DNA from: Bernardetiaceae bacterium | GTDB lineage: Bacteria; Bacteroidota; Bacteroidia; Cytophagales; Bernardetiaceae | DNA: 10,127 nt | Direction: 5' to 3' | NCBI GenBank assembly: GCA_036822015.1 | Contig: DAISIL010000002.1 | Span: 1,141-11,267, forward strand | Shown: piece by piece, positions 1-10,127 of the stretch | How the letters are laid out: every line of letters begins with the position of its first letter | Numbering within the stretch: position 1 is the stretch's first letter | The notes under the pieces: generated by a model | Told to the model about the DNA's origin: nothing | Database searches by the model: none | What the model saw: only the letters and a program-made list of their open reading frames with translations | Program-made: the position numbers and the translations under genes

Positions 1-355
1 CAGTTAAATCTAATTTTCCTGCTAATTTTGTCCAAATATCGTCGATATCTGCTTTCTCGGAAAATATAGCGATAAAGTGAATTGATTCACTGCCACCTAA
101 TTCAGAACGAAACTCTATAGCAGGTAATACAGTAATTTGATTTTGACCAAGTTGCTGTAATTCTTTAATTCTTTGTGTATCCATCCGATGATGGTCGGTA
201 ATTGCAATAACTTTTACATTGTTTTTTACCAATTCATCAATGATATCTTGATTGGTAACACTCTTATCCTGATAGTCATAGGAGCTTGGTGTATGAAAGT
301 GCAAATCCCACTTTGCCCATTCAGAGCCTTTTGGATATGGATTGTATCTTGCCAT
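1..355 (-). CDS. Partial CDS: the N-terminal about 118 aa of a PHP (polymerase/histidinol-phosphatase-like) domain protein. The start is at 355-353 and the gene continues past the left window edge. The N-terminus resembles that of large PHP-AAA-like ATPases.
   Basis: The reverse-complement translation from the ATG at 355-353 reads MARYNPYPKGSEWAKWDLHFHTPSSYDYQDKSVTNQDIIDELVKNNVKVIAITDHHRMDTQRIKELQQLGQNQITVLPAIEFRSELGGSESIHFIAIFSEK... with no stop before position 1. DLHFHT (PHP motif I), AITDHH (motif II) and an IEF glutamate (motif III) are visible. The six-frame track omits it only because the ORF is open at the window edge. GC is about 34% by hand count of nt 1-120, against about 55% in later genes. 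Confidence 0.6.
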   Translation of the reverse strand, partial: MARYNPYPKGSEWAKWDLHFHTPSSYDYQDKSVTNQDIIDELVKNNVKVIAITDHHRMDTQRIKELQQLGQNQITVLPAIEFRSELGGSESIHFIAIFSEKADIDDIWTKLAGKLDLT

Positions 356-466
356 AGTTTTTTTGATTTACCTCTCACTCCAAAGCAAACATACTAAAAA
401 ACTACAGCAAACCAAAAACGCCCCTGCCCTTGCACAAAACCGCTCCATATTGCTTATCTTTGGCTG
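356..466. promoter_or_regulatory. Divergent intergenic region between the PHP-domain gene (minus) and the esterase gene (plus). It presumably carries both promoters.
   Basis: A 111-nt non-coding gap between the divergent starts at 355 and 467. It is A-rich (aaaaaactacagcaaaccaaaaacg). No specific -33/-7 motif could be pinned with confidence. Confidence 0.25.
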
Positions 467-1123
467 ATGAAACACGTTTCGCTTACCATCCAAGCATCTT
501 ATACCACGTATCATGCCCTGACCCCATCCACGCGGCATATCTGGATGGCCTGTCATGGCTATGGCCAACTGGCGCGGCATTTTGTCCGTCGCTTTGATGC
601 CCTGGAGCCACAGGAAAACTTCGTGATTGCGCCCCAGGGCTTGTCCCGTTTTTATCTCGACGACAAGTACCAGCACGTGGGTGCCTCCTGGATCACGCGG
701 GAGGAGCGGGAGATGAGCCTCCAAAATATGTACACTTACCTCAACGCCGTCTTTGCGGCCGAGACCGCAGAAGCCCCTGATACAGCAGGTCTTACGCTTT
801 TTGGCTTCTCGCAGGGGGCGGCAGCCGTGATCCGTTGGGCCCTGGCGCATCAGGTGCCGTTTGAGCGGTTGTTTTTTTGGGCGGGTGGCTTCCCCGAGGA
901 GATCACACCGCAGGATGTCCGCTACCTGAACACGGACGAGATCGAAGTAAACTTCTTTGTGGGCAGCGAAGACCCATTTTATACCCCCGAGACGCTCGAG
1001 CGGCAGATGTCTCTGTTGCAACGGGTCTTTCCGCAGGTGCGCGTGATTCCTTTTGAGGGCGCGCATGAGGTCAAGCGGGAGGTATTGGTACAGGTAGCAA
1101 CGCGCCCGATGCTCTCGCGTTAG
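467..1123 (+). CDS. Alpha/beta-hydrolase fold esterase (phospholipase/carboxylesterase-like)
   Basis: 218-aa ORF with an ATG start at 467. It has a GFSQGA nucleophile elbow (GxSxG). A downstream acidic residue (VGSED) and His (EGAHEV) are consistent with a Ser-Asp-His triad ordering. The antisense ORF at 368..1066 is Arg-rich with no motifs. Confidence 0.8.
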   Translation: MKHVSLTIQASYTTYHALTPSTRHIWMACHGYGQLARHFVRRFDALEPQENFVIAPQGLSRFYLDDKYQHVGASWITREEREMSLQNMYTYLNAVFAAETAEAPDTAGLTLFGFSQGAAAVIRWALAHQVPFERLFFWAGGFPEEITPQDVRYLNTDEIEVNFFVGSEDPFYTPETLERQMSLLQRVFPQVRVIPFEGAHEVKREVLVQVATRPMLSR

Positions 1124-1668
1124 GCTTTCATTTTTTGGGCAAAGCTAAGGAGTGCCTGCGCAAAGGTTTCGATTTTAGAAAGAAAATCAGGGTTGATTAA
1201 AGCCCCCGTTTCGTCGATCTGTTGGGTGATCTGCCCACAGAGGAGCATCTGGGGTTGGGGATAGGCCTGCACGGCCAGGATGAGCTGTTGGAGTGCCAGG
1301 GCTGCCCGCATACCGCCCATCGCCCCCGTCGATGCTGTGGCAACGCCGATGGGTTTTCCGCCTAGCTCGTCCTTGCCCATACGATCAACGAATCCCTTGA
1401 GGGCAGAAGAGAAGCTACCGTTGTACTCTGGGCTGACCAAAATCACGGCATCGGCATTTTTTAGGTCTGTGCTGGCGGCGAGCAGTTCCGCTGATGGGTC
1501 TTCGAGTAACCGCAGGCGTTCTACGAAAGGAGGTAGGTCAAGGGCGGCTAAGTCGATCAGTTGTACCGATGTATCGGCTTGGTTTTTCAGATACTGCTCG
1601 AGAGCCAGTGCTAGGCGGTGGCTGTTGCGACCTGGACGGGTGCTGCCAGAGATGATGGCGATTTTCAT
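1120..1668 (-). CDS. NADPH-dependent FMN reductase (flavodoxin-like fold oxidoreductase)
   Basis: 182 aa beginning MKIAIISGSTRPGRNSHRLA, with a later SPEYNGSFSSALK motif. This is the diagnostic NADPH-dependent FMN reductase / SsuE-like signature. The ATG is at 1668-1666. Its stop overlaps the convergent esterase stop by 4 nt. Confidence 0.85.
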   Translation of the reverse strand: MKIAIISGSTRPGRNSHRLALALEQYLKNQADTSVQLIDLAALDLPPFVERLRLLEDPSAELLAASTDLKNADAVILVSPEYNGSFSSALKGFVDRMGKDELGGKPIGVATASTGAMGGMRAALALQQLILAVQAYPQPQMLLCGQITQQIDETGALINPDFLSKIETFAQALLSFAQKMKA

Positions 1669-1715
1669 TTGGAACGATAATTGTTTTTTTTGAGGGAAAA
1701 AAAATAAAAAGACCT
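1669..1715. promoter_or_regulatory. Very short (47 nt) divergent promoter region containing a T8-GAGGG-A8 palindromic A/T element
   Basis: Positions 1684-1691 are T8, 1692-1696 are gaggg, and 1697-1704 are A8, immediately upstream of the 1716 ATG. An A-rich leader is typical of Bacteroidota translation initiation, which lacks a Shine-Dalgarno sequence. Confidence 0.25.
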
Positions 1716-2258
1716 ATGAAAAAGTTGTGTGTATTTGCCATGGCCTTCTTTTGGATTTGTTTTCAAGGACTTGCCCAACAGGTGATCCCCCTGGAAGAGA
1801 ACCAATCATCCAATCAGGATGGTTTGTCGGTGGGCTTTTCGGTAACCAATGAACGCACCCAAAGCGCGGGCAAAGAAGAATTTTCACGGTACGAAATTAC
1901 GGTTTATCTGACTAACCAAAGCGGTTGCCCAAAAATTGTCTTGACCGGAACGGGCTTTCAGGGAGCTTTTGGGGGGAGTATCATGGATCCATCCGTTTTT
2001 GGGGTCTTTGATTGCATCAATGCTACGGGTCGTCGCATGACCTCCAAAAGTGCCGAAGTACGTGCCAACCAGTTTATTGTCCCCTTTGAGCGGCAAGATA
2101 CCAACGCCGAAGGAAAAACGATCACGCGCACCGAGCGTGTCCAGGCAGGTTTTATCCTCCGCGATGGCGAGACCATCTCAACGGACATCATCGTTTTGGT
2201 GCCGCTCGGAGAACGCCCGAGGATACAAGCCCGCGTAACGGCATTCTCTAACCTATAA
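1716..2258 (+). CDS. Secreted hypothetical protein (N-terminal signal peptide)
   Basis: 180 aa. The hydrophobic N-terminus MKKLCVFAMAFFWICFQGLAQQ is consistent with a signal peptide. No recognisable catalytic motif. The coding frame is clean and the GC is host-like. Confidence 0.55.
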   Translation: MKKLCVFAMAFFWICFQGLAQQVIPLEENQSSNQDGLSVGFSVTNERTQSAGKEEFSRYEITVYLTNQSGCPKIVLTGTGFQGAFGGSIMDPSVFGVFDCINATGRRMTSKSAEVRANQFIVPFERQDTNAEGKTITRTERVQAGFILRDGETISTDIIVLVPLGERPRIQARVTAFSNL

Positions 2259-2259
2259 G

Positions 2260-3072
2260 TTATTCATCTTCAATGATCTGTACGACACGTATCAGCGAGG
2301 AAGCACTAAAAATACCCAAACCGCCATTGCTGATGTTGGTGCGTGGATTGACGGGTGGCGGCGAAAACAAACCACCGTCGTTGCCCGCCAGGCTCAACAG
2401 ATCGCTATAATAATCGAAGACATCTTCATTGATCGAGTACTGCTCCAAAGCCACCGTATCGCCCAGATCGAAGGCGTAGGGAAGTTCTAGGTTTTCGATG
2501 TTGTCCTGGACAAAGCGATCATCGGCGAGCAAAATATCATCGAAGCCATCAAATAGGCTGTCATTGAGATAGACCCTCCAGCGATAGAAGTTCTTTTCGT
2601 TGGGGGGTTCTTTGGCAAAAAAGTACAGGTAATACCCGTCGTCTCGGAACGGCCGGCCGGCTACATAGCGCACCGTCAGGGAGTCGATTTGGGTAACGGG
2701 TAGGAGTTGGGAGCTAGCCCTAAAAAATTCTTCCTGGACTTGTACCGAAAGGCTATACGTGCGCCCGACCTCTCCCTTGAAGGCGGGGTCTGTGGGGACG
2801 TAAAAGCCCGGGCTGTCCTCCCGAAAGATCATTTCGTTGCCCGTATCGTCGCTTATACTCACCTGGGCCCCCGAGATGCGGGGGGCTTGCGTAGGGTTGT
2901 AGAAATCAAGAGATTGGGTAAGGATGACCCAGGAATAGCCCACCGTATCCACGACCTGCCCTTGTATGACAACGAGCGGTTCCTCCATGCTGCGGAGGGG
3001 TAAGTCGATCACTTGTTCGCAAGCGGTGAGCAGGGTACCGATCATCAAAATCCATACAAAATAAATGCGCAT
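2260..3072 (-). CDS. Lipoprotein, DUF4249-like
   Basis: 270 aa. The lipobox LLTAC follows a hydrophobic leader (MRIYFVWILMIGTLLTAC). The C-terminal NGGLGIFSASS resembles the conserved C-terminal GLG(I/V)FGA motif that I associate with DUF4249 lipoproteins. The domain assignment comes from memory of the family, not from a search. Confidence 0.55.
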   Translation of the reverse strand: MRIYFVWILMIGTLLTACEQVIDLPLRSMEEPLVVIQGQVVDTVGYSWVILTQSLDFYNPTQAPRISGAQVSISDDTGNEMIFREDSPGFYVPTDPAFKGEVGRTYSLSVQVQEEFFRASSQLLPVTQIDSLTVRYVAGRPFRDDGYYLYFFAKEPPNEKNFYRWRVYLNDSLFDGFDDILLADDRFVQDNIENLELPYAFDLGDTVALEQYSINEDVFDYYSDLLSLAGNDGGLFSPPPVNPRTNISNGGLGIFSASSLIRVVQIIEDE

Positions 3073-3179
3073 CTGTTTTCTTGTTTTGATTACTCTTCTT
3101 ACAAAGAGGCTTTGTAGAGCAAAAAGTTGCTTGATGGTTCGTATTTTTTTTTTCGCTATCTTGCCTCAAATTATCATGT
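3073..3179. promoter_or_regulatory. Divergent promoter region between the lipoprotein gene and the SIR2-like gene
   Basis: 107-nt non-coding gap. It has a short imperfect hairpin (acaaag-agg-ctttgt near 3100-3114) and a T10 run at 3144-3153. No confident promoter hexamers. Confidence 0.25.
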
Positions 3180-4286
3180 ATGCCCGTTAAGCCACCCGAT
3201 CAAGTAAACTGGGATTTTATTGTAGAAACGATCCGTACCGAGCGTTGTGTGTTGATGCTAGGCCCTGAGGTGGCGCGTAATGCCGAGGGCTTATCGCTTT
3301 ATCAGTCGCTCCTGGAAAGCCTCGACCTAAGCAACCAGGCAAAGGTACGTTATTACAACGACGATGAGTTTTTTTTCTTTCGCGACCCTTTGGCCAAAAC
3401 GAGGGCCGTTTTTGATATTCAGCAGTTTTATGCTCGGCATAGTCCCTCGCCGCTTTTTGAGCAAATTCTCCAAATTCCTTTCCATCTGTGTATCTCTGTT
3501 TCGCCGGACTTGATGCTGCGTCAGTCTTTTGAGCAGTACAACTTGCCCCATCGCTTCGACTACTACCGCAAGTACGAGAACCCCCAAGCGATCGAACGTC
3601 CTACGCAAGATTATCCCCTGATCTACAATCTCTTTGGTGCTATTGAGGATGATGAATCGCTGATCTTTACCCACGAAGACCTCTTCGAGTTTTTGTTCGC
3701 CATCCTGGGGGATCGGAAGCTACCACGCGGGCTGGAGAGCCAACTCCAAAGTGCCAAAAACTTTATTTTTTTGGGCTTTAAGTTCGATAAATGGTACGTT
3801 AAGTTGCTCTTGCGTTTGTTGAGTTTGCATACGGGAAACTTCTTGCGCTACGCTTCTTATAGCCAGGATTCGGTCGAGACGCTCAACTTTTGTATGGATC
3901 ACTTTCGGATTGATTTCATTGACCTAAGCATGGATGATTTTGTTCAGACCCTCTACGACCGCTGTCAGGAACGCGGGATGCTCCGCCCACTCTCGACGAG
4001 CGATACCGTACAAACGCCCTGGGAAATCATCCAGGGATACATCCGAAAAGACGAAGTGAAGGCGGCTTTGCTCAAAATCGAAAGCTACCTAGCTCCCCTG
4101 CCCCAGGAGGAGGAACTCCTCACGACGCTCACCCTGCTGATGAGCCGCTACAACCGCCTCCAGCGAAAGATCACCAATGGGGTCATCGACGAGGACGAAT
4201 CCGAACGCCAACTCAACCGCATCAAACAAGATGTCCTTAGCCTCGGGGAAGCCCTCCAGGAAATACTTGAAGAACAGCAGCTATAG
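3180..4286 (+). CDS. Divergent, probably catalytically inactive SIR2-like (ThsA-type SIR2_2 fold) domain protein with a C-terminal helical module that resembles an effector-associated coupling domain
   Basis: 368 aa with an ATG at 3180. Four blocks align with ThsA-type SIR2_2 landmarks. CVLMLGPEVARNAEGLSLYQSLL aligns with IFAGAGLSMS...WAKLL. FHLCISVSPDLMLRQSFE aligns with HTYWTTNYDRLIEKALE. LIYNLFGAIEDDESLIFTHEDLFEF aligns with VVYKMHGDVEHPSEAVLIKDDYEKY. KNFIFLGFKFDKWYVKLLLRLL aligns with KTFLFVGFSFTDPNLDYILSRV. The catalytic Asn and His positions read P and F. Residues about 280-368 (IQGYIRKDEVKAALLKIESYL...LLMSRYNRLQRKITNGVIDEDESERQLNRIKQDVLSLGEALQEIL) form a helical module. Confidence 0.7.
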   Translation: MPVKPPDQVNWDFIVETIRTERCVLMLGPEVARNAEGLSLYQSLLESLDLSNQAKVRYYNDDEFFFFRDPLAKTRAVFDIQQFYARHSPSPLFEQILQIPFHLCISVSPDLMLRQSFEQYNLPHRFDYYRKYENPQAIERPTQDYPLIYNLFGAIEDDESLIFTHEDLFEFLFAILGDRKLPRGLESQLQSAKNFIFLGFKFDKWYVKLLLRLLSLHTGNFLRYASYSQDSVETLNFCMDHFRIDFIDLSMDDFVQTLYDRCQERGMLRPLSTSDTVQTPWEIIQGYIRKDEVKAALLKIESYLAPLPQEEELLTTLTLLMSRYNRLQRKITNGVIDEDESERQLNRIKQDVLSLGEALQEILEEQQL

Positions 4287-4291
4287 CCACC

Positions 4292-4666
4292 ATGGAAAGC
4301 ACCTTGCATTTGGCAGATAACCTGCGTTGGCTGCGCCAGGAACACGACCTAACCCAGGATCAGCTGGCCCAGATACTCGACCTCAAGCGCAACACCATCA
4401 CGGCTTATGAGAGCCAAAGAAGCCTACCGCCCCTGCCCATCTTGATTCGTTTGGCGGGATACTTTCAGGTGAGCATCGACCATCTCTTATTCTGGGACTA
4501 CAAAGCCGATGCCCCCATAGATGATACACCTGCCGCTTCCGAACGCGAAACCTTGCGCCAGCACTACGAAGCCTTACAGATCGCGTACCTACGTCAGGAG
4601 ATTCACTGCCGCCAGGAGATCATACGCCTCAAAGAAGAACTCCAACAACTCAAGGGCGATCTTTGA
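4292..4666 (+). CDS. XRE-family helix-turn-helix transcriptional regulator with C-terminal coiled-coil
   Basis: 124 aa. LRWLRQEHDLTQDQLAQILDLKRNTITAYESQRSLPPLPILIRLAGYFQVSIDHLLF is a canonical HTH_3 (Cro/C1-type) domain. The C-terminal about 50 aa (ERETLRQHYEALQIAYLRQEIHCRQEIIRLKEELQQLKGDL) is heptad-like. The start lies 5 nt after the stop of the 3180..4286 gene, which implies co-transcription. Confidence 0.8.
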   Translation: MESTLHLADNLRWLRQEHDLTQDQLAQILDLKRNTITAYESQRSLPPLPILIRLAGYFQVSIDHLLFWDYKADAPIDDTPAASERETLRQHYEALQIAYLRQEIHCRQEIIRLKEELQQLKGDL

Positions 4667-4862
4667 GCGGGCAGGTATTGACCCCAATCAGGGTGTATAG
4701 CCCACAAAAGCGAACCGTCGCCGTGGCGGCCAGGGCAATGCCCCCAACCAAGACAACCCAGCCTAGGGTTCCGGCAACGACTCCACTGGCGTACAAGACC
4801 ACCAAGATAAGGGCTACGGCGTAGCGGATCAGTCGGTCTATTTTTCCTACGTTTGTTTGCAT
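4650..4862 (-). CDS. DUF2892 / YgaP-like small inner-membrane protein
   Basis: 70 aa. The N-terminal NVGKIDRLIRYAVAL matches the DUF2892 GxxDRxxR signature. It has two TM helices and a C-terminal Cys-Pro (NTCPL). Its 3' end overlaps the convergent HTH gene by 17 nt. Confidence 0.75.
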   Translation of the reverse strand: MQTNVGKIDRLIRYAVALILVVLYASGVVAGTLGWVVLVGGIALAATATVRFCGLYTLIGVNTCPLKDRP

Positions 4863-4897
4863 GGCATGATTGTTTCAGAAATGGTTTAAGCGAAAGT

Positions 4898-4947
4898 ACA
4901 AAAAAAATATGACTTACCCCAAAGACAGTCTGTAGGCCGCTTTGGCG
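4898..4947 (-). terminator. Weak candidate intrinsic terminator downstream of the site-2 protease gene
   Basis: On the minus strand, a ccaaag/ctttgg 6-bp stem (4919-4924 pairing with 4940-4945; alternatively ccgc/gcgg at 4937-4947) is followed about 11 nt later by a T8 run (plus-strand A8 at 4900-4907). The stem-to-T-tract spacing is longer than canonical. Confidence 0.2.
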
Positions 4948-4953
4948 GTTTGG

Positions 4954-6108
4954 TTATTCCACCATGAGCAGCGGCTGGGGCGTAAAGCAAAGCACAAAGA
5001 CTACCAGAGCCAGCACACCCAACGCCTTCCTGATCGGGCTAAGCGGAACAGACTCCTCTGCCCCCGGATGAGAGATACCCACCACACGCCCCAGCAAAAA
5101 ACCAAACAACAGCCAGGCATGGTAGCCCTCAATGCCTGGAAACAAAGCCGCAATACCCCATTGGCACAAAACCAGCACCAGAGCCACCACCAAAGCCGCC
5201 TGCCAGTGCCGAAACTCACGCGCCCATACCCAGTACAGATAGCCCACATACAAGATAAAGCCCGTCGGAGATTCCCATACATCGGATACCGAAAACAGCC
5301 CCAATCCCGCATAGCCCAAAAAGACAAAGAAAAACAGCCGTGCAATGCGCTGATGCCAGCGGTAGCCCACCAGCCCATAGAGGACGTGTCCGCCGTCGAG
5401 TTGGCCGATGGGCAGTAGGTTGAGGGCCGTAAAAAACAAAGCCAGATAACCGGCCAGCAAATACGGGTAGTGCATGATCTCGAAATCATTGGGGAGCAAT
5501 GCCGGATCTGCGACCCAATATTTGAACGCCTCAAAAAGCAGATTTGTGCCCAGCCGAACGCCACCCTCGGGGGCATCCTGATACACGTGATCGGCATAAG
5601 CCAGACCATACTGGGCATACTCGGGATGAATCTCGAAGATATGCTCGGCGGGCGGCAAAAAAGTAAATCCGTACCACAACACACCCAATGCTACCACAAA
5701 GCCCGCTAGTGGCCCCGCAATCCCGACATCAAAATACACCTTCCGAGACCATATCCGGCTCCTGATACGGATAAACGCGCCCATTGTCCCGATGGAAGGC
5801 GCACCCGCAAAAAGTGGTAAAAAGCCCAACCAAAGCGGAATGTAGTACGGCAAGCTGACCCGCAGCCGGTGGTATTGCGCCACAAAGTAATGCCCAAACT
5901 CATGTACGGTCAGGATGCCCAAAAAAGGGATCGAGTAATGTAGCCCATCCCAAAAGTGCGCCCACGTCAGGGCAGGTGAAACCCAAAAAAAAGGCCGCCC
6001 CCATATCCACTCTGCCCCCGCAAATGTCGTAGCAATGAAGGTCAGGAGGAAGAGCAGGGGATGCAAAAGCAAGCGAAGCAAGGGGCGCATAGGGGGCGAT
6101 GTTTTCAC
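4954..6108 (-). CDS. Site-2 protease family (M50) intramembrane zinc metalloprotease
   Basis: The HEFGH (HExxH) motif sits in a TM helix, with NLLPIGQLDGGHV (the LDG motif) downstream and multiple TM segments. A GTG at 6108-6106 overlaps the upstream methyltransferase stop as GTGA, an arrangement typical of translational coupling. An in-frame ATG at 6090-6088 (MRPLLRLLL...) is the alternative start. Confidence 0.85.
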   Translation of the reverse strand: MKTSPPMRPLLRLLLHPLLFLLTFIATTFAGAEWIWGRPFFWVSPALTWAHFWDGLHYSIPFLGILTVHEFGHYFVAQYHRLRVSLPYYIPLWLGFLPLFAGAPSIGTMGAFIRIRSRIWSRKVYFDVGIAGPLAGFVVALGVLWYGFTFLPPAEHIFEIHPEYAQYGLAYADHVYQDAPEGGVRLGTNLLFEAFKYWVADPALLPNDFEIMHYPYLLAGYLALFFTALNLLPIGQLDGGHVLYGLVGYRWHQRIARLFFFVFLGYAGLGLFSVSDVWESPTGFILYVGYLYWVWAREFRHWQAALVVALVLVLCQWGIAALFPGIEGYHAWLLFGFLLGRVVGISHPGAEESVPLSPIRKALGVLALVVFVLCFTPQPLLMVE

Positions 6109-6761
6109 TTGGTCAGGATGTACATCTCCCGCTCGAGTCCCGTAGCAGAGCTATAAGGGCGTTGCTCGAGGGAGGAGAAGCCGGCCGCCTCAGACATCCG
6201 AGCCATATCTTCGGGATAGGGCATATAGCCCTCCAGGGTTCCCCACTCGGTTTCGACGCGGATGTATTTTCGGTCTATCTTTTTGCCGACGTATTTGATT
6301 TGATCGCGGGGTGCGTCGATGTATGCCTTGCCTTGTGGGTGGAGTTGGGAGTAGATGCGATGGAGGCAAAGCATTTGATCCTCGGGAGTTTGTTCGAGTA
6401 TGCCTGACCAGAGCCACAAGACAGCATCGACCGCTGTGGGCAGTTGTAGGTCTCGGATGTCTTGTTGGATCGGGCTTACGGGGGGGTGAGTAGTTTGTTC
6501 TTCGATCAGTTGCAATAGATGGGGGATACGATCGACGGCAAATATTTCTCCGGCGTATCCCATCTCGAGCAGCCCCAGGACACAACGCCCATAGCCTGCC
6601 CCTAGCTCGGCGATGCTTTGGGTGTCCACCAAATCAGGGAAGATCACTTGCAGGTCAGGGAGGGTATCAAAGCCCGTCAGTTGTGCCAGTTCATGGAACT
6701 TTTGGAGTTCCATTTTGCGGTAAAAGTCAAGGTTATCTGCTCGGATGGTGGAATGCGTCAT
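6105..6761 (-). CDS. Class I SAM-dependent methyltransferase
   Basis: The Rossmann motif I IAELGAGYGRCV is followed by an acidic motif II (IFAVD). The ATG at 6761-6759 is preferred because the TTG at 6785 used by the ORF track would overlap the upstream gene's stop at 6772-6774. The stop is TGA at 6107-6105. Confidence 0.8.
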   Translation of the reverse strand: MTHSTIRADNLDFYRKMELQKFHELAQLTGFDTLPDLQVIFPDLVDTQSIAELGAGYGRCVLGLLEMGYAGEIFAVDRIPHLLQLIEEQTTHPPVSPIQQDIRDLQLPTAVDAVLWLWSGILEQTPEDQMLCLHRIYSQLHPQGKAYIDAPRDQIKYVGKKIDRKYIRVETEWGTLEGYMPYPEDMARMSEAAGFSSLEQRPYSSATGLEREMYILTK

Positions 6762-6771
6762 GAAAGCAAAA

Positions 6772-7446
6772 TTACAAATTTTCAAAGAGGCGGCGTTTGA
6801 GCTGCTGAAATTCTTCTTCGGAGATTGTCCCTGCCTGGCGGAGTTCCATCAGTTCGTTGAGGCGATCCAGGGGGTCTTTGGCGGCGGTGGGTTGTACTTC
6901 TACCTCTACTTCGTCGGCCTCAGAAAACTCATCCTGGGCAGCCTTGCCCCGCTTGACAAACTCGTCCTGCATCTGTCGGGCAAACTGCTTGCCCTTCTCA
7001 AACTCCTGCTGATAAAAGCTCTTGACGGCTTCGGCATCGAAGTCCTCCAAAGTGCCGCCTTTCTCAAAATGCGTTACAAAAACACGCCCCGTCGCGTAGG
7101 TAGAAGCCCCCGAAAGGATCGCCATACTGACCCCGCCCACGACCGCACCCACGCCCGGAATCATCTTGATTGCCTGTGATCCCAACTTAGGCAACGCACT
7201 GCCAGCCAGTGTATTGAGCCAGGATTCTAGGTTGCGACGACGAAAATCAACGCCATAGATTTTACACAACTCATGTACCATATCTATTTGGATCGCCGTA
7301 ACGGCTACCATATCGGCCAGTGGGATCGGAATCAAGCCGGCCCCCAACGACCAACCTACCGATCGCTCCACGATACGCTCTGCCCGCTCGTTATCGGTAT
7401 CCATGCCCATTTTTTCCTTGAACTTATAGAAGAGATAATCTAACAT
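6772..7446 (-). CDS. DUF697-like domain protein with acidic linker and C-terminal SHOCT domain
   Basis: 224 aa. GWSLGAGLIPIPLADMVAVTAIQIDMVHELCKIYGVDF resembles the DUF697 (YcjF-like) core. The C-terminal DPLDRLNELMELRQAGTISEEEFQQLKRRL is a SHOCT (short C-terminal) motif. Between them is an acidic linker, EFSEADEVEVEV. It is the first gene of the minus-strand three-gene operon. Confidence 0.6.
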   Translation of the reverse strand: MLDYLFYKFKEKMGMDTDNERAERIVERSVGWSLGAGLIPIPLADMVAVTAIQIDMVHELCKIYGVDFRRRNLESWLNTLAGSALPKLGSQAIKMIPGVGAVVGGVSMAILSGASTYATGRVFVTHFEKGGTLEDFDAEAVKSFYQQEFEKGKQFARQMQDEFVKRGKAAQDEFSEADEVEVEVQPTAAKDPLDRLNELMELRQAGTISEEEFQQLKRRLFENL

Positions 7447-7608
7447 TGTCTTTATACAGATGATTCATAATGGTAACGGATCAAGGCAAATAATGGATTA
7501 GAAAAAAGATATAAAACCCGAAAAAGTTTTTTGACTGCCGTATTTTTTGTATCTTTCCCAATCCCTTGACCGTAATCCATTGTATTCACCGCCTAGCCCT
7601 TTGCGTTT
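7447..7608. promoter_or_regulatory. AT-rich divergent promoter region containing a perfect 9-bp inverted repeat (candidate operator)
   Basis: aatggatta at 7492-7500 and taatccatt at 7573-7581 are exact reverse complements, 72 nt apart. Two ttgac elements lie at 7541-7545 and 7566-7570. The repeats flank the region where promoters for both divergent transcription units must sit. Confidence 0.3.
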
Positions 7609-8250
7609 ATGTCCGCCAAAAAAGATACCCAGCCTGTGCGTCGTCGGCCGCTCAATGCCCTCCAACACATCGAAAAACAACATCCCTATGTGGTGATGCT
7701 CTACGTGGGCATGATTGGCATTTCAGCCATGTTTTTGTTTTTGTTATTTTCATTTCGTTTTTATGAAATTCAGGAGGAGGTCTTGGCGCGGTTTCGCTTT
7801 CCGACGGGCTTTGTCATCAGCACGTGTTTGCTCCTGATGAGCAGCCTAACGATTCATCAAGCGAAGTTGTCGTTTTATGAAGATGATTTTTTGCAGATGC
7901 GGCGTTATCTCCTGATTACTTTGGGCTTGGGTATTGGTTTTTCGGTTTGTCAAGTGGTGGGTTGGTATGAGTTGCAGGCCGCTGGGCTGGCTTGGGCAAG
8001 CCAAAACTCTACAACGTATCTCTATTTGGTCTCGGGGCTACACGTCTTGCACCTCCTGGGAGGCTTGGCTTTTGTGGGGGTGCAGGCATATAGCATCCAT
8101 CAAAAGTGCCACGATCCGGTAAAAGTGTTGATTGCCGTAACCAACCCTCACGAAAAAATGAAGCTAACCTTGATGACGCTCTACTGGCACTTCATGGATG
8201 GGCTTTGGGTGGTACTGTTTTTGTATTTCGTGATGGCGTTTTTGTTTTAA
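7609..8250 (+). CDS. Cytochrome c oxidase subunit III family membrane protein (stand-alone, COX3-like)
   Basis: 213 aa with about 5 TM helices. The C-terminal LTLMTLYWHFMDGLWVVLFLYFV matches the hallmark YWHFVDVVW motif of heme-copper oxidase subunit III. No subunit I or II gene is in the window. Confidence 0.6.
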   Translation: MSAKKDTQPVRRRPLNALQHIEKQHPYVVMLYVGMIGISAMFLFLLFSFRFYEIQEEVLARFRFPTGFVISTCLLLMSSLTIHQAKLSFYEDDFLQMRRYLLITLGLGIGFSVCQVVGWYELQAAGLAWASQNSTTYLYLVSGLHVLHLLGGLAFVGVQAYSIHQKCHDPVKVLIAVTNPHEKMKLTLMTLYWHFMDGLWVVLFLYFVMAFLF

Positions 8251-8260
8251 TGGCTCCTTG

Positions 8261-10114
8261 ATGCGGATACTTTTTTGGCTTAGTCTGATTATTGCTTACC
8301 CCTTGATGGGTCAGGAGGCTTGTTTTGATGTCAATATCACGACTGGATGCGCTCCTTTGACGGTGCAAGTCATTGATTGCTCGGGGGCAGCGGCGGGCAA
8401 TATCCTCTACGACTACGGCAACGGCAACAAGGTTACCCAAACGACATTTACTTACACCCAGGCCGGCACATACCCCATCACGCAGTACGTAGGTTCGGGG
8501 GCGGGCGGGGATTCGCTACGCAAAGAAAACCTCATCGTCGTCAGGGAACCTCAACCGATTGCCTTTGATCTGCTGCCTTGCCCAGACCAGGGGCTGCTCT
8601 TGATCCTGACCGACACCACCCGAGATACCTACACCATCGACCTCGGCGATGGCAACCGAGCCACCCTCAACGCCACCGATACCCTCATCCACTACTATCC
8701 CGATACCCAGCTACGCAACATCCGAGTACAGGGTACGCTCCCCAACTGCCCCTCCACCGATACCGTTTTTGCCCCGCAACCCAACCCAGCCACCATCACC
8801 ATCGACCGCCTCGAAGTCCTGGATGACCAACGCCTACAACTGACCCTCTCCCAAACCCCAGCCGTAGCAGACTACCAACTCGAGCAACAAACCGACAACG
8901 GGGCTTTTGTTGTCCTGCAAGACCTCCCCATCGGAACAGAGACCCTGATCCTGGATGGACTAGACCTCCCCAACCGCAGCTACAGCTACCGCATCAGTCA
9001 AACCAACCTTTGCACCGGTGGCCGTACCAGCGATCAGCCCATACGTACCACCTACGCCCGCCTCACCGTCGGGAACGGCAACCTCGGTCTCCAATGGACG
9101 GCCCAGCCCCTGGATAGCACCCAGTTTGAGGGTTACCAAATCACCAAAGACGGCAATGACTTCATCACGCTCCGCGACCCCCGCACCACAACCGCCGTGG
9201 ATGGCGACGTGCGTTGCCGCAGGCGATACTGTTATCGCATCACGGCCACGCTCACCGGCGGACGGCAGTCGGTTTCGCAGGAGGTCTGTGCCGATGCCCA
9301 ACTCACCCGCAGCCTACGCCCACCGGACTCCCTCCGCGTAACGGTCAATCGCGCCAACCAAATCGAACTTACCTGGGGTAGCCTCCTCGATTCACTCTTT
9401 AACCGGATGCGCTTCACCCGCCGCGATTCCGTCGGTATCGACACCCTCACCGGCAACGACAAAGCGGCATACATCGACTTTGGGGCCAACCCCAACGCAC
9501 AAGTCTTTTGCTATCAGGTAGGCTATCAGGATTTTTGTGGCAACCAGTCCACTTTTAGTGCTGCCGTATGCCCGATCCGCTTGCAGGTAACGACGGATTC
9601 GCTGCGTTTTGATCTTCGGTGGTCTGCCTATCAGGGGTCTTTTGAACCGCTGACCTACTACCTGCTCAAGTTGGACGAAGAGAGAAATGTACTTGATTCG
9701 ATTCCGGTGAGTAGTTTTCGCTTTGGTGAGCAGATCGCCGATCAGAGCCGGCAGGTGTTGCGCTTTCAAGTCGTGGCCGTGGGCAGCCAAACCGGCTTTG
9801 CGTATGCCTCCAACAGCTTGTTGGTGCGTCTGCCCTCCAGGATGCTCATCGCCGATGCCTTTACGCCCAACGGCGACGGACTCAACGACACCTTCGGCGG
9901 CGTAGGACGCTTCATCGAGACCTACGAACTACGCATCTTTAATGCCCTCGGCAATCCCATTTTTTACAGCGACAACCTAGAAACGCGCTGGGATGGCACC
10001 CGCAACAACGGAGAAGCCTTGCCAGCAGGCGTTTATTTTTTTCAGTTGCGGGCCACCGATCAGATCGGGCGCACCTACAACATCCGCAACACCGTAACTT
10101 TGATTCGGCGATAA
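8261..10114 (+). CDS. T9SS type-B C-terminal sorting domain (gliding-motility-associated CTD) cargo protein with PKD-like and Ig/fn3-like repeats
   Basis: The C-terminal ADAFTPNGDGLNDTFGGVG...AGVYFFQLRATDQIGRTYNIRNTVTLIR is the canonical T9SS type B / CHU_C sorting domain. The N-terminal CAPLTVQVIDCSG...YDYGNGN...TYTQAGTYPITQYV follows a PKD-like pattern. It has a signal-peptide-like start MRILFWLSLIIAYPLMGQ. The ATG at 8261 is preferred over the TTG at 8258. Confidence 0.85.
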   Translation: MRILFWLSLIIAYPLMGQEACFDVNITTGCAPLTVQVIDCSGAAAGNILYDYGNGNKVTQTTFTYTQAGTYPITQYVGSGAGGDSLRKENLIVVREPQPIAFDLLPCPDQGLLLILTDTTRDTYTIDLGDGNRATLNATDTLIHYYPDTQLRNIRVQGTLPNCPSTDTVFAPQPNPATITIDRLEVLDDQRLQLTLSQTPAVADYQLEQQTDNGAFVVLQDLPIGTETLILDGLDLPNRSYSYRISQTNLCTGGRTSDQPIRTTYARLTVGNGNLGLQWTAQPLDSTQFEGYQITKDGNDFITLRDPRTTTAVDGDVRCRRRYCYRITATLTGGRQSVSQEVCADAQLTRSLRPPDSLRVTVNRANQIELTWGSLLDSLFNRMRFTRRDSVGIDTLTGNDKAAYIDFGANPNAQVFCYQVGYQDFCGNQSTFSAAVCPIRLQVTTDSLRFDLRWSAYQGSFEPLTYYLLKLDEERNVLDSIPVSSFRFGEQIADQSRQVLRFQVVAVGSQTGFAYASNSLLVRLPSRMLIADAFTPNGDGLNDTFGGVGRFIETYELRIFNALGNPIFYSDNLETRWDGTRNNGEALPAGVYFFQLRATDQIGRTYNIRNTVTLIRR

Positions 10115-10127
10115 AAAAAATAAAAAA

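Follow-up and report, generated by a model that had tools for sequence, protein, structure and literature searches.

A TrlF-family gene start at the edge of a Bernardetiaceae contig suggests recent transfer of a predicted PHP nuclease gene from a low-GC lineage

We consider it likely that the left edge of the DNA analyzed here, a 10,127-nucleotide stretch of a Bernardetiaceae contig (the window), carries the 5' end of a TrlF-family gene that recently came from a low-GC lineage into a Bernardetiaceae (Cytophagales) genome of about 53% GC, and that the full product of this gene is probably a defense nuclease. The TrlF family is already known, with its function uncharacterized, and the window gene adds one member to it. 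As such, this is an ordinary kind of finding, another horizontally acquired accessory gene from a family already named by the NCBI annotation pipeline. What the locus adds is a near-identical copy elsewhere whose homology with the window breaks at about codon 8, which would make it a clean, datable case of recent gene flow bringing a defense-type gene into Cytophagales. The features of the locus are collected in Table 1.

On the minus strand, the first 355 positions are free of stops over 118 codons and read MARYNPYPKGSEWAKWDLHFHTPSS...AITDHHRMD..., a translation that contains the motifs DLHFHT and ITDHH. The NCBIfam model NF045780 (TrlF family AAA-like ATPase) matches this fragment with an E value of 1.5e-31 and 110 bits, with fragment residues 9 to 108 aligned to profile positions 1 to 106 of 944. 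To be placed in this equivalog family, a complete protein must reach 350 bits on the HMM, and the fragment falls under this cut-off because only that initial part of the profile is covered. The Pfam PHP model gives 26.7 bits (cut-off, 26.4), and the PADLOC model for Ppl (PDLC02208) gives an E value of 5.8e-10. When the fragment is compared with 202 full-length relatives, it keeps 23 of the 24 residues that reach 90% conservation or more among them, the sole change being G79A. The PHP metal ligands H21, D54, H55, E81, and H93 are all present; H19 is kept too, but W16 to H19 were fixed by the criteria used to select the 202 relatives. The fragment thus conserves the metal-binding residues of an N-terminal PHP domain and, judged by its sequence, is the N-terminal half of the PHP phosphoesterase domain of a TrlF-family gene whose body runs off the left edge. 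The initial annotation had read the AT-rich part as a PHP-domain N terminus continuing beyond the window and had likened it to proteins annotated as TrlF-family AAA-like ATPases; the profile matches agree with it, and the full-length relatives score above the family cut-off.

Table 1. Features at the composition break on the left side of the window
Feature	Position	Strand	Details
TrlF-family gene start (assigned by profile match)	1..355	(-)	First 118 codons; ATG at 355-353; open off the left edge
Segment shared almost identically with the L025 TrlF gene	1..334	(-)	Codons 8-118; 3 non-synonymous and 8 synonymous differences
Variable N-terminal tail	335..355	(-)	Codons 1-7; homology with the L025 copy breaks down
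Divergent intergenic spacer, TrlF start to esterase start	356..466	.	Holds the change point at ~418; GC 0.37 to 0.50 across it
Candidate TrlF promoter motif TATGTTTG	386..393	(-)	TAnnTTTG pattern match, 31 nt ahead of the TrlF ATG
Candidate esterase (native gene) promoter motif TATCTTTG	455..462	(+)	Another TAnnTTTG match, 5 nt ahead of the esterase ATG
Alpha/beta-hydrolase (esterase), native flank	467..1123	(+)	GC 0.574, GC3 0.685; Pfam Abhydrolase_2 and FSH1; divergent from TrlF

The base composition changes sharply next to this gene start. Sliding-window GC is 0.345 over positions 1 to 200 and 0.33 to 0.34 up to 400, then 0.52 to 0.60 from 401 on. The coding fragment has a GC content of 0.349 versus 0.527 for the rest of the window (467 to 10127), in which the lowest-GC stretch of 355 nt is at least 0.383 (mean, 0.528; standard deviation, 0.047). 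As GC3 is 0.263 in the fragment versus 0.541 to 0.685 in each of the 12 other window genes, the anomaly lies at synonymous sites and not only in amino acid content. A two-segment likelihood scan of positions 1 to 2000 places the change point at 418, with 2-log-unit support from 399 to 514 and a log-likelihood gain of 25. The junction between native and foreign DNA lies between ~335, where identity with the copy described below stops, and ~418, where the composition changes. The abrupt boundary of the initial annotation, and its placement in the 356-466 spacer, are therefore borne out, as the step seen in the sliding-window GC (at ~400) and the change point fall inside the spacer or at its edge. 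As far as the host genome is visible, its DNA is 53% GC and not uniformly AT-rich.

Both genes flanking the spacer have a candidate promoter motif. The TAnnTTTG pattern is a Bacteroidota-type -7 promoter element; it occurs eight times in the window versus 5.2 expected, a count that is not significant. A sigma-70 promoter scan of the spacer returned nothing relevant, the sigma-70 consensus being different from that of Bacteroidota.

The closest relative of the fragment is encoded on an unrelated contig, L025 (Logan SRR7244356), which carries a copy of the TrlF gene with 95.7% DNA identity over window positions 1 to 346 (blastn). Its product, P0406, has 921 amino acids, is 94% identical to the 118 residues of the fragment, and scores 511.7 bits on NF045780, above the 350-bit cut-off. 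With P0406 as a proxy at these levels of identity (94% protein, 95.7% DNA), the full product of the window gene would be about 920 amino acids long. At the N terminus the similarity ends: of codons 2 to 7, five differ, four of them non-synonymously, and the sequences that precede the ATG in the two loci are unrelated. The NF045780 profile itself starts only at fragment residue 9, past this variable tail. In L025 the gene has a GC content of 0.30 between flanks of 0.24 and 0.35; it is solitary, with a divergent signal-peptide gene as upstream neighbor and a hairpin directly past the stop codon. The near-identical copy, the homology break at about codon 8, and the unrelated upstream DNA together constitute direct evidence of recent horizontal transfer, which the initial annotation had argued from composition and which now draws on a copy in a different, low-GC context as well. 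The fragment is presumably still AT-rich at synonymous sites because there has been too little time for it to drift to the composition of its host.

P0406 was recovered with a chimeric query in which the window's 118 residues were joined to residues 119 to 905 of P0243. In a protein search with the 118-residue fragment alone, all matches were of 207 amino acids or fewer, and a scan of the genome collection gave relatives of at most 68% identity. Searching metagenome contigs for an exact 55-nt match, viral contigs for a 32-nt match, and metagenomes with P0406 as protein guide gave no hit.

Only 118 of ~920 codons are visible; the gene is presumed to be intact in the Bernardetiaceae genome. Alternatively, it could be a decayed remnant, an acquired gene that is now a truncated or frameshifted pseudogene and of which a dead 5' fragment without function is left. 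We regard this as improbable. The 118 codons are open, the conserved positions are kept at 23 of 24, a candidate promoter motif lies upstream of the ATG, and the differences from L025 in codons 8 to 118 are mostly synonymous (8 versus 3), consistent with purifying selection. Interrupted or truncated homologues do exist elsewhere, three with early stops (L014, L016, and L017) and one of only 547 amino acids from the start of the match (L010). In addition, three protein searches that did return the adjacent esterase gave no full-length protein from the source genome; this gap is probably a property of the searches.

On the native side of the junction, the product of the esterase gene is 100% identical to P0121 (MGF1533694.1, "MAG: alpha/beta hydrolase [Bernardetiaceae bacterium]"), which has a cluster mate, P0241, at least 90% identical to it and encoded on a 116.6-kb contig. 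In the closest retrievable homologue of the esterase (L024, 62% identity), synteny with the window is lost on both sides. A Logan contig of 3,973 bp from the same population covers window positions 851 to 4823 at 99.975% identity; it ends within the esterase gene, 385 nt before the junction would be reached. As this independent assembly does not reach the junction and the source is a metagenome-assembled genome, an assembly or binning artifact has to be weighed, in which the contig joins a low-GC contig ending in the TrlF gene to a Bernardetiaceae contig. Such a false join would fit the GC step of 18 points, which is as large as any among 18 related loci, and the existence of a near-identical TrlF gene in the truly low-GC context of L025. 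However, the window sits within a 183-kb contig, the break falls at a normal divergent spacer with start codons intact on both sides and no shared repeat to seed a false join, and over the 80 nt preceding the TrlF ATG the window differs from the region that precedes the low-GC copy. A TrlF gene much AT-richer than its flanks is, moreover, the rule in isolate or long-contig genomes (by 17 points in Amycolatopsis and 10 in L012). An artifact is, in our judgment, highly improbable.

That the gene is instead a long-standing resident, its AT-richness being a family property kept by selection or by a Lys/Asn/Ile-rich composition rather than a sign of recent arrival, is the least credible alternative and extremely unlikely. 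In its favor, 16 of the 18 loci have a TrlF gene with a lower GC content than the flanks (by 6 points on average), and K, N, I, and E are abundant in P0406 and the family proteins, the coiled coil especially. Against it, the deficit here is largest at third codon positions (0.26 versus 0.62), family members in GC-rich replicons reach a GC3 of 0.52 to 0.54, and a copy with 95.7% identical DNA sits in an unrelated context. These GC3 values imply that TrlF composition follows that of the host with time, and the higher-GC copies from Amycolatopsis (0.51) and a Klebsiella plasmid (0.50) indicate that the family is not intrinsically 30% GC.

Recent arrival from a low-GC lineage is in keeping with how the family is distributed. 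An exhaustive search of representatives found 160 clusters at an E value of 1e-30 or below, mostly of 840 to 990 amino acids and matching at the N terminus; the TrlF family as a whole comprises ~1,500 clusters at 50% identity. Full-length relatives of 844 to 1,017 amino acids all lie above the NF045780 cut-off, eight of them scoring 470 to 652 bits against the required 350. Relatives are found in Bacteroidota, Pseudomonadota, Omnitrophota, Clostridiales, and Ignavibacteriaceae, with further ones in Paenibacillus-like bacteria, Actinomycetota, and one archaeal metagenome-assembled genome. As far as it could be tested, the family is thus patchy across phyla and does not have a core-genome distribution. 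Full-length matches occur in 163 plasmid records, mostly of plasmids typed as conjugative, and 20 TrlF loci were found in viral contigs.

The neighbors of TrlF genes are frequently of defense type. DNA methyltransferases abut the TrlF gene in 5 of 16 related loci, and other neighbors in this set are DarT with an ADP-ribosylglycohydrolase, Fic, and an MksE/Wadjet-like cluster, while the Klebsiella plasmid gene is accompanied by Gabija-like genes, Abi, and CcdAB. Methyltransferase-coupled relatives include L005, L006, L011, and L018. Together with the plasmid records, these neighbors agree with the initial annotation, which placed the family in accessory or defense regions. An ORF beside the MksE/Wadjet-like cluster looks integrase-like, by its N-terminal sequence only.

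The boundary had also been proposed as the edge of an acquired block or island, and for this part of the initial annotation the window gives no support. No tRNA was found in the window, no repeats of note at the composition boundary, and no integrase-like families among the window proteins scanned. In several relatives, L019 and L021 among them, the TrlF gene has inserted alone between housekeeping genes, and it is solitary in L025 too. The acquired unit may therefore be one gene of ~2.8 kb rather than an island.

The architecture of the full-length product can be approached through P0406, for which an AlphaFold2 model has a pLDDT of 83.7. The PHP part of the model resembles RNase AM (7ug9; TM score of 0.65, normalized to the target) and the PHP domain of Pol III alpha, and the ATPase part resembles MukB, Smc, JetC, Rad50, and LmuB. 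An alignment of 73 relatives shows the ATPase motifs unchanged throughout, namely Walker A (GGKSxGK), the Q-loop, the MSxGK signature, Walker B (IDQPE), and the H-loop, and a sequence search of the PDB returned generic ABC-ATPase motifs only. On this model, the N-terminal part would be a metal-dependent PHP phosphoesterase of the RNase AM/Pol III-alpha PHP nuclease type, and the remainder a predicted SMC/Rad50-like ABC ATPase head split by an antiparallel coiled coil of ~250 residues.

The most likely role of such a protein would be that of a self-contained defense nuclease against phage or plasmid DNA. By analogy with the distant homologue Ppl, the ATPase heads, which may bind nucleotide, could contact DNA ends or unusual DNA and in this way license the PHP domain to degrade that DNA. 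Extending the proposal from this gene to the whole family, we tentatively suggest, with somewhat less than even confidence, that TrlF proteins form a stand-alone defense nuclease family distinct from Ppl, in which a PHP exonuclease is fused to an SMC/Rad50-like sensor and is sometimes coupled to methylation, acting as the restriction arm beside an abutting Type IIG/ISP-like or Type I methyltransferase (in about one-third of related loci), and that the window captures a very recent transfer between lineages. If this is true, the window records the passage of such a system from a low-GC genome into a Bernardetiaceae genome of 53% GC. The leads that the family offers for testing are the models of a PHP nuclease fused to an SMC-like ATPase, genes AT-richer than their hosts, frequent abutment to DNA methyltransferases, and the lack of a recurrent TrlG partner in the loci surveyed.

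TrlF itself has, to our knowledge, no demonstrated function in Photorhabdus, and we know of no member of its family for which phage defense has been demonstrated by experiment. In the Photorhabdus trlR-trlF-trlG operon, growth restriction at 36°C was mapped to trlG with no mutations in trlF, and the operon is patchy and horizontally spread (PMC7554251). The family of the window gene is likewise patchy and horizontally spread, and its relatives share with Photorhabdus TrlF and NF045780 an N-terminal PHP domain followed by an AAA-like/ABC-type ATPase over ~850 to 1,000 amino acids. In contrast to the operon, the window gene has no upstream trlR and faces the divergent esterase instead; a TRL-type three-gene operon was rejected on this upstream side, as the spacer before the esterase is only 111 nt long and leaves no room for a trlR ORF. 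An upstream XRE-type HTH gene occurs in 1 of the 16 related loci (L009). A TrlG-like partner (AlbA_2 plus HATPase_c_4) is also not recurrent in these 16 loci, among the families listed in a Pfam census of 108 neighboring ORFs. The TrlF proteins of enterobacterial plasmids are more distant, being only ~28% identical to P0406.

Ppl of E. coli (NF042955, PDLC02208) is likewise a single-gene unit that combines a PHP phosphoesterase with an NTPase, and homology to it is detectable (E values of 5.8e-10 for the fragment and 3.7e-35 for P0406). However, scores on NF042955 are 36 bits for the fragment, 138 for P0406, and 88 to 165 for other relatives, versus a cut-off of 1000, and the possibility that the window gene is Ppl itself was rejected on the first two of these. 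Ppl is a single-gene PHP-plus-ATPase system that defends against phage (PMC11482910), and the way it is reported to act offers the best model at hand. It is described as a 3'-5' single-stranded DNA exonuclease that is kept inactive while NTPs are bound and becomes active once nucleotides are depleted and free 3'-OH ends are available (PMC12904381). With scores so far below membership (138 versus 1000), the transfer of this mechanism is an analogy only; since Ppl is a different family from that of the window gene, triggers and substrate may differ. The Spaf_1101 family AAA-like ATPase (NF045781) has a related ATPase body, with 141 to 159 bits on TrlF relatives, but these fall below its cut-off of 475 and the fragment matches it weakly, at 34 bits.

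For the separate halves of the predicted protein, the likenesses are structural. The N-terminal domain is matched best by RNase AM (YciV) and the PHP domain of Pol III alpha (7ug9, 9etk, and 2hpi), and their His/Asp/Glu metal-ligand pattern is conserved in TrlF relatives, whereas they are stand-alone or polymerase-embedded housekeeping enzymes without an SMC-like ATPase. The predicted ATPase head with its long antiparallel coiled coil matches the structures of MukB, Smc, JetC, Rad50, LmuB, and RecN, although identity to SbcCD and the SMC-like ATPases is only 10 to 14% and kleisin-like or accessory subunits are not evident for TrlF. The coupling of a nuclease to an SMC-like ATPase is shared with SbcCD/Mre11-Rad50, Wadjet JetC, and Lamassu LmuB. 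In TrlF, however, the nuclease is neither a separate Mre11/SbcD subunit of the calcineurin fold nor a separate Toprim/Cap4 subunit but a PHP domain fused in cis, so that the predicted product would in effect be a one-polypeptide analogue of SbcCD/Mre11-Rad50.

The base composition of the window changes abruptly near its left edge. In 200-nt windows, GC content is 0.33-0.35 up to position 400 and 0.52-0.60 from 401 on, and a two-segment likelihood scan places the change point at 418 (support, 399-514), which bears out the sharp switch that the initial annotation had located in the 356-466 spacer. The fragment on its left, comprising the first 118 codons of a gene that runs off the edge, has a GC content of 0.349 versus 0.527 for 467-10127, and the lowest value of any other 355-nt stretch in the window is 0.383. 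Third codon positions show the strongest depletion (GC3 of 0.263 versus 0.541-0.685 in all 12 other genes of the window), indicating a signal of mutation or ancestry and not an amino acid effect. The break is real and beyond chance fluctuation. GC also dips at 7401-7600 (0.35) and 3001-3200 (0.39), both coinciding with intergenic regions. A high AT content is thus usual for spacers of this genome, and portion 356-418 of the TrlF-esterase spacer need not be foreign.

The fragment matches the NCBIfam model for TrlF family AAA-like ATPases (NF045780; residues 9-108 to profile positions 1-106 of 944, E 1.5e-31), slightly exceeds the gathering score of Pfam PHP, and matches the PADLOC model of Ppl, a distant anti-phage relative, at 5.8e-10. 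When 1.84 billion cluster representatives were searched exhaustively with phmmer, 1,484 proteins matched at E<=1e-3, of which 160 reached E<=1e-30. Complete matches are nearly all 840-990 aa long, with the matched region at the extreme N terminus, and the NF045780 scores of eight full-length relatives taken from genome contigs are 470-652 bits (cut-off, 350). Twenty-three of the 24 positions conserved in at least 90% of 202 full-length relatives are retained, including the PHP metal ligands H21, D54/H55, E81, and H93; H19 is also retained, the WDLH positions being preset by the selection of these relatives. The sole departure, G79A, is common to the fragment's two closest relatives. The observation at 1-355 is thereby confirmed, as is its initial reading as the PHP N terminus of a TrlF-family AAA-like ATPase: the feature is a further member of a known, named, and functionally uncharacterised family, and its significance is modest.

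Whereas the 118-aa query alone returned only short proteins, a chimeric query was built from the window's 118 residues and the remainder of a 905-aa relative, and the returned proteins were screened against the fragment. The closest relative, P0406 (921 aa), has 94% identity over residues 1-118 and is encoded on a single contig, L025 (Logan SRR7244356, 3,072 bp), which shares 95.7% DNA identity with window 1-346. Codons 8-118 show 8 synonymous and 3 non-synonymous codon differences; within codons 2-7, five codons differ, of which four are non-synonymous changes. The shared segment stops at about window position 335, and the DNA upstream of the gene is unrelated, the L025 neighbour being not the esterase gene but a divergent gene with a typical signal peptide at its start. 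As L025 has a GC content of 24% in the 5' flank, 30% in the TrlF gene, and 35% in the 3' flank, a near-identical gene is matched in composition there and mismatched in the 53% GC genome of the window. This is direct evidence that the TrlF gene was recently transferred horizontally, as its foreign composition had suggested. The last stretch of L025 (2979-3072) holds a perfect 12-bp hairpin (CTTTTATAAGGC...GCCTTATAAAAG) immediately 3' of the TrlF stop codon and, at the contig end, an imperfect palindrome (TTGTCAAGG..TTGACCATTGACAA), which may be a repeat at which the assembly broke off.

The TrlF gene is AT-richer than its own flanks at 16 of 18 loci (mean, 6 points), a pattern that fits repeated, ongoing horizontal spread; the 18-point gap of the window is equalled only at the Amycolatopsis locus. 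The family is not intrinsically AT-rich, since GC3 is 0.52-0.54 in the copies from Amycolatopsis and from a Klebsiella plasmid. Genome matches come from Bacteroidota, Pseudomonadota, Omnitrophota, Clostridiales, Ignavibacteriaceae, a Paenibacillus-like MAG, Actinomycetota, and an archaeal MAG. A full-length homologue, named 'TrlF family AAA-like ATPase' in RefSeq, is found in 163 plasmid records, chiefly from enterobacteria, most of these plasmids being typed conjugative; homologues also occur in 20 IMG/VR contigs and in few phage genomes.

Several homologues have early stops or fall well below the family-norm length (L014 10001-10030; L016 10001-10210; L017 1208-1441; L010 260-1903), so decayed TrlF copies are common. 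That the gene in the window is itself a decayed remnant is nevertheless unlikely; its visible part keeps nearly all conserved positions. A chimeric join in the MAG at the compositional junction is unlikely: the boundary falls in an ordinary divergent spacer where both starts are intact and no repeat is present, the 80 nt upstream of TrlF differ from those of the low-GC copy in L025, and large negative GC offsets are usual for the family, isolate genomes included. A long-resident gene with a family-specific AT bias is very unlikely, being contradicted by both the GC3 signal and the near-identical copy elsewhere.

DNA methyltransferase genes (large Type IIG/ISP-like or Type I) abut or overlap TrlF in 5 of 16 related loci, suggesting that TrlF may at times supply the nuclease of a restriction-modification-like pair. 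Other neighbours include DarT with an ADP-ribosylglycohydrolase (L003), Fic/DOC, a nucleotidyltransferase substrate-binding protein, and a MksE/Wadjet-like cluster (L015); on a Klebsiella plasmid, TrlF has a Gabija-like gene pair on one side and an Abi gene on the other, with ccdAB close by. L015 also holds a putative integrase ORF, judged on N-terminal sequence alone, and L004 putative IS3-like ORFs, by their appearance. In L019 and L021, TrlF is a solitary AT-rich insertion amid housekeeping genes. In a Chitinophagaceae MAG (L007 9449-12535), an N-terminal GGACT/AIG2-like (gamma-glutamyl cyclotransferase) domain of ~184 aa is fused in frame, an arrangement confined to this locus among those compared. 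The family is named after an operon of Photorhabdus, trlR-trlF-trlG, that restricts growth at 36 C in strains carrying it; the phenotype was mapped to trlG, and mutations in trlF were not found (PMC7554251). No recurrent TrlG-like partner was found in the neighbourhoods of related loci. The family behaves as a mobile, defence-island-type gene able to travel alone. The family, type of context, and recent acquisition initially proposed thus stand, while the edge of an acquired block or island is unproven for the window, since the gene can travel alone.

The esterase next to the fragment is 100% identical to MGF1533694.1 ('MAG: alpha/beta hydrolase [Bernardetiaceae bacterium]'), from a 183-kb contig. 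An independent assembly (Logan SRR3311151, contig SRR3311151_14794) has 99.975% identity to window 851-4823 and stops within the esterase gene at a distance of 385 nt from the compositional junction, possibly because strains differ or because coverage falls near the insertion. A 15-nt inverted repeat (349-363 and 396-410; 87% complementary, 32 nt apart) flanks the TrlF start codon and a candidate -7 promoter box (386-393) and could be an operator or 5' structure. Farther along, a 368-aa protein with SIR2_2 and EAD11 domains (3180-4286, plus strand; weak PADLOC LmuA match, 4.6e-4) is followed after 5 nt by a 124-aa XRE-type HTH protein (4292-4666, plus strand; HTH_VI, RmrA, and capH-like matches). 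These genes look like a defence-type pair, and their GC3 of 0.62-0.65 is host-typical.

Features of the window, of related loci, and of the closest relative, P0406 (P0406 domains from the AlphaFold2 model)
Feature	Sequence	Position	Strand	Remarks
TrlF-family ORF start	window	1-355	minus	ATG at 355-353; open 118 codons to left edge; MARYNPYPKGSEWAKWDLHFHTPSSYDYQDKSVTNQDIIDELVKNNVKVIAITDHHRMD...
Intergenic spacer, 111 nt	window	356-466		between divergent TrlF and alpha/beta-hydrolase genes
Alpha/beta-hydrolase (esterase) gene	window	467-1123	plus	transcribed divergently from TrlF gene
Type ISP/Eco57I/MmeI-like methyltransferase	L005	4975-10705 (with TrlF)		upstream of TrlF
Type ISP/Eco57I/MmeI-like methyltransferase	L006	6254-12592 (with TrlF)		upstream of TrlF
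Type ISP/Eco57I/MmeI-like methyltransferase	L011	4799-11235 (with TrlF)		upstream of TrlF
Methyltransferase	L018	10001-14651 (with TrlF)		downstream of TrlF
HTH-TrlF-HsdM-HsdS-...-HsdR	L009	289-10455
PHP barrel	P0406	about 9-250		predicted
ABC-type head, two halves	P0406	about 280-400 + 760-921		predicted
Long paired helices	P0406	about 400-656		predicted
Walker A	P0406	G291-G-K-S-x-G-K297		invariant in alignment
Q-loop	P0406	Q368		invariant in alignment
MSxGK signature	P0406	776-780		invariant in alignment
Walker B	P0406	D802-Q-P-E805		invariant in alignment
H-loop	P0406	H835		invariant in alignment
Distal PHP ligands	P0406	D213/H215		invariant in alignment

P0406 stands in for the full-length protein, and its AlphaFold2 model (73 homologues in the alignment) has a mean pLDDT of 83.7 and a pTM of 0.70. 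In Foldseek searches against the PDB, the N-terminal domain matches RNase AM (7ug9, TM 0.65 normalised to target; 9etk) and the Pol III alpha PHP domain, and the rest matches MukB, Smc, Wadjet JetC, Rad50, Lamassu LmuB, and RecN. Fold and motifs thus suggest a single-chain analogue of SbcCD/Mre11-Rad50, in which a PHP nuclease is predicted to replace Mre11.

To our knowledge, Escherichia coli Ppl is the only homologue of TrlF-type architecture studied experimentally. Ppl is a single-gene anti-phage system (PMC11482910), described in a 2026 review as a 3'-5' ssDNA exonuclease that NTPs inhibit by binding to both domains and that is switched on when phage deplete nucleotides and free 3'-OH ends are present (PMC12904381). 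By analogy, TrlF-type proteins may follow the same logic, with an NTP-held nuclease that would be freed by depletion and 3'-OH ends. TrlF is, however, a different family from Ppl, as P0406 scores 138 bits on the Ppl model (NF042955) versus a cut-off of 1000.

Follow-up and report, generated by a model that had tools for sequence, protein, structure and literature searches.

A gene for a SIR2-like protein, followed at close range by a gene for a small XRE-family regulator in a Bernardetiaceae MAG, raises the question of whether the two form a self-contained conflict module, as a sequence-only reading of this DNA had proposed, or whether the larger gene has other partners. The whole stretch of DNA analysed, 10,127 nucleotides in length, is referred to here as the window.

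Gene content of the locus

The SIR2-like-EAD11 gene (3180..4286, + strand; MGF1533698.1) encodes a protein of 368 amino acids and is followed after 5 nt, on the same strand, by a gene (4292..4666; MGF1533699.1) coding for a 124 amino acid XRE-family HTH protein with a Pfam HTH_3 domain. Both ORFs, their sizes and their spacing are as the sequence-only reading had described them. Identical gene arrangements are found in two independent assemblies (L001 and L002), and the locus is therefore not an assembly artefact. Upstream and divergent lies a gene (2260-3072, - strand) for a DUF4249 protein with an N-terminal LLTAC lipobox, while a convergent gene downstream (4650-4862, - strand), which overlaps the 3′ end of the HTH gene by 17 nt, encodes a YgaP-like_TM protein (PF11127), a family which we take to be the former DUF2892. 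The divergent lipoprotein gene and the convergent DUF2892 gene named in the earlier reading are thus both present.

The AT-rich stretch between the SIR2-like gene and the divergent DUF4249 gene (3073..3179) has a GC content of 0.33, compared to approximately 0.50-0.57 in the genes, and is presumed to contain the promoter of the SIR2-like/HTH transcription unit. No convincing operator-like palindrome is found in this region, its weak and imperfect inverted repeats of 12-13 nt being of a kind that chance could readily produce, and a scan of the region for sigma-70 promoters, a model inapplicable to Bacteroidota, found nothing. No terminator was found between the SIR2-like and HTH genes, and scanning the window with Rfam and for tRNA genes gave no matches.

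By Pfam, the genes around the pair are housekeeping genes, among them that for a membrane-embedded M50 peptidase of the housekeeping type, encoded convergently at 4954-6108. A metagenome scan for synteny by means of this flanking peptidase retrieved 80 loci (best identity approximately 55%), none of which shares the DUF4249, YgaP, methyltransferase or DUF697 genes. At its left edge, approximately 2.8 kb from the pair, the window carries the low-GC N-terminus of a TrlF/Ppl-like ATPase. The composition and codon usage of both the SIR2-like and the HTH gene match those of their neighbours, giving no sign that either was transferred recently.

Domains and active-site pocket of the SIR2-like protein

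The N-terminal part of the 368 amino acid protein (100% identical to P0001) forms a SIR2-fold Rossmann domain (amino acids 1-270; 3180..3989, + strand), as determined from Foldseek matches to ThsA, KomC and DSR2 and from profile alignments to ThsA and KomC. A Pfam SIR2_2 match (amino acids 110-220; 38.2 bits; cutoff 24.5) and the fold both place it among the defence-type SIR2 proteins. The AF2 model (pLDDT 91.5) finds its best PDB matches in ThsA, KomC, DSR2 and SIR2-HerA (Foldseek E 2e-10 to 1e-6), in keeping with the ThsA-type N-terminal domain that had been read from the sequence. ThsA of the Thoeris system is the best structural match (E 2e-10) and the only protein in the PDB to be matched significantly by sequence profile (E 2e-6), and shares the SIR2_2-type Rossmann domain as well as the Y-x-x-x-G and GF-F motifs. 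Unlike in Thoeris, the protein contains neither a SLOG nor a Macro domain by Pfam, and neither a ThsB nor any other TIR gene was found in the window. PADLOC and NCBIfam assign the protein to no known defence system, with only weak matches to LmuA and ThsA (PADLOC ThsA E 0.038), and PADLOC holds no model for the family.

The helical C-terminal domain, recognized but left unnamed in the earlier reading, is an EAD11 adaptor domain (amino acids 280-362; 4017..4265, + strand; Pfam PF19964, E 4e-13), a four-helix module with helices at residues 280-289, 293-304, 311-332 and 338-367 of the AF2 model. The Pfam match (amino acids 284-357; 49.5 bits; cutoff 26) lies C-terminal to the SIR2-like domain, and its above-threshold score, terminal position and fusion to a domain of enzymatic type all agree with the assignment. 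Identification of EAD11 shifts the logic to be expected of the locus from that of a toxin-antitoxin pair to one of adaptor-mediated assembly.

The SIR2-like domain is degenerate, as had been suspected. In profile alignments S108 stands at the position of ThsA N112 and F152 at that of ThsA H152 and KomC H146, while the NAD-binding loop GAGLS (GAGxS) is changed to GPEVA, so that the protein lacks the catalytic Asn and His and the GAGxS loop of the defence SIR2 NADases (ThsA N112/H152; KomC N107/H146). Where the His would stand, the 86 family members have F (63), C (10), L (6), T (3), A (2), V (1) or M (1) and in no case H, while S (36), N (29) and T (20) are found at the Asn position. The pocket is otherwise strongly conserved: G28, P29, D110, Y149, N150, G153, D167, G199, K204, W205 and Y206 are kept in at least 77 of the 86 members, with Y149, G153, G199, K204, W205 and Y206 present in all 86, N150 in 84, D110 in 79 and D167 in 77. 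To our knowledge, every characterised defence SIR2 NADase requires the His (ThsA H152, DSR2 H171, KomC H146), and the PDB matches include structures mutated at these very residues. The automated label 'SIR2 family protein' invites the assumption of NAD+ depletion, and the sequence-only reading had likewise regarded the protein as a potential NAD+-depleting effector; the residue analysis weakens this assumption and renders it unsafe, because the catalytic His is lost throughout the family and the Asn in the window copy. Given its strong conservation in the absence of the catalytic His, the pocket is less likely to be that of a ThsA-like NADase than to bind a nucleotide or an NAD-like ligand or to support some non-canonical activity.

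Homologous loci and EAD11 partners

The SIR2-like family comprises at least 881 clusters at 50% identity, and the hosts of the relatives belong largely to Bacteroidota lineages (Saprospiraceae, Lewinellaceae, Cytophagales and Chitinophagales), which include many filamentous or aggregating forms. An nSTAND1 (NLR-like) NTPase gene is adjacent to the SIR2-like gene in 73 of the 76 informative distinct homologue loci, downstream in 72 and upstream in one, and the immediate downstream gene encodes a large NTPase in nearly all homologue loci. The gap between the two genes has a median of 10.5 nt over the 72 HMM-called pairs, 19 of which overlap. Pfam confirms the nSTAND1 domain in L003, L004, L009, L010, L019, L026 and L030, the first of which is the closest relative of the window locus (74% identity) and carries nSTAND1 downstream with no HTH gene. 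The C-terminal regions of the nSTAND1 proteins vary across loci and include WD40, TPR, FGE-sulfatase/CLec and TM/coiled-coil regions.

Only three of the 76 informative loci are orphans with no adjacent nSTAND1. The window locus is likewise an orphan, with no nSTAND1 gene found by HMM in its 10 kb and only noise in a tblastn search for STAND remnants with five partners (best E 0.02), and its SIR2-like gene is thus a homologue of a system component rather than a complete system. A second EAD11 protein was also not found within the window. A profile search with 30 SIR2-linked nSTAND1 domains retrieved 2,657 clusters, and among the best 120 of these 2,657 none is tied to MGF153xxxx or to Bernardetiaceae.

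Extra EAD11 proteins, namely EAD11-TIR, CHAT-EAD11 and EAD11-unknown, are encoded in 12 distinct homologue loci, while approximately 60 of the 73 operons encode no second EAD11 protein. The terminal module on the constant SIR2-like (SIR2L) core also differs, giving SIR2L-EAD11, SIR2L-EAD7, SIR2L-TIR and TIR-SIR2L architectures. The TIR domain of the EAD11-TIR protein in L015 shares 41% identity over 202 amino acids (E 3e-55) with the TIR that L034 carries as a fusion to its SIR2L core, and the conserved Glu motif is retained in both fused and partner TIRs. SIR2L-EAD11 units are duplicated in tandem in P0206 and P0205, the latter an nSTAND1 fused to two such units; this fusion is seen in one representative only and might reflect an error of assembly or a frameshift. 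EAD11 is found on none of 84 nSTAND ORFs, and the SIR2L protein is therefore the EAD-bearing constant component. Together, the fusions and the extra operon genes point to the SIR2-like core as the probable partner of the NTPase and to EAD11 as the probable recruiter of effectors. The defence-type SIR2 fold, EAD11 and the nSTAND1, TIR and CHAT protease genes in the operons of relatives also bear out the earlier placement of the protein in the biological-conflict repertoire, and the window gene would represent a partial member of a predicted conflict system.

The nearest counterparts are the EAD-coupled STAND/NTPase conflict systems (Kaur, Burroughs, Iyer and Aravind 2020, eLife, PMC7159879; Kaur 2021, eLife, PMC8195603), for which inactive enzyme domains are a hallmark (PMC7159879). 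Likenesses extend to the small helical effector-associated domain on the window protein, the nSTAND1 genes with variable C-termini (WD40, TPR, FGE/CLec) in the operons of relatives, the further effectors (TIR, CHAT) that bear the same EAD11, and the typical loss of catalytic residues. In published EAD systems, such as an nSTAND1-EAD8 and trypsin-EAD8 locus (PMC10907252), the NTPase bears the EAD, whereas here EAD11 resides on the SIR2-like protein, and the window locus, in contrast to these systems, contains no NTPase gene. We found the SIR2L-EAD11/nSTAND1 arrangement described in none of the main texts searched, searching full texts for 'EAD11' returned no relevant paper, and no experimental work on the SIR2-like family was found in the papers searched. 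AVAST type 5 (Avs5) and other SIR2-STAND fusions, DSR1/DSR2, SIR2-HerA and KomBC likewise pair a SIR2 domain with a controlling NTPase or sensor, and DSR2, KomC and SIR2-HerA share the fold, all three being among the top PDB matches. The SIR2 domains of Avs5, DSR1/DSR2, SIR2-HerA and KomBC, however, keep the catalytic His and deplete NAD+, while the family described here has no His. Furthermore, the SIR2 domain of Avs5 is fused to the STAND N-terminus, whereas the partners here are separate polypeptides (with one fusion, P0205), and the STAND partner is of another clade, nSTAND1. The family combines near-constant association with nSTAND1 in the loci examined, loss of the NADase residues and an invariant pocket. 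From its fusions and operons a testable wiring can be drawn up for one branch of the NLR-like systems that Kaur et al. predicted, leading from a sensor NTPase by way of a SIR2-like hub to a TIR or caspase tagged with EAD11.

Role of the window copy and of the HTH gene

At all 57 columns with a family conservation of 80% or more the window copy follows the consensus, to which it is as close as the best of the members linked to nSTAND1; comparison with its closest relative gives a pN of 0.16 and a saturated pS of 0.75 (pN/pS approximately 0.22). Judged by these comparisons, the gene is intact and under purifying selection. We consider it probable that it encodes an orphan SIR2-like-EAD11 subunit of an nSTAND1-type, NLR-like conflict system that acts in trans. 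Family-wide, the SIR2-like gene lies directly upstream of nSTAND1, and the SIR2-fold core would be the constant partner of the NTPase, with the terminal module on this core (EAD11, EAD7 or a directly fused TIR) providing a variable output. The variable C-terminal regions of nSTAND1 are the presumed sensors; on sensing an invader the NTPase would oligomerise, and homotypic EAD11 pairing would then draw in an EAD11-tagged TIR, CHAT protease or unknown module. Because the NTPase gene is missing from the window yet the subunit is intact and under purifying selection, the window protein most likely finds its partners in trans, in an nSTAND1 and/or EAD11 proteins from other parts of the genome, where the EAD principle explicitly permits EAD copies to reside (PMC7159879).

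As a more tentative and more specific extension, the His-less SIR2 fold could possibly serve as an adaptor or ligand-sensing hub with no NADase activity, coupling nSTAND1 to interchangeable death effectors, either directly, by a fused TIR, or by EAD11-EAD11 pairing with TIR or caspase-like (CHAT) proteins. If so, ASC/MyD88-type adaptors would have a bacterial counterpart in this hub, made from a retired enzyme fold, and stand-alone copies would be trans-acting hubs common to several sensors, that of the window being under a private XRE regulator.

Rather unlikely, in our estimation, is an autonomous enzyme with a non-canonical site formed by N150, D110, D167 and Y149, in which EAD11 would serve only to let the protein oligomerise with itself or build filaments, as ThsA and KomC do, making the protein a stand-alone effector whose expression is controlled by the HTH protein. 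In favour of this reading, a pocket so nearly invariant in the 86 members points to ligand chemistry and not to a dead scaffold, and helical filaments are, according to the PDB titles, the activated form of the closest structures, ThsA and KomC. Given the scarcity of second EAD11 proteins in the operons, EAD11 may often pair with itself, and SIR2L-EAD11 units duplicated in tandem occur as well. The characterised defence SIR2 NADases that we know of nevertheless all need the missing His, and a family that almost never occurs apart from nSTAND1 makes autonomy atypical. An orphan subunit acting in trans remains the reading that we favour.

The HTH protein bears on an alternative that we hold to be unlikely, in which the pair is self-contained and consists of a toxic SIR2-like effector and an XRE antitoxin or repressor, comparable to the HigBA gene order or to a CapH-like regulator. 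As in such type II toxin-antitoxin and CapH loci, a small XRE HTH gene is tightly linked downstream of a larger effector-like gene, on the same strand and with no intervening terminator. The HTH_3 match covers amino acids 11-65 (nt 4322-4486; E 6e-13), and a single-sequence AF2 model of low overall confidence predicts a long C-terminal helix at amino acids 82-123 (nt 4535-4660). This helix fits the coiled-coil tail described earlier. Pfam searches of the two proteins return SIR2_2 and EAD11 in the large one and HTH_3 in the small one. The tail could serve dimerisation or partner binding; it was rejected as a cryptic EAD11 (score approximately 0 bits), and this dissimilarity to EAD11 counts against the pairing. 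Matches of the HTH protein in NCBIfam, PADLOC and PHROG are generic, restricted to the N-terminal part (amino acids 2-108 at most) and under the curated NCBIfam cut-offs. Below threshold, the HTH protein weakly resembles RstR (51.8 bits; cutoff 80), the families of HipB, PezA and MqsA and, by a generic HTH match, capH (E 2.6e-5), all of them XRE antitoxins or repressors.

In favour of the two-gene reading, a precedent has been published in DGR 8, a related conflict locus where an HTH gene stands in place of a core component (PMC10907252). Against the two-gene module, no relative of the window HTH protein is encoded within ±10 kb of the 81 other distinct homologue loci (0/81), in a jackhmmer search over all locus ORFs with this single HTH seed, which gained no added members and excludes homologues of this HTH rather than every HTH; nSTAND1 is the conserved partner instead. 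Furthermore, no relative is detectable among 5.8 billion proteins, the sole match being the protein itself, and there is thus no co-evolving pair. The earlier proposal of a self-contained SIR2-like and XRE module, with an HTH gene as a regular neighbour, does not survive this survey, as the homologues usually lack it. In contrast to type II toxin-antitoxin systems, conserved co-occurrence is absent, the HTH protein is a singleton in which only the HTH domain finds matches, and the missing catalytic His and Asn make toxicity through NAD depletion doubtful. Unlike in CapH/CapP operons, no CapP-like gene was found in the window, where the M50 peptidase gene is convergent and of housekeeping type, and no PADLOC system model matches.

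On the evidence of these surveys, the SIR2-like and XRE genes do not make up a new, conserved system of two genes, and the HTH gene is a lineage-specific acquisition and one-off neighbour rather than a conserved system component; since it is not a conserved unit, the pair is unsuited to catalogues of candidate defence systems. Some functional tie between the two genes is likely, because their 5-nt spacing is tighter than is usual for chance adjacency. The HTH gene is most likely co-transcribed with the SIR2-like gene as a lineage-specific regulator, its product most plausibly regulating transcription of the SIR2-like/HTH unit.

We regard as improbable the last alternative, that the SIR2-like gene has been without function since an adjacent nSTAND1 gene was lost and persists as a relic, with the HTH gene adjacent only incidentally: the window contains neither a STAND gene nor a remnant of one, the neighbourhood is of housekeeping type and the neighbour-like codon usage indicates that the arrangement is not recent, but the ORF is of full length with all 57 conserved columns intact, the low pN against a saturated pS indicates purifying selection, and so long a residence with no decay speaks for a function.

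The SIR2-like and HTH proteins

The 368-aa SIR2-like protein is encoded at 3180-4286 (+; deposited as MGF1533698.1) and the 124-aa XRE HTH protein at 4292-4666 (+; MGF1533699.1), with a gap of 5 nt between the two ORFs, in a Bernardetiaceae MAG (Cytophagales, Bacteroidota). Both ORFs and their flanking genes, a divergent DUF4249 lipoprotein gene and a convergent YgaP-like (DUF2892) gene, were correctly placed in the sequence-only reading, and the same pair occurs in two independent assemblies derived from other sequencing runs (L001 and L002). No terminator-like site was found between the two genes, suggesting that they are likely co-transcribed. The region upstream of the SIR2-like gene is AT-rich, with no convincing operator. 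In GC3 and codon usage the two genes resemble their neighbours, which argues against a recent insertion of this arrangement, and a search for a syntenic empty site found none. The 3′ ends of the HTH gene and the YgaP-like gene overlap by 17 nt (4650-4666), and no intrinsic terminator for either gene is detectable.

By Pfam profile score, the 368-aa protein is a member of both the SIR2_2 (aa 110-220) and EAD11 (PF19964; aa 284-357; E 4e-13) families. The latter match corresponds to what had been described as a helical domain of about 90 aa; the domain stands, but belongs to a named family of effector-associated domains (EADs). With 43 homologues as input, AlphaFold2 gives a confident model (pLDDT 91.5) that in the PDB most closely resembles the defence sirtuins ThsA, KomC, DSR2 and SIR2-HerA. 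The 124-aa protein contains an XRE/HTH_3 domain (aa 11-65; Pfam), followed in a low-confidence single-sequence model by one long C-terminal helix (aa 82-123). No relative besides itself was found among 5.8 billion proteins. NCBIfam, PADLOC and PHROG give it only generic matches, which extend no further than aa 2-108 in its N-terminal part and score below the curated cut-offs of NCBIfam.

Linkage to nSTAND1 NTPases and variable terminal modules

Homologues of the 368-aa protein were collected (n = 82), and gene neighbourhoods were surveyed by scripted ORF calling and searches with HMMs built for this analysis. The survey covered 80 loci taken, with 10 kb on either side, from the species representatives of GTDB, and in addition the contexts of the closest relatives. 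Counting that of the window, these loci encode 82 distinct SIR2-like proteins; five loci stop at a contig edge. Of 76 informative loci other than the window's, 73 have an adjacent gene for an NLR-like STAND NTPase, nSTAND1, which lies directly downstream on the same strand in 72 and upstream in one, with Pfam adding two cases to those of the custom HMMs (L009 and L026). The gap has a median of 10.5 nt, with 19 overlapping pairs (72 pairs called by custom HMM). No HTH relative was detected by phmmer or jackhmmer in any locus besides the window's own copies, and in the closest relative (L003; 74% identity to the window protein) the next gene encodes a 627-aa nSTAND1 protein, with no HTH. Homologues of the large protein thus usually lack a neighbouring HTH gene, an outcome that the sequence-only reading had itself listed as counting against its proposal, and the self-contained SIR2-like/XRE system proposed there is not a real conserved feature.

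The SIR2-like gene is an orphan in three of the 76 loci (L046, L063 and L055), with no nSTAND gene within ±10 kb. Convergent housekeeping genes follow it in L046 and L063. In L055 (11145-12815), the SIR2-like-EAD11 gene is followed by one for a 556-aa TPR and adenylate/guanylate cyclase protein (Guanylate_cyc: E 5.7e-52; PADLOC PycC-like: 2.3e-13), an alternative partner which might tie the module to cyclic-nucleotide signalling. The 10-kb window likewise contains no nSTAND gene, STAND remnant or second EAD11 protein. Its other genes are of housekeeping type, encoding an alpha/beta-hydrolase, FMN reductase, M50 peptidase, methyltransferase, DUF697-SHOCT protein, COX3-like protein and T9SS CHU_C protein. 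The 224-aa DUF697 protein with C-terminal SHOCT (6772-7446, -) is unrelated to the SIR2-like/HTH pair, and its gene shares 14 nt with the methyltransferase gene upstream. At 1-353 (-), about 2.8 kb from the pair, a gene for a PHP-domain protein runs past the left edge, leaving 118 N-terminal residues in the window; these match the TrlF-family AAA-like ATPases (NCBIfam NF045780; E 1.5e-31) and, less strongly, anti-phage Ppl (PADLOC; 5.8e-10). The gene's GC content is 0.37 vs 0.50-0.57 elsewhere in the window, and it was probably acquired horizontally and is possibly defence-related.

The SIR2-like family is large, comprising at least 881 clusters at 50% identity (E<=1e-30). Hosts in the examined loci are mostly Bacteroidota (Saprospiraceae, Lewinellaceae, Cytophagales and Chitinophagales), with a minority in Brocadia, Pyrinomonadaceae, Gemmatimonadota and Rhodothermales. 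Family members share a constant SIR2-fold core but differ in their terminal module, which is a C-terminal EAD11 in the majority, and otherwise EAD7, a C-terminal or N-terminal TIR or an unassigned tail. The nSTAND1 C-terminal regions also vary (WD40, TPR, FGE/CLec or TM-coiled-coil), and none of 84 nSTAND ORFs carries EAD11 (best E 0.02, database of 84 sequences). One nSTAND1 partner (L009:3612-6413) ends in an FGE-sulfatase (C-type-lectin fold) domain, a sensor type hypermutated by diversity-generating retroelements in multicellular bacteria (PMC10907252). Several genomes have three or more paralogous SIR2-like-EAD11/nSTAND1 loci, among them one Saprospiraceae MAG (L027, L030 and L079) and one Bacteroidota MAG (L068, L082 and L083); L009 and L013 belong here too. 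These paralogues are consistent with sensor diversification, and such genomes show that EAD11 proteins of different loci coexist in one cell.

A further EAD11 protein is encoded in 12 distinct loci. This is an EAD11-TIR protein in L015, L022, L073, L078 and L081, a CHAT-EAD11 protein in L064, and in L004, L062 and L065 a protein joining EAD11 to an unknown module with a conserved '...WF-LPQ(V/I)P..L' end, a tail with no Pfam assignment. Small divergent EAD11 genes, all on the minus strand, lie beside the SIR2-like-EAD11/nSTAND1 operon in L004 (8996-9736), L062 (4802-5395), L065 (9318-9893) and L043 (2329-3162), their products having an N-terminal EAD11 followed by an acidic helical linker; the L043 ORF call reads through the tail point, and the duplicate locus L044 has a shorter ORF. 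The TIR of the separate L015 EAD11-TIR protein shares 41% identity over 202 residues (E 3e-55) with that fused to the SIR2-like core of L034, suggesting that the same effector is attached either covalently or via an EAD11 on each protein. Furthermore, of the rare long family members, P0205 (1158 aa) combines nSTAND1 and two tandem SIR2-like-EAD11 units in one polypeptide, while P0206 (645 aa) has two SIR2-like units with EAD11 in between and P0242 (572 aa) one SIR2-like domain and two EAD11 stretches, each architecture being seen in one representative and a possible assembly artefact. The L015/L034 match and the P0205 fusion provide 'Rosetta-stone' links between parts of the system, and fit the principle of Kaur et al. 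that one EAD copy resides on a constant component and others on effectors encoded adjacently or elsewhere in the genome (PMC7159879). Twelve EADs and nSTAND1 have been described (PMC8195603).

The SIR2 pocket and the role of the window protein

Profile alignment to ThsA is significant (E 2e-6), and a weaker alignment to KomC gives the same residue mapping. The catalytic Asn (ThsA N112, KomC N107) is replaced by S108 and the catalytic His (ThsA H152, KomC H146) by F152, while GPEVA aligns with the GAGLS loop. Over 86 family sequences, no His occurs (0/86) at the His position, which is F, C, L, T, A, V or M, and the Asn position holds S in 36, N in 29 and T in 20 sequences. As judged from these alignments, the SIR2 domain of the family is not a canonical NADase, and NAD+ depletion by the window protein is no safe assumption. 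Even so, a set of residues located where the Rossmann strands end on their C-terminal side (G28, P29, D110, Y149, N150, G153, D167, G199, K204, W205 and Y206) is essentially invariant, indicating a pocket that was repurposed and did not decay, possibly to bind a ligand without catalysis. A conserved Glu-containing motif (CMYEM/CMFEL/CLFEL) is kept by both the fused and the partner TIR domains; we take this Glu to be catalytic, as in TIR NADases. Enzyme domains without catalytic activity that serve as binders or dominant negatives are typical of these conflict systems (PMC7159879).

The window protein differs from SIR2 NADases in lacking their catalytic residues and from a complete nSTAND1 system in lacking an adjacent nSTAND1 gene, and the pair lacks the defining features of Thoeris, type II toxin-antitoxin and CapH/CapP systems. 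In a described nSTAND1 example the NTPase itself bears the EAD (EAD8; PMC10907252), whereas here it is carried by the SIR2-like protein. Neither the SIR2-like protein nor its nSTAND1 partners have a PADLOC model, and no description of the SIR2-like-EAD11/nSTAND1 arrangement was found in the literature searched. We classify the window locus as an incomplete representative of an already computationally predicted conflict-system type.

On balance, we consider it fairly probable that the 368-aa protein is an orphan, a stand-alone copy of the SIR2-like-EAD11 subunit found in NLR-like nSTAND1 conflict systems. Following gene-neighbourhood and fusion logic, the NTPase would sense an invader, presumably via its variable C-terminal region, and then engage the constant SIR2-like core, with the terminal module providing the output, either as a fused TIR or as an EAD11 recruiting TIR, CHAT or other effectors through EAD11 pairing. 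In this genome the subunit would most probably act in trans with partners encoded elsewhere, and the XRE protein, likely co-transcribed with it, would be a lineage-specific regulator. An autonomous non-canonical enzyme, self-assembling through EAD11, would accord with the invariant pocket and with the absence of a second EAD11 protein from many operons, but is unlikely given the near-obligate nSTAND1 linkage. The 5-nt spacing suggests some functional tie between the two genes, yet a toxin-antitoxin or defence pair confined to this single lineage is distinctly improbable, having no comparative support and a supposed toxin without catalytic residues. That the SIR2-like gene is a functionless relic is highly doubtful, as the window copy is intact, deviates at 0/57 columns of >=80% conservation and shows pN 0.16 with a saturated pS of 0.75 against L003, which points to purifying selection.

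Follow-up and report, generated by a model that had tools for sequence, protein, structure and literature searches.

Defence-type SIR2 domains are usually annotated and modelled as NAD+-depleting executioners. The window analysed here, a stretch of 10,127 nucleotides, raises the question of whether a gene titled 'MAG: SIR2 family protein [Bernardetiaceae bacterium]' by NCBI encodes such an enzyme. The gene is a complete ORF on the forward strand (3180..4286) whose 368-aa product is identical to MGF1533698.1, and the DNA of the window copy is the same as that of the metagenome copies, with no differences. The product is composed of a SIR2-fold domain (aa 8-268; 3201..3983, forward strand), which belongs to a His-less, nSTAND1-associated clade, and of EAD11, an all-helical effector-associated adaptor domain (aa 284-357; 4029..4250, forward strand), which was identified by Pfam PF19964 (E 4e-13) and forms helices in the AF2 model. 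Assignment of the first domain to the SIR2 fold, as proposed in the initial annotation, is supported by a SIR2_2 match (PF13289) over aa 110-220 whose score (38.2 bits, E 1.9e-9) lies above the gathering cut-off of 24.5, and by hhalign of the family to a ThsA-type profile (Prob 96.5%, E 7e-10, 183 aligned columns). The protein has the Rossmann-like three-dimensional fold of SIR2, and its nearest fold is that of ThsA. A Pfam search found no NTPase domain in the protein, an NCBIfam search returned 0 matches, and PADLOC gave only weak partial matches to LmuA and ThsA, the ThsA model covering only aa 146-211 (E 0.038), and assigned no system. The evidence set out below suggests that the SIR2-like protein is probably an adaptor or regulator and not a classical NAD-destroying enzyme.

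The Gly-rich GAG loop and the GxS Ser both touch NAD in sirtuins. Four sequence blocks of the protein correspond to canonical SIR2 motifs, and the ORF and all block positions agree with their original placement. The catalytic sites were aligned in three independent ways, which agree: by phmmer against SeThsA (PDB 7uxt), where similarity is marginal (E 0.013), by the family profile against KomC, and by hhalign against the ThsA-type profile, which was built from short fragments obtained in a ThsA-fragment search and includes the GAGLS loop. SVSPD (aa 106-110; 3495..3509, forward strand) pairs 1:1 with TTNYD in all three alignments, placing Ser108 opposite the catalytic Asn, Pro109 opposite the Tyr, and the retained Asp110 opposite the conserved Asp; the initial annotation, which had the Asn replaced by Pro, was therefore off by one residue. 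Its substitution of Phe for the catalytic His is borne out, as Phe152 of YNLFG (aa 149-153; 3624..3638, forward strand) lies opposite the His in each alignment: YNLFG pairs with YKLHG of 7uxt, the family motif iYNLfG pairs with IIKFHG of KomC, for which a deposited mutant is named KomC(H146N), and hhalign gives the same pairing. LGPE (aa 27-30; 3258..3269, forward strand) is a remodelled Gly-rich loop that replaces GAGxS, and hhalign pairs L27-G28-P29 with G-A-G, in agreement with the earlier view that a single Gly remains; E/D30 follows the loop in this register, and a hand-made alternative register puts it at the second Gly. FLGFKFDKWY (aa 197-206; 3768..3797, forward strand), placed like LGPE by the clade alignment and hhalign, is the counterpart of FLGFSFED, and here the Ser of GFSF/GxS is also gone and position 201 is variable. 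GAGXS and TTNXD have been described as NAD-contacting motifs (PMC12931631). The HG His, the catalytic Asn and the GAGxS loop of a competent SIR2 NADase or deacylase are thus all absent, and no shift of the register brings back an Asn/His pair. The only two His residues nearby were rejected as the catalytic His: H102 is at the N-terminal end of a strand, opposite Ser131 of ThsA, and H165 is opposite an Arg in the alignment. The sole conserved candidate substitute is Asn150, two residues before the His site.

The loss of these residues is not peculiar to the 368-aa protein; it is the signature of a clade of ~1000 clusters at 50% identity. At E<=1e-30 the clade comprises 946 clusters, mostly from Bacteroidota, and 190 of its loci are found in GTDB species genomes, mostly of Saprospiraceae, Chitinophagales and Cytophagales. 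Its signature consists of LGP(E/D), S-x-(S/T/N)-P-D, P-L-I-Y-N-L-(F/L)-G and F-L-G-F-x-F-(D/E)-K-W-Y. The 368-aa protein possesses all four motifs and every clade-invariant residue, is among the best scores against the clade HMM (E 3e-116), and exhibits 74% identity with the relative P0002. Position 152 is His in 0/282 distinct relatives and is always F/L/C/M or similar; position 108 is Ser in 125 of the 282 (44%), Asn in 73 (26%) and Thr in 70 (25%), so that S/T/N accounts for 268/282 (95%) and the site remains small and polar. Since all 282 distinct relatives share the pattern, none of them having His at position 152, it is not attributable to chance and, as judged from the alignment, the His/Asn loss is a clade trait and not decay. 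G28 is present in 276/282 relatives (in all but one of the 277 rows that have no gap at this position), and P29, P146, N150 (269/282), G153, G199 and W205 are nearly invariant. Asp110 is found in 268/282 relatives and D/E203 in 255/282, and the acidic residue 203 is conserved along with K204, W205 and Y206. The four motif blocks hold 27 of the 40 best-conserved columns of the domain among the 282 relatives. The original description of a conserved scaffold from which the chemistry has gone is an oversimplification: the canonical Asn/His pair is absent, but conservation within the domain is highest in the pocket loops.

The conserved pocket loops, S/T/N108, Asp110 and the acidic residue 203 would be equally expected for a divergent enzyme, and a possible, although unlikely, explanation is that the clade protein is an nSTAND1-activated enzyme with a non-canonical site, performing NAD(P)+ glycohydrolysis or ADP-ribosyl transfer as a split-gene analogue of Avs5. 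In such a site Ser/Thr/Asn108 would position water, and Asp110, Asn150 and the acidic residue 203 would take part. PaAvs5-1 possesses NG in place of HG yet hydrolyses and depletes NAD+, with N110, D112 and E202 being essential (Mol Cell 2026, PMC12931631); judged by this precedent, His loss alone is no proof of NADase loss. D112 and E202 correspond to Asp110 and the acidic residue 203 of the clade, and the retention of these two is consistent with a divergent enzyme, as are the narrow S/T/N choice at position 108, with Asn still present in 73 relatives, and the concentration of conserved columns in the motif blocks. Positions 108 and 152 also covary, Cys152 occurring almost only with Asn108 (14/16; Fisher p 2e-7, phylogeny ignored). 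The absence of His from all 282 relatives argues against this explanation, however, given that its hydrophobic substitutes cannot be a base or a hydrogen-bond donor, as do the single Gly left of GAG and the variable position of the GxS Ser.

The genes that accompany the clade provide a second line of evidence. An nSTAND1 gene lies directly downstream of the clade gene in 72 of the 76 assessable loci; the gap has a median of 9 nt, the two genes overlap by 4 nt in 17 cases, and ~4% of relatives have no adjoining nSTAND1. The same arrangement is present in loci L003-L006 and L088; in L007, nSTAND1 lies ~3.2 kb downstream with genes between. The nSTAND1 partners exhibit variable C-terminal sensor regions (TPR, WD40, LRR, and FGE-sulfatase), and EAD11 was not detectable on the partners of clade genes. 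Given this lack of EAD11 on the partners, it is the SIR2-like domain that likely touches nSTAND1, as gene adjacency suggests, and EAD11 would be free for other proteins. The C-terminal slot of clade proteins is variable and holds EAD11, EAD7 or TIR, and the architectures found among relatives are SIR2like-EAD11, SIR2like-EAD7, SIR2like-TIR and TIR-SIR2like. The SIR2like-EAD7 gene stands beside a gene for an EAD11-EAD7 adaptor, and other relatives neighbour genes for EAD11-TIR (four loci), CHAT-EAD11 and EAD11-SH3, with an EAD11-effector gene within 10 kb in only ~11/80 loci; cognate EAD11-TIR, CHAT-EAD11 or EAD11-X genes adjoin the clade gene in 11 relatives. The SxxCxxE motif is intact in 41 of 47 fused TIRs.

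This genomic context favours a non-effector role for the SIR2-like domain, because it is the domain that constantly accompanies nSTAND1, and the TIR (with SxxCxxE intact) or CHAT is fused to it or would be recruited by EAD11. A competent-looking TIR that is so often fused or EAD11-linked would make a second NADase redundant, which counts further against a divergent enzyme. On the other side, several two-gene loci (L034, L057, L060 and L061) encode a SIR2-like protein of ~290-350 aa with no EAD or TIR, and so the SIR2-like domain is the sole visible effector candidate there. The small share of loci with an EAD11-effector gene nearby (~11/80) likewise weighs against a transducer that recruits effectors.

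From the fold, residues, clade pattern, gene linkage and architectures, all of which are demonstrated, we infer physical coupling to nSTAND1, recruitment by EAD11 and an absence of catalysis; taken as a whole, the reading that a SIR2 transducer with a remodelled pocket links nSTAND1 to TIR/caspase effectors is somewhat better than evenly balanced. The SIR2-like domain would be a constant transducer or assembly module and not an NAD-depleting effector. SIR2 domains form filaments in Avs5, KomC and FAM118B, according to the descriptions of their structure entries, and activation of nSTAND1 may cause the SIR2-like domains to gather in the same manner. Gathering would cluster the C-terminal EAD11 domains, which could then recruit EAD11-TIR or CHAT-EAD11 proteins by homotypic contacts, and in members with a directly fused TIR this recruitment step would be skipped. 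The most likely role of the conserved pocket is to bind either an NAD-related ligand or the surface of a partner, and not to perform canonical NAD+ hydrolysis. The stronger proposal that the clade has dropped sirtuin-type chemistry altogether and is now an obligate non-enzymatic transducer from nSTAND1 to TIR/caspase (death-fold-recruited), acting as a scaffold or as an NAD-metabolite sensor, is put forward tentatively, with the balance leaning slightly against it.

In Thoeris, the signal is made by the TIR and the SIR2 protein is the executioner. A reversal of this logic, in which the pocket of the clade protein binds NAD+, ADPR or a signal of the cyclic ADPR type made by TIR without cleaving it and the bound ligand gates or amplifies TIR or caspase effectors, is improbable. 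Conservation of the pocket loops despite the missing catalytic residues would be accounted for by such a small-molecule sensor, and the systematic association with TIR, via fusion or EAD11, and the likeness of the fold to ThsA point the same way. The phosphate-binding Gly loop is nevertheless changed and the GxS Ser is gone, both of which argue against a canonical NAD-like pose, and many loci have no TIR nearby.

A transducer between nSTAND1 and effectors would have to operate in the window without an adjacent partner. The slot held by nSTAND1 in relatives is occupied by a gene for a 124-aa XRE-family HTH protein with a C-terminal coiled coil (4292..4666, forward strand; identical to MGF1533699.1), which starts 5 nt past the SIR2-like stop codon and shows no similarity to nSTAND1. 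The 10-kb window contains no nSTAND1 signal or remnant, no NTPase of any kind, no second EAD11, no TIR gene, no tRNA and no Rfam element, and the SIR2-like gene is surrounded by housekeeping genes. Its composition gives no sign of horizontal transfer, as its GC3 (0.62) is similar to that of neighbouring genes. An intact nSTAND1 protein, MGF1532757.1, also titled '[Bernardetiaceae bacterium]', is encoded on another contig and occurs in the same SRA runs as the window proteins, and is probably from the same MAG. Its nSTAND1-NamZ synteny matches that of L004, where nSTAND1 immediately follows a SIR2-like gene of 74% identity. The pair thus appears to be split, with SIR2-like-EAD11 beside the XRE HTH gene and nSTAND1 elsewhere, and so any function would be in trans. 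That the gene is instead a decaying, non-functional remnant of a defence operon that lost its nSTAND1 is very improbable: the HTH gene in the slot, the housekeeping neighbours and the rarity of similarly unpaired relatives would fit this scenario, but the ORF is full length, scores E 3e-116 against the clade HMM, retains all clade-invariant residues and shares the GC3 of its neighbours, and an intact nSTAND1 orthologue lies on another contig of apparently the same MAG.

The existence of a large clade that lacks the His and mostly lacks the Asn makes automatic assignment of a 'SIR2 family protein' as an NADase effector unsafe for many Bacteroidota immune loci. The combination of SIR2-like-EAD11, nSTAND1 and EAD11-TIR/CHAT offers a tractable two- or three-gene test bed for the putative 'EAD principle', that is, homotypic recruitment of effectors. 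The clade also opens the question of what role a SIR2 fold plays without NAD cleavage, which bears on the Sir2-like domain of human SAMD9/9L; if true, a non-enzymatic transducer would parallel, in bacteria, the Sir2-like/STAND layout of SAMD9/9L and would invert the logic of Thoeris.

Several known systems resemble the locus in part. ThsA of Thoeris (Streptococcus equi SeThsA, PDB 7uxt) possesses both Asn and His, whereas the 368-aa protein possesses Ser108 and Phe152 and a single Gly in place of GAG; ThsA also has a C-terminal SLOG or Macro sensor and a TIR partner, ThsB, in contrast to the EAD11 of the 368-aa protein and the nSTAND1 partner of its clade. Avs5 (AVAST type 5; PDB 9nc9, 9jap) joins SIR2 and STAND in one polypeptide, whereas the clade has two separate genes, and it retains GAGXS and TTNXD, the Asn being essential, with NG at the HG site, whereas the clade exhibits an altered Gly loop, mostly Ser/Thr at the Asn site and a hydrophobic residue at the His site. 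Avs5 is moreover a proven NADase, and the clade adds an attached EAD11, EAD7 or TIR output domain. KomC of Kongming (PDB 8zsf, 9v0g) is a SIR2 NADase with TTNYD and the HG His, and has neither an EAD nor a STAND partner. The EAD-coupled conflict systems described by Kaur, Burroughs, Iyer and Aravind (eLife 2020, PMC7159879; eLife 2021, PMC8195603) have in common with the clade EAD11, nSTAND1 and FGE-sulfatase/TPR/WD40/LRR sensors, as well as TIR and caspase-like (CHAT) effectors that bear a copy of that EAD and, in some cases, a DGR beside the sensor. Among the supplementary table entries covered, EAD11 occurs on LRR+AP-GTPase+COR proteins and a 'SIR2+EAD11' architecture is absent, and neither the obligate SIR2-like/nSTAND1 pair nor the degenerate SIR2 site is described in that material; a literature search on EAD11 returned unrelated work only. 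[quoted passage not shown]

The SIR2-like protein is encoded in the window by a single ORF at 3180-4286 on the forward strand (368 aa), which holds the whole finding and whose product is 100% identical to NCBI MGF1533698.1, 'MAG: SIR2 family protein [Bernardetiaceae bacterium]'. Pfam assigns a SIR2_2 domain (PF13289) to aa 110-220, scoring 38.2 bits where the cut-off is 24.5, and an EAD11 domain (PF19964) to aa 284-357 (E 4e-13). A fold comparison placed SeThsA first (7uxt, 20.0), followed by KomC (9v0g, 19.4; 8zsf, 18.5), Avs5 (9nc9, 16.9), FAM118B (15.4), PsSIR2 (15.3), classical sirtuins (11-14.6) and SAMD9 (11.3). The protein is therefore of the SIR2 fold and of the SIR2_2 family by Pfam, and the assignment made in the initial annotation stands.

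The register of the catalytic motifs was taken from three independent alignments: phmmer to SeThsA, the family profile to KomC (the mutant as deposited is named KomC(H146N)), and an hhalign comparison of the family profile with a ThsA-type one (183 columns aligned at Prob 96.5% and E 7e-10). All three give the same register. YNLFG pairs with Y-K-L-H-G, which puts Phe152 at the His position, as had been proposed. S-V-S-P-D pairs 1:1 with T-T-N-Y-D, so that the catalytic Asn is absent as claimed, but its replacement is Ser108 and not a proline; Pro109 lies opposite the Tyr, one position further on, and Asp110 is the conserved Asp. L27-G28-P29 pairs with G-A-G, bearing out the reduction of the Gly-rich loop to a single Gly, and the Ser of GFSF pairs with position 201, which is variable. 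The secondary structure of the model agrees with this register, with a strand at 103-106, a loop at V107-D110 and a helix from 112, and a second strand at 147-150 followed by L-F-G. The protein thus lacks all three sequence features of a catalytically competent SIR2, namely the His, the Asn and GAGxS.

These features are shared by a clade, defined here, of SIR2-fold proteins without the catalytic His. A word-indexed search returned 82 relatives, an exhaustive profile search 946 clusters (50% identity) at E<=1e-30, or 1969 when the limit is relaxed to E<=1e-10, and a scan of GTDB species genomes 190 loci. Saprospiraceae, Chitinophagales and Cytophagales make up most of them, and Brocadia, Gemmatimonadota, Pyrinomonadaceae and Rhodothermales contribute a few. 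Across 282 distinct domain sequences aligned to the clade HMM, His occurs at position 152 in none (F 186, L 49, C 16, M 9, V, T and A 6 each, I 3, Y 1), and the Asn site, position 108, is S in 125, N in 73, T in 70 and another residue in 14. Strongly conserved positions are G28 (276/282), P29 (264), P109 (265), D110 (268), P146 (281), Y149 (271), N150 (269), G153 (282), S160 (261), D167 (257), G199 (282), D/E203 (255), K204 (239), W205 (278) and Y206 (271). The four canonical SIR2 motif blocks supply 27 of the 40 best-conserved columns, though they span only 63 of 261 positions. Loss of the catalytic pair is therefore a family trait and not a feature of one odd protein, and the pocket of the clade is remodelled but selected, not decayed. 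Sites 108 and 152 (window nt 3501-3503 and 3633-3635) co-vary in the clade alignment, Cys152 being nearly confined to Asn108 sequences (14/16; Fisher p 2e-7, uncorrected for phylogeny), a hint of coupling between the two sites, which may still act together. The two top-scoring representatives, P0083 (1158 aa) and P0084 (645 aa), far exceed the others in length, and the profile hits them in two segments; in these proteins the SIR2-like-EAD11 unit may have been duplicated in tandem or fused, possibly with the NTPase.

Every ORF in 80 genome loci was scanned with small HMMs built for EAD11, nSTAND1 and the SIR2-like domain. These loci hold 81 SIR2-like genes, of which five lie too near a contig end to judge. 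An nSTAND1 NTPase gene is directly downstream in 72 of the remaining 76, with a median gap of 9 nt and a 4-nt overlap in 17 pairs. It is upstream at one locus (L062), and none lies within about 10 kb at L049, L058 and L066. Among loci fetched by exact-protein look-up, nSTAND1 is directly downstream at L003-L006 and L088, including the 74%-identical relative P0002 (L004), and about 3.2 kb downstream, beyond other genes, at L007. The C-terminal regions of the nSTAND1 partners are variable (TPR+WD40, LRR, FGE-sulfatase), and no EAD11 is detectable in them. Several genomes carry multiple paralogous pairs, consistent with diversifying immune gene families: two tandem pairs at L045 (4154-7735 and 9410-13818), one in SIR2-like-TIR and one in TIR-SIR2-like form, and three separate loci in each of two MAGs (L030/L033/L082 and L071/L085/L086). 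On a Candidatus Brocadia contig (L006, 10069-14582), a SIR2-like-TIR protein is paired with an nSTAND1 that has a C-terminal FGE-sulfatase domain; HRDC, bAvd and reverse transcriptase follow, a diversity-generating retroelement that presumably mutates the sensor, and the locus has HicAB and PIN toxin-antitoxin genes on its flanks.

Most members carry EAD11 joined to the SIR2-like domain; others carry TIR_2 (C-terminal in P0041 and others, N-terminal in L026 and L035), L007 carries EAD7, and elsewhere there is a short coiled coil or no further domain. Neighbouring EAD11 genes encode EAD11-TIR (L025, L076, L081, L084), CHAT-EAD11 (L067), EAD11-SH3 (L077) or EAD11 with an unknown domain (L003, L046, L078). 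The SxxCxxE motif, whose Glu is the TIR catalytic residue, is intact in the fused TIR domains of 41 of 47 proteins. The SIR2-like-EAD7 gene of L007 lies beside a gene, downstream of a phage-type integrase, for a 195-aa protein (7347-7934) made of EAD11 and EAD7 alone; this protein would seem purely to connect one adaptor with another, bridging two EAD networks.

The window itself contains no nSTAND1 gene. However, MGF1532757.1 ('ACFCUI_03585 [Bernardetiaceae bacterium]') is an nSTAND1 59% identical to the L004 partner (P0246/P0364); it belongs to the same accession series as the window's proteins and is found in runs SRR3311151 and SRR3311156, which also hold exact copies of the window locus. 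From these accessions and samples, the two genes probably lie in one genome; the window copy L001 and two nSTAND1 copies, probably of that genome (L090, 473-2338; L091, 1381-3243), come from a single SRA study. The gene order around this nSTAND1 is rplV-rpsC-nSTAND1-NamZ, and that of L004 is DUF1599-SIR2like-nSTAND1-NamZ. The shared nSTAND1-NamZ junction indicates that the two nSTAND1 genes are orthologous, and therefore that a rearrangement separated the pair, now divided between two contigs, in the window's lineage. Standing directly after rplV-rpsC, this nSTAND1 seems to lie where the usual order of ribosomal-protein genes is interrupted. In the window, an XRE-family HTH protein (4292-4666, forward strand; 124 aa, HTH_3 and a C-terminal coiled coil) starts 5 nt past the SIR2-like stop codon and may regulate the relocated gene; an HTH occupies this slot in none of roughly 85 related loci, so the pairing is specific to the window's lineage. 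RstR, CapH and PADLOC HTH/control-protein models match the HTH protein weakly. The remaining genes are all housekeeping (carboxylesterase, FMN reductase, DUF4249, YgaP-like, M50 peptidase, methyltransferase, DUF697, COX3, T9SS cargo protein), and the AT-rich stretch at 1-466 (GC 0.37 against about 0.55 elsewhere) has no convincing ORF, tRNA or Rfam match.

Because the SIR2-like domain is constant while the attached output varies, because nSTAND1 lacks EAD11, and because SIR2-like-TIR fusions and pairs of SIR2-like-EAD11 with EAD11-TIR genes form a Rosetta-stone relationship, the domain would be the core transducer, coupling to nSTAND1 and presenting EAD11 or TIR. These observations argue against its being the executioner. 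Structure entries describe helical assemblies of the SIR2 domains of Avs5, KomC and FAM118B, and the Sir2-like domain of SAMD9L, which adjoins a STAND NTPase, has been interpreted as a dimerising scaffold. Given this logic and these precedents, it is cautiously favoured that the domain serves in assembly or as an adaptor, and its conserved pocket may bind a ligand. The main rival, an enzyme of altered chemistry, is a lesser possibility: PaAvs5-1, in which NG replaces HG, nonetheless depletes NAD+ and needs N110, D112 and E202 (PMC12931631), the clade retains the Asp, an acidic residue at 203, a polar one at 108 and an Asn150 that hardly varies, and some two-gene loci show no other effector, but the His site is hydrophobic throughout, the one Gly left of the GAG loop has an acidic E/D30 beside it, and the GxS serine is gone. 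The earlier suggestion of a pseudo-enzyme or ligand-sensing fold agrees with the absence of both catalytic residues and with a context pointing away from an executioner, but the pocket has been remodelled under selection family-wide, and a pure sensor is unlikely. A decaying remnant is highly improbable, given a full-length ORF with all invariant residues kept, a top HMM score and GC3 like that of its neighbours.

Turning from the favoured assembly or adaptor role to known systems, the protein is not ThsA, as a SLOG or Macro domain and a ThsB are both missing, and the pair is not Avs5, as SIR2-like and nSTAND1 are separate genes. In the portion of the supplementary tables of Kaur et al. consulted (PMC7159879, PMC8195603), EAD11 occurs on LRR+AP-GTPase+COR proteins and SIR2+EAD11 was not found, and a literature search of incomplete coverage returned no description of a SIR2 clade that lacks the His and is obligately paired with nSTAND1. 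The SIR2-like protein nevertheless agrees with the EAD-coupled conflict systems that Kaur et al. described. The finding holds for a whole clade, large and conserved, whose genomic logic is clear, and is a variant on known SIR2/STAND and EAD-coupled immune systems.
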